Notes under the pieces: model-generated
Told to the model about the DNA's origin: nothing
Databases searched by the model: none
What the model saw: only the letters and a program-made list of their open reading frames with translations
Origin: Tetramitus jugosus
Lineage: Eukaryota; Protista; Heterolobosea
Assembly (NCBI GenBank): GCA_937625935.1
Contig: OW569387.1
Coordinates: forward strand, 1-64,000
DNA: 64,000 nucleotides
Reading direction: 5' to 3'
Position numbers and translations under genes: made by a program
Shown: one piece after another, positions 1-64,000 of the stretch
How positions within the stretch are numbered: the first letter of the stretch is position 1
How the letters are laid out: every line of letters begins with the position of its first letter

Positions 1-789
1 AAACCCAAACCCAAACCCAAACCCAAACCCAAACCCAAACCCAAACCCAAACCCAAACCCAAACCCAAACCCAAACCCAAACCCAAACCCAAACCCAAAC
101 CCAAACCCAAACCCAAACCCAAACCCAAACCCAAACCCAAACCCAAACCCAAACCCAAACCCAAACCCAAACCCAAACCCAAACCCAAACCCAAACCCAA
201 ACCCAAACCCAAACCCAAACCCAAACCCAAACCCAAACCCAAACCCAAACCCAAACCCAAACCCAAACCCAAACCCAAACCCAAACCCAAACCCAAACCC
301 AAACCCAAACCCAAACCCAAACCCAAACCCAAACCCAAACCCAAACCCAAACCCAAACCCAAACCCAAACCCAAACCCAAACCCAAACCCAAACCCAAAC
401 CCAAACCCAAACCCAAACCCAAACCCAAACCCAAACCCAAACCCAAACCCAAACCCAAACCCAAACCCAAACCCAAACCCAAACCCAAACCCAAACCCAA
501 ACCCAAACCCAAACCCAAACCCAAACCCAAACCCAAACCCAAACCCAAACCCAAACCCAAACCCAAACCCAAACCCAAACCCAAACCCAAACCCAAACCC
601 AAACCCAAACCCAAACCCAAACCCAAACCCAAACCCAAACCCAAACCCAAACCCAAACCAAAACCCAAACCCAAACCCAAACCAAAACCCAAACCCAAAC
701 CCAAACCCAAACCCAAACCCAAACCCAAACCCAAACCCAAACCCAAACCAAAACCCAAACCAAAACCAAAACCCAAACCCAAACCCAAA
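1..789 (-). repeat. Telomere, (TTTGGG)n on the G-rich strand / (CCCAAA)n on +, about 131 units
   Basis: Perfect AAACCC hexamers run from base 1 to 654. Same-length AAACCA variants occur at C>A positions 660, 684, 750, 762 and 768. The C-rich strand lies at the 5' end, as expected for a left chromosome end. Confidence 0.98.
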
Positions 790-1767
790 TTCACTTTCTT
801 TTCAAAAATCAAAAACTTCATCCAAATTCAAAACAAAATCGATCTATCATCTAAATTCTGATCAAACATGATTAATGAAAGCTCAAATCACTCATTCCAT
901 TTCTTTATCCATCTCTTGACTTTCGCTCCTTACTCTTTGTCGAAAACGGAAATTCTCTCATTCAATGCTCAACATCTGGATGTTTTTGAAGCAATATAGT
1001 GAGTCAATATATGTTGAATGAGTAATCATTCCTACTTCTCTTCAGTTATGATGGGTTGGGTCTGGGTATTCAACTCTGCATTCAAGAAAAACACAAAATT
1101 TGAGTTCTCATACTGTCAGAGTTCAAATCTCTTATAAGAAGAACTTTTGAAAAAGCTTTCCAGTCTATTACATCTATAAATCTGAATTGTCATTCAGAAA
1201 AGCTAGTAGTCTGTATTTCTGACCCTTTGGATCTTCAAGCTAGATTCAGATTTGAAACTTCACTATTTCACTGACTTACAGGATTTTAAAGCGAAAGGTC
1301 TCAATAATACATAGAATATCTGATTCTACTGTGATTCTATAATAAAAACTGCCGATTCTATTCCTAAAAACGCGAAATCAAGTCAGTCAAAATTTCAGAA
1401 ACATCAAGTCATAAGACATCAAGTCAAAAAATAGAGTTAGTAGGAAATCATGTTAAAAATGATCAAATAATGTCCCAATACTCTGATCTAAAACAAAGAA
1501 ATCATTTGTCACTAGTACGTCTTATCTCCAGTACAGAATCAAAATCGTCTAAAATCTGTTGCAGTTTTACCACTGTTGCCGATAAAAATCTGTTAAATAC
1601 AGCACAGATATATCGGCTCTACGAGCCGATAAAGCTCAAATCGAGTTGAAAACCTCGCCAATCTCTTCACCTCAACCAGCTGAAGCTCCTAGAGTAATAA
1701 AAAATCTCAAAAAAAAAATTACTATATAAGGAAATCGTTTCCTTAGGTTGGGGAATCCAGGATGTAT
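790..1767. other. Non-coding AT-rich telomere-associated cap segment between two telomeric tracts
   Basis: No recognisable coding content (only the SARAF read-through tail enters it). Bounded by the terminal telomere and the 1768-1789 tract. Contains an inverted telomere-like GGGTTGGGTCTGGG (1053-1066) and hairpins at 1611-1631, 1727-1745 and 1748-1773. Confidence 0.6.
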
Positions 1768-1789
1768 CCCCAAACCCAAACCCAACCCC
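1768..1789 (-). repeat. Interstitial telomeric tract CCCCAAACCCAAACCCAACCCC
   Basis: Same orientation as the terminal telomere. It lies exactly where SARAF homology stops. Confidence 0.85.
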
Positions 1790-1981
1790 TGTGGGTGGGA
1801 TATAACCAGAGTTTTCAGCTGTTCCTCCTACACAGGCTAGTTGGGGAACTGGGTCGGTTCGTCTAGTAGTAGTGAGTGTGTTTTTGTGGAAAGTGAGTGA
1901 AGAGATTTCACCCATGTGAATGGAGTCGGACGCAGCAAGCGTGTGAGTGACCAAGAGAAGTAATAGAATGAGTAACTTCAT
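1790..1981 (-). pseudogene. SARAF: 3'-truncated SARAF/TMEM66 (store-operated Ca2+ entry regulatory factor) N-terminus
   Basis: Signal peptide followed by ISSLTFHKNTLTTTRRTDPVPQLACVGGTA, matching the SARAF pattern LTL...TTxRRxDPIPQLxCVGGTA. After YIPPT the ORF reads into telomeric repeat (GVGFGFG) and stops at 1667. Confidence 0.85.
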
Positions 1982-2281
1982 TTCGAATTAGATTCTTCTT
2001 CTTTTAGTAAACGATAGAAAAAGAACTCACATGAATCCAGCAAGAACCGGTATCAAACTGGGGCACATGCAACAATAGCGAAGCATGAATCACCGGGTTT
2101 CAGAAAACTAACACTCTGCCTATTGGTAACATGCCACGCACTATTTTACTCAAGAAGACGCGTTGTTGTTTGAAATGACATCTGAGCGCAAATGTGACTC
2201 ATTATTTTTCTCCGAACCATTTCTGGCGCCCAGTATACTATTTCCCGTCCGGAGCTCCACAAACAACTTGCACAAAAGATG

Positions 2282-2479
2282 ACCAACTTTGATGGACCTT
2301 TACAGGGATTTCTATGTCCAATCACACATGAAGTACTGTATGATGCAACAAATACCACGAGCCGAAGAGAGGACATTCACGTACAATGGCGCAGAATTTC
2401 TGGTAGTGATACTGCCAAAAAATTAGGGATGAAAGACAACGACATTTTGGATTATATTCCAGCTGATTACTTCAAATAG
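2282..2479 (+). pseudogene. SUMO-like/ubiquitin-like domain fragment, frameshifted
   Basis: Joining two frames at ~2389 gives MKYCMMQQIPRAEERTFTYNG|RRISGSDTAKKLGMKDNDILDY, which fits the SUMO pattern YC..Q...F.F.G.RI...DT...L.M.D.D.ID. Confidence 0.6.
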
Positions 2480-2524
2480 TTGCCGCCAAAGATATTGCTA
2501 ATAATTTATGTAAAACTTGGTGAA

Positions 2525-5208
2525 TCAAGCTTGAGATATCTGTTTGATATTGTAGCAAACAAAATCCTGTTCAACGTATGGAGTTTTTTGTGAAAGAATA
2601 GCCTTGCTGTTCCAGCGACCACTGACAAACTTGCACAACTTTGATTGTGCTATCGTGTGTCCATTGTACAGTACTTGAATCACATGCTTGAGTGATTTGG
2701 TTGAGTCTTGGGAAATGTCGAATCTGAGTGCTATATATGCATAATAGATGATCTCATGATCACTAATAGCACACTTATATATTCGCCGCTTATCAACCAG
2801 AACACTCTCTTGGGTTTCCATATCTTCCATAGAACTGCACCTTCTTGCTTGCACAGAGACCTTTGTGACGTCAGGGTCAATAACTATTATTTCTCCATTC
2901 TCTGTACGAGTATAGCAACAAGCAGCAGGAATTCTACAGAACAAGGCATACATAATCCTATTATGGCTTCCATTCTCATTCACACCCTTATTTCCGGATC
3001 TTATGGTGAGAAAGTGATCATCTGGAGTTTGAAAAGCAATAGGTCTTCCATACACATCTATCGAAGGTACGATTGCTGGCGCAGATGCTGCTGTTGGAGG
3101 AGTATATATATTGGCAATCTCCCAATAAGTCAAACCTCCTCTAGGCCTCTTTACAGCTCCCTTATTTGGTTTGATTTTGATGAGTGCAATAACTAGTACG
3201 TGGCTCATTGTTGTCATATAGTTTAGCACATCAACAGGATTCTGGGAAGATGGCATCTTGCGTTTAGTTATCTGAAAGTACCCCTCCATTTCATCTATAT
3301 CTTGAGATCGTTTGGGTTTAGTAAGCTGGAAGCAACCCTCCATTTCATTTTGCTCTATAGGTCGTTTGCGAAACTGTGACGCTGGCATCCTTTGTAATGC
3401 TTCCATTTCATTAACTCTTGATGTAACTGGTTGCTCCAGAGGTATCGTGATTGGTTTTATCGGTAACTCTTTGGCTATCGCATCGAGAACAAGGGGACTC
3501 TGGCCTGACATTATCATACGCAATTCCTCTTCTTGCTGTCTTCGCAACCGTTCTTGTTGGTACCATTGCTGTCGCTTAAAAATATCCATTTGTCGTACTT
3601 GTTGTTCCTTTAATTGTTGCATCTGGAGCGAGTGCTGCTTCCGTTGCTCTTGTTCTACGCGTTTCTGAATTTCCTCCTGCTTCCTCTGCTGTTCTCTCTC
3701 AATTTCCATTTCGTTGACATTGATATTGTTGTAGGAAGAAGCAACTGGTGTCAAAGTTGGTTGTGCTGGTATAACAGATGACGTCGTTCCTACACCTTGT
3801 TCCTCCTCTGGTTTCATCGGGAGTTGAAAACGGTACATGGCAATTGCTGCCTGAACAACATCATGATTGTAATCGTTCTCGTCAAATTCATCATATTGCT
3901 GATCACCATCTTCTTGAGGATTGTACACTTGTTTCTCGACTACCTCAAGTGGTATCTTTTGTGTCCACAGAGAAGCTATTGGAGCAGAAACTGGTGTGAC
4001 TGTGGCGGTTATTATTGGTGAAGGCGTAGTTGTTGGATGACGTCCCCCCGTAGACTGTTGTTGTGCATAGCTTCCAAATTTGCTTGCTGAAACTGAGGAT
4101 GCATTCGCTACCAAAAATGTTGGCATGTTCGTACCAAGTAAATTGGTTCTAATAGAGGATGGAGTCGCAGTACTTGTTGTAGTTGTGACTGTGCTACAAT
4201 TGTTATTCTTGTTGAGTGGAACAGTGCGAGGAGTGTGTTTGTGCACATAAAGATTTGTCTGAGAGTGCTGATGATGCATAAACAATTGCTGCTGCAATTC
4301 ATGTTCTTGCATGAGCTGATGGAAACGCATTGGTAGCGTCTGGCCAGATGTAGTCTGTTTCTTTGTTGTTGATTCTGCGTCTCCATTGCTGCGTTTAGTT
4401 CATTACGATTGTACGTTACGTCTGTTGTTGAAGTCGTCGCCGGTGATGATAAAGCATCATTATTGTTTGTTGTTGTGATCGGAGTTTGTTTTGGAGGAGC
4501 GCTTGCATGTCGAGAAGGTGTCGCCGTCAACATCGCAGGTGGTGCAGGTGTTGATTTACCACCACTGCGATTTAAGGAGCATCCATCTTCTTCATCGTCA
4601 CTGATAATTGTTACTAAAGCAGTAGTTGATGTGTTCTCGTGAGTATTCTTCTGCTTCATGTCGTTATCACCACCGCTACTGGTACTAGTACTCGCAGTTG
4701 CCATAATACCAATACTGCTATTACTACTAGTCACATGATTGATACCTTTGTAATAGTATATTCTCTTTGGTGGTGGTAGTTGATGGTATATACCCGCCAT
4801 CTCAAGACGCTGTCTCTTCATCGATAATGGCATACCACCAACTATCGAGGGACTACGAGAAGAAAATTGAGAGTAATTTTCATTGTTACCACCACTGCCG
4901 CCATGTTTGCCTCCTTCGTTTTTCGTACGAATTGAAGAGAGACCAACGGGGCCAGAAGAAGTGACATGAGCATCGTCAAGATTATCAACGACAGTATTGT
5001 TGTGTTCTGTATGACTCCTGTCTCTTTTCTTTGCATCAGTCGTAAGCACGTTCATTATACTCATGTTCGAAACGTATGTATGCGATGAAGATGATGCGGT
5101 GCACGATAATAACTGCACTGGCTTGCTACTCGTTGTTTTGGCGTAAGTGAAAGTTCGCGAAGGTCCTTGCTTACTTTGTGTGTGTTCAGTTATATGCAGC
5201 CTCAACAA
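2525..5208 (-). pseudogene. Q/T/S-rich protein with C-terminal beta-rich, putative Ig-fold DNA-binding domain; one frameshift
   Basis: ORFs 4108-5208 and 2525-4330 join if one A is restored in GAA CTA AA[A] CGC (~4394-4396), reading ...NRNELKRSNGDAESTTKKQ...MRFHQ. The C-terminal ~220 aa is globular. Confidence 0.6.
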
Positions 5209-5339
5209 TCACTCTTCTTCCCTGTTATTGGACATACAATCTAGTAGGTTTACAATGAAAACAAAACGACACGTGGATCCACAACGTTACAACGAGAGAA
5301 AGAGCAAATACATTCTCTAAGTCGGTAAAAACAGTAAGG

Positions 5340-5672
5340 GTGTTTTCACCTCGGGCTCAATCTATAAAACTCACACTCCAATCTACATTTTACTCTGACA
5401 GAATCAAAGTTAATTTTTTATACAACTTGATGCTGCACAGAATCAGATGCAACTTTAGGTTCAATTCAGAAACCTCCTACTCCAGAAGTTTATCCAAGAT
5501 CCTTATTTACTTGAAAAAGTGTTGTGAGTACAACGAGGTTCCCAATAGACTGGTTGACTTTGATGACGATGTGTATGTGATCAATTTGGAAAGATATGAC
5601 ATTATCGCAAATCAATGGGTCATTGTCCATAGGACTAAACAAACAGATGAGATGCAGGACGAACAAGTATAA
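5340..5672 (+). pseudogene. Probable 3' fragment of an unknown gene
   Basis: 110-aa ORF with protein-like composition, no convincing start and no recognised family. Confidence 0.25.
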
Positions 5673-6168
5673 AAAAAGGTTTTATTACATGGTTGAAGCA
5701 GTTGGTTCAACAACATAGAATCTTTCATTCGTAAAAGTAACAGGCGAGTGATCAGTGTCCAATCTACTGATTGCAGCGAAGAGTATCTCGTCATCATACT
5801 CTTCTTGCATCAGAGCAAAAATCTTATCATACGCCTTCATGCTCTGACTCTTTGACAATTTTCACCAACTGTTCTACTAGTAAATCTACTCTAGTAGGTC
5901 TTTCCACCTTTCTTCTTTTAAGGGGATTAAAGAACTAAAGGTAGAGGTTCGTGATGGTCCTGTGATTCTTGCTATGAACATTCAAGTTTCCAACGTGCTG
6001 CACAGCTACTGGGGCTTGATCACTAGTAAGCTTGCTTTATTTCATTATATTATGCAGTGATAAACATACAGTATCTGATTATGAAGAACCAGATGATGAA
6101 CAATTTAGTGCCGAGAGAGTTTCTCTGATTTCTGAAAGAAGACCGATTGAATCACGTGTAAGAAAGCG

Positions 6169-6297
6169 TCATTTGACCAATTTGAATTTAAACATTTTGG
6201 CTACCCACTTTGTGATTGTGTTTGAATCTAAAGACCGAATCAGAGTTCTTCGTTTATCCTTCATGAGCTCTCTGTAATACTTTAACCGGTTAATGCC
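6169..6297 (-). pseudogene. Fragment of a third F-box/LRR family member
   Basis: Reads GINRLKYYRELMKDKRRTLIRS, which aligns with SLNELKFNKELMKNKKRTL (6350 gene) and GINQFKFNRLLMSNKTRKL (42878 gene). Not listed in the ORF track. Confidence 0.65.
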
Positions 6298-6349
6298 TTA
6301 GCGCTCGTACCGGTTTCCCGAAATGAATCTGGATCACTGTCATCAGTCA

Positions 6350-7093
6350 TCATCTTGTGTATTCTGCATTCAATCGCCTACCCGGATACAGAGTATGTAT
6401 TCCAGCCAAATGAGAGAATATTTCGTCTGTGATTGGAATTTGGGTACAATCACTCATATTCAGAGTGTGAATTCCAGCCAAATGAGTGATTGCTTTGCCA
6501 GTGATTGTTTCTTGAGAACAGTAATTCATGTGCAGAGTGTTAACCCCAGTCAAATGAGAGAAAGCCTTGTCTGTGATTGTCTGTTGTGTACACCTAACCA
6601 TTTGTAAAGTGTGAATTCCAGTCAAATGAGAGAAGGCCTTGTCTGTGATCGTTTCTTGAGAACAGTTACTCATATCCAGAGTATGTATTCCAGTCAAATG
6701 AGAGAATGCTTTGTCACTGACGGAGTAACAATAACTCAAATCTAAAGCATGGATGCCCTCGAGATGAACAAAATGATCATCTTTTACGCTCTTGTTAATA
6801 TATTCTTTGTTCTTGTTCAAAGAAACGTTAAACAGCGTTCCTCGACACAAACTGAAGTATTTATCAATTTCCTCTGAGGTAATATCACTCCTCAATGTTC
6901 TCTTCTTGTTCTTCATCAATTCTTTGTTGAATTTCAATTCATTCAGAGACTTGCATGTATAACTGAGGGATAACCATTCTCTCGTGTCACAAAATCCTAC
7001 AATAATTGTCAAGACATCAAAAGAGAGTGATGATGATGGTTCATTGTTTAATTTTCTTAACTTGTTTGGTGGTTCGTTTAAGGTGCGATCCAT
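6350..7093 (-). CDS. F-box + 'HLTGIHTL' leucine-rich repeat protein, 3'-truncated (probable pseudogene)
   Basis: F-box-like LSFDVLTIIVGFCDTREWLSLSYTCKSL, then 5 full 22/24-aa LRRs. A sixth repeat breaks off at GIHTLY with no cap. Paralog of 42878-44446. Confidence 0.8.
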   Translation of the reverse strand: MDRTLNEPPNKLRKLNNEPSSSLSFDVLTIIVGFCDTREWLSLSYTCKSLNELKFNKELMKNKKRTLRSDITSEEIDKYFSLCRGTLFNVSLNKNKEYINKSVKDDHFVHLEGIHALDLSYCYSVSDKAFSHLTGIHTLDMSNCSQETITDKAFSHLTGIHTLQMVRCTQQTITDKAFSHLTGVNTLHMNYCSQETITGKAITHLAGIHTLNMSDCTQIPITDEIFSHLAGIHTLYPGRRLNAEYTR

Positions 7094-7191
7094 GTGCAGC
7101 TGAAATGTGCAAATTTGAAGCGTGAGTTTGTTGGTTCTTCGAGTCACCACCAACCATTCATTCGTGCACGAATCAAAGAAAACCAAAAAAA

Positions 7192-7927
7192 ATGATGAAA
7201 TTCAGTAACAAGAGAGATAGTACCAGTAGTAGTAGTAATACAAACAGTTTGGACAGCAAGTATGCTCTGATGCAAGATGTGTTGAAACAGTTGACAGATG
7301 ACCAACTGGCAGAGTTCAGAGATGTGTTCAGTTCGACTCCTCGGGTGATGGAGAGTTGAACTCTATCGAATTCAGTCAATTATTGAAAGCTCTAGGTCAA
7401 AGTTATATAAATAATAATGAATCATTGTTACACGAGTTGGTCAAGGAGACTGATACTTCGGGCAATGGTCTCATTGACATTACAGAATTCTTAAGTCTAG
7501 TGACACGAATGATACATGAGGAGGAGTCTGTGAGGGAGGCATTTGAAGTGTTGATCAATCACTGTGGCGAATCCACCACCACCAATGGAACAATAACAAC
7601 AACAATTGTCATCTTCATTGCAGACAGTCAACAACAGCAACAACAACAATTGTCATCTTCATTTACGGTGCCCACTTCTGTCACTCCATCTCCATCTGCA
7701 GCATCACCACTACACGGCTTAGATGATGACCTGATCACAGATAATACAAGTGCAACTCAAGTTGGTAACGGTGCCAAGTATCAATGCACGCCTTCAAGAA
7801 TGCCTTGACAACAATGGGAGAGAAATTCTCAGAGGATGATATTGAAAAGATGTGGAAGGAGTTGGGGCTGGGTGAGAATGATGACTTACCTGTAGAATTA
7901 TTCATTAATTATTGTATGTCCAATTGA
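7192..7927 (+). pseudogene. Calmodulin/centrin-like EF-hand protein with two frameshifts
   Basis: Three frames give LTDDQLAEFRDVFS|FDSSGDGELNSIEF...ETDTSGNGLIDITEFL...VREAFEVL...|SMHAFKNALTTMGEKFSEDDIEKMW. Shifts at ~7331 and ~7779. Confidence 0.85.
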
Positions 7928-8041
7928 AAAGATGGTCAAGATAGTAAACAACAACTATGTATGTGTGTATGTTGTCTCTTCTCTTTATGTGGAAACATGA
8001 GTTGCACCACAAGAAGATGAGATGTTCTCATTATTTATTAT

Positions 8042-8809
8042 CTATCCATGAACAACAAATCTGTCAGACAAGAGAGCTTCAGTGGATTTACCCTTGCAGG
8101 AGACTTGTTCCAGATGGATAATTGTTGGCTTGCCTTCTTCAATATTGAACACTTTCCAGCATTGATTTGGCTTGACAATAACTTCCTTCTCATTGTCCAT
8201 ACAGCTGTATTGTGCAACTGATGCTCCTCCATGATTATAGAAAGCCAATAAGTATTGACCACCTGCGAATGTCTGTGCAGCTCGACGATCTGAAGAAGTA
8301 CTCAGAAAACTCAAATTCTCAATTACTTGTCCCATCTGTGGCTTCGTATGCAATGCAGTACCTCTCCAGACGACATCATTATATTCTCCCAACTTGTCAA
8401 TCACTTGCGATAATCTTGCAGTAAAATCGTACACCCATCCAGGTACTTCAACAGAACCTCTATATCTCAAGAAGCAGTTCAATGCAATGAAAATATTGGA
8501 ACTGTGCTCAAAATTAGTGTATGCATGAATGAGAGCAATTTCCTCCTTTGTTAGAAAACCAGGTGTTCCTTTGTTTCTGCAAGGACTTTGAAGAAAGCCC
8601 ATGTATCTTGGATTCTCATACACTGTGGCTCCATGCAAACGGTTGTTTTGGATGGCCTTCTCACATGTCGTTGTCATTGTGACAGCTGGTCTTGAGTCAG
8701 CAAGTGCATTGGTAGCTCTTCTACTTCTTCTTCTTTCACTACGGCAGTAACTATCACTGACGATGAATAGCACAAACAACAGTACAACAATAATGGTTGC
8801 TTGTTTCAT
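8042..8809 (-). CDS. Secreted NAD:arginine-type mono-ADP-ribosyltransferase (R-S-E / ART-VIP2 family)
   Basis: Signal peptide MKQATIIVVLLFVLFIVSDS, basic RRRSRR, IHAYT, LNCFLR, VVWRG (catalytic R), FLSTSS (STS motif) and NEKEV (ExE). ORF is intact. Confidence 0.9.
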   Translation of the reverse strand: MKQATIIVVLLFVLFIVSDSYCRSERRRSRRATNALADSRPAVTMTTTCEKAIQNNRLHGATVYENPRYMGFLQSPCRNKGTPGFLTKEEIALIHAYTNFEHSSNIFIALNCFLRYRGSVEVPGWVYDFTARLSQVIDKLGEYNDVVWRGTALHTKPQMGQVIENLSFLSTSSDRRAAQTFAGGQYLLAFYNHGGASVAQYSCMDNEKEVIVKPNQCWKVFNIEEGKPTIIHLEQVSCKGKSTEALLSDRFVVHG

Positions 8810-9795
8810 TTTGTTTTTGATTGGTACTTCAAGGATTCAAGCACTCCGGATTATAAGACTTGCGAGGAACTCCGCTCGGCTAGCATGTTCTCCGATCTTC
8901 CTGCTGCTTGTCTGTACTTTAGAACCCCGTTTGGTCGGAGTTTGACTTCCCGCTTGACCACTTGTCAACATGAGTCAATCTACAGTCAAATGTTGTATCA
9001 AAGTTCCTGCTTCTGTTAAATCAGAATCAGGATGTTACAATTATTGGTGTAACCACAGGAAGTGGTACTCTAGCAAGTCATGATAGACTTCATGTAAACT
9101 TGAATTCTATCACTAGGACCTGATATTTTCAAATTTATGTGATCAAGCTTGTGTAACTTCATGTGAATTCAATACCACACACCACACCTTTATTGTAAAT
9201 GGTCAATAAAACCCGACAACATTGGCGCCAAGAAAGCTTTTTTTACAAAATTTACTCCGCAATTCACGCACAAAAAACGTTGTTAGTCACAGTATCAATA
9301 TAATATGAGTTATAACACTTCTATTGCTCGTGTTGGTTTCTCTGGTATCGGACCAAAATCACCAGTACTTTTCCCAGTGTTTCAAGGGATTCAAAAGGTG
9401 TTGAATCAAGCACCGGACAGATCTAGTACAGCTGTCGACTCGTATCACACCTTCGCCGCCACCGTGGCAACAAAGAGGTATGATACGAACGCTTCCACTT
9501 TTCTCAAGTGCTTGCTTCATACATACTAACAACAACCCTTTTGTATATATCACGAAATGGAAATTCTGATTCTTCGTTCACAGCGAGTTGAGTCGCGACA
9601 CTGCTGAACTCATGCAAAATATTACTAAAAAGATTATGCAGAGATGTGGACCAGAGATTTGATAAGAGATGGCTCTGAAGGCAAAACGGTCTAATTGCTG
9701 ACTGGTGAGTAGTGAGTAGATCCTCAGTCTTTGTTTTTTTTTTTGTTGAACTGAGTAAAATTGATAACGCAATTTCACCGAAAAATTAATTCGCC

Positions 9796-10149
9796 ATGAA
9801 AACGCGTTTTCAAATTTCAGAACACAAGAATTATTCAATCTGGTTGATACAGAAACGTTATTACTGGAAAGTTAGCGAAGAGTTCCGTTGCGCAGAGGTA
9901 TTAACACCATGGTCTATTCCGATGGCAGATCCAACATATATTGTCCCAGGCGCAGCTATCCACTCATTCCTCATGTTTGCTCCGTTCTTTGCTATCTACG
10001 AGAAGAAGGGTATGGTGATCCAGGCTATTCTTATTCATCTTCTGACCATTTACCGCTCATTTGATCACATCCAATATGATGGAACAGGGTTCTATCTGGT
10101 ACTTCTTCTCCGTAGCTCAGATTGTAATCATGTTGTTGTTCGTACGTAA
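9796..10149 (+). pseudogene. Hydrophobic membrane-protein fragment
   Basis: Two hydrophobic segments (AIHSFLMFAPFFAIYE; MVIQAILIHLLTIY). Family not recognised. Confidence 0.25.
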
Positions 10150-10862
10150 GAATGTGATTATTAGCTGGAGAAGAGAAAATCATCAATCATAGGCAGCTAC
10201 TGAGAGGGAGATACAAAAAGGTCACAGTAAATATACAATATACAGTTTTGTGACAAATAACGTCAGAGTATTCAGCTGCATCTCGCCAAGCACATAGATC
10301 AACAACAGAGATCGCATTAGTGTTATACGACCGCTAGAGATGCAAACGTTATCATAAGAAACACCGAGTATATTTGTTGGGCTAGTTAGTCGAATGAGGC
10401 CTGAAATCAACTTGAAGAAGATGACCTGGATAACCTCAAGTGCAAGTATCAACAACGCAAATGGAAGTGCTTGGAGGATTGAATCTCTTCGTAGATAGTG
10501 CATTAGGTAGTTAGTACTTTGGTTTTCGTTCTCTTATACAATTTTCGCTCATTTGAATTGGCGTCGGGAACATTGATACTGTCTTGGGTCAACTTGAAAG
10601 TGTGCATAGAGTCTATCATAGAATTGGAGGAAGTGCCATACCTCACTAGTTCTCCCCATCTTTTCACACTTTTCTGAGAGGAAATTCTACTGCTGCAACT
10701 CACTGAGGCATCATATCGTCATTGGCGTTAACTTTGTAATTTAGTTCATTCCACCAAAGAAATCACATATCCATGGAGTAGCCAAGATCATATAACTCTG
10801 CGCCCAACACCATTCTGGTAACATGCAGCCAAGGTCAAGAATGAAGATGATAACAAACTAAG

Positions 10863-11180
10863 GTCCATGATGTTATCAAAGAGGTTAAAAGAATTGACAT
10901 TGAAATTCTGTTTGATGAGTCAGTGTCAACACAGGCAGTACCAACAGTAGAGCAATTGATTGATCAATTGGGAGAGCCAACCATCTCAAGAAATGCAGGT
11001 GAGAGATTCTTTGCAAATTCACTTGAAGAGGATCGTTTCATTATGGCGTTTGTTAGTCAACGCAGAGATTTCCAGAGATATCATTGGTCCTCGGGAGTCC
11101 AACCACCCAGGTACTATGTAACTGCGTATTATTCCAATCATTTCAAGAAGATTGTTCGAATTTTCAAGGGTATTAACTGA
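10863..11180 (+). pseudogene. Fragment of unknown gene converging on the 2OG oxygenase remnant
   Basis: Open frame VHDVIKEVKRIDIEILFDESVSTQAVPTVEQLIDQLGEP...; no ATG start. Confidence 0.3.
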
Positions 11181-12777
11181 TGCGACTGCAAACAACAAAC
11201 AAGAGTTTCAACTCTACTTTCACTTTTAGTAAAGGTGTGACATTTGAACATGGAGTTGGATCTTTATTAGCCAACGACTTGTACCGTTCAGTGTTCTGGA
11301 GTATATACGTAATTATGGTGGATATTTTGTCTTTCATGTTCAATCTGTACAGATACACCAATAGCATTCCAATGGTTTCATGGTCAGAGGAGCTAGAGTA
11401 GTAATACGTGCTGCTCACTCTCGAATAATATTGAGTCCAAATGCTATCGACAAGATTGTTAAACATGAAATAGTCGCTTGGTTGTATACTTGAACCTATG
11501 GTTGTCGGTGCAAGTTCTCCAATAAGTTTAACACCATTCTCCATTCCATTATATCCCGCAGTGGCAAGTCTCCGAATGTATTGAGCGACATACTCTTGCA
11601 TAGTATTCCAACCGAATACAGTTATTAAGCTCTTAATTGCGCGACCAACTCCCGATGAGTACGTGGATGATTTCTTGATCAACACCTCATTACAGAAACG
11701 AATAGCCAATTGAGTGTCTCGTAACTCGTTATTATTTTCAATCATGGGAACAATTATTCCATTGTAATCCCACTTTGTGATCATCTTATCTCGATCCACT
11801 ACATCTGAAATCATTGAACCAAGCTTCTGGACGGCAAGATTTGTTCCCATATCAAGCCAAAGATTGTTTGATCTTTCAACTGGCCAAAAGACGATAACCG
11901 CTGTTTGATACCATCTCTCTAACGTGGCTCCTTCGTTTCCTGTGGCTCCATAAAATGCAGCAAAGTATGGAGTAAAGGCAGCAACTTTGGCAAAATCAAA
12001 CGTATGTTCACTTCTTCTATGTCTGATAGTGATCCGACCTCCTTCATACAACGATGGAAGTTGAATAATCAACGTACTAAACATTCCATCTTCCTTCTCT
12101 GTGTCTCGATGAAATTTGAAATGACCTCCCTTCTCATACAGCAACAGCTTGTACAGACTACATCCGATTTGAAGATTTGTAATGCCCAATCCTGGGTGTG
12201 AGGCCTGTATCAAGCAATTGTTTGACATTTGTGTTATTAATCTTAATTGGATTTGTGTTATTAATCTTGTATTGAGAGGGATCCAATTGCCAAGAGTTAC
12301 GAACATTGTCATCAAACAGTGTTTCTTCTCGACGACCAAGGGTGATTTCGATGCCACAGCAATAATCTCTTTGGCTTGAGATTCAACAAGAGGTAAACCA
12401 ATCATGGAGGGATTACCATTGACAGTAATGGCCGGAACAGCAAAATCAGAAGACAATACGGAACCAACTGCAAAATCACCTGGTCTCGCAACATTTGTAA
12501 ACAAACTTTCAAATCGATCAACAATTCTTTATTCTTCTTCTCCTTCATCTTCACTATCCACTTCGTCATCTTCATTGTCATCTTCCTCTGCTCTGTTTGT
12601 TTGATCTTGTTGTTCCTGTTGTGCTTGTGGTGCTTGTGCAGAAACAGGTACTGTAAGGTTTAGAGCAGAAGCTGAAGAGGACGAACTGGGTGCTGCATTT
12701 ACCTCTTCTTGAACTGCCTTTTCAACATAAGTGCTCTGGGGAGCAATGGAAACTTCCTGAAATGGCAAATTTTGCAC
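11173..12777 (-). pseudogene. 2OG-Fe(II) dioxygenase (2OG-FeII_Oxy_3-type) pseudogene
   Basis: Motifs RPGDFA, IGLPL, SPFGR..ETL.D..VR.SWQLD (in a shifted frame), LYKLLLYEKGGHFKFHRDTEKEDGMF and TGNEGATLERWY. Lesions: in-frame TAA at 12529-12531, a compensated frameshift at ~12200-12340, and a deletion at ~11950. Confidence 0.9.
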
Positions 12778-12905
12778 TCCTTGTTGGGCATCGATTGCCG
12801 TGTTAGGATCAGTTTAGAACATTCGTATCTGGTTGTTCCATCCTCTTCTTGAGCAGGGATATCCTCCATTGTGTCCAAGGTACGTAAAAACGTTGAGTGG
12901 CGGAG

Positions 12906-15900
12906 TTATGGCGGATCAGAAAAAGTCGTTACAGATCCATGCATTCTTGTTGTTCTTCTCTTTGCGATTGGTTCATCTTCTTCGCTATCTGAGATGGTGA
13001 TTGATGAGGTAGTATCTCTTTTTCTCTTGGATGTCTCACTTTGAGTATTCATTCGTCTCATGATGCTTCTCTTTATGCTCTCACTTGCATTGTCCAAGGG
13101 TGTATGGCCTTCCTTATCTGTGATGGTAATGTCAGCTCCGTATCGCACAAGAGTCGGTATCATGCTATGAATATCTATGTTGGTGACGATGTGGTGCAGA
13201 CAAGTTTGACCCAATTGATTTCGATGATTGACAAAGCTCGAAACCTTCTCGCTATCATCCAGAGAGTCAAAGTATTGGAGTATGAGGTTTAGAATTTCGT
13301 GACACGATTCATACTCACTCCTTGGAAACAATTCACCTGTCAATAGATGTAGCAAAGTTTCCCCTGTTTGAACATCGAAGGACAGAATTACATCTGAAAA
13401 TTTAGAATGGTGCTTAAAGTGTTTGAAGAACCAACCAAGAGTATTCGAAAATGCATTCACAAGTAACAGCTTGAATGTGCTCATGTTATCATTCTCTTCT
13501 TGGCTGGGTTCAGCAGGTGTCGCACAAAGGATATCAATCCAAGAGCCTTCTGATTCTTCTCTCAAGCATTCCAACCAATCAACAACTTTAAGGTCATGAG
13601 TTCTATTCAGCTTTTGATTGCATAGATGATATCGAATGATTGATTGCATTAGAGATTTAGATGAGGGTAAAATACCGTGTTGTATCATACAGTTCAGAGC
13701 AAAATCATACTGATTGTGGTCCATTGCTACCTTAACAGGATTATCCAATAATTTTGCGTTTGAATGGACATACGGCCACAAAATACTGAATACTTCGAAT
13801 TGTCCCTCGATGCATGAGAGAGTGATAGAGTTGCGAGGTCTTCTTTCGTTCACATCGTCATTCTCAAGAGGTTTGCTGATCAGGTCGCATAGTTCTTTCT
13901 TTGAGTAGTGCTTTTTCCAGTACTTGAGCACCGATTGACACATACTGAAGTTGTTTCTGGCTGTTATTTGCAACAAATTGGATTTGTGAACATCTGAGTT
14001 GTCATAAGCCATAACGTCAGTCGTATGACTCAAAATTTTGTCAAATAGCACAGGGCTACCGGTCTTACTCAGCGCAACAAAAACAGCAGGTAACTGGGCT
14101 ATTTGCTGATCTGGAAGAACAATCGGTTTGTTGGCCAGCTCACTCAAATCGATGGCTAAATCACTCAATAGGAAATGACCGTGAGAGGAGCTGAGTAGTA
14201 TCTCAAGAGGACTAGGAGTAGTTTGATCCACGCCCCCATCGACATGTTCTCTCTCATTGAGCATCTCAGGATGGTATTTGATGCACAACTTGGCGCAACG
14301 AAGTGCGATAGGATAGTTTCCTTCACATAACACCTTCTGCTTTCTGTTCATGCTCGATAGTTTTTCAACTATGTTTGTCAATAGGGGGAGGGTAAAGTGC
14401 AGAGCATTGACTCCATTTCTTTTTCTTTCTTTCAAAAGCTCTGCAATGTTGTCATCTGATAATTGTTCAATGATAGCCTTAGTTAATGGATAGTTCTCTT
14501 GCTCTAGGGCTTTCATGATAACGGATGTGCCTTCATTATTCAAACAATCTACTTGCGCCCCTGCATTGATCAATTGATTCACTCTCTTCTCGAATCGAGC
14601 CGCTGAAAGTGTGTAAAGAGATCGAAAGGGTGGAGTTTGATTTTTGCAAGAGAATAGCACATTCTCTCCATGGGTGTTGAGGGCATTTGCATCAACTCCC
14701 TTCTTTAGAAGAAAATCAATGGAAGAGTCTTGATAGAAGCTGTTCTTCACTGCTGCGTGTAGTAGTGTTCCACATGATGTTTCATATTCCTTGAAGATAC
14801 ATTCTTTTCCCTGCTTCAAAACAGATAACTTATCTATGGATTCCAAAAATTGACCGGGAGATGAATGACTAGCATGCATGTAGGTTGATGCCGATTCCAG
14901 GAACGCCATTTCGAGAGGAGTTTCATTATGATCATTCTTTACAAAGAGATCATCCATTGATCCATTGGCGAGGAAGAACTTCAAGTAGTTGGGGTCCAAT
15001 AGTTGACAGGATAGATGCAAGTAGTTATTGCCTTGAGAACTCAAATTCGATAATGATGCTCCTCTTCTAACAAGGTACTGAAAATTAACAAGATTCTCCT
15101 GTGGGTTGGCAAAGCAGTATTTGATCATCAAATGCAACATAGGTAACTGCTTTTGATCACAACGAATGATTCCTGAAGAATCCCCTAGAAGGACCAAATC
15201 TGGTTTCTTCATCAATATATATTCAACTAATTTGGAGCGAATTTCAGTGTCTGGGAGCGAATATGCTTCTAACAAATAATTTCTGACACTGGCAACAGCT
15301 AGTAGTGCTCCATACTGTGTGACAACAGTTTTAATAGCTTTAAGAGCATCTTCGCTTCTGCAATTTTGAATGAGGAATGTAAGAACAGTCATTCCTGCAT
15401 CCGGTATCCCGCAATAAGGATAGGCATGATTAACATCTAAAACTAGTTCTGGATATTTCATTCTCTCAATGTCTGTTAACACAGAGAGCAGATGGGATGT
15501 TGCGCGAGGATGTTGCATGATCAAGGACAAATCAGGAGGTGTTCGGGGATGCAGTTGCCAATCTCTTTCAGCCATGCTTCGATCGATGACTGATTTAAAA
15601 CAGGGATATTCACTAACAGCTGCATCCACAATGGCGTCTATAACATCGTCTCTCTGCATTTCGAGATCGTATTGAGCAAGATAAGACAACACAATACCCT
15701 CCCTTTCGGTCATATATCTGATATAGTCGGCGTACGAAACACTTGGAAAATCTGTGTGTGAAGATATGGCATTACAGTCGAGTGATTCTAGAATGTTCAG
15801 AGATGGTATGACCTGGCGCAGATCCTTGATCACTCTGCAACAATCCACAGAGTAGTTTCTCTCGAAGAAACAATGATTCAGATGCAATTCATTGATGTTT

Positions 15901-16716
15901 GCCTCGATTATTCTACCAGTATTCCCAGATTGTTTCACACCTGAAATGTTTCTTCCTCGATCCGTCAATGACTGGAGCACAATGAAAGTGTCTTCAACAT
16001 ATTCTAGTTTAATGCCAATCAAATGCAAAGATTTCAGCCATGAAGGCAGATGAGCAACCAAATCACAAAGACTTTCCACAAATAAGTTTGCTGTTGCGCC
16101 ACCCCAGTAGTTATATGATCGAGCACCGATAATATCTAATCTTTCAAGCTTTGTCAGTCTTGGTAGCATTGTTTTCAAACAATCAAACATCTCAAGCGAG
16201 CTATAAGTTGAAAATGCTAATCGCAAGTGTCTGACATTATGAAAAACATGGGACAAAAAGTGATAGATTGGAACACGATTGTACCTTTGTGTCTCAACAC
16301 CTGGTTCAGTCAAAGTCGAAATGTCAAAGTGCTTGCCTGTCATATCAATTGGCTTATATCTGACAATCTTAACATTGTTATCTTCTTTGCCATCCATCTG
16401 CACATCATCTCCGCTCGTGTATTGTTGCTGTGGAACTTGGTTTACCATCGTTCACAAGATCCAAGTAATGAACTTGACCATAAATTTTCTCCTCAAACTC
16501 ATACAACCATTGTGAACAAACAGATCGAATGACAAAGTAGTAAGGAAATGCAGGTATAAACTCAATAATTGCCCCAAAAATGTGCCTCGGTATCAACTGG
16601 TCACACAAAGTGAAAAAACCAAGTTCTTTGTCTCGTTCTTTTTCACAATCTCTCTTCCATTGCCCTGTGGCAAATTCATCACATGGAAGTGAAGAATCAT
16701 CTTGGTGTTGTTGCAT
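12906..16716 (-). pseudogene. F-box + LRR-like + ankyrin-repeat protein; F-box separated from the body by a frameshift
   Basis: F-box LIPRHIFGAIIEFIP..YF.IRSVCSQW lies in ORF 16405-16749. The 1180-aa body has ankyrin motifs (GNNYLHLSC, NETPLEMA, GTLLHAAV, GETLLHLL, GQTCLHHI, GHTPLDNA). The frames overlap at 16405-16448. Confidence 0.8.
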
Positions 16717-16921
16717 CTCCTCCACCAAGTTATGGCTTTGTCGTGACAAAAGTTCCTTGGCTGTGAGAACTGGACCGAAAAGTTTCCAGTTTTTCTGGGA
16801 AAGTTTTTTGGCGGGAATGGGAATTGTGACAAACTACAAAAAAGCGGAACACCTAGAATGATCAGTCGATGAGTTTTGCGGGATGAGTAGCTTTATTATG
16901 AGTAGTGAGGTGAATGATGGA

Positions 16922-17264
16922 TTAGATTTCTCTCATTACATCGAGGTTTTCTGTGAATGTGTGGCTGTTTTGAGCAGCCATCTTAGAGACAACTTTCGTG
17001 TTACTTTTTCTTCTGATGAGAAGCAACACAACAACGGCAAGAACTGCAATAGAAATGAGGACACCTATCACGAACAGGGGTGAAATTACGGCAGCAGCAA
17101 TCCAACCCTTTGACGCTGGAGAAACAGGAGCCTTTGGCATTGTGGCTGTGATCACAAGAAGCTTGTTCACAGCCAGTTGAAGCACTACTGAAAATATTAA
17201 TTTCTTGAGAGACAAGTATCTTTCTTGTTGATGCACCGTAGCCCACACTTTGTCCCATCAACAA
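16922..17264 (-). pseudogene. C-terminal transmembrane anchor fragment of a type I cell-surface protein
   Basis: GWIAAAVISPLFVIGVLISIAVLAVVVLLLIRRK followed by a short tail. The upstream frame is broken. Confidence 0.5.
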
Positions 17265-17882
17265 GTCATAAGTATCTGCAATGTACGGGTTGAGGATGGA
17301 CAGTTTCTAGAACCTGAAGCTTCTTGCATGATTAAAGCCATGAGATAATTCTATCCGTGACGTAGTTCTTGTTCAATCAAGTTGGCAGAAACGTTAGTTG
17401 CGGTGGTTGGGTTTGGGGTTCCTCGAGTACATCCTCCATTGAATCACTTCACTGAACTATCAGAAACTGCAATACCAAACCACAATCATTCTCAACTACT
17501 ATCACAAACAGTGAATGGTCTATCGGAGCCAGCAAATAACCCAACAGAACAACCGAAAGCAATCGGTGGCAACACGATTAGCGTTAAAACACAAAATATA
17601 AGGTCAAAGTCGAGGAAACGACGATGGGGTGAGTGGAATCATGTGGAAAATGAGGATGAGGAAGATGTAGAAGAAGGAGGAGAGCGTAAGAGAGTAAAGA
17701 TAACCCCCCTCGAGTCTATCGCACTTTTGGATTTCAATGAATTATTCAGCGTTTTACGTTTCAATGACGATGCTGGTTTAACAATCTTTCCCGACGATCG
17801 ACCAAGATTGAATCTGGACTTCATATTCACTAGGTCACTCACTGCTTGTGGTAATGGTTGAGGTTGACTGCGGGCTGGTATA

Positions 17883-18511
17883 GTGGTGTCCTGTACGAGT
17901 TTGTCTCAATGGGTAAGGTTCCTCAATGTTGGACAAGAAAAGTTCGCTCAGAACATGCAAGTTGATCGTTTCCATTTACTGTTCTGGCAGAGTACTTACC
18001 AACTACTGGCAAACATTTTATTCCTCCCTTGGAACTTTGTCCCAGGCACGGGGATGACCCTTGAGAAATGGGGCAATTTACTAACTCACTTTACATTTGG
18101 GTCACAGTGTTGGTTCGGTATTGGTCAACATTGTAAAAACAAGTGGTTTGGGGTGTACTGTCATGTATGTCATGAGTTATACATTAGTATATTACTGGAG
18201 CGCTCGTATCATTGAAAGGTACCGTAGCACACTAGTGTCCATTGTGAGCACACCGACCCATCACTGCCATTATTTTCTTGATAATGGGCAAGGACAAACC
18301 ACACTGGATAATTTTCATTGCTTTGCCCATTATAGTACTTGGTGTAGTACTCTATGCAATCGCTGAGTTCAAGAACAAAAATTCCCAAAGAATTTTGTTG
18401 TTTTGGTGCAATTCTACTTCCAGAAGGCCATTCTACTTCCAGAAATCTTATCTCACAGCTTGGCAAGAACTGAGGGGTCATAATTCCCTCTCCAGAATAT
18501 TGGTTTATTGA
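17883..18511 (+). pseudogene. CRT-like (chloroquine-resistance-transporter / DMT superfamily) transporter fragment
   Basis: Three frames give QEKFAQ..VDRFHLLFWQSTYQLL..ILFLP..FVPG.G, F.FG.QCWFG, YYWSARIIERY.STLVSIV and ALPIIVLGVVLY. Confidence 0.6.
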
Positions 18512-18559
18512 ATTCAACTGGTTCGTAACCAGTAATCCACATTTTGGCAACAAACAACA

Positions 18560-19226
18560 ACATAAATTTGAGATAGACTATTTAACGAACCAAGAGAAAG
18601 AAGCGCTCTTCAATTGTATTCAAAAAACGAGAGTACAAGGAAGCTGCGGAAACTTTTTCTCTCTGTTTGGAAAAGAGCAGAAATCCAAGAAGCCCAACTC
18701 TTGGAACTCAGAAGATATCTACAATAACATGGGCATTTGTTACGAAGAGTTGATGAAGACAACTTGTGAAAATAATGAAGGACAGTATGTCAATCATTAT
18801 AAAACAGCCAAAACAAATTTTAAACAGTCATTGAAGCATAATGCTTCTCGTTTAGGCATCCAGAAGCCAAAGAAATGTAGGAATTGGTGTTCACTTTACC
18901 ATCTCGCCTGTTGTTACATGTTTGTGGAGGGAAAGAACCTTGGGGAGACAAAATATGAACAATCCAAGCTGATTCTGGAAGAAATTCTTAGTAATGAATC
19001 AGAGGGTGTGTACATTGCAGACAAATTAACTCTGCTTGGGACAGTGTACCTCCAAAACACTCTCTCATTCGGAGTCGATTTCCTCTCTGAAGCTCAAAAG
19101 ATGTTAGGAGATGTTTATTATGAGCTCTCAGAGTATGGAAAAGCAATCCATCGCTATGGTAAGGACATTAAAGATAGCAAAAGAATTCATTCACAATATG
19201 CTCGTCTGGTATGTCCAATGTGTTAA
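18560..19226 (+). pseudogene. TPR-repeat protein fragment
   Basis: HNNMGICYEEL, SLYHLACCY and AQKMLGDVYYELSEYGKAIHRY. Frameshifted 5' end; the 3' end runs into the kinase remnant. Confidence 0.65.
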
Positions 19227-22200
19227 CAATTCCACTCACAGAAGATGATGTTGATACTGTGAAAGGAATGGAAGGTCTTAATCCACTATTCACAATCTCA
19301 ATGCCAAGAGAGAAAATTGCCAGAGAGTCTTGTTCACGAGAATATGGATGTTCCACAATAAATAGTTCGTGCATCATGATGCCAAAACTGTAAACATCAC
19401 ACTTTTCATCATGTCCATTCCGTGTTAACAACTCAGGAGCAGAGTATTCTGTTTATGAATACATCAGATAAAGTGAGTCATCAAGTTCATGTGTACACAA
19501 TAAAGAGGGTCAAAATTATTCACATACCAATTGTTCCATATGAAACTCCAGTCGTAAATGCAGTGTTAACAGTTTTGCTCAATCCAAAGTCGCAAATACG
19601 TACGTTTCCCGCTTCATCAATCAACACATTCTGAGGTTTTAAATCTCTGTGAACAATTCGAGGACTTCTACCATGTAGATAACTCATTGTATCAGCAATT
19701 TGACATAAAATGTCCATTTTCTTATTAAAATCTCTGAGAGGATCCTTTGCATAGAGTACCTTGTCCAAACTACCTATGATTAGCACCACTAACAGTGCCG
19801 TAAAAGGAATGATCAAAGGTGACAGCAACGCGAGAAAATCAAGGTTAATAGAACATGTCTCTCCATAATAGCCACGAGGACAAGCACACTCGTTGGGTGC
19901 TACACACTTTCCCCTCGACGAACAAACAGTACGGCTATTGCCTGGATATCCAAAGCAAAGTGGAGCGGAGCAATCATCACCAGCGAATCTCTCTCCACAT
20001 TTACATGTATCCAGAGACACACAATTTCCGTTCCCTGAGCAAACACTATTACTATCGTGTGTTATATTATAGCAATAGAATGATTCACAATTTTGTCCAA
20101 AATACCCACTCACACATTTCACTCCAAGAATACCACTTTTCTTGGTTGAAGTCACATATGCTTGGGAAATGTATTGAGTTGGATCAACGTTGGAAAGGTT
20201 TACATTGTAAAAATCCGTTTCCCAAGCAAACACACGTGAATCATTAGTCACAGCGACAATACCAGTACTCCCCGTAACAAGCCGTGTTATTTTGTCGTTG
20301 ACTAATTCCTTATGTTGAGTATAGCGAGAAATGTCTCCCCAAACATGAACAACACCATCATTAGTTGAGAGAACTGTACGCAATTGTGAAGCGCCAATCA
20401 TTGAAACTGTTCCATTGCTGTTACTCATGAGTACGGGAATGTGTTCATCTCTATTCGAATCAGTTCCAAGCTGACCATCAGTGTTACTACCCCAAGCATA
20501 ACTCATTCCATCACTTGTTAATGCAACTGTACGTAAGTCTCCTGCAACAATTTGAGTAAATTTCTTTGACCGTAGTATGCCCGGCGTACTGACTGCCACA
20601 GGCGACATCTTTGGTTGTGTACTCCCATCACCGAGCTGCCCTTGAGAATTTACACCCCATGAATACAATTTACCACCATTGTCAATCACAACCGTATGAT
20701 GCATGCCAACTGCAACAGATATTACGATCATTCCAGCATAGAGGGTGTCCATGTTAACATGTGTTGGAAGTAAAGAGTTTCTCAGTGTACCAATACCTAA
20801 CTGACCAAAATAATTGCCCCAGCTATATACTCTTCCTTCTGTGTCTAATGCAACTGAGAAGCTCTGACCAAGAGCAATTTGTGATATAGTTCTACCAAGT
20901 AACACCTTTCTCATGTCCACAGCAACAAAAAATCTTTGGTCAACAATTGTTCCATCCCCCAATTGACCACAATTATTCTTGCCCCAACCATAGAGCTTAT
21001 TTTCACTGGTTAAAACGATTGTGTGTTGTGCTGAGGCAAAGATATTTGTAATGGTTTGGTCATCAAGAATTCCCCTTGTATCCACATCTCCTGGAACGGG
21101 CCTCGATTCAATAGCCTCACCACTGCCTAACTTTCCGAATTGATTATACCCCATGAATATACCTTTCCATCCGTGGATACTGCCACCGGATGATCATCAC
21201 CTGCTGATACATCTCGAGCACTCTTGCTTAAAGCCCCATTAGTACTTACAGCGACAGGAGCGAGCCTCATGAAGGAAGCTGGTCCGTCACATCCTAGTTG
21301 GCCCAAGCATAAATCGTACCTTGGCTCGAGACAGCTAACGTAAAATCAGTACCTGCTGCGACGTGGACAAATGTTTTTCCTTTTGTCACACCTTCCATAT
21401 ATATTGGTACTGGGCCAGAATCTCGAGTATTATCTCCCAACTGACCATAATTGTTGCTTCCCCATCTCTACCATCATTTGTTAACGACACAGTGTGTAAG
21501 TCGCCCGCTGAGATTTGAGTGATATTGGCACCAGTCAAAGCTCCAGTGGGGCTGACAGGATTTGGAACTCTAGTATTGGAGTCAATTCGCCCGAGTTGAC
21601 CATTCGCGTTATTGCCCCAAGTTAAAATGACTCCATTGGCTGTCAAGGCAACAGGGTGCCACAAACCGGCAGAAATTTGAATAATTTTTTCATCAGTTAA
21701 TGCCCTAGTAGGCACATTGGAAAACTGGATGGTCGAGCTGACCCCGCAAGTTACTACCCCAACAGAATACGCGACCATAACTTGTCAGAGCCATCGAGTG
21801 TATTCGACCAGCTGAAACTTGAATCACTGGAGTTGAGTCGGCCAGCCCGAACAATGACACAACACGAGGATAGTTTACATTCGTACTTTCTACATCAATT
21901 CCCAACTGGCCAAATTGATTGTACCCCCAAGAGAAAACTTCACCACTATTCGACAGCGCCAAGTTGTGCCAGGAACCTGCTGAAATTTGAAAAACTTGCG
22001 ATCCTTGTACAAGTGAGTCAACGCAATGACCACAGGTTGTTGTCGATCAATGTTTGACTGATCTCCCAATTGGCCATATGTGTGGTCACCCCACGTGAAA
22101 ATCTTTCATTGTCAGCCAGAACCGCTGTGTGACTATGTCCAGCAGCCACATGAGTGATCCATTCATTTTTCATGACACCGACAGTTATATGGAAGGGCAG

Positions 22201-22372
22201 GGGATGTTGACTTTGTCTCGTCCACGTATAGAGAGAGGAAGATGCAATTTTTGCCTCGACAGTAGTAGTCACAACAAGAGATGATCATTGAAACTGTATC
22301 GAATGAAAAGATTGAAGTAGTGAGCGAAGTGCATGATATCATTCGTGTATTATGTCCCAATGTACCGATCAT
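19168..22372 (-). pseudogene. RCC1-repeat / EGF / transmembrane / TKL-kinase receptor pseudogene
   Basis: Many RCC1 repeats (WG.N..GQLG) spread over several frames, EGF repeats (CSGNGNCVSLDTCKC), a TM helix, then HRDLKPQN, DFG and YSAPE after a GTATGT..AAACAG intron (19449-19527), and DVYSFG. The kinase N-lobe and subdomain XI are absent. Confidence 0.9.
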
Positions 22373-22563
22373 ATTTCATGATTATCCTGTATTATGCTAC
22401 TGTATGGTTAGACTGGATCATCAAGTAAGCACCTCTACCCTACACTGCAGTAAGCGAATTGGATTCCACATGTCATATGTATCGTCGTTATTATGGAGAA
22501 ACACTTAATCTTTTTGTAATTATTACAAGCTAAACGGAGAGGTCTTTCATGTTTGGTGTCATC

Positions 22564-23902
22564 CTATAATTGACTTTGCGATCTCTTTGCGATGGCATCT
22601 GTCATGAGAGTTCGCAAAGAATACAACCGTAGTTCAGAAAAGACAGTTTGGTTGAGGTTGATATAAGAAGTGCATCGCCGATTCTTGTCCTCATCACTCT
22701 TCCATGACATGATACGGCAGAGAGCAGTGAGCAAATTAACGACATGGTTATGCCGATTGACGCTTTTTAAATGTTCTCCAGCATCTATGTTCAACAGTTT
22801 GGAAGTTACAAGAGGTCTCACATCTATGAATAATACCAGCAATCATTCCTAAGACAACTTTTTGTTACCAAATTTCCAAGAGTAATTTCCTTGCCAAATT
22901 CACTTAGTTCAATCGGCAGTGTGAATTGAACAATCTCCATTTTGATTACCATAACTTCCATGGGAAACCTTTGTCTTGAGAGACAGTAATCAATTTCATG
23001 TCAATTTCTTCCATGGATATATGCTTAGAACCTGATTTATACGCAATGAATTGCCAGTGGTCTCCAAACGACAACCCTTCCATACACAGTCTTCGATAAG
23101 AAACTTATTTTAAACCATTAACTTTCTGCCAAAGTCACACATCAACATTTCTGTTCCATCGGTGTACACATATGTGTGAGCCATTGTTGCTCGATTCGAA
23201 TACCTGAGAACCAAGTCCCTGAAAATGGATGGAATCATCACCATCCTTATGTTGTTTCCTCTCTATACGCACACGCAATCAAGCATTAAAGATGCTTTCA
23301 ACTTCACAGTCATCTTTCGAGTTGGTTCAGACCAGAAACTATTTTCGCTCATTAAAAGATTGAGACTTTCCATGCCCCCGAGTTTTGCGATATTTTCTTT
23401 TCGCTTCATTGATAACAATCTCCTCTCCTTCATTGATTCAATGGTTTTAGTCGAGGTTTTAGCTTTTCTGACTGCACATTAGGTATTTTCTTGAGTGCAA
23501 GTGAAACAAGGGATTGCTCTTCGCAGTAAATTACACAGTCGCATTCTCAGGTAGATCTGCAGTAAGAAGTTTGAACGCCAATTCACATCATCGGAAAGCT
23601 CTTCGAAAAAGAAGTGACAATTCGAGTTGTAGAGTGAATTATCTCATTACTCTGTATGACCGACAACATTCTAATTGCTACGAACGATCTCCACATATTT
23701 GGTGAATTACCAACCATTCTGTCCCTCTTCTCTTTGTTGAATCCAAAACGATTGGCCACCCACTTCCACACGTAATCATCATCTGCTTCTGGACTTAACA
23801 CCAAGTGTGCGTGCTTTACAATGATATGTGTTACAGATCTCGCATGCCCAAGAATGTCAACATGTGCATTTGCAAGTCACAAGACAGCAATTCAAAGATA
23901 TT
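22564..23902 (-). pseudogene. Heavily decayed F-box gene
   Basis: NIFELLSCDLQMHMLTFLGMRDL*HISL*STH is an F-box with TAA at 23831-23833 and 23816-23818. DDYVWKWV follows, then multiply broken frames. Confidence 0.55.
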
Positions 23903-25278
23903 CGGAGTCGCTAATTCTTGTTGTTCCAGTGATTCTTTTGCCACACAGATTTTGTTGGGGAATCATGTTTAAATAGACATGTTGTACAGAGTGGAATGAG
24001 GTTTGTTGGTACATCATCATTAGTGGACTAGTAGATGGTATTTCCTGTCTGCATTGAGGGTATAAATAATGATACCTTTCCAATTCAGAAGACACAATGA
24101 GTGCCAGGGAACTCTTTGCAGTTGTTGAAGACACATTGAAAGATCATTTGGCAATATTGAAAGAATCACTAACGAGTGCCAAAGTGTATGTAGAGGTACA
24201 GAAGGTGAAGAATCTCGATGAAGAAAACAATCAAAGATGCTCTCTATTCTCTAATCAGAGTTCGCAAGATCTATATCAGTCAATTGTGAGTGACAGGCAA
24301 CACTCTCAATGATGTGTGTTTGAAACCTTGGAAGATATTAATTAAGGTCATGCTGGATGAAGAACGGCGACTTACTTCCCAATGAATCAAGGAAGTAAGT
24401 CTCAAGAAAGGAACAAAAATCTTTGACAATTAATTCAAAGCAGAGTTGAATGCAGAAAGGCAGATGCACTCAAGCATCGCCGCGTCTTTTGATCTCGAAT
24501 TTTTTTCTCCTCTCTTATTTCAAACTGGGTAAACAAACACATGGCAGAATCATCAAAGGAGAAGTGAAAGTATTTTAAAAGTTACTTATAAACGGGCTTT
24601 TTTTCTGAGTAGAACAGTTTTCTCAGTATATTATATGAAGTCTTATACTAAAAGAAATAAAATATCTATAATTATATATGATTTTTAATATTTACTAATT
24701 AATGTTGTTTATGATATTGTCGTTTGTCTTTGTTGGTATAGTATGTTTCAAACCGTCGAGTTTCCTGTCCTTCTAAATGTTCGAGGAGTTCGTGAGTTCC
24801 CTGGTCTCACTGTAAAGTTATTGAAAAAGACACCTACAAACATAGAGGTGATAATAATCTCGTTCCTTCTTGGTTTTGGTGACGTTTCTGTAATGTTGTA
24901 ACTGTGTTTTAAATCGGCACTCCCACTCCTTTACTTACATTCTTTTGTTCAATAAAATCACTCAAAGATGAATCCTTGTCGCTGGAATTGTTCAACGGTC
25001 AGCAGAATTCTGAAGGTCTGTCATTTCTAGCAATACCGTACCAAATGATGTTACACTACTCTACTAAGTAGGCCAACACCGGTAAAAGTTGGAAATTCGT
25101 GCAAGATTCGATGCATCTATTGACATACGTCTCAAGACAAAACACTCATAATATGTTTTGTGTAACCGTAAGAAAGACATATCGATGGTTGGGGTGATCC
25201 CACTATTGAATAATAACGTAATTAATTTCCTGTTTTTTATAAGGCCAAAAAAGATGTGAAAATGGTTTTTCTTTATCG

Positions 25279-27240
25279 TCAATTAAAAACAACTGCTTCT
25301 TCAAGCAATTCATCGTCCTCATCAAACTCTTGAGCGACATACTGCACAGCTTGTTCAATGATAAACTCATCATCATCATCATCATTCACCATCTTTGGTT
25401 TTGAATGATGCTGAACGACTGTCGCTTCCTCCAACAACCACCCATCAGCTACATGTTCCAACTCTTGTGCCTCTTGTTCTTCTTCATCGTCATCACTCTC
25501 ATCTTCATCATCGTCTTCATCATCATTGCACTCTAGTAACAATTGATCAAGTGACTTGGTAGGCAATGATGCAGCTGAACTACCTTTATTGGCATCAACC
25601 ACATCTTTTACAGATGAACGCAGTCCACTACTACTACCATTGGCAACAGCAGCAGCAACACTAGTGGTAGTAAACTCATCATCATATTCATCATCTTCAC
25701 CTGCTGCCACCACCGCCACCAATTCACTCTCATCATCATGATTGTCATCTCCACCACCACCACCACTATTATTATTATTATGATTCGTCTTGTTGCTGTT
25801 GTTGTTGTTGTTTGGATGGTGATAATGTGTAGTAGCCACATGCATCACAGTGGACAAATCAGTGGATTCATCTTCTTCCATCAACTCTTCAAATTCATCA
25901 TCATCATCATTTGAATTCACCAATTGTGGTTGTTGTTGCTGTACGATGGCACCTCTTCTTCTCTTCGGACCACCACTATTATGATCATTATTATTAGTAT
26001 TATTATTGGCAATAGCAGTTGCTAGTGATGATTGGAGAGAAGTGACTTGTGATTGCAAGAGTGATATCTGTTGATCGAGTACTTGAATTTGAACATCTTT
26101 CATCTCTAGTTGCTTCTTTTGTTTCTCAATGAGTTTCAACAGAGATTGAATGTACTGTTTAGATATGGCATTACTGCTACTACTACTACTACTGTTATGT
26201 TTTGGAGGTGGTGATGAACTAGTAGTAGTAGTAGTAGTAGATGTGACATTGGTATTCGCTTGAGTAGTAGTAGGTGATGATGATGAATTGAGATCATTCA
26301 TGACTGCATCTCGTCTCTTTCTCAATCCACTACTACTATTATTATCATCATCATCATCATCAACAACTACATTGTTGTTATTGTTGATTGAATCTCTTGT
26401 CTTGGTTGTTGTTGTTGTTGTTGGTGTTGGTGTTGTAGGAGTCATCGTAGTAGCAGTTGTAGGAGTAGTAGGAGTACTGTTAGTGCTTGTGCTTGTTGTT
26501 AATGGAGTGAGAGGTCGCTTGATCTGAGCAGCAGCAGCAGTACTTGTAGTAGTAGTAGTCGTAGTAGTAGTATTGCTAGTGTTGATGGAAGTCAATGGTT
26601 TCAATGATGTTGTTGTTGATGTTCTTGACATTTTGGTTGGAATCATAGTAGTAGTAGTAGTAGTAGTACTCGATGGTGGAGGTGCACTAGTGGTGGTGGT
26701 TGTCTTACTAGTAGTAGTACTGCACTGAATAGAAGCATTGTAATCAATGACATCCACTGAACAGTCTACCAACAGTGACAACACTGGTCCTCTATACAAT
26801 TTCTTTGATTGACAAATCATTGCCAATTCAACAACCATTTGAAACACTATTCTCACAATAGAATCATTACTATCACTACTACTACCATTACTACTACTAC
26901 TATCATTACTGTGATACAATAGTTGCATCATTTGTGATAGAGAGGGAACAACTATTGTTGTTGTTGTTGTTGATGATGAAAAGAGTTGATTGCACTCGTT
27001 GATGATGGTTTGATAATTTTCTTGATGTGAAATGAGATCACTTGGATTTCTCACATGATTAATAAATCGAAGTTTGGCTTTGGAGATGACTTTGATGAGC
27101 AGTGTGCCATCTTTCATGTCATTGTGAATGAATTGATCAATGGTCAATGATTGTTGTTGTTGTGATGGTGATGTTTTGGTCAATTCCAACATCCATTGAA
27201 TGCATTGTTGGACATGCTCTGTACAAGTTACTTGTGACAT
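25279..27240 (-). CDS. Calponin-homology-like domain + low-complexity + coiled-coil protein
   Basis: CIQWM...DMKDGTLLIKVI...ENYQTIINEC fits a CH domain. Followed by poly-T/S/N tracts, a coiled coil (YIQSLLKLIEKQKKQLEMKD...) and an acidic tail. Confidence 0.7.
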   Translation of the reverse strand: MSQVTCTEHVQQCIQWMLELTKTSPSQQQQSLTIDQFIHNDMKDGTLLIKVISKAKLRFINHVRNPSDLISHQENYQTIINECNQLFSSSTTTTTIVVPSLSQMMQLLYHSNDSSSSNGSSSDSNDSIVRIVFQMVVELAMICQSKKLYRGPVLSLLVDCSVDVIDYNASIQCSTTTSKTTTTTSAPPPSSTTTTTTTMIPTKMSRTSTTTSLKPLTSINTSNTTTTTTTTTSTAAAAQIKRPLTPLTTSTSTNSTPTTPTTATTMTPTTPTPTTTTTTKTRDSINNNNNVVVDDDDDDNNSSSGLRKRRDAVMNDLNSSSSPTTTQANTNVTSTTTTTTSSSPPPKHNSSSSSSSNAISKQYIQSLLKLIEKQKKQLEMKDVQIQVLDQQISLLQSQVTSLQSSLATAIANNNTNNNDHNSGGPKRRRGAIVQQQQPQLVNSNDDDDEFEELMEEDESTDLSTVMHVATTHYHHPNNNNNSNKTNHNNNNSGGGGGDDNHDDESELVAVVAAGEDDEYDDEFTTTSVAAAVANGSSSGLRSSVKDVVDANKGSSAASLPTKSLDQLLLECNDDEDDDEDESDDDEEEQEAQELEHVADGWLLEEATVVQHHSKPKMVNDDDDDEFIIEQAVQYVAQEFDEDDELLEEAVVFN

Positions 27241-27397
27241 GTTTGTGCTTTTGTTGTTGTTGTTTGGTTTTTTTGTTGGCTCGACTCTTGACAAGTGACG
27301 TGACTGTTCGCGACACTAGAATAACTCCGTGCATCCTCCGGACAGTAGATCTACAAAAGAACCAGTGCTTCTTGTCTGTCTGGGTGTGTTTTTCTTT

Positions 27398-28940
27398 TTA
27401 TTTGTTGCTACTGCTTCCTGCTCCAATAGAAAAGCTTCTCTTGTGACTCTTCACCGGTTTCAACACAGTCTTCTTCCTCTCTCGGTCCACAACAAATAAC
27501 TTGTTCAATAGTGTGATCAGTGCATCGACATCACACGTCACATACTCACCAAACTTTATCGTCTTTTCCTTGTTGGCCTGCCTAATCAATAGATCATTTA
27601 GATCGAGCTCTATGGACTCAATCGTCTTGGCCAAGACGGTAACTGTAACATTGAACTTTCCAGGGACCTGGCAAGAGAAGTACACTTTGACCATTTTCAG
27701 TCTGTTTGACAGAGGAATGTTAGTTGTCATCACGTGTGATACACATCATGAATAAGAATCAAAAATAATACAATTGATGTGATTACATACGCTGCCTTAT
27801 CTAGAGAAACACTGGTAATCACCTTCTTCTTCTGAAGCTCCTTAAACTTGAAAGTATAGGGTCCCAAGATGACATCGACAGGCAATGCAGATGCAGAGAA
27901 TAGGGATGATGGTGATGAGAATTCGTTCATTGGTGACGTTACCACTGAATCACCAACATTGCTCTCGAGCGATGTTGCTGCTGTGCTAGATGACGATGCT
28001 TGCTGTTGTTGTGTTGATGCTGGAGGATTCTTTTGTTTCTTTGATCCTCTTCTGAGCAGGGAGAAGGCTCCTGAGGAGGAGTTGCTGCTAGTAGAACCAC
28101 TGCTACTACCATCTCCTCCTCTCACAAACGTCTTATTGAGCGTGTTTGTGAGATAGACATTATACATTTCGAGTTGAGAATTGAGATAGGTGCGTCTCGA
28201 AGTGACCTCTCTCAGCGCACTCTCCAATGCACTCAACTTTTGTTCCAGTTCCTTCTTGTATTTGATCTTTTGCTCCAACTCGGACAGAATATCATCCAGA
28301 ATCGACTGTTCTATATTCTCCCAGTTCTCTTCACTGGAAATGAGCTCTTCCTGATGAGTCAACTCTGCCACCTTATTCAACAGTTTGAGACCTTGGTTAA
28401 TGCGGTGAGCCAGCTCAGGATCATGACTGTTCTCTGCCATGGCTCTACCTGCATTCAACACTTCAGTCAATGGCCTAAAACGTATTTGTGATGGCAGAGC
28501 AGCAGTTGCAGTTGCAGTCGAGGGAGAATTGAATAGTAGTAAGGAACCATTGTGACTGCTACTCGTTGGAGTCGTAGGAGTTGTCGTGGCAGTTGTCGAA
28601 GTATTCGCACCACAGTCTGTCGTTACCAATGACAATGGTGAGGGTGAAAGGGATGATGTGCGTTGAGCCTTGACAAAGTCGCGTGGTGATAGACAGAAAT
28701 CGGACGGGAGTGGTGGTAAATCTCTCAGAATACCGCTTATGCTCTGTCTGACTTGCTTCTTCAACTCTGCAGAGTTGTGAACCGTCAGTTTGGAGTCATC
28801 GGTTTTCAATAGGGCATTCTCCCAGAACACACGATGAGGATTGCTCTTCTTTGTATGGCCACCACCACCACCACCAGCATTACGACTACCACCGGTGAGT
28901 TGATTGTTGCTTTCGGCATCAATCTGAATCACCGGTTGTA

Positions 28941-28974
<34 letters not shown>

Positions 28975-31900
28975 CGATATGACTTGAATGGTAGAATCAC
29001 TCGCATTGTTCTCATCACTCTGTTCATCATCCTTGGTCGATAATGATGACGATGACGATGATGATGCAACACTGACAACACCTGTAATCTCCTGGAGAGA
29101 CATTTTACTCCTGGGAGACAGCATGGAAGAACCGTTGTCACCATCACTTGCACCTCTCTCACCTGAACTACCACCACTACCATGTGTCTGTGTTGTTGTT
29201 GTTGTTGTTGCCTGAGCTCTCATTGGACTCTTCAATCTCAAATTAAAGTAATAATTGTCCTTGGCAGGCAATGGCTCTGGTGGTGGTCCGAGTCGAGCCA
29301 ACTCTATAATGATACGCCTGGCTGGATCATGTGGATGAGGTGCAATTGAATTCATATTGTCACTGCACAGTCCATGCAACAGTGATACTTCGTTGAATGA
29401 AATGTTGATACTCTTGAGATCAGGACTGGACAATTCCAACAATTGCTCCATTTCTAATTGATCAGCTGCCAAATCCGTATCGACACTCGATATCAACTGT
29501 TCAAAGTACGTGCGCATCTTTGGTGCATACTTGATGAGAATTGGATTGAGAGCAACCATGTACTGTTCCTTGGCACCAAACAACACTCCATTACTCAAAT
29601 TCTGAATCACCTTGCAAATCATGGTCAAATTCTTTCGTTGTGTCGTAGTCAACTTTTGTGACACAATGTTCACTGATGGTGTATCGCATGTCGATATGGC
29701 AGGATTCAAGAATCGAAGGAACACCAATCCACCGACTAGACTGTAGACTTCGGATTCCATTTCTGCTTCTTGTTGCGCCAGTTGTCGCTGTTGACGTTCA
29801 CTCTCATCCAGGATATCATCATCATCATTATCATCATCCACATCACTGACATCATTTTGAGAAAGAGCAGAATAGATGGGAATCTTCTTTTCGAGGTGAG
29901 AAGTGGCCATCAATATTGAACTTCGACTGTCATTCATCATCATGTGATCATTATCCATACCATTCAATTGTTGTTCGAGCTTCTTTCTCCTGACAAATTG
30001 CATACCATGTTCAAAAATCTTTTTGCACATGAATCGTACGCCATATGGTGTTTCATTCACTCGTTCGAATATCCATGTCAAGAACAGTGAGACATAGTGT
30101 TCAATCAGTGCATATCTCGGTTCAACCAACTGCTTGACCAACTCGTGTTCTTCTGCTTCCTTTTGTGTGACAGTCTCTTTGAGTGTTGCCATCATTTCAT
30201 TCCTCTTATTGTTATCATTTGTATTATTAGTATTATTAGTGTTGTGATCACTGTTTCTCTTGTTTGATGATGATGACTGTTGATTGTTTTGTTGTTGTTT
30301 ATGATAATCAGCCAACAATTCTGAATAGACTTTTGTTGGATTAATCTCCAAATTCAATTCTTCCACCAAGGTTGTTGCACTACTATTACTACTATTACTA
30401 TTATTACTAGTGTTATTGTTAGTGTGATTGTTGTGATTGTGATGAATGATACAGTGAATGGGATGAGAGAGAACATCGACCAAGTATTGATGATAGGTGG
30501 AACGACGCAACACTGCACTCAACATTTTTGTAAATGCAGTGTTACTTCTCATGAATTCACCAATGTTTGCACAATTGGCATACTCTTCAATCAATACACT
30601 CTCAAACAATTGGAGCAACAAGTTTTCTTCTCTCGAGTCAAACTGATCTCCAAACAGTGTAAATATCACAGTCTGTAACAACACGTCCACATTTTCTATA
30701 ATTATGTGATTGTTGTTGTTGTTGTTATTTGTGATTGTATATGACGATGATTGATGTTTTGTTCGTATGGTTGTGTGTGTGTCAGTTCTGTGTTTTTTCC
30801 ATGATGTTTTGTCCACACAAAAACAAGAATACAAAAAAATATAACACACAAACAACAACAACAAGAAGAATACAATCAAAAATGACAACATACTGCCTCT
30901 GACAATTCGAGTCAATCGAGCCAAATGCTCCGGATTCGTCCGAAACACATAAAACAATTGTTCATACAATTGAAGTACATCGAATCGAATGTGAGAATCA
31001 TCCTTGTGTTTCATCTTGACCTTTTCATTCGAATGCTCCACAATGCTTGTCATGTCCTCTGCTGCCAAATGATTCTTGATCAAGAGTCGAATCTTGTGAT
31101 TGAGAATCTCAGTCTGTTGTTCAATGACCCAATTGTGTTTCACTTGAACAATCAAGTGAGATTTGAGAAGTGATACTCGTTCATAGAGTCGAATCAGTTG
31201 GTCATGAATGTCATTGGATGAATTCATCATTGTTTTGATTGTTGTTTCATTGTCATCACTTGTTGTTGTTGTTGCATTGGTGGTGATGGTGGTGGTAGTT
31301 GCATTGGTATTCTCACTTGAATCATTCTTGTCTTCTGCTATTGTTGTTGTTGTTGTAAGGGTGTGAGGAGGAGTGGTAGTAGTAGGAGTAGTAGGAATGT
31401 TGAGTGATAGGGATGGAATATTGTCATGATTAGTATGATTGACGACGTCGTAGGAAGTAGTAGTAGTGGTGGCTAGTGCTGGTGGTGGTGGTGATGTCTG
31501 ATGAACCAACAATTGTTTTAATTTGGATTGCAATTGTTGAATGGTAATTTTACGTGATGCCACCACTGAACTATCAACTCTTTTTCTCTGGGCTACATCT
31601 TCATCGACTATGTTTGCTGATGTTGTTTTGATGATGATGGGTGTATATGTTGTTGTTGTTGATGTGTCAATGATTGTTGGAGATGAAGATGCAGAGGATG
31701 ATGATGGGGATGAAGAGAATGATGATGCTTCTTCTTCTACTGCTGCTGCTGTTGTTGTTGATTGATTTGTTTCTTGTTGCTGTTGCTGGATGTCATGATT
31801 GTTTAATTCATGATGAATCTCTTGTTGCTGCTGCTGCTCCTGTTGTGTCTCTTGTTGTGACTCTCCTCCAACTGTTGTTGTTGTTGTTGCTGTGTTATCG

Positions 31901-32082
31901 CTCGTATGATTCATCTCACTTACATCATGACTGCTATGATTGCTCTTATTATGATGATGATGACCACCATCACCCACTGATGCATCAACCAGTGGTGGTA
32001 AAGTTGTTGATGATGCTTCAGTCGTTTCAGTAGTACAGGTCTCAGTAGTTGTTGATGATGATGATGCTGGTCCAGAGTCCAT
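27398..32082 (-). CDS. IQGAP-related RasGAP (RasGAP + RasGAP_C; Gap1/IqgC-like); exons 32082-30894, 30695-27791, 27701-27398
   Basis: LYEQLFYVFRTNPEHLARL, REENLLLQLF, arginine finger FMRSNT, PYGVRFMCK, GGLVFLRFLNPAI, KVIQNLSN and C-terminal GPYTFKFKELQKKKVI. Introns 30696-30893 and 27702-27790 are GTATGT..AG. Confidence 0.92.
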
Positions 32083-33095
32083 TTTGTGTCTGTTTTTAGT
32101 AGTATTCTATTTATTATTATTATTATGATATCAGAGTGTAGAATTCGGACTAAATTGAATTTGTTTTTTGGGATTTGTTGTTCTTTGTTTGAGAAGGGTG
32201 TTGTTGCTGTTGGATGTTGTTAAAAGTGAGATAATGTTTTATGAAAGGTGTTGTTTGGGACGCTTCGAGAAAAGCGGGGTATCGATGACACTCACTAAAA
32301 AAACTTCGCTTCGATTTCACAGCAACGACTGGAATGTGTGCTTGGTTGTTGTTGTTGGTTTGTTTGTTTCTTTCCTGTGCTTTGTGAAACAATATTGGTT
32401 GTTGGTTGTGTTGGTGCACGTGGGGGATAATGACGAAACACCCAAGGCTAAGAAATCAGGTTGGGGACGTGATATCAATGGACAAGAGGAGCGGCGACCA
32501 CACAAAAAGGTGAAGAAGAAAATGGTGGGCAAGGATTTGGCCTACTCAACAGTGGGAAACTCTCCCTTGAAATCTTTGTTGGGACAACCACATGGAATCT
32601 ACCCCGACAGAAAGCCGTTCAGTTGTGAAAAGTGACGAAGGATGTCTATCCCGACTTTTCATTTCTGCGCTTGTAATTACTCCGCTTGAATTCCGATTCG
32701 CTGCTGGATAGCACAAGGGAAGCGACATTGAAGTTTTACTCTCCACATCTTGTTCTTTATTCATTCACTCCAACCTGGGGTACATCACCTGCGGGGATGA
32801 CCATAGATAGGGGTGCACTTGTTTTGAAGATCTTCCTAATCATATCCTGGTTCGGCCATTGGAAGGAAAAACATTCAGGAAAACATTCACGCGCACGTAT
32901 TGTTTTTCCAGCTCCTTGAGGAGGAAGTGAGAATTAGGATTTCCAGGAGGAAGTGAGAATAGGGAACACCATGACCAGAGAGACAGATCTGAATATAAAA
33001 CCTGGAGTGCAACGAGCAAAGACATTCTGTGGAACAAGCAGTGAGAAACATTAACAAAAAGAATTGATTCGCGAATCAACAGAGTTATCTTCATC

Positions 33096-33998
33096 ATGTT
33101 ACTTCAAGAGTTACAGATGCTTTACCAACAACAATATAACATCTACTATTACTACTACCAATACTACTATTACTGTTACTATTATTACTATTGTAACACT
33201 CACGGTTCGTACGACAGTGTGCTCAACATTATGCAGGACTATGTTTGCAACTATTATTACTCTTGTCATGAAGGATTGAGAGGAGTCAACAACGGGACAA
33301 GGTTGTATCGTTGGATGGGAGAGTTCTATTGGATTCAGAATTTGGCCAGTTTACTTTATTCGTTGTCTCTTCTGGCCATTCATGTGAGCATTCGTCCATA
33401 TGAACAACATTACAACCGAGTCATGCTCTGTCTGAGAGTTGTTTTCTATTTCTTAGCAACGTATTCGATTGTCAAGTGGTTGCATGAACGAGTGTTTGGG
33501 CACCATGGTTTCCATCAAATCAACAAGAGTAGCATTTCAACTCAACACCATGTTGAACCGACAACCACAAATCAAGACAGAGAGAAGAGAACAAGTCAAA
33601 GGTTGGTGGACTCACATGTGAACATGAACTATCATGGAGAGGAGCTATTGAACAAGTCAAGTATCACAGCGAGTGATCTTTCACGGACTATTCTTTCTAA
33701 TGGTGAACTCAACGAGCTGTTGACACGACCCAACACCAACATTGCAATGACAGGATTCATTCTGAAAGAGATGAGACCAATACTGGAATCAGATCTCTTG
33801 TTTCGGGTAATTGAAAAAGGGTCTTGTCGGCTACTGAGCTGTTTTGACGGAGTACTCTGTCAAAGGATTCAGCTACTCAGTCAATACGATCCATCCATTC
33901 TTCAAAATGTGAATCGGGATGGTCTGACAGTTGCACAGATATTTGAATACAATCGATCTCTCATTCGGAATGAGCAGATGAAACACCAGAAGTTGTGA
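33096..33998 (+). CDS. Hypothetical membrane protein with Tyr-rich N-terminus
   Basis: 300-aa ORF with two hydrophobic helices and an ankyrin-like C-terminal NRDGLTVAQI. Confidence 0.5.
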   Translation: MLLQELQMLYQQQYNIYYYYYQYYYYCYYYYYCNTHGSYDSVLNIMQDYVCNYYYSCHEGLRGVNNGTRLYRWMGEFYWIQNLASLLYSLSLLAIHVSIRPYEQHYNRVMLCLRVVFYFLATYSIVKWLHERVFGHHGFHQINKSSISTQHHVEPTTTNQDREKRTSQRLVDSHVNMNYHGEELLNKSSITASDLSRTILSNGELNELLTRPNTNIAMTGFILKEMRPILESDLLFRVIEKGSCRLLSCFDGVLCQRIQLLSQYDPSILQNVNRDGLTVAQIFEYNRSLIRNEQMKHQKL

Positions 33999-34082
33999 CT
34001 TCAGGATCAGGGGTGAGAAGTGAACAATCAAGGAATTAGAGGACAATAAAGAAGAGTACAACGACAAAAATCATAATGTGTT

Positions 34083-37000
34083 CTATTCAGGAGTGGGTGG
34101 TGGGTGATACTCCTTCAAGTTTGCCCAATTGGGACCAATTTGTAGCTTCACAGGTGTATTGACGAGGAGAGGAGGTATTACAGTATATTGTCCACGGATA
34201 GGAGTCACGGCAGCATCCTCCATATTTTTCTTCACTAGTAATGCAACCATATCTATGCTATCTTTTCGGACTTCGAATATCAATTCATCATGAATCTGGA
34301 GAATCAATGTGGCAATGGGCTTTTCTTGCTTGTGATTCATCTTCTCCAGATCGTGGAATATGTTGATCATGGCAATTTTTATGAGATCTGCTGCCGAGCC
34401 TTGGCAAATGGTACTCAAGGCTTTCCTTCTGGCTGAAGCTTGGTCATCTGGATTCTTTGATTTGGAGTCTTCAAGATATCTCCTTCTCCCTGACAGAGTC
34501 TGAACATAACCTTTTTGTTCTAACATTTCGGGAACAACTTTTCGAGTATAATTTCGAATCGCTGGAAAACGTGTCATTAGTGTTTCAATATATTGTCGAG
34601 CGTCGTCAGTGTAATCTGCTTTCAGATCGACAATTGTACTAGATTTTTCTCTCATGTCCTTGATCGATTCACCCAACCGTTTAGCACCCATGCCATACAT
34701 GATTCCGTAGAAAACAGTTTTAACAGTATCTCTTTCCTCACTTGTAACATCTTCAACACTGTCATGAGAGAAGAATTCACACGCAATCTCCTCAAACAAG
34801 TCTCTCTTATGTTCTTTCATGATATTGATGAGAGTTGAATCACTAGCTAAATGAGCCATCATTCGACATTCAATTTGTCTATAATCAGCACTCATGAGTA
34901 AGTAATTTGTTGGATCTGAGGCCACAAATCCCTTCCTAACATTGATATTAATCGATTCACCGTTCATCCCCTCTATAGTAATAGCATGAGGAATATTTTG
35001 AAGATTGGGATTGATGACTGCCAATCGACCTGTTTCTGATGCTATTTGAACTTGAGAAGCAAAAATTTTCTCGGTTTGATCGTCTACATTATACACAATA
35101 TGCTGACTGGTAAACGAACTCAGCTGTTTGCTCAACAAACTTGAAAGACTTCTGAATTCTTGAATATGACAGATTATCTTTGAAACGTCAGGATCAGAGG
35201 CATATTGCTTCCGAAGTTTCAGTAGCGATTCTTTGTCCGTTGCTCTCTTGGTACCAGTGGGACAATCTAGTTTTAGGTGGATGAATAGCATTTCTCCTAC
35301 CTTTTTGGGTGATTGAAGGTCTTTCAGTGAGAATAGGATTCCTTTTTGTTCTAATACACGCTCTATCTCCCGAACGATATGCTTTTTTCTCTCAGTTACT
35401 TGATCTCTAATCTGAGGTAAAACCTTCGAGTCAAATGCAAATCCATTGTATTCCATAATGGCCAACACAGGTATCAACTTCATTTCCAGCTTATCAAAAG
35501 GAGACAAAAGATTTGAGTTGGACATAACAGTTCTTAAGTAGATTCCAAGTCTGGTAGCATGAATCGCCATGGTACATTGCTCTGGGACTCCACGATATTG
35601 TCGCTCCAGATCAGCCTGATTCGTCGGGGAGGTCATTGCATTTGTCATGTGAGATCTGTATATAACATCCAAGGAGTCTCTATTTTTCTTCTTTTCATCC
35701 GGTTTCAAAATCCAATCTGCTATCTGTACATCGACAAAACCATGAAAAGAACCAATGACAATTCCATGTTCATACAAGACTTTCCATTGTTCTTTGATAC
35801 AGAAGGAGAACAATCTATTGTCTGTTCGACTCTGAAAGAACTTGGAGATAACATTTCTTAGAATTGGATCGATGGGATCTCCAAGTTTCAAGTAGAAGAC
35901 CTTATCAATCAACTCAACACCATTTTCGTTGATCTTAGGGAAGCAGAATGAGATTCCACTGACTTTTGTTTGTGCTTTGGACTTATGAACACTCTGCTTA
36001 ATTATACAAGGTTTAATCTCCAAGGAATGCACGAGAAATCCTATTGATCGTTGACTACTGAGCTCATGGAATAGCCTAACAATGGTTACTTTGTCATCCT
36101 GTAAATTATCTCCTCGAAGGACTTCCACATGGTATGGAACTTCATAATTATGTTGTAATGGTTTGGAACATACCATAGAGAAGGGTTTCTTTTGTTCTAC
36201 GGTGGCAGGAGTGACAGGCGGTGGTGGTGGAGTATCAGGTGAATGAGTTTCATTCGTTATATTGGAAAGGGCTGCTCGTGTAGCAATTGCGTCAACTTTT
36301 TGTTTCTTGGAATTCTCAGGTTGATGCTCTGTAAGTGTGAGAACGAGTTTTCTCTTGGCTGATGAATTTGTTCGACTTGATGGAGTGGATATCTGTTTCC
36401 CTAAGCTCTTCCTTTGGGTGTATTGGGAGATAAAGGATTTATCGGGTGAACAATACGCAATTCTATGTTGGGTGTTCTTCGAGGGACTCATCACCCCGAT
36501 AGGAGCATCTCTCTGTGGGCGATCAGATATCAAATTAACTAAAGTTTCCCTGCTTTGGGCGTCTGCGGATTTCATCATCTGTCGTGCATATGTCACTACT
36601 TGTTTCGCAATCTTTTCTTCCACCTTCATCTTTCCTAAATATTCGGATGTATCATTCGAGTGAGGTATGAGACTATGAAAAGCGTGGGTCACTTGTTCGA
36701 ATCTGGCCGAAGCAATCTTACTAATTGTATCATAACCTCGATTAAATAAAACTCTCGCTCGATTGACAGTCATATCAGGTATCATACAAATTTCTACCAA
36801 CTCGGAACGAACTCCATATTGCAATCTTTGGCAGCAATTAGAGAATATGGACGCTAAGTTTGCCCAACCCAGGGCATAACACATGCTTGTTATCATATTG
36901 GCGAAGGTTGAGGCGGTTTTCTGGAAAGATTGTATTTGTCCTCGAGGCAAATCAAATTGTTGAGAGACATCAACAATAGATTTTTCGTCAGCCAACTCTG

Positions 37001-39362
37001 ATAGAATAAGTGCGGCATAGAATCGATAGTGACAGAAAGTGTTCTTATCCATGTTGATAGGATCTTGAGAGAAAACACTATGTCCTGAATTTCCTTGCAG
37101 GGAAAAGAGAAAGCCAGAGTCTACACCTAGAGCCTTAGCAACCTTCCGATCGTTGTCATTCAGATTTGTTAGCCTTCGTTTGTACAGTTGAATATTGATC
37201 GTTAAGTTATGTATGATAGGAGTACAAAAATATATGGCATGCAGATCAGAGCGCAACACTAAACCATCTAAAGCCATTTCTAACTCTCTATAGGCCACTT
37301 GTGCCTCTGTTGGTGAGAGACATGAAACAAATGTACCTCTGCCAAACTTCGTTTCACGAAGTTGATGGTTCTGGGGTGATATAACAATCATATTCTGGGA
37401 TGTCAAGAATGATATCCGATCCGATATGAGCTCTTGCAGTTTTTCCTGAGTTACCATTCGAGCCAACAGTGTTCTTTTCGAAAACTCAAACACAGCTTCC
37501 TCACATGCTACTACACCAGACGCAATAACCTCGAGCAGTGCTCGGGTAAGACATACAGGCTTGGCAATGAGGCAACTTCGTAGTTCTGGAAAATCAGAGT
37601 GAATCAATGATAAAGCCTTGTTCTTTGCATCTGCTGAATTCACAATGATGAAGGATTCTCCATATGGATCTAAACCCGCCCTTCCGGCCCTACCCGCTGC
37701 TTGCTTGTACTGAACAATATCAATGTTATCCCTGCCTAACCTTAAGCTAATAAAAATACTTCTACGATTGGGCAAGTTAACACCTGCACATAGCGTAGTT
37801 GTACAACACAAGATGTTAATGATCTTATCTCGAAATGCTTGTTCAATTTCCTTCCTTTCATCTGTTGTCAAACCTGCATGATGAAATGCGACACCATGAG
37901 GGATCACTTCCTTTAAATCTGGGTCTAAGGTAGATGGCAGCCGCGATAGTGTATGCAGCAGCATATTTCTTTCATCAACTCTCTTATTGTTCTTAACAAC
38001 GGATGATACTAATTTTGCCCACTTATTACACTCCAACTTACTTGGACAAAACACAAGGACCTGGCCATCTTCGTTCACTATTTCCTGACAAAGGAGTGAT
38101 ACATGGTCATCATGCTTCCTGTACACATTCTTCAACAAAGAATCGGATCTATTTCCTTTCGTCTCATTGTACTGTGCAAGAGCATCAGGAAGTTGTCGAC
38201 ATATCTCTACGTCTACAGCACTGGTGCTCGAATACACATTATTATCCACCTTAATATATTCCTGAAGTGGTACAGGTCTAAAATTTGTAATATACAACAT
38301 GGCATTATCCAACCATTCGGCTAAATCCTTCACGTTTGGCAATGTAGCACTCATTCCAATAATTTGACAATCACATTTCATATAAAGCAACTTGGACAGA
38401 AGCAACTCTAAGAGATATCCTCTCGATACATCCATAATCATATGAATCTCGTCAATAACGAGCAGACAAATCTCATCTAATCTACCAGACTCAATTAACT
38501 GATTAATCATGGAGTTGGCTTTCTCGATCGTACATACCGCAATGTGAACTTCTTCAAACTCCTGAACAGAAATGGGTCCTCCTATATTTGAGTGATATGC
38601 TCTCGTGTTCAATCCTATCGTGTCTTCTCCAAAATTCCTTGTAAAATCATCCACCTTCTCATCCACAATACTAATGTACGGTGCTACATATATTGCTTTC
38701 CGTATTCTGCCCGTACGAGTCTTTTCTCGTGAAATCAATCGGTTGACCATCAATATCTCCGTACACAGAGTTTTACCACCACTTGTAGGAGCGCAATAGA
38801 TCAAATTACGCATGGAGCGAGATCCGTTGAGCTGACTTGTCATGTGATCCTTGCTGATTCGATCCAACAAATCAACCTGCCATTCATACAGTCTCCGCAC
38901 ACCTCTATCACAATAGGTCTTGGCAACAGGTTCAGGCAACCAATAATGAGGATCGAACATGTCATCAGTGAGTTGTTCACCTTGTTTCTCCCTTTCACCA
39001 TCGCCGTTCAACCTCTCCTCATAATCATCATGACGGTGGTGCTTGCGTTCATCGTCATCATCTTCGCCAGCATGACTATAATCCATTCCACTGCTACTAC
39101 AACTATAGCTACTGCTACCAATGGGAAAGCTAGAGACTGAAAATTCAGTCGTTGGTTGTAACAACTGATGATCGGAGAGTTGACTCAATTGATTCAATGC
39201 TTCAATTACATCTTCATCATTGTCAAGTGATGTTGTTGTCGGAGAGTTGACATGAGACTTTAATTTATGGTTGTTCTTGTTGTTGTGTTGTTGAGATTGC
39301 ATGAGAAAGGCTTGATCGTATTGACTCATGGGCACCCATGTCTCTTCATCCTCATAGTCCAT
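34083..39362 (-). CDS. POLQ: DNA polymerase theta (SF2 helicase + family A polymerase)
   Basis: Helicase motifs APTSGGKT, DEIH, GMSATL, GVAFHHAGL and AGRAGRAG. PolA motifs TGRL...PNLQNIP, SADYRQIECR, KTVFYGIMYGMG, QGSAADLIK and QIHDELIFE. Intronless 1759 aa. Confidence 0.97.
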   Translation of the reverse strand: MDYEDEETWVPMSQYDQAFLMQSQQHNNKNNHKLKSHVNSPTTTSLDNDEDVIEALNQLSQLSDHQLLQPTTEFSVSSFPIGSSSYSCSSSGMDYSHAGEDDDDERKHHRHDDYEERLNGDGEREKQGEQLTDDMFDPHYWLPEPVAKTYCDRGVRRLYEWQVDLLDRISKDHMTSQLNGSRSMRNLIYCAPTSGGKTLCTEILMVNRLISREKTRTGRIRKAIYVAPYISIVDEKVDDFTRNFGEDTIGLNTRAYHSNIGGPISVQEFEEVHIAVCTIEKANSMINQLIESGRLDEICLLVIDEIHMIMDVSRGYLLELLLSKLLYMKCDCQIIGMSATLPNVKDLAEWLDNAMLYITNFRPVPLQEYIKVDNNVYSSTSAVDVEICRQLPDALAQYNETKGNRSDSLLKNVYRKHDDHVSLLCQEIVNEDGQVLVFCPSKLECNKWAKLVSSVVKNNKRVDERNMLLHTLSRLPSTLDPDLKEVIPHGVAFHHAGLTTDERKEIEQAFRDKIINILCCTTTLCAGVNLPNRRSIFISLRLGRDNIDIVQYKQAAGRAGRAGLDPYGESFIIVNSADAKNKALSLIHSDFPELRSCLIAKPVCLTRALLEVIASGVVACEEAVFEFSKRTLLARMVTQEKLQELISDRISFLTSQNMIVISPQNHQLRETKFGRGTFVSCLSPTEAQVAYRELEMALDGLVLRSDLHAIYFCTPIIHNLTINIQLYKRRLTNLNDNDRKVAKALGVDSGFLFSLQGNSGHSVFSQDPINMDKNTFCHYRFYAALILSELADEKSIVDVSQQFDLPRGQIQSFQKTASTFANMITSMCYALGWANLASIFSNCCQRLQYGVRSELVEICMIPDMTVNRARVLFNRGYDTISKIASARFEQVTHAFHSLIPHSNDTSEYLGKMKVEEKIAKQVVTYARQMMKSADAQSRETLVNLISDRPQRDAPIGVMSPSKNTQHRIAYCSPDKSFISQYTQRKSLGKQISTPSSRTNSSAKRKLVLTLTEHQPENSKKQKVDAIATRAALSNITNETHSPDTPPPPPVTPATVEQKKPFSMVCSKPLQHNYEVPYHVEVLRGDNLQDDKVTIVRLFHELSSQRSIGFLVHSLEIKPCIIKQSVHKSKAQTKVSGISFCFPKINENGVELIDKVFYLKLGDPIDPILRNVISKFFQSRTDNRLFSFCIKEQWKVLYEHGIVIGSFHGFVDVQIADWILKPDEKKKNRDSLDVIYRSHMTNAMTSPTNQADLERQYRGVPEQCTMAIHATRLGIYLRTVMSNSNLLSPFDKLEMKLIPVLAIMEYNGFAFDSKVLPQIRDQVTERKKHIVREIERVLEQKGILFSLKDLQSPKKVGEMLFIHLKLDCPTGTKRATDKESLLKLRKQYASDPDVSKIICHIQEFRSLSSLLSKQLSSFTSQHIVYNVDDQTEKIFASQVQIASETGRLAVINPNLQNIPHAITIEGMNGESININVRKGFVASDPTNYLLMSADYRQIECRMMAHLASDSTLINIMKEHKRDLFEEIACEFFSHDSVEDVTSEERDTVKTVFYGIMYGMGAKRLGESIKDMREKSSTIVDLKADYTDDARQYIETLMTRFPAIRNYTRKVVPEMLEQKGYVQTLSGRRRYLEDSKSKNPDDQASARRKALSTICQGSAADLIKIAMINIFHDLEKMNHKQEKPIATLILQIHDELIFEVRKDSIDMVALLVKKNMEDAAVTPIRGQYTVIPPLLVNTPVKLQIGPNWANLKEYHPPPTPE

Positions 39363-39730
39363 GCTTGATTCCAGATGAAAAGTTTCTATTGTGCTATGAA
39401 TCTATGAATCAGTCATGTTCTATCCAAGGGTTTTTTGTTTTCGAGTTCGACAAAATTTTGGAACTGTAGGGTCAAGCTTGTTCCAAAGATTTCTGGAATG
39501 AAAAAAGACTGAGTTGTCCAGAATTGAAGTTGGTTTGAAGGTTCTTCAGCTGTGTGTGCATTTTATTTTGTCAAATGATATCGAGAGGTGAATAACAAAA
39601 ATAGTCAATTTACAACTCTTGTACGTACATGCAAGTCGCATGATATTACCTCTAATCATCAGGATAGAGAGCATGTTTAAATAATACGTGACATTAGCTT
39701 TCGCCGCGTCAGAGAAAAGGTCATGACAAG

Positions 39731-40741
39731 TTAATATCCTTCGCCTTCTCTGTTGTCGTGCTCCCTGTCATATTCTGTTGTTTGTTGTTCTCTTCTTGTT
39801 GTTCTTCTTCTTCCTCTTCTTCTCTCGGAGAAGTCTTCAGCACGTCGTTGTTCATTGTCCAGGGAGTCATCGTGATCAAAGTAGTGATCTAGGCTTGATT
39901 GACCACTACTCGTAGAATAAGAAGAGGAATTGTGTTGTTGTTGTTGTTGATAGGATGACGATGATACATTGCTCGAGGTTGTTTGTTGTTCCAATGTAGT
40001 TTGCTCTCTGCCTTGATCATACTCTAGAACTTCCATCGAGTATGAAGATGCTCTCTCTGGATCCAGTTCTTTGATTCTGTTTGAATTGACAAAAAAGTTC
40101 AATGTTTCAGTTCAATATTCCATGTGACATACAATGATACACCCAAAATACACAACATAATCTCATCAGTATACAATAAAATTGACAGACAACACATACT
40201 TTTTTCTAATTTCATAGGATCGAGGTGTCAACAGTGAAGCCGTATTGCGCATCCATTCTTCACCTCCATCCTTCTTCAGCGGTCCCATGACATGAAACAT
40301 GTACGTTGCCGCAAACACCACAAAGCCATACGCTGGATGAGTCGGAGGATTAAATGGCCTCACCCGTTGCAGCATTCTTGAAAATCCGCCGGCTATCGGA
40401 GAATAAAACTGTCCTTCGCCGTACCGCGCGGGTTTTGTCAAGTAAACGTACGCAGCACCGCTGACAAACAAGGAAGCCAGAGAAAAACGCGCCAATGTGT
40501 CCTCTGTTTTCTTGTCGGCCAATTGATCTTCGACTTTGAGTAGGGTGACATGATCAGGTGACCAACTTCGAACAAAGAATTCTCTGAGAGCTCGATTCAC
40601 CACTTGAACTTTCTGTTGTGGTGCCAATTGTTCAATTTGTTGTCTTTGGAGATCAAGTGCTTGTTGGGGTGATCGACGCTGATTATTGTCATTGCCTTGT
40701 TGTTGTTGCTGTTGTTGTTGAATATTCATGTTGTTCATCAT
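39731..40741 (-). CDS. Hypothetical two-TM protein; exons 40741-40200, 40076-39731
   Basis: The GTATGT..AAACAG intron 40077-40199 joins EIRKK|IKELDPE. Two hydrophobic segments. Confidence 0.7.
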
Positions 40742-41027
40742 TTTGTGCAGCACCTAATATTGTGATGATTCTTGTTCTTGTTGTTGTTTTTATTGTTTGT
40801 TGTTTGTGTGGAAATGATATTTGCATGATCTGTTTAGCCGCTTTTTTTGTCCGACAACTATTTGCCGCCCTATGATGAAATACAACAGAACGATCAATTG
40901 ATTCTTATTGATCATCCAGGATTACGCTCGAAGCTCAATTTCCCATCCTCGCCCATGCACATAACATACAGTATCTCAAACCCTATGGGAAGGATATCTC
41001 TTGGGATGCCAGCACATTCAAGAATAT

Positions 41028-42719
41028 CTAACAAGACAACCGGGTGAGTGTGATGAAGCCTGTTGTTGCCGGTGTGAGTTGTCCACTGAATGCAAGATAG
41101 ATTGTACAATTCTGGGGAAGGTACAAATAATCTATAAGTGTCAGACCTGTTATACCGGGATGTGTTGGATCATTGATAAGTGCCTGATGATCTGAGAGTT
41201 GTACGGTCTTGGGATGAGCTGCAGATAGTATAACACCGCCGTTAACTAACAGATCAATTTTGGCTTTGTGATTGCAAGTGTAGAACCCAAACCTAATCTC
41301 ATAGATACCAGCTTCCTCAACTCGTATTTCTGAATTGTTGGGACAGAGTTGAAAGATGTTGGTTGTATCTGTGTCCATCTTTGTCCACATGATTCTCCCT
41401 TTAAAATTGTTTTGATCTCTCCATGATAGTGTTGTTGATTCTATAGGTTTCAATTCTCTTATGCAGTTCAACAATTCTTCTCGAGAAGCAAGAAGAGAAA
41501 GATATCCCTTTATCTTGCTTCTCCAATCATCAAATAAGATAGTGTCCATTTTTTCATTGATCCTCTGTTCGATGAAATCAATCTTAGCTACCAGACTTGA
41601 GAAATTCTGCTCCCCAAATTCACACTTCGATATTCTAGCTTCCAGCTCTTCTATTTGAGTTGTATTTGTTTTCTTTCTTAGTGCGAGAATTACATCTCTT
41701 TTCTCTGCTTTGCTCTCTATTTGTTTCACCAACGTTTCAAATTTGTTCAGAGATACCTTCTTGGACAAAGCTACCTTTGTATCTTCGACCAATGCATACT
41801 TCCCCTTATTCCCATTGATTACAATATTGTGAAGTTTCTGAACCTCATCCCGCAGTTGTGTAATTTCATTGGCCATGTTCTCTGAACGAAATTCCCTTAT
41901 AGCTCCTCTCATGTCTTCCAGGCTCGTTTGAGTGTCATTGCACTGACTCTCCATGTCACTCCGAATTCTTCTCACATGTTCAAATTGCTCATTGAGAGCC
42001 ATGATCACTTCATCTCTATCAACCTTTAAGTCTAGCAATTGAGTGTTTCTTTCGTGATTTCCCTTCTCTTTGTTGATAGTTTCACGGAGTTCTTCTACCT
42101 GGTTGTCCCTCTCAGCTTCCCTTAGAACAAAAATTTCAAACTCTGCTTTTATCTGATGTATCTCTCTCAACTGGCTATCAAATAGAGAGTGAATGTATCC
42201 AACATCAACTTGCTCTTGTATTATTGACATGACTTGATCCCTTGTTAAAGTTTGTTGCTGATGTAAATCTAATTCGTGCCTCTCAACTTTCCTGTCCAAC
42301 AAACTCTGAATGTCCATCATTGAACATTTACTCGAAATACAGTCATGAAGAACCTTCGTACTTCGCAGAACTTCAGCAGAAATTTCAGATTTTGACGCCT
42401 TGAGTTTCAATTTGGATTCAAGAGCTTCAATTTTGTTCTCTAGATCCTTTATCAAATTGGATTGTCGCTCGATTGATAGAATAAAGCCCTGTAAGAGTTC
42501 CTTCATTTCTTGTGATTGTTGATTTGGCTCCAGGCTTGTCTTTTGAACTTTCGGGGAATCAAAGACCACTTGAGGCATAGCATCATTGTCCCAACTCATC
42601 CATGATTCATCATGGATACTAAGTTCGGCAGTATCCTGGAGAAGCGGGTCAAAATAGGGTTGCTTCTCATTCTTGTTTGAGACAACAAGATCGCTTTCTT
42701 TCTCTTCTCTGTGTGTCAT
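41028..42719 (-). CDS. Coiled-coil protein with C-terminal C1q/TNF-like domain
   Basis: Long heptad region, then IRVEEAGIYEIRFGFY, LLVNG, GLTLIDYLYLP and GFITLTRL. Confidence 0.75.
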   Translation of the reverse strand: MTHREEKESDLVVSNKNEKQPYFDPLLQDTAELSIHDESWMSWDNDAMPQVVFDSPKVQKTSLEPNQQSQEMKELLQGFILSIERQSNLIKDLENKIEALESKLKLKASKSEISAEVLRSTKVLHDCISSKCSMMDIQSLLDRKVERHELDLHQQQTLTRDQVMSIIQEQVDVGYIHSLFDSQLREIHQIKAEFEIFVLREAERDNQVEELRETINKEKGNHERNTQLLDLKVDRDEVIMALNEQFEHVRRIRSDMESQCNDTQTSLEDMRGAIREFRSENMANEITQLRDEVQKLHNIVINGNKGKYALVEDTKVALSKKVSLNKFETLVKQIESKAEKRDVILALRKKTNTTQIEELEARISKCEFGEQNFSSLVAKIDFIEQRINEKMDTILFDDWRSKIKGYLSLLASREELLNCIRELKPIESTTLSWRDQNNFKGRIMWTKMDTDTTNIFQLCPNNSEIRVEEAGIYEIRFGFYTCNHKAKIDLLVNGGVILSAAHPKTVQLSDHQALINDPTHPGITGLTLIDYLYLPQNCTIYLAFSGQLTPATTGFITLTRLSC

Positions 42720-42877
42720 TGCTTGCACCAAACAATAATTTTCTTGTCAATTGTTTGAGCGCCAATCATATCGTTTTCCGTAGCCGAGCAATAGAAAACC
42801 CGAATAAGTTTGTTGTACAATAAAACGACACCCACTAGAACAATCTAATTTATATCGACAGTACTCTCGTTCGATAA

Positions 42878-44446
42878 TTAATGTTTCCTTGTAAGCTTTA
42901 AGGGCGATTTCGTCATGCCGGTAATAATAGTTGAACTGGACTTAAAATGGTCAAATACTTTTTCTATGAAAGCGTTGTCTCGCTTGCTACTGGACCAAGC
43001 GAGTTTGTGGATACCATTCAAATACAATAATGCTTTCTCTGTGATGGATTCTTGATCGCATCCATTCAAATGGAGGCTGTTGATACCAGTCAAATGAGAA
43101 AATGCATGGTCAGTGATCCGAGTACAACAATTCATCATGAGTGTACGAATACCAACCAAATGAAGAAAAGCATTGTCAGAGATTTGATTGCAACTACTCA
43201 TATTGAGTGTGTGAATGCCCTTCAAGTAATAAAAGGCACTATCTGTAATGGTTGCTTGGTTGCAACAAAACATATGTAGTGTGTGAATACCAGCCAAATG
43301 AGCAAACGCCTTGTCGGTGATCGTGGCTTGACTACAGCGACCCATATTCAGTGTGTGAATTCCGGCCAAATGAGAAAATGCGTCGTCTGTGATCTGAGGG
43401 CACAGACTCATATCGAGAGTGTGAATGCCAATCAAATGACGGAATGCATTGTCTGTGATACGAATACAACCACTCATATTCAGTGTGTGGATGCCAGTCA
43501 GATGAGAAAATGCCTTGTCTGTTAATTGATCGCAATCCTCAATGTTGAGTGTGTGAATGCCAATCAAATTAGAAAATGAATCATCTGTGATTTGAGTGCA
43601 ACCACCCATATCTAGTGAGTGAATGCCCACCAAATGAGAAAGAGCTTGATCTGATACTTGAGGGCAACTCTTCATATTCAGTGTGTGGATACCAGTCAAG
43701 TAAGCAAACCCATGATCCGTGATTTTCTTGCAGCGATTCATACTGAGAGTGTGAATGCCAATCAAATGATGAAATACTTTGTCTGTGATTCGAGTACAAC
43801 CACTCACATCGAGCGTGTGAATCCCAGTCAGATGAGAAAGGGCTTGATCTGTTAGTCGTCTGCAAAAACGCATCCTGAGCTTGTGAATACCAATCAAATG
43901 ACGGAATGCGTTGTCTGTGATTTGCTTGCAGCTACTCATATCGAGTGTATGAATACCAGTCAAATGAGTCATTGCACCATCTGTAATAAACTTGCAACCA
44001 CTCATATCGAGAGTGTGGATGCCAACCAAATGAACAACAGCTTTATCTGTGATTAGATGACATTCATTCATGTCAAGTGTGTGAATGCCCTCCAGATATT
44101 GGAAGTGCTTGTCCATTACATGAGAGTGCCACCCGAAGCAAACATTAAACAATGTTCCTTGTGCCAATCGAAACCCATGCTCAATTTCATTGTCATCCGA
44201 ATTGTGTTTTAGCTTTCTAGTTTTGTTGGACATGAGCAATCGATTGAATTTGAATTGATTGATTCCTTTGCAAGTGTAACTCAATTGCAGCCATGAGCGC
44301 GTGTCACAAAATTCCACAATTTTCGACCATACATCCCTGCAAAGAGAGTAGAGCACAAATATTTCAATTGTGACATGTTCGTCACTCTCATTATTTATTG
44401 CTATGATGTTTTCCAGTTCGTTATCCTTATCCCCACCATTCTTCAT
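42878..44446 (-). CDS. F-box + 'HLxGIHTL' leucine-rich repeat protein
   Basis: F-box-like LCRDVWSKIVEFCDTRSWLQLSYTCKGI, then 16 repeats of GIHTLxMxxCxxITDxAFxHLx and a cap. Confidence 0.9.
   Translation of the reverse strand: MKNGGDKDNELENIIAINNESDEHVTIEIFVLYSLCRDVWSKIVEFCDTRSWLQLSYTCKGINQFKFNRLLMSNKTRKLKHNSDDNEIEHGFRLAQGTLFNVCFGWHSHVMDKHFQYLEGIHTLDMNECHLITDKAVVHLVGIHTLDMSGCKFITDGAMTHLTGIHTLDMSSCKQITDNAFRHLIGIHKLRMRFCRRLTDQALSHLTGIHTLDVSGCTRITDKVFHHLIGIHTLSMNRCKKITDHGFAYLTGIHTLNMKSCPQVSDQALSHLVGIHSLDMGGCTQITDDSFSNLIGIHTLNIEDCDQLTDKAFSHLTGIHTLNMSGCIRITDNAFRHLIGIHTLDMSLCPQITDDAFSHLAGIHTLNMGRCSQATITDKAFAHLAGIHTLHMFCCNQATITDSAFYYLKGIHTLNMSSCNQISDNAFLHLVGIRTLMMNCCTRITDHAFSHLTGINSLHLNGCDQESITEKALLYLNGIHKLAWSSSKRDNAFIEKVFDHFKSSSTIITGMTKSPLKLTRKH
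43018..44089 (-). repeat. Coding tandem repeat, 66/72-bp LRR units
   Basis: Recurrent gtgtgaatgcc/acc...caaatgag and gtctgtgat on the + strand. Confidence 0.9.
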
Positions 44447-44536
44447 GTTTTGTGGTTCGCCTTGGGTTTTCTCCGTTTTGGCTCTCTCGAATCCAAAATG
44501 CAAAAAAAGAAAAAGAACAGGCCAACCAATAACCAA

Positions 44537-46552
44537 ATGATCCATAACACACTCACTCACAACTTTCGCCAAGTATCACTCACTGATCGAACAACTCTCT
44601 TTTTTGAAAATAAGGGAACTGTACTTCAAAACTCTATTCTCACACATGATTTTGACAATGATGATCACATTGAGTTCATCATGGGCAGCATCTATGGTTC
44701 ACTTGTTGTGTTCAAGCACAAGAATATGGAACCAGTGTATCGATGTGATCACTTGGGAACTGTATGTTTATTGATTCATGATTGATTGATTGATTCAACA
44801 TCATATCAAGCAAAACTAACAACTTTTCTATTGTATGTGTGTATGTGTGTGAAAAAATAGATTACCTGTATCACATCAACGACTTTTCAAGGTGTAAGCT
44901 ACTTGGTTGTTGTGTGTGCAGAAGGTGAATGTCACTTGTTTCAATCTGTCATCACCACAAATCATCATCACACATTGACTACTACCACTACTACTACCAC
45001 AACAACAACAACACTCCATGATTCACATTCATCACCTTCATCATCCATGCATCAACAACAACAACATTCACCATCATCACCAACTCCATCACCATCATGT
45101 GAACACATTAGTCCACTGTTCACTCGACGCATACCATGCAACATTACATGTGCACTCATGATTGATTATGACATGGATGGTGAAGAAGAGCTCATTATTG
45201 GAAGCAATGATCGTAATCTGTACATTTACAAGATGAATATCGCACAACAGAGTTTTTCATTGTTGAAAAAGATTGCCATGGATGACAATCAAGTGTTTTC
45301 ATTGAGCAAGCATCATCATCATCATCATCGAAACAATCCAACAAGTTATGATGATATTTTAATTGGATTTGCAGGTGGTGGTTATGCTGTGATTGATTGT
45401 GCTGCATCGACCCGTGATCACTGTTGCATTCGATTCTTTAAAGCAACAACAACAACTTCTACTACTTCTACTACTTCTACTGTAGCAACATCACCAACAC
45501 AACAACAGCATCATCACAACAACAATAGTCAATTGATCAACCATAAGTCAAATTCACAACACAACAACAATAGTAGAAAACAACAAGTGCGGTCACGCAA
45601 CAATAGAGACTATGATGAAGAAGATGATGATGATTACTACTATGATGATGATGATGATGATGATGACGACGAAGATGAGGATAATGATGAGGATAATGAT
45701 CGAACCAATCATGCGAACAATCATCATAATACTCTCGATAATAATAATAATACTAATATGATTAGCAATAATACAAGAGAAGAAAATGAAATGTTAGTGT
45801 TCTCCAAGCAAAGTTCAGTCATTTCAAAACCGTTGATCGTCCTTGGAAATCTATCATGGTGTTTGAATGATGATGATGAGAATGGTCATCATAGTGGTGA
45901 TAGGGATGATACTTGTGATGATGATGGAGAACATTTGGCTGCATTTGTGACTCTTGATGGTAAAATAACGGTTCATTGTCCATTGGACGGTTTCAGAAGT
46001 GTGTCGACAAGTTGGACAATGGATCTTCATCAGGAGATTGTGTCCATTTATCAAGCACCGTTTGTCGTTGACTGTTGTGCGCCAAATGAGCGAGAATCGA
46101 GTAAGCAATCTCAAAAACACTTGTGTGTGACAACATGGGACGGAAATACGTTTGTAATTGACCAGTACAAGAACGTTGTTTGTTTCAATCTACAGGAGAG
46201 AATATCGGCGTTTTATGTGGGTCATTATTCTCTTGTTAGAGATCAACCTCCCGTGCTGTGTCTATTCTATGTGACCTTTACGGACAAAATTTATGTGTAT
46301 TACAATGTAGAGTTAACAAGCGTGCCTCCACTGGACCTCAAGCATGCACTGTTGAGTGACCCAGAAGCAAAACAACTTTTGAGTCAAGTGTTTGAAAAAC
46401 TTCACATATTTAACATTAATGAAGTGGAGAGCTCCAAGTTGCTCCATTCGGTGCTTTATGACTTTGATGAGACACAAATCGAACTATTGAACAATTGGGA
46501 AAGAGACCATAATACACAACGAAGCAGCAATGTTGACGAACAGTCATCATAA
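44537..46552 (+). CDS. ITFG2: KICSTOR subunit ITFG2 (FG-GAP repeat protein); exons 44537-44761, 44861-46552
   Basis: FRQVSLTDR..., DFDNDDHIEFIMG, LGT|ITC, VVCAEGECHLF, RRIPCNI, DYDMDGEEELIIGSNDR, TWDGNTFVID, AFYVGHY and CLFYVTF all follow the ITFG2 pattern. Intron GTATGT..CTAAC..TAG. Confidence 0.85.
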
Positions 46553-46931
46553 CGCTTGATAATGTCTCCTCCTGAAAGTTGATGTCGCTAATTTTCTGCA
46601 CCTGCTTCTCCAAATCTGGAGCAGTACCTCCCCGCACGTTTTTACAGGAATCACCTGTCGTCAAATCATCTTGTATTTTTTTGCTGTGACAACAATCATC
46701 AGTCTTGTCGTGGTGGTCTCTGATGTCGGTACCTTTCTGGGTCTCAATTGTCCAACACTAGAACACACCTGCCCTTTGTGTTATTGCCACTTCTCGCCCC
46801 CATGACCAACTCGACACCCATGAACAACACCACAAACAAAAAACAAAAGCAAGTTGCTGCCTCTGCTTAGGATCACCAACACCAAAACACCAAACTCCTC
46901 TCTGTCCTATCATTAAAAAACTTTTTTATAA

Positions 46932-47882
46932 ATGACCCACCACCCATATGCGAATACACACAACTTTCGTTACAATGAAAATTTCAATACCACACGGGCG
47001 GCTGCCATAGTAAACGGTATCAAACTCAAAACAGAAGGCCTGAATTCTTTTCGGTTCTCTGACGATGATTATTGCAGCGGAAGTAGCAGTAGTGGAGACG
47101 ATTGTTACTATTCAGACGATCGCCGCACGACATCCCTTACCACAAACCAACAACAACAACTAGGATATACACTCAATGAATATGCAACAACAACTACAAC
47201 AACAACATCAACTGTAACAACACCCATTACGACAACAAGAGTCACAGGTCGATTTCAAGTCAAGGAGGTGCTCACACCAACGGAATCAACAACCAAAGTT
47301 CGCTTTCCAAGTGGTTCTTCTCCAAGACATGCAACAACAACAACAACAAACAACACTACTACGCCGACGACTCCTAAGATTGCAACCACACCTACCACAA
47401 GACTACAACAACAGCAGAAACAGGACAACAACAAAAGGCCAACAACTGCAGCTCTACAACTAGGACAGCTTCTGCATCATACTGAGCAAGAGAACAGCAC
47501 AAAAGAATCAATCAAGAGCTTTCAAAAGCAACTGAGTCGGTTATCCTATGAGAATGAAAAGCAAATGAAGCTCATAAGGGCACTCTTTGTCATATCACAG
47601 GAACAACAAAAGACTACTCAGAAGCAACAACAACAACAACAACAACAGGGATCCTTTATGACATCGTCGCCTGCATCCCCCTTGTCATCCATGTTCTCTT
47701 CCTCTTCTCCGTATCATCATCACCAACCATCGAAACAGCCTTCATCGTCGTTGAGTGATCTTGTTCTTCAATTGGAGAATCAAATCTCTCATTTGCTCGA
47801 AGAGAATTCAGAGCTCAAGAGAGAAAATCAGAGTTTGAAACAGCAAGTACAATGTTTGCGATGTGGCGCCAACTGGGAATAG
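46932..47882 (+). CDS. Low-complexity protein with RFxV motif and C-terminal leucine zipper
   Basis: GRFQV, a central coil QLSRLSYENEKQMKLI, and a zipper LENQISHLLEENSELKRENQSLKQQV. Confidence 0.75.
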   Translation: MTHHPYANTHNFRYNENFNTTRAAAIVNGIKLKTEGLNSFRFSDDDYCSGSSSSGDDCYYSDDRRTTSLTTNQQQQLGYTLNEYATTTTTTTSTVTTPITTTRVTGRFQVKEVLTPTESTTKVRFPSGSSPRHATTTTTNNTTTPTTPKIATTPTTRLQQQQKQDNNKRPTTAALQLGQLLHHTEQENSTKESIKSFQKQLSRLSYENEKQMKLIRALFVISQEQQKTTQKQQQQQQQQGSFMTSSPASPLSSMFSSSSPYHHHQPSKQPSSSLSDLVLQLENQISHLLEENSELKRENQSLKQQVQCLRCGANWE

Positions 47883-48083
47883 TCTAGGATCAATAAAAAA
47901 TATTGTAGATGGTTTGTCGCCTTGTGAAAAAAATCATCCATCACCCCCTCATCCGATGTCGTCTATGTCATCACCTTTTCGTACGCGAAGCCGAAACAGC
48001 GGTTCTCTTTTGGTCGAAGTCCACGAAACGAAAAACTGAACATCCACAATATCACACAACGACGCAGCACCAACGAAACAAGG

Positions 48084-50342
48084 ATGACAACACTTGAAGA
48101 AGCATCATCACAAGACGAATGCACATTGGACAATACACAAAATGAAATGATGATGACAGCGCCGTCAACTGGCAGAAATCGAAATTTTTCAGTTGCTCGT
48201 GGTCGTGTTCACAGAGGTTACTCTCTCATTTCACCGCACCCACCACCAACAAGTGCCACCACCACCACCACCACGATGTCCTCTTCTTCTCTTATCGAAC
48301 AACAACATCGACGCGACAATCGTAGAGCTGTCGTACATGGCGCCAATTCCCTATTGAGTTCTTCGCCTGTTTCTGCAGAAAATCAATACTCTTCTGATGA
48401 ACAATCACAACAATCAACCTCTTCATCATTCCCCACTCGCAATACTCCATTATCAACAACGTCCATAACGACTTCGAGGTCACTCTCCTCTCCCTCCCTA
48501 CTCATCTCCTCTTCATTCACATCACCTACCATCACTTCTACTACTACTACTACTACTACTACTACTGGTACATCTACCATCAACAACACCAACACTATCA
48601 ATACAACAACCTCCTCTACTTCAACATTCTCCGGCAACAACAACAATAGTAGTAATAGTAGTAATTGTAATAATAATAATAATAATAGTAATCAAAGCAA
48701 TAAGAAAAAGAAGTCAATCATGTCAAGTAAGAAATCATCTTCACGTCATAGTATTGATACCAATGATGATGACTCTCATCATTCACCCTTACCAATTTCA
48801 TCATCATCATCATCACCAGCAGTCTACTCGTATTGTTCGAGTCACAGCAACACTCCTCTCATTTCCTATGTCAACAATCCAAAAATTCATATTAAAAACA
48901 CAATTGTCAATGACTCACCACCATCATCCCATCGAACCATTACTGATGGATGTCTATGCAAAATCAATTATTCAATTCAATACGTGGCAAACAACAACAA
49001 CAACAACAACAACAATACTACTACTACTAATCATCATCATCATCATAGTAACAACAACAAGAGAAACAGTATGAAATCATCAAATGCCACACTAAGTTCA
49101 ACCAATAATAATAGTAGTAGTGGCAGTGTTGCAACATTGATTGAACAGGCAGATAATGTGAATTTTGTGTTTGGTAGTGGAGAGTTAAGTTCATTGATTG
49201 AAGATTGTGTTCATCAAATGAATGGACCAGGTGAAATGTCACTGTTTATTTGTGAAGTGTTTGATTATTTTGAACCGTGGGAAATGGATTATTGTCATCG
49301 ACATTTGGAACCATTGAAGGAATTGTTGACGAGAAACTTCAGTCATAGTAATAATAAGAATAATAATAATAGTCATCATCATCATCATCATCATCATGGT
49401 GGTAGTAGAAATAGTAGTGATGGTAGTGGAAGTGGTAGTCCTCGTGGACAACAAGCAACAACAACAACAACGAACACACGGTTTCACTTTGAAATTGTAA
49501 TTGATTTAAAGTCAGTTGTATCAGAGGAAGAACAGTGGTGGAGCTTCATGAATCATGGTCGTGCCATGCACGAGAGTGATCGAATGCTAGAAGGTGTGAT
49601 TCAACAGAAACAAAAGGAAGCCAAAGCACTCGTCATGGAACAGAGGTATGCATTGGCAGCGAGACAATTGGAGAGAGTGTTTGATTTGTTGGAGAGTTTT
49701 TGTGAGGCAACAGAGCACAAGTATCTCAGGAAGAAAAAGTCAAAGATGGATCAGTTGGCAGTGTCATTATTGTTCGATTTGGCCAACACGTATCATATGG
49801 ATCAGCGAGTACAGTTGGCAATCGATACAGCTGGGTTGATTTTGGGCATGGATCCGTTGAATGTGGAAGCATTGGTCCTGCGTGCTCATTTCTATCAAAC
49901 GAGAAATGACTTGAAGTGTGCCATGGAGGGATACATACGAGCAGTGGATATGAGTGCGGATGAAAAGGTTCGAAACATGATACAGAACAATATTCAAACA
50001 ATAACGGAATGTCTCGGCAAGTATCAAGTCGAGATTATAGGCACGAAATCGGAGGGAGACACCACCTTTTATCACATTCACTTGGTGAATCAATTGGCTG
50101 GTGTTGACTTCAAATTTTATTCACGGTATAGAACAATGAAGAAACTGTATGACATGCTAGCGAAGAAAGTGCCCAAGCTGGGACAAGTTATCTCTTTCCC
50201 GCAAGGTTCATGGTTCTTCAGCAATTCGGCAAGTGTGATCAATGACCGCAAAGAAAAGCTCAATCAATTCTTGAAGTATTTGCTGTCGAGTCAGATTGCC
50301 AGCCAACATGAAGAAGCCAGACAATTCTTTATTCAAACGTAG
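48084..50342 (+). CDS. FKBP-like + TPR + PX domain protein
   Basis: FKBP-like segment GCLCKINY...FVFGSGELSSLIEDCVHQM..GEMSLF...FEIVIDLKSV. TPR segment LGMDPLNVEALVLRA. PX segment TFYHI...SRYRTMKKLY...FPQGSWF...NDRKEKLNQFL. Confidence 0.8.
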   Translation: MTTLEEASSQDECTLDNTQNEMMMTAPSTGRNRNFSVARGRVHRGYSLISPHPPPTSATTTTTTMSSSSLIEQQHRRDNRRAVVHGANSLLSSSPVSAENQYSSDEQSQQSTSSSFPTRNTPLSTTSITTSRSLSSPSLLISSSFTSPTITSTTTTTTTTTGTSTINNTNTINTTTSSTSTFSGNNNNSSNSSNCNNNNNNSNQSNKKKKSIMSSKKSSSRHSIDTNDDDSHHSPLPISSSSSSPAVYSYCSSHSNTPLISYVNNPKIHIKNTIVNDSPPSSHRTITDGCLCKINYSIQYVANNNNNNNNNTTTTNHHHHHSNNNKRNSMKSSNATLSSTNNNSSSGSVATLIEQADNVNFVFGSGELSSLIEDCVHQMNGPGEMSLFICEVFDYFEPWEMDYCHRHLEPLKELLTRNFSHSNNKNNNNSHHHHHHHHGGSRNSSDGSGSGSPRGQQATTTTTNTRFHFEIVIDLKSVVSEEEQWWSFMNHGRAMHESDRMLEGVIQQKQKEAKALVMEQRYALAARQLERVFDLLESFCEATEHKYLRKKKSKMDQLAVSLLFDLANTYHMDQRVQLAIDTAGLILGMDPLNVEALVLRAHFYQTRNDLKCAMEGYIRAVDMSADEKVRNMIQNNIQTITECLGKYQVEIIGTKSEGDTTFYHIHLVNQLAGVDFKFYSRYRTMKKLYDMLAKKVPKLGQVISFPQGSWFFSNSASVINDRKEKLNQFLKYLLSSQIASQHEEARQFFIQT

Positions 50343-51253
50343 TCACGCTTCTTTCTCATTAAATTCTGTTTCCTCAGTTTAGTTTTCGTTTTCAATAATT
50401 TCAATAATGTCAATTCGGTCCACGCTTTGACTTTTCTCGGCTTGTATTTGTACCCCACAGACTTGATACAGAAAAAGTCAACGTCTTCCCAAAACTTGAT
50501 ACTTTGCATGGTTGTCAACTGCTGGATATCAAAGGATATATCATTTCCGTTCAAGTGGTCAATAATCAATTGAAATCCCTCTCCATTTCGATTGACGAAA
50601 ATCTCACCATCTTCATCAATTGGATCTTCAAACGATCCACTTAACAATCCTGAGAAGTAACTTGGTTCCTTTAAGAGAACATCTCTCGATACTCTGTATT
50701 CCATGTTGTTGAACACGATTTTAAGTTTTTGGTTCGATGTTTCAACATGTTGGTTCAGCTTATCATCCAAGCGAGACAATTGATTGATCTTCTTGTCCAG
50801 TAGCGTCACTTCCTTATCGAACAATTGCTTTAGCTCCGAAACAAACTTTTCTTGTTGCTCTTGAATGGAAGAGAGCATCTTGGATTGTTCTCTGAGAAAA
50901 TGATCACTTAAGTTCTCTGACAGCTCCTTGTATTGATTCTGTACTCTTTCATTTACTTCTGTCGTCTTTTGTTGTATAACGGAAATCAACTGACTTGGGG
51001 AAAGATTTTGTTCTTTTGACATGATTAGGATTTGTTGAATGAATTCAAGGTGATTTCGTGGAACAAGTAACTTGATTGTATTGTGTCGACGATCTTCTCC
51101 CCGAGGTTCATTTTGGGACATCCAGAGAGTGAAAAAAGTTCTTTGGTTGGGTAACCTCGACAAATCAAAAGTGCTGCCTCGAAGTTGAAATCTTACAGCA
51201 TCACTTATTTCCTCAGAGATGAGTCCAGAAATGCCCTGCTCTGAGGACTGCAT
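50333..51253 (-). CDS. Coiled-coil + BTB/POZ (KCTD/T1-type) protein, possibly 3'-truncated
   Basis: SRDVLLKEPSYFSGLLSG...GEIFVNRNGEGFQLIIDHL...EDVDFFCI. The stop overlaps the PX gene stop by 10 nt. Confidence 0.8.
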   Translation of the reverse strand: MQSSEQGISGLISEEISDAVRFQLRGSTFDLSRLPNQRTFFTLWMSQNEPRGEDRRHNTIKLLVPRNHLEFIQQILIMSKEQNLSPSQLISVIQQKTTEVNERVQNQYKELSENLSDHFLREQSKMLSSIQEQQEKFVSELKQLFDKEVTLLDKKINQLSRLDDKLNQHVETSNQKLKIVFNNMEYRVSRDVLLKEPSYFSGLLSGSFEDPIDEDGEIFVNRNGEGFQLIIDHLNGNDISFDIQQLTTMQSIKFWEDVDFFCIKSVGYKYKPRKVKAWTELTLLKLLKTKTKLRKQNLMRKKRDYV

Positions 51254-51963
51254 TCAGTCATATCCTATGACTTTCTATGGTGTTGCATCTATGGTCTCAT
51301 GACTTTCGAGTGATGGAAGAATCATCCAAACAACAAAACAAATTGAAGGTTGGTACCTTTTGTTGTTTCAGGAGATTACATTACTACAGGAATTGAAATG
51401 TCCAAATATCGTGAAGTTCTTAGGGATGTAGCAAAAGGTGTTCTGTCATTGATCATAATGTACAAACCTGTTCAAGAAACGAAAGCTTTAAAAGATTGTT
51501 TTCGGGTCTTTTGCTCCGTCCTTTGTTCCACGTTACCTGGCAACAGTCTAGTTCGCTCTTAACATTTTCGAAGCGACGAAACGATTCAGGGCCAAACCAG
51601 AGACTCTCTGTACTATCGAGTACTTTAGTGGTATACATAGGGGACATAATCTCTCTGAGAGTAACAGTCGACACAATGTTGTTGTCAGTGTCAATAAGAT
51701 GAATTTTCCCCAGGCATACATCTAGCCAACAGACTCTCAAGTGACCAACTGGAAAAGATGAGTCCTAATCAGAGAAAGTTGTTCAATGAGTATATTCAAT
51801 CGGATTGACCAAGTACCTCTTCAATAAACAGGCCCTCGGACTCAAGCATGCGGAATCCGCAGCTTTCTCGGACATCAAGTTTCACCAACAGATTTCACAA
51901 AGCCTCGAAAAAACAAAACAACATTCTCCTACTACTCTCAAGTTGAATTGCTTTGTCTATACG

Positions 51964-52956
51964 ATGCCGTATCTCGTTCTGCCCAATGCCAAGCACCTGG
52001 TCTATTATGACAAGAGAACTCCACAACAACAAAATCTCGATGATGATGACTCAACCACAGCCACTGCCATCGTGTTCATGCATCATGCCACTGGAAGTCA
52101 ACTCGATTGGAGAGATCAAATGTCATTCTTCTCTTCTCATGCACCCTTTCAATGCGTTGCTTATGATCGATTTGGTTTTGGTCAATCGATTCCTGAATTT
52201 GCAACTCGCAACTATGAAGCAACGGAGCACGTTGTTGTTGGAGCTGAGAAGAAGAAGAGCTTTTTGTTTGAGCAAGATGAGTATCACAAGAATGGAGTGA
52301 CTGAGAACTCGTTAGAGTACTACAATAAGGGATTGTTGGAGCTATGTGATGTGCTGGAGCAGTTGAATCTACAGCGCATTATTCTTGTGGGTCACAGTGA
52401 TGGTGCGACATTGTCTTTGCTCGCGGCATCGGGTCAAGGTTCAACCATGGGTGATTGGAAATTACCCGAGTCCGCTCGGAGCTTATTGAAGGAGAGAATT
52501 GTGGCTGTGGTGGCAGAGAGTCCGCACATGTGGTTTGATGAGACAACTCTGCAACCAGGTTTTGATATCTTTGAGAAGAATGTGGAGTCAACAGATAGGT
52601 TCTGGAAAGCAACGACGAGAGATCAACTGACGGAGCACTATAGTAAGATTGTGGTGAATCGTTGGAAGAACACTTGGGTGAATAATGAGCGCATGAAGCA
52701 TTGGGATGAAAGAGAGTGTTTGCCTCATATTGAATGCCCTACGTTGGTGATTCATGGAATGAAGGATCCGTTCTTTACGGTTGATCATAGCAAAACCATT
52801 GTCGATTTGATTAATCGAAATGATCCTCATAGGGCGACATTAACCACATTTGATCAGGCAGCTCATACGCCTCACCGAGAACAGATTGCACCATTCAATT
52901 CAACTGTCCTGTCTTTTATTAACAAGCACAAGAATAAGTTATTGAGGATTCTGTAA
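51964..52956 (+). CDS. Alpha/beta hydrolase (GHSDG type)
   Basis: YDRFGFGQS, nucleophile GHSDG, IHGMKDPF (Asp) and AHTPH (His). Confidence 0.92.
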   Translation: MPYLVLPNAKHLVYYDKRTPQQQNLDDDDSTTATAIVFMHHATGSQLDWRDQMSFFSSHAPFQCVAYDRFGFGQSIPEFATRNYEATEHVVVGAEKKKSFLFEQDEYHKNGVTENSLEYYNKGLLELCDVLEQLNLQRIILVGHSDGATLSLLAASGQGSTMGDWKLPESARSLLKERIVAVVAESPHMWFDETTLQPGFDIFEKNVESTDRFWKATTRDQLTEHYSKIVVNRWKNTWVNNERMKHWDERECLPHIECPTLVIHGMKDPFFTVDHSKTIVDLINRNDPHRATLTTFDQAAHTPHREQIAPFNSTVLSFINKHKNKLLRIL

Positions 52957-53012
52957 ATTGTGTAATTGAATAATTTGTAGCAACTATGTCAGGGGAATGA
53001 AGAATATCTCTT

Positions 53013-54017
53013 TTACAAAGAAACAACCTTTCCAGACACAGCACTCTGCATCACAGCATCCAACACAATCATGTTCAAAAGTGTTTCTTCTCCCCACTTC
53101 TTGGACTCCTTGCTCTCAGGATTGGCAGCATCAAGCACGAAACGATCCAATAAATTAATGATTCTTGGCTTGTTCACCTTTGCTTCCACCGGGGTTCCAT
53201 CGAACAAGTATTGAGCAGGCTCATCACTCATAAAACTCAAGTGCAAAACTGTGTGATCCACAGTGACATACTCGGCCACTTGTCTCTTTGTTTCGCGGAA
53301 GGAGCAATTGAATGTGGCAATACGATTACCAGAGAATGATATCCAAGCGTCGCATCTCACAGGAACACCATGTTCCTCGTCAAACAGAGCAGTTGCTTGA
53401 ACACTGACAGGCTTTTCATAACCATACGCCCACAAAATGTTTCTCACATTGTACCATGCCAAATCACCAATGGCACCCTGTGGTTCAAGTTCCTTGTTGA
53501 GACGAATGTTGGATGAATCGCCCAAGTGGAATGACAAGCTACTGTTCACTCTTTGGAGTGCCCCAGAGTTGCCTGATGATGATGATGGAAACATGTGAGA
53601 GCTCAACTCGTGAGACTTGATCTGCACATTGATATCACCATGAACAAACATGGTGTTATCCATGAAATGCACACCATTGTTTCTGCATGCCTCCAAAATC
53701 TTTTGTACATCACTTGCACTTGCAATTGGCTTATCACACAACACGTGTTTACCTGCATTGGCAGCCTTGATGGCCCACTCTGTCTTGTGACTCGTTGGCA
53801 ATGGGATATAAATGGCTTGAATGCCCTCATCTCTCAACAACTCGTCATAGGAACCATAGGCACGAGGAATATTGTTGGCCTGAGCAAATTCTTGAGCCTT
53901 TGGAAGGTTTCTTGACGCAACAGCCAAGACACTGGTGGATTCACATTGGTGCATGTGTGCAACCATGGCAACGGCAATGTTGGCAGTAGAGAGAATACCG
54001 AATTGGAGAGTAGTCAT
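53013..54017 (-). CDS. Gfo/Idh/MocA family NAD(P)-dependent oxidoreductase
   Basis: FGILSTANIA, AVASR, YGSYDELL, YIPLP, GKHVLCDKP, NIR and GAIGDLAWY. Confidence 0.95.
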   Translation of the reverse strand: MTTLQFGILSTANIAVAMVAHMHQCESTSVLAVASRNLPKAQEFAQANNIPRAYGSYDELLRDEGIQAIYIPLPTSHKTEWAIKAANAGKHVLCDKPIASASDVQKILEACRNNGVHFMDNTMFVHGDINVQIKSHELSSHMFPSSSSGNSGALQRVNSSLSFHLGDSSNIRLNKELEPQGAIGDLAWYNVRNILWAYGYEKPVSVQATALFDEEHGVPVRCDAWISFSGNRIATFNCSFRETKRQVAEYVTVDHTVLHLSFMSDEPAQYLFDGTPVEAKVNKPRIINLLDRFVLDAANPESKESKKWGEETLLNMIVLDAVMQSAVSGKVVSL

Positions 54018-55000
54018 CTTCTTCTTTGGAGAGTATGTCACAGTACTGGTGGTGTGTTTGCTTTTATGGGGTTTCAGTTTGCTCAAAAAGCCTTGTGATC
54101 TCGAGAAGGTGTCGGATCAAGAAATCGCATTCGGGTGCGGAGAATGTCATGCGGCGACATGAAAAATTCACACCACTATTCACAGACGAGAGTACTCCAT
54201 TCTATTTCATTTTATCATTTGGGAGAGATTGAAGAGTAAAGAATGGAGATGTTGAGTCTTCGAAGAACGATATCGCAATTGTTTTCGTGATGTGTTTTTT
54301 GTTCGACGGGATGCCTGGACCTGGCAATAGCTCCCCAGATCTGGGTTGACCTGGGAGATGCCGATGTTGCCCGATGGAATGCATCAACTGTAGAACTGGA
54401 AGGTGTTTCACCTCGGTGTTTTACAGGATATCCTTTTCCACGGGTAACACGCGTTTAATCTCCCACATAACACAGCCAATCATCTATTGTGTTGTTCGAA
54501 AGGCATTCAATACAATAATTGTCCGAAAGCGAATTCCTTCTGGAGCCAGCTATTTTTTCTTCGCATGGGTCAAAGGACCTTGACCAAGCACTGCCGATTC
54601 TCGTCAATCTCTTATTTTAATAAACCGCAACCACCTTCCGACTTGTATCTAATGGCAAGTTTCCAGAAGAGAGCAAGATATATCATCAGATTCGCAACCG
54701 TTGCTCTCACACACCAACCTTAAAAGATCTCCTTCCATCAAAGAAAGAACAAACCTAAAAAAACCAAAAAAAAACCCTTTCTTCCCACCACTTCCACTCA
54801 GCTTCTCTGCTGCCAAAGCACACTTGTGGCCGGGAAAGAAAAAAACTTCCAACCAACTAACTACTCACACAAAAAAAGAACTCACTCGTTCAACAACAAC
54901 TTTTCTCTGTGTTCCATTGTACATACAACAACTACAACAACAGTCAACAGTCGTATTATAGCAACAACAACAACAACAACAACAACTCACATCACACTCA

Positions 55001-58000
55001 ATGAACAACAACTCACAATACAAGCTGGATCATGTGGACCTAAAGTTGCGCACAGTCACACCAGAAGAGTCACCACTTCAACTGCATCGACTCACCAATC
55101 CCATTGATGTGACTATGCAAGTCAACGCCATGAACAACAGCACTAACAATAACACTAACAATAGTAGTAACAATGGAGAATTGTATAGCATTGAAGTTCG
55201 GTTAGAAAAATTGATGAATCACCAGTGGATCGACTGTAATCCCAATCCAACCAAAGGCAACGAAATTCGTCCACTCTTCAAAGACATTAGTATTCAAATG
55301 ACAGTCAACAATGGACTCAAGAGTCGAGTGATTATCCCTTCGCACGTCTCTCCCAAAGATGGTCAATTCTTGTACTTTCAAATTCCTGCCACGCCTTCTT
55401 CATCATCACCTACAACAACAACTAGTAGCACAACTGCAACTACAAATACTAATAATAACAACAATGCAAGACACAATTTAACGTTCGAGTTGGTGATTAA
55501 AATGAACACATCAAAGGAGAAGCAAGGTTACAAGAGAGGTCAAGATGCCATCTTTCGTTTCTCTTTTCAATTGATGAAGCATGATACTCGGACTAGTATG
55601 ATGACCCGAGTCAATCAAGTCAACAGTTTCCACTTTGGTATCATTAATCATGGTAAGACAAACAAGGCTGCTAAAATGTATGCAGGCAAGGGTACAAGTA
55701 GTACGAGTACTACCACCACCAATGATAACAGTAGTAATCTATTGTCAGCATCACCATTGTCTTCTTCATCTTCTCCCTCACCTTCACCATCACCATTGCA
55801 TCAACAACAGTATTTGACAAGTAGTGGTACAAGTGGTGGTCAACTGAGAAAATCACCATCAAACACAAGTATGACCAGTACGACTCCAACTGCTTCTCAT
55901 AATCAAGATGCTTCCCCCACTGGTTCCATCTCCTCTCCCATTCACTACAATATCAATAGTAGTAACATGAATGTGAGTGGTCAATCACCAATGATGTATC
56001 AACAACCACAACCACAACAACAAGTCAATCAATCATCATCACCTTCCAATGCCTTTTCTTCACTGTGTGATTTGGATCCAGTCAGTCTCATGACATTCCT
56101 ACAGAGTAATCCACAATTTCAACAGCAATTGATGGAATTTGCCAATGAGAAGAATGGGTACAAGGATCTTGCTGAATCCATCAAGTTGTTGACTGTGTTT
56201 GATCAACGTCAACAGCAACAGCAACAACAACAGAATGGTGGCAGTGTGTTTTTTCAGTCCATGAATAACAATGCCAACAATGGTTCACAAGTATCGCCTT
56301 GTCCATCCTCTGCCTCGTCATTTGCCAGTAGTGGATCCTCTACGGATTCAGCTGGTGAAATGCTAAAGTTTGAAGATTTGTTCTCCTCGGGTGGTGTGAA
56401 TGGTGATTTGGATTGGAACATGGATGATATTGACTGTTTTGATTCCATGATGGAAGAAGGTGATTTGTTGGGCAGTGATGATATTCTGACGTTGGCTGAT
56501 GATTTCAAGTTGGATGAGATCTTTTCGGTTCCTCGAGGCTCTGACCAACAACAAAAACAGCAGCAGCAGCAACTGCAACAGCAACAGATGCAACAACTGC
56601 AGTTCCAACAACAGCAACAAATGGCATGGTATGCACAACAGCAACAAGCCATGTTGATGCAACAACAACAACAGCAGAACATGATGGGATTAACTGGTCA
56701 ACAACAACAGCGACAACAAACCATGAGTGGTGGATTCTATGACTTGTTGACAAATAATAGTCAGAATGTCATGCTCAATGGTTTTGCGACAGTGCAACAA
56801 CAGCAACAGTATTTGCAAGCCATGCAGCAGCAACAGTTGCTTCTTGCTCAGCAACAGCAGCAAATGCAATGGAACAATCCAAATGCCTTTATTCCACAAC
56901 AGCAGCAACAACAACAGAGACAAGCAGGCGTACAGTACGTGCCCAACACGCGCAACATGTACAATGCTCACATGTCCATGAGTTCATACGAGGAAGAAGA
57001 AGAAGACGAAATGATCAAGAGTGACTTGATTATGGCTCCTTCAAGAACAAGAACAATTGCCATCAATGCACAATCTGCCTACACTGACGAAGAAACAGAA
57101 GAAAAACCCATTGATATGTCTCAATTCAACTTTGGAAACAAGAAGCCAGTCTCCATTCATCAAGCGTATAGCATGATGGAGTCCGATTCTGTGACTGTCA
57201 CTCAGAGCTTGAAAGCCAAGAAGGAGGAATCCATGCTCGAAAAAAGAAAGAAAATGGCTTCTCCAAAGATGCTCAGATCAGAATCTGTCAGTGCATATTC
57301 ACCAAAGCCTAGCGCTGCTCCATCAGTTACATCCTCATCAAGATCTTTGCGTATGTCTGTTACAAGCACTGTATCATCTGGAAAGGGTGGTGCAGCTCCT
57401 CCTGCTGTTCGTATGTCTCATGCTCCTGCTCCTGCTCCCTCCATGTTTGCTGCTGTCGAATCTGCAGACCTATTCGAAGAACTTACTCAATCACCAGTAT
57501 TCAAGATTGCTTCATTCGATCTCTCACCAGCTCCACCTGCTGCCGCTCCTGCTCTGCCTGTTAGGGAAGAGGAAGAAGCTGAGGAACACCTTCTTGAAGG
57601 CATTAGCAAGATGTCTCTGCGCAATAATAACACAAGCAATAAGAGAATTATTTCATTCAAGGCAAGAAATCTCAATCAACCACAGAATGAAAAGATAAGA
57701 TTCATTCGCAGAGGCAAATCAAAGGTGCCAGTGTTTGAAATTGGAGAATCCATTCAATTCACTGTCGGTCCACTAGATGTAAATAACAAGTTGGAAGCCA
57801 TGATCTATCTGTCCAACATGCCCAACAAAACAATGCTAGAGTTTGACGGAGTTGACAGCCGACTGACGAACACCTTGTTCACTCAACTAAACAAGGATGG
57901 TCAAACTGCTACATTGGACACCAAGCAATTGAAACAATCCAAGAGATTAATAGTGCTCTCATTATTTATTAAGATGCACGCACATGATAGTCAAAAATCT

Positions 58001-58060
58001 CAAGTTGCAATTGTGAATAAGCCAATACTATTGGTACCCAAGGGCACTATGAGTAAATAA
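55001..58060 (+). CDS. PolyQ protein with N-terminal putative Ig-fold (p53/STAT/CBP60-like) DNA-binding domain
   Basis: Beta-rich N-domain ending FELVIKMNTSKE..GYKRG..AIFRFSFQL...NSFHFGIINHGK, followed by acidic/hydrophobic and polyQ tracts and a C-terminal beta domain. Confidence 0.6.
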   Translation: MNNNSQYKLDHVDLKLRTVTPEESPLQLHRLTNPIDVTMQVNAMNNSTNNNTNNSSNNGELYSIEVRLEKLMNHQWIDCNPNPTKGNEIRPLFKDISIQMTVNNGLKSRVIIPSHVSPKDGQFLYFQIPATPSSSSPTTTTSSTTATTNTNNNNNARHNLTFELVIKMNTSKEKQGYKRGQDAIFRFSFQLMKHDTRTSMMTRVNQVNSFHFGIINHGKTNKAAKMYAGKGTSSTSTTTTNDNSSNLLSASPLSSSSSPSPSPSPLHQQQYLTSSGTSGGQLRKSPSNTSMTSTTPTASHNQDASPTGSISSPIHYNINSSNMNVSGQSPMMYQQPQPQQQVNQSSSPSNAFSSLCDLDPVSLMTFLQSNPQFQQQLMEFANEKNGYKDLAESIKLLTVFDQRQQQQQQQQNGGSVFFQSMNNNANNGSQVSPCPSSASSFASSGSSTDSAGEMLKFEDLFSSGGVNGDLDWNMDDIDCFDSMMEEGDLLGSDDILTLADDFKLDEIFSVPRGSDQQQKQQQQQLQQQQMQQLQFQQQQQMAWYAQQQQAMLMQQQQQQNMMGLTGQQQQRQQTMSGGFYDLLTNNSQNVMLNGFATVQQQQQYLQAMQQQQLLLAQQQQQMQWNNPNAFIPQQQQQQQRQAGVQYVPNTRNMYNAHMSMSSYEEEEEDEMIKSDLIMAPSRTRTIAINAQSAYTDEETEEKPIDMSQFNFGNKKPVSIHQAYSMMESDSVTVTQSLKAKKEESMLEKRKKMASPKMLRSESVSAYSPKPSAAPSVTSSSRSLRMSVTSTVSSGKGGAAPPAVRMSHAPAPAPSMFAAVESADLFEELTQSPVFKIASFDLSPAPPAAAPALPVREEEEAEEHLLEGISKMSLRNNNTSNKRIISFKARNLNQPQNEKIRFIRRGKSKVPVFEIGESIQFTVGPLDVNNKLEAMIYLSNMPNKTMLEFDGVDSRLTNTLFTQLNKDGQTATLDTKQLKQSKRLIVLSLFIKMHAHDSQKSQVAIVNKPILLVPKGTMSK

Positions 58061-58309
58061 ATAAAGTTAGTCCTTCTGTAATGAATGGTTGATTTATTGT
58101 AAAATTTTAACTGTTAGGGCTGTCTGAAGTTAATGCACTTCGTATTGTGCTTCGACAGAGCCCGATAAAAAATCGTCCAACAAGGTTTGGCAAACAAACG
58201 AGATGACCAGAACAAAGAAATTGAGAGGTACTTGTGCATGATACCTCTCAACAATGTACAACAGATCAGTTGAGAAGATAAGAGAACATCAAGTATAATG
58301 TTAACAATT

Positions 58310-59918
58310 TTACACATAACTTCCCCTGTCGTACTTGATACCATATTGCTTACAGATCAACTCGGTTACAATTCTGCCTGATTCATAGATGGTAGGTAAT
58401 CCACTACCAGGGTGTGTCATCGCCCCTGCGATGAACACATTATCTAGCTCTTCGAACTTGTTTCTTGGTCTAAAGGAGAGTAACTGGAAAATGTTGTGAG
58501 CTAGACTGAATACTGCTCCCTGATGAACATTATTCTCATCTCTCCAAGTGTTTGGAGTGAAAATTTGTTCCGCTTCGATATTATCCCTTATATCCTTGCA
58601 TCCAACTTTCTTCTCCAAATGACTCAATGTCAATTCTCTCATGTAAGCAATATGGGACGGGTCACTCCAATCTGTTACCTTGTCTTTTATCAAGTTTGGA
58701 ACAGGAACCAAAATATAGAGCCCACTTTTACCAGGAGGTGACAATGTTGGATCATTGATGGCCGCATTTCTCACATAGATGGAAAAGTCTTCGCCCAATG
58801 AACCATTTGCGATTGCCTTCATATTGGCATCATAATCGTCAGCAAACGAAATAATATGATGTTGCAAATCTGGATAAAACTTGTTCAAGGCAATGTACAT
58901 CATGAAGGTAGAGCAAGAGTACTTCCTCTGATCGAGCTTTTTTGGCTGCCACTTGCTCAACAATTGATCACCATCCGGTAGTAACTTTGTCATGGCATAA
59001 GCAAAGTCAGCATTGATCACTACATCGTCAACAGTTTCTATCTCTCCATTCTCTAACTCAATTCCAGTTACAGTTTTTCCTTTCATTACGAGCTTCTTCA
59101 CCTGAGAATTTAGTTTCAATTTTCCTCCACATTCTTCGAAAGCCTTCGCCATAGCGACAGAAATCTCTGACAATCCTCCTTCGACATGGTACACACCAAA
59201 AGCATGCTCCACATATGGAATAAGACCAAAGAATGCAGGACAATCCCATGGACTCATACCCAAGTACTTGGCCTGAAAACTGAATGATAACTTAAGCAGA
59301 GGATCATCATAGTACTTTCCCAAGACTCCGAATAGAGATTGTCCCAGTGTTAAGTATGGCAATGCTTTTATGCTTTGCCAGTTGATGACATCAGTATGGT
59401 TGTTGTACACCTTCTCCAACAATGGAATGGTATGCCGGTATCTCTTTGTTTCCCAATCAATGAACTTATCATAACCCCGTACATCATTCGGAAACACTCT
59501 CGACAACTCTCCCAACATTTTATCCTTGTGTGACACATCAAAGCAGTCAATGTGCTTCTCTGGACCAAACTGTAGTCGATACATTGGGTTCAATCGATGA
59601 AACTTCAAGTAGTTATCCACATTCTTGCCAGCATCTGTTGAAACGTGGTGTCATTACATGTGTACAATTCGATACGTGAGAAATTAAGCTGTTTCTATCG
59701 GACGTACCTTGGAAACATTTATCCAAAACAAATTTCATCATCAACATGGTAGGACCAACATCGAATTTTGAACTACCGACTCCTACACAATCATTTCTCT
59801 CAAAAATTGTCACATCAAAGCCCTTGGATGCCAGGAGCATACCAGTTGTGAGTCCTCCAGGTCCACCACCGATAATACCAATTTTACCTGCTTTCTTAGC
59901 TATTATTCTACTTGCCAT
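58310..59918 (-). CDS. crtI: Bacterial-type phytoene desaturase family (CrtI/CrtN) protein; exons 59918-59708, 59634-58310
   Basis: IIGGGPGGL, FDVGPT, FQAKYLGMSPW, VINADF, YSCSTF, YILVPVPN and THPGSGLPTIYESG. The GTACGT..CAG intron 59635-59707 joins FQ|DAGK. Confidence 0.9.
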
Positions 59919-60210
59919 TCTGAATCTATGGATGTTCAGTTGTTTGTGTGTTGCTTAGAGATATGATCCACCTAACAACAACTCATTCATAAGAAGAATT
60001 CTTGGTCCCGTTCGACCCGAACGGTTAATTAGGGTAAAATGGCTATTCAGATTGCGGCAATGGCTAGAGCGTCATCCGGGCCAACAATTCCTTCCTGAGA
60101 AATGGGTAATTGTGAGTACAAAAAAAGAAACTGATACCAGCCGAAGAACTACAGAGTAGGTCAGCGTTTATTACATTTACACCACATGGATATATGGAGA
60201 AATCAATTGA

Positions 60211-60825
60211 TCACTCTGGGTGAATCAAAGAATCCTTTAGAAGTTCAAAGCTCGTGGTCATTGGACCAGAGAACCACTCGTCGGATGGTAGAGGGGAATG
60301 AGGAGCAATGGTTTTGGCATCATCGATCGCCGCATGAAGCAACCGTAACTGCTTCTCATTCATGTTCTCTCTCATGAATGGTATCAAGATGGACTCCTCC
60401 TTCTCAATATGTTCCTTGAATAGTCTCATGACATCTTCAGCTGCATGCATGAAACTATCGGAATCAACACTCATATGCATCATTTCCTGCAACAATCTTG
60501 CAATTTGAGAGTGCTCTTTGAGACTTTCGGATGATAATTTATCTCCATCTTTCATGTACTGTGCGATCAGAGGATAAATGACTACATTCTCCATGGCATC
60601 ATGAGCACAAATCTCTCTAGAGATGGTTAACCAGATTTGTTTCTTCATCTCTGAGCTCTTAGCTTTCAGGAATTGCTTGTTATAGAGACTAAAGATCATT
60701 CGATGATCCTGCAAGATAAGATTGGTACCATCAACCTTGCTAGTGATGAGAAGGACGTCCTTGGGAACAACAGTCTCCAATCTTTTAAAGTCTTCTGAAG
60801 TGTATTTACTTGATGATTCAACCAT
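60211..60825 (-). CDS. Hemerythrin-like (HHE cation-binding) protein
   Basis: Complete ligand set: QDHR, AHDAME(NVVIYP), EH and EHIEKEE(SILIP). Confidence 0.9.
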   Translation of the reverse strand: MVESSSKYTSEDFKRLETVVPKDVLLITSKVDGTNLILQDHRMIFSLYNKQFLKAKSSEMKKQIWLTISREICAHDAMENVVIYPLIAQYMKDGDKLSSESLKEHSQIARLLQEMMHMSVDSDSFMHAAEDVMRLFKEHIEKEESILIPFMRENMNEKQLRLLHAAIDDAKTIAPHSPLPSDEWFSGPMTTSFELLKDSLIHPE

Positions 60826-61517
60826 TCTTGAGATTGGGATTATACAGTATGAATATGTCCAAAGCACGGGTTGGCAGTTGATGGTGTAAGTGATTCCTTT
60901 TGTATCTCAATTTCATGAAGGACGAAATCGCCTTTGCAACGACGGCTGCAGTGAGAAAGTTGAGTGAGAACATGAAAAGAGATCAGTCAGGAATTATTTA
61001 CAGTGCATCAACAGAAAAAAAAGTTCATCCATCAATCTATTGTAAAGGTTATAACTACTGAATACAAAGTTGTAAATGATACATTGCAATATCTACAATA
61101 ATGGAAGTGTCTCGCCTGAATACAACGAACAATCGGGGAAATGCATTTCCTCCACTACAGTAAATAATATACCAAAATAAAACTCCATCCTGACCGTTAC
61201 GACAAATTATTTTTTGGTATCATACGGCGAAAAAGCACTCAGCAACACGCCATCATCCGACAGCATCAACTAACTTTGTGAAAGCAGAAGCACAACACAC
61301 AATCTCTCAAAAAATTTGACCTTTGCGTGTTTTCCATTCTTCAACCGCTTTCTATTTATTTTCGCGTCAAAAACAAAAATCCGCCGACAAACGAAGAACA
61401 ACAAAAATCGTTGGACATCCCCAAATCATCATCTCTTTCGTTCACCACACATCGTAGAGTCACAATTGACACGTGAAAGCACAACAACTCAAAACAACTC
61501 TAACTTAACATCTAACG

Positions 61518-62783
61518 ATGAGCAACACAACTGGCAGTACAGGGTTTATTAGCTCTGTCTCACAAAAATCATCATCAGCGACCACATCATCAAAATCACC
61601 AAACGACACTTCACTCTCAGTCACCACGAATGTAAGTTTTTGAACTCAACTTCACAATACCTTTTTTCTACAAACAGAAAACTGATCCTTTTTTTTCATG
61701 ATGTGTGATTGTTGTCCAATTTGATGATCAAAAAAAATAGAATGAGCCAAATGTAGTGATGGCAACGATAGGAGCTGACGTAAAAGACAGTGATGTTCAA
61801 GCAGAGGACAACATGTTCTCTCCAAGAAGATATTCTCTTGGTGAGACTGATTTGACACCTTTGAGTGAGAAATCAAGTGATATTTTGACTGAAGAAGAAG
61901 CAAAGAATGCTCCAGTCACAGTAGACGACGACACGTATCACTTTAGCTATGAAGCACTTTTGGCTTGTGAATATGAAGATGATGAAGAATTCGATCCGTA
62001 TGTATCTTTTTTGTTGAGCTCTGAACTCAATTTCCGCTGTATTCGAGCTCTATTTGGCGCCAAAACAATCGGAATAATTCTAACGCTCAATTTTGTGTAT
62101 TTTGGCGCCACTTTATTGTATACGGAAAACACAGTTTCAAGTTTGTAGCAATGCTACCTCCAAAGAAGGCCATACGGCCATCTGCTTACTGCCTATCAGC
62201 AAAAGACATGAGTTCACCTCCTATTACTCTTGTGCTCGATTTGGATGAAACACTGGTCCACTGTAGTACAGATCCAATGCCTGGTGCTCACCACATCTTC
62301 CCCGTTCTCTTCCACGGTGTTGAATATCAAGTCTACGTACGGAAAAGACCTTACTTTGAAGAGTTTTTAAAGTTTGCATCCTCCTTGTTCGAAGTAGTTG
62401 TTTTCACTGCATCTCAAAAGGTGTATGCAGATAAGCTTTTGGACATTTTGGATCCAAAGAGACAATATGTCAAGCACAGAGTATTCAGAGACTCTTGTGT
62501 CTATGTCGATGGCAACTATTTGAAGGATTTGGAGATTTTGGGAAGGGACGCACACCGTGTGGTCATTATTGACAACTCACCTCAAGCTTTTGGTTATCAA
62601 GTTGACAATGGCATTCCTATTTTGAGCTGGTTTGACGATGAAAATGATCGTGAACTGCAAAAGGTGATACCATTCTTAAAGAAGCTGCACAAGGCAGAGG
62701 ATGTGCGACCCATTATCCGACAAAAGTTTAAGTTTAAGCAATTGATTGATTCGTACAAGGACAAGATTTCTGTGCGATTCTAA
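61518..62783 (+). CDS. CTDSPL2: CTD small phosphatase-like (NIF/FCP-SCP; CTDSPL2-like); exons 61518-61631, 61741-61997, 62135-62783
   Basis: [21 protein letters not shown] and [18 protein letters not shown]. Splicing restores the conserved [11 protein letters not shown]. Confidence 0.9.
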
Positions 62784-62978
62784 TCACGTGGAATGAGGTG
62801 AAGGCTGTGCTCCTGCTTCTCTCATCTATCTCACACATATTCCCATGCTATCATTGACGTCCAATTTTGAATTGAAAATAACGAAAAGCAACAACTCGAT
62901 CGAACAACTCAAAACACTTAACTTGTACAGAGAAAATAAAAACCACCACAAAATCGAATCATCAAAAACAGAGTCAAG

Positions 62979-63281
62979 ATGGTGAGCTTTATCGAAGTTC
63001 TGACCACACTTTCAATCGCATTCACGCTTTCCACACTTGGTATGAGACAATCACGTTTCTACTATGCTCTGATGCAAAAGTTTGTGGGTAATTACGCTCT
63101 TCCAGCCACGAGTCCGCTCGTGCAACAAAAACCAGGAACTGGAACAGTTTTCCACCAAGTGATCCACCAAACAAGCACACCATTGGCCATTCAATCCGCA
63201 GAAACAAGAAAGGAAATTGCAAGGGCATTTGATCCCGATTTTGATGAGAACAATCAAACCAAAGCGATGACGCCGACTTGA
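62979..63281 (+). CDS. Small hypothetical protein with N-terminal hydrophobic helix
   Basis: 100-aa ATG ORF after an A-rich leader, filling the space between two genes. Confidence 0.55.
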   Translation: MVSFIEVLTTLSIAFTLSTLGMRQSRFYYALMQKFVGNYALPATSPLVQQKPGTGTVFHQVIHQTSTPLAIQSAETRKEIARAFDPDFDENNQTKAMTPT

Positions 63282-63396
63282 GAATACAATGAATCACACA
63301 ACCGAACAATAATGGTATTGAGATTGGAAAAATCGATGCGTATGAACTATGTATGATACATTGAGTTTAATGCGAGAGTTCTTATGAGAACCTCTC

Positions 63397-64000
63397 TTAA
63401 GAACTTCGCTTCTTCAAAAACACTGGAAGCAATGCAAGCACAGCAATACCGAACAGTGTCAAAATATTTCCCAAATTAATAAATGGATTTCCAGCTTTTT
63501 CATCATCCACAAAATTGTAGATATTGGCACCAATGTTGACAGAGATGGCTGTTTGCGGAGCAATTCCAATCAGTGTAGCGCCAAAAAAGTACATGAATGG
63601 AACCTGTAGAATCGGAGAACAAACATTGATAAACCAGTTGGGCAGCATAGGACTAATTCTCAAAAACAACATGAAATAGAACAAGTTGCCCTTGTGCTTG
63701 TCAATCTGAGATCGGAAAAACGAGAGTCTATCGGAAAAATATGTGAGAAGTATTGTTCGACCAAAGATGTGACTCAACATAAAGGCGCATGAAGCTCCAG
63801 CAGTACCAGCCTATATAGAAGTAGCAATATATAACATGCAAAAATAATGAAATCAAAAATGCTAGTTAGCTCAGTTCTCATGCAACACAAAACACTGAAA
63901 AAGATATCGACAATAAATAAATACAACAAAAAAAGCAAAAAAACATACCAAAAGTGTCATCACAAAAGCAACCTTCAATCCAAACAGTGCGCCACACAGC
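63397..64000 (-). CDS. TMEM41B: TMEM41B / VTT (DedA) domain protein, 3' part; exons >64000-63949, 63810-63397
   Basis: GALFG, GASCAFMLS, LFLRISPMLPNWFIN..SP and FFGATLIG..P. GTATGT..TAG intron 63811-63948. Confidence 0.9.

Follow-up and report, generated by a model that had tools for sequence, protein, structure and literature searches.

The window analyzed here is a stretch of 64,000 nucleotides from the heterolobosean soil amoeba Tetramitus jugosus; it forms the left end of contig C44 in an assembly of 26.35 Mb that comprises 56 contigs and 112 contig ends. The features found at this end are compiled in Table 1. The layout proposed in a previous sequence-only reading, namely, a telomere, an AT-rich noncoding element of about 1 kb, a short telomeric tract, and then a cut gene of the SARAF family, was borne out by the analysis. 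The tract, which had been placed at positions 1768 to 1789, is indeed present but was drawn one base too long. Since the wild allele described below reads ...CACAG and then continues as gene, base 1789 belongs to the gene; the true extent of the tract is 1768 to 1788, and the junction between cassette and SARAF gene lies between 1788 and 1789.

Table 1. Features at the left end of contig C44 (positions are those of the window)
Feature	Position	Strand	Remarks
Terminal telomere, C-strand (CCCAAA)n	1..789	+	CCAAAA variant units at about 655-772, innermost 130 nt
A-type terminal cassette body, noncoding, AT-rich, 978 nt	790..1767	+	5' end of the sense strand on the telomere side, 3' end on the centromere side
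Conserved 5' terminal block of the cassette	790..840	+	
Internal inverted telomere-like motif of the cassette	1053..1067	+	
Conserved structured module	1575..1660	+	With a palindromic hairpin of 8 bp (about 1612-1630)
Canonical 21-nt 3' terminal tract of the cassette	1768..1788	+	Telomere G-strand complement with one irregular AACCC unit
Truncated SARAF-family gene	1789..1981	-	Comprises codons 1 (start) to 64 and one further base
Fortuitous read-through of the cut gene into tract and cassette	1667..1788	-	40 extra codons before the stop

Within the 63.2 kb beyond the telomere, a perfect 15-nt telomeric match occurs once, against 0.0006 expected, and the open frame at 1667..1981 (minus strand) departs from SARAF homology exactly at the tract. 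The cassette contains no open reading frame (ORF) of more than 59 amino acids, none that is conserved, and no helicase-like ORF. Two of its internal features stand out. (i) The inverted motif is complementary at 14 of 15 positions to the last 15 nt of the tract (1774-1788), the irregular unit included, and in the B2 and B3 copies it is an exact complement (15/15) of the A-type tract. It is conserved in most subfamilies, is among the best-conserved blocks of the cassette, and could serve for long-range pairing or as a protein site. (ii) The structured module folds better than shuffled sequences (z = -4.0). One pair of its hairpin covaries from GC to UA in five diverged copies, and G-U wobbles of the hairpin are found on the sense strand only; the covariation, the wobbles, and the z-score lend modest support to a sense-strand RNA. 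A search of window positions 780-1850 and of the 3' untranslated region (UTR) of a Penelope-like element (PLE; L047, 3380-3800) detected no hammerhead family of Rfam 15 at E values up to 10, and no other credible Rfam family emerged from scanning these two sequences.

Distribution of the cassette family and its terminal tract

A genome search with window positions 790-1800 gave at least 62 matches, all of them subtelomeric, which fall into identity classes of 100, 97, 90, 85, and 81%. Judged by these search matches, the cassette is present at about 46 of the 112 contig ends. We identified at least 50 cassette 3' ends, 38 with the A/B-type motif (the 19 nt just before the tract) and 12 with the C-type equivalent; the reversed patterns, which served as a control, gave 0 to 1 matches per strand. 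All 50 of these 3' ends are subtelomeric, 26 of them on the plus strand at left ends and 24 on the minus strand at right ends, and there are no internal or inverted ones. When aligned, 15 full units fell into about seven subfamilies that are 80 to 86% alike, with conservation fairly even along the unit. Some ends carry identical cassettes: there were no differences in 999 nt among those of C44L (the window), C47L, C27L, and C27R and none in 1,011 nt between those of C10R and C7R, and the same holds for C19L, C12L, and C6R.

Similarity between ends invariably breaks off at the tract, and among 32 ends no two have their proximal flank in common in register. The genome search and the comparison of these 32 flanks agree with the earlier view of a portable cassette, which is found at many ends and is each time joined through a short tract to different DNA. 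Of the 37 end loci inspected, nearly all start with about 500 to 900 bp of telomere repeats. The tract persists in copies that have lost outer (5') sequence, as seen for matches that start at query positions 125, 183, 347, 372, 444, 490, and 586. A longer cassette version encoding a reverse transcriptase (RT), which the sequence-only reading had envisaged, is absent: all genome matches are at most 1 kb long and subtelomeric, save one composite variant of about 1.9 kb. An origin of the cassette as a retrocopy of telomerase RNA was ruled out, because there is no internal master copy and because the family comprises about seven diverged subfamilies. In JGI metagenome contigs, two scans, one for the 3' end of the cassette and one for its hairpin module, returned nothing.

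Partial relatives of the cassette were also found. Mini units of roughly 210 nt at C1L (L051, 747-959) and C20R (L030, oriented 672-884) share its first 46 nt and terminate in a telomere tract, and matches to this 46-nt 5' block adjoin the telomere at C40R, C52L, and C12R as well. As a separate observation, a LINE-like non-LTR element at 2724-5720 (minus strand) of L050 (G000:C22:1-9000) points to the telomere and has its RT frame cut by a cassette tract, which makes it a second instance of coding sequence capped in this way; its upstream frames look endonuclease-like as judged by eye only.

An identical 21-mer, that of window positions 1768-1788, ends most of the A/B-type copies, each time against unrelated DNA. 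Its flank-side unit is irregular in most A/B-type copies, reading AACCC instead of AAACCC; in C-type copies the tract measures 16 to 30 nt. At C10R, the cassette 21-mer is followed by ten perfect repeats, which correspond to an old short telomere, and then by a truncated PLE. Since this same truncated PLE sits directly under a telomere of 670 bp at C3L, the cassette at C10R was added to a short old telomere. The join was made at the first base of the tract and not at the best 15-nt homology, and the irregular unit was kept.

These observations bear on how the tract arose. It had been proposed that telomerase healed a break in the SARAF gene and left the tract as a scar of 22 nt, through which an unrelated cassette was added later. 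Telomerase can heal breaks, and the tract is in telomere orientation. Such a scar, however, is expected to be regular and variable in length, whereas the irregular 21-mer ends most A/B copies at unrelated ends; this contradicts the proposed order of events, which we regard as very improbable. Because the irregular unit recurs and lies distal to perfect repeats at C10R, the tract is the cassette's own end and no telomerase scar. The alternative offered in the same reading, that the cassette itself carries the tract at its end, fits both the recurrent 21-mer and the order of elements at C10R.

Truncated SARAF gene and its intact wild allele

The gene fragment at 1808-1966 (minus strand) matches positions 3 to 59 of the 333 positions of the Pfam family PF06682 with 49.5 bits (cutoff, 30.8 bits). 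A protein search with the 64-residue fragment as the query retrieved P0001, a protein of 149 amino acids that is 100% identical to it over residues 1 to 64. Beyond residue 64, P0001 goes on as a genuine SARAF domain, and it scores 144.1 bits against PF06682. Its coding sequence is carried by L055 and L056, two Logan contigs of groundwater metagenomes, which are 99.4 to 99.6% identical to window positions 1789-4398. The SARAF gene of the window is thus really cut, as had been claimed, with its homology ending at the tract, and an intact copy exists elsewhere.

In L055, the gene runs 478 nt further; beyond it come a tract of 16 nt and a C-type cassette, the 3' end of which matches the C25L copy at 58 of 60 positions. 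A contig of run X4 was seen to run 538 nt beyond the junction; L056 has the same length (2,251 nt) and the same matched range. The 478-nt wild continuation has no match anywhere in the 26.35-Mb assembly. At C44L, the A-type cassette abuts the broken gene (...CACAG) with an overlap of 0 to 1 nt and possesses the full canonical tract, including the irregular unit.

Since an intact gene cannot come from a truncated one, the state seen in the window is the derived one, and since the 478 nt are absent from this genome, the end has been cut back and recapped. On the evidence of the two alleles, the window end once consisted of the intact SARAF gene, a C-type cassette, and a telomere and has lost the C-type cap together with at least 478 nt of unique DNA; by the same comparison, the cut is evidently recent in the window lineage. 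We hold with high confidence that the terminal deletion is real and that it was recapped by a portable unit whose terminus is fixed.

The same data speak to the possibility that the assembly is chimeric, an internal SARAF locus having been fused to a cassette and telomere by mistake. In run X1, a Logan contig extends over the junction from 1785 to 1926 and shows no difference. Only 4 nt of the tract are included in this contig, which leaves some room for such an error, and run X1 may be the assembly's own source sample. However, the contig reads the cassette-side bases and not the wild continuation, this continuation is missing from all 26.35 Mb, and the same architecture recurs at about 46 ends. 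A chimera is consequently hardly credible.

Other SARAF sequences were considered as well. A full second paralog is located at C9:483398-484372 (212.6 bits against PF06682), and the window fragment was ruled out as a copy of it, because the two have no DNA similarity. P0002, a homologue with 66% identity, was uninformative as a guide to the ancestral end, since it is located inside a 227-kb contig without synteny to the window. Exact-protein lookups gave no match for the truncated ORF or for the neighboring 66-amino-acid ORF, in either the window or the wild versions.

Several side observations concern this region. Soil metatranscriptome contigs (X7 and X8) cover window positions 1796-2575 at 99.6 to 100% identity, a range that takes in the 5' portion of the truncated gene and the small ORF next to it and over which they do not tell the truncated from the intact allele. 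The wild groundwater strain has a 9-nt deletion (window position 2246) just upstream of the 66-amino-acid ORF at 2279..2479 and, inside this ORF, a G>T change at 2295 that is also present in both RNA runs. In L055, a second frame at about 3150-3330 comes right after the SARAF stop and encodes a Tyr/His/Pro-rich tail resembling that of P0002; this hints at a frameshift or a short intron.

Penelope-like companions and mode of addition

The chromosome ends are head-to-tail stacks of units, each with a centromere-side tract of 13 to 40 nt (85 nt at C10R); examples of arrays or truncated copies capped by telomeric repeats are found at C20L, C20R, C50L, C35R, and C10R. In these stacks, PLE copies are interleaved with cassettes and are truncated and tailed likewise. 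The only PLE copy found with both frames open is that of C10R, contained in L052 (G000:C10:602121-612120), with ORFs at 6599..7567 (minus strand; 322 amino acids) and 2871..6569 (minus strand; 1,232 amino acids) and a 5' UTR of about 45 nt. ORF1 is basic/coiled, and ORF2 is an RT frame with the motifs DKNLG and YIDD and a weak RVT_1 match; a profile search detected no GIY-YIG domain in these frames, and the nearest protein-atlas clusters are mostly from rotifers. The 3' end of the PLE is a telomere-complement tail, and the truncated copies at C3L, C17L, C48R, and C9 point away from the telomere and have a short tail with different DNA beyond. By BLAST, cassette and PLE have nothing in common beyond the tail. 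The cassette was thereby ruled out as a deletion derivative of the PLE and could only be a nonautonomous rider.

As a side observation on the PLE, a frame at 1126..3414 of L047 (G000:C3:1-10000) starts from the PLE 3' UTR, reads the inter-unit telomere tract as (Lys-Pro)n, and runs on into the next, 5'-truncated PLE copy. The outer PLE copy of L047 is truncated at a PLE-internal, telomere-like 13-mer.

Another companion is a gene family with a product of 761 amino acids, which is present at many ends, mostly those without a cassette, and mostly points toward the telomere; at 6122-8404 (plus strand) of L054 (G000:C9:602712-612711), its last codons run into the unit tract. It has no significant Pfam match. 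One could imagine that its product is a Cre-like recombinase and that a cassette circle with a single tract is put into telomere repeats by site-specific recombination. In addition to the presence of this family at many ends, a head-to-tail joint (position 1788 to 790) in contigs of run X1 agrees with such a scheme, since it may reflect either a circle or a tandem. Arrays like the ones at C35R and C50L nonetheless account for the tandem joint, the scheme needs a telomeric target site, which the SARAF junction does not have, the cassette has no sequence similarity to the C9R unit that holds the 761-amino-acid gene, and PF00589 gave nothing in the genome. We therefore judge this route to be improbable. 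The cassette also carries no array of 39-bp palindromes and forms a separate family.

The telomere bases provide information on copying between ends. CCAAAA units occur in the innermost telomere only at ends with identical cassettes, the other 19 ends examined being pure CCCAAA there; the pattern of the window is common to C47L, C27L, and C27R, and C10R and C7R have an identical variant pattern over about 30 units. Such shared variants imply that DNA-level copying included the telomere base along with the cassette or that the RNA starts inside the telomere.

Subtelomere recombination is common in eukaryotes, and the cassette may be no more than a Y'-like repeat moved as DNA only, by break-induced replication, gene conversion, or an end-joined terminal fragment. 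Copying from a donor to an end predicts what is seen in the groups of two to four ends, namely, 0 differences per 1 kb and common innermost-telomere variants. Four arguments nevertheless speak against movement as DNA only and leave it as a possible but less favored explanation. (i) At the SARAF break, overlap with the tract amounts to no more than 1 nt, but the first base of the tract is precisely where the join was made. (ii) The join at C10R bypasses the best 15-nt homology, with the irregular unit kept. (iii) The donor flank was never carried along at the 32 ends. (iv) If the donor were a duplex, there would be no reason for copying to begin at precisely this base. Recombination may account for no more than the later homogenization.

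The joins at C44L and C10R call for a free-ended template ending in ...AACCC. An RNA 3' end copied by an RT would fit both joins, and an intact candidate RT is encoded in the same arrays; from this, we infer an RNA intermediate and the source of the RT. The head-to-tail arrays with their 5'-truncated, tailed copies are likewise of a retroelement style, and the end design has a precedent in endonuclease-deficient PLEs (PMC8557442, PMC6431247). We propose, with confidence that is about evenly balanced between acceptance and doubt, that the cassette is a gene-less, telomere-specific "terminal addition" element that spreads by RNA-templated end-on addition where a telomere is worn down or broken off. 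The cassette would be transcribed, and the free 3' end of the chromosome would prime reverse transcription at the 3' terminus of the RNA, with 0 to 3 nt of pairing. The RT would act in trans and come from the endonuclease-less PLE of the same arrays. A new telomere would then be built on the outer end, and settled copies would later be copied or homogenized between ends by recombination. We conclude that two processes are at work, that is, end-on addition from a free-ended template, followed by DNA-level copying between ends.

Several findings count against the RNA route. No RNA intermediate was seen: in two soil metatranscriptomes, the neighboring genes are represented at 100% identity, but of the 50-copy cassette there was a single piece of 262 nt that is 93% alike. 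Furthermore, no PLE sequence is shared beyond the tail, there is no hammerhead, and the telomere-base variants are shared between ends. A more far-reaching version of terminal addition, which appears unlikely at present, is a system of homology-independent chromosome healing in which a telomerase-related RT copies a noncoding RNA with a telomere-complement tail onto any free DNA end. If this were true, the RNA would perhaps begin inside the telomere and supply a ready-made subtelomere and a telomere seed in one step, and the system would represent a backup capping mechanism beside telomerase that stabilizes about 56 small chromosomes.

Relationship to known telomeric elements

The two near-identical strains represent one chromosome end before and after a terminal deletion, with a different family member capping each state, and are thus rare natural evidence of present-day end-on addition to nontelomeric breaks. 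The system is small (1 kb with a fixed 21-nt tail), so that RNA-templated and recombinational end repair could be separated experimentally. We found no description of telomere units in Tetramitus or Naegleria in the literature searched.

The closest parallels are the endonuclease-deficient PLEs (Athena, Coprina, and Terminons), which are located only at termini, have a reverse-complement telomeric stretch at the 3' end, and all point the same way, with this end facing the centromere; their 5'-truncated copies are capped by repeats, and they form mixed head-to-tail arrays (PMC8557442, PMC6431247). The cassette is like them in its confinement to termini (50 of 50), single orientation, telomeric 3' stretch, truncated capped copies, and mixed arrays. 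It differs in that it has no ORF and hence no Penelope-type RT, whereas the C10R PLE does have an RT without GIY-YIG. In known telomeric PLEs, a hammerhead ribozyme fold is reported to lie directly before the telomeric stretch (PMC6431247). Unlike these, neither the cassette nor the local PLE has a hammerhead before its tail, simple hairpins being present, and the local element is thus a telomeric PLE without the hammerhead motif. Further differences from Athena, Coprina, and Terminon elements are the heterolobosean amoeba host, the TTTGGG telomeres, and the direct joining of the tail to nontelomeric DNA.

Drosophila HeT-A, the "healing transposon" (with TART and TAHRE; PMC5537684), resembles the cassette in that it has no RT of its own and is added end-on to receding or broken ends, the RT being presumably lent in both cases by a telomeric partner element. 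HeT-A is, however, a non-LTR element of 6 kb with poly(A) and gag, and it replaces telomerase (PMC5537684). In T. jugosus, in contrast, telomerase repeats cap every end, and the tail of the cassette is a telomere complement and not poly(A).

Like the Y' elements of yeast, the cassette is a subtelomeric unit found at some ends, with an internal telomeric tract on its proximal side, is sometimes tandem, and is apparently homogenized between ends. Y' elements measure 5 to 7 kb, encode a helicase, and have internal tracts of variable length. The cassette, in contrast, measures 1 kb, is gene-less, and has a fixed 21-mer that begins at the same base. MoTeRs integrate within arrays of telomere repeats, and MoTeR2, the short form, has the same termini as MoTeR1, which encodes an RT. 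Unlike MoTeR2, the cassette resembles the local RT element in its tail alone. The likeness to the MoTeRs of Magnaporthe is that of telomere-embedded retroelements that destabilize chromosome ends (bioRxiv 10.1101/845669).

The earlier description of the cassette as an undescribed end-capping element is therefore correct in part: the noncoding family was not found in the literature searched, but its architecture is known from telomeric PLEs, HeT-A, and Y'. What is new is the cassette family and the comparison with a wild intact allele, and these add a 1-kb form without genes, and the Heterolobosea as hosts, to the known range of telomere-attaching elements.
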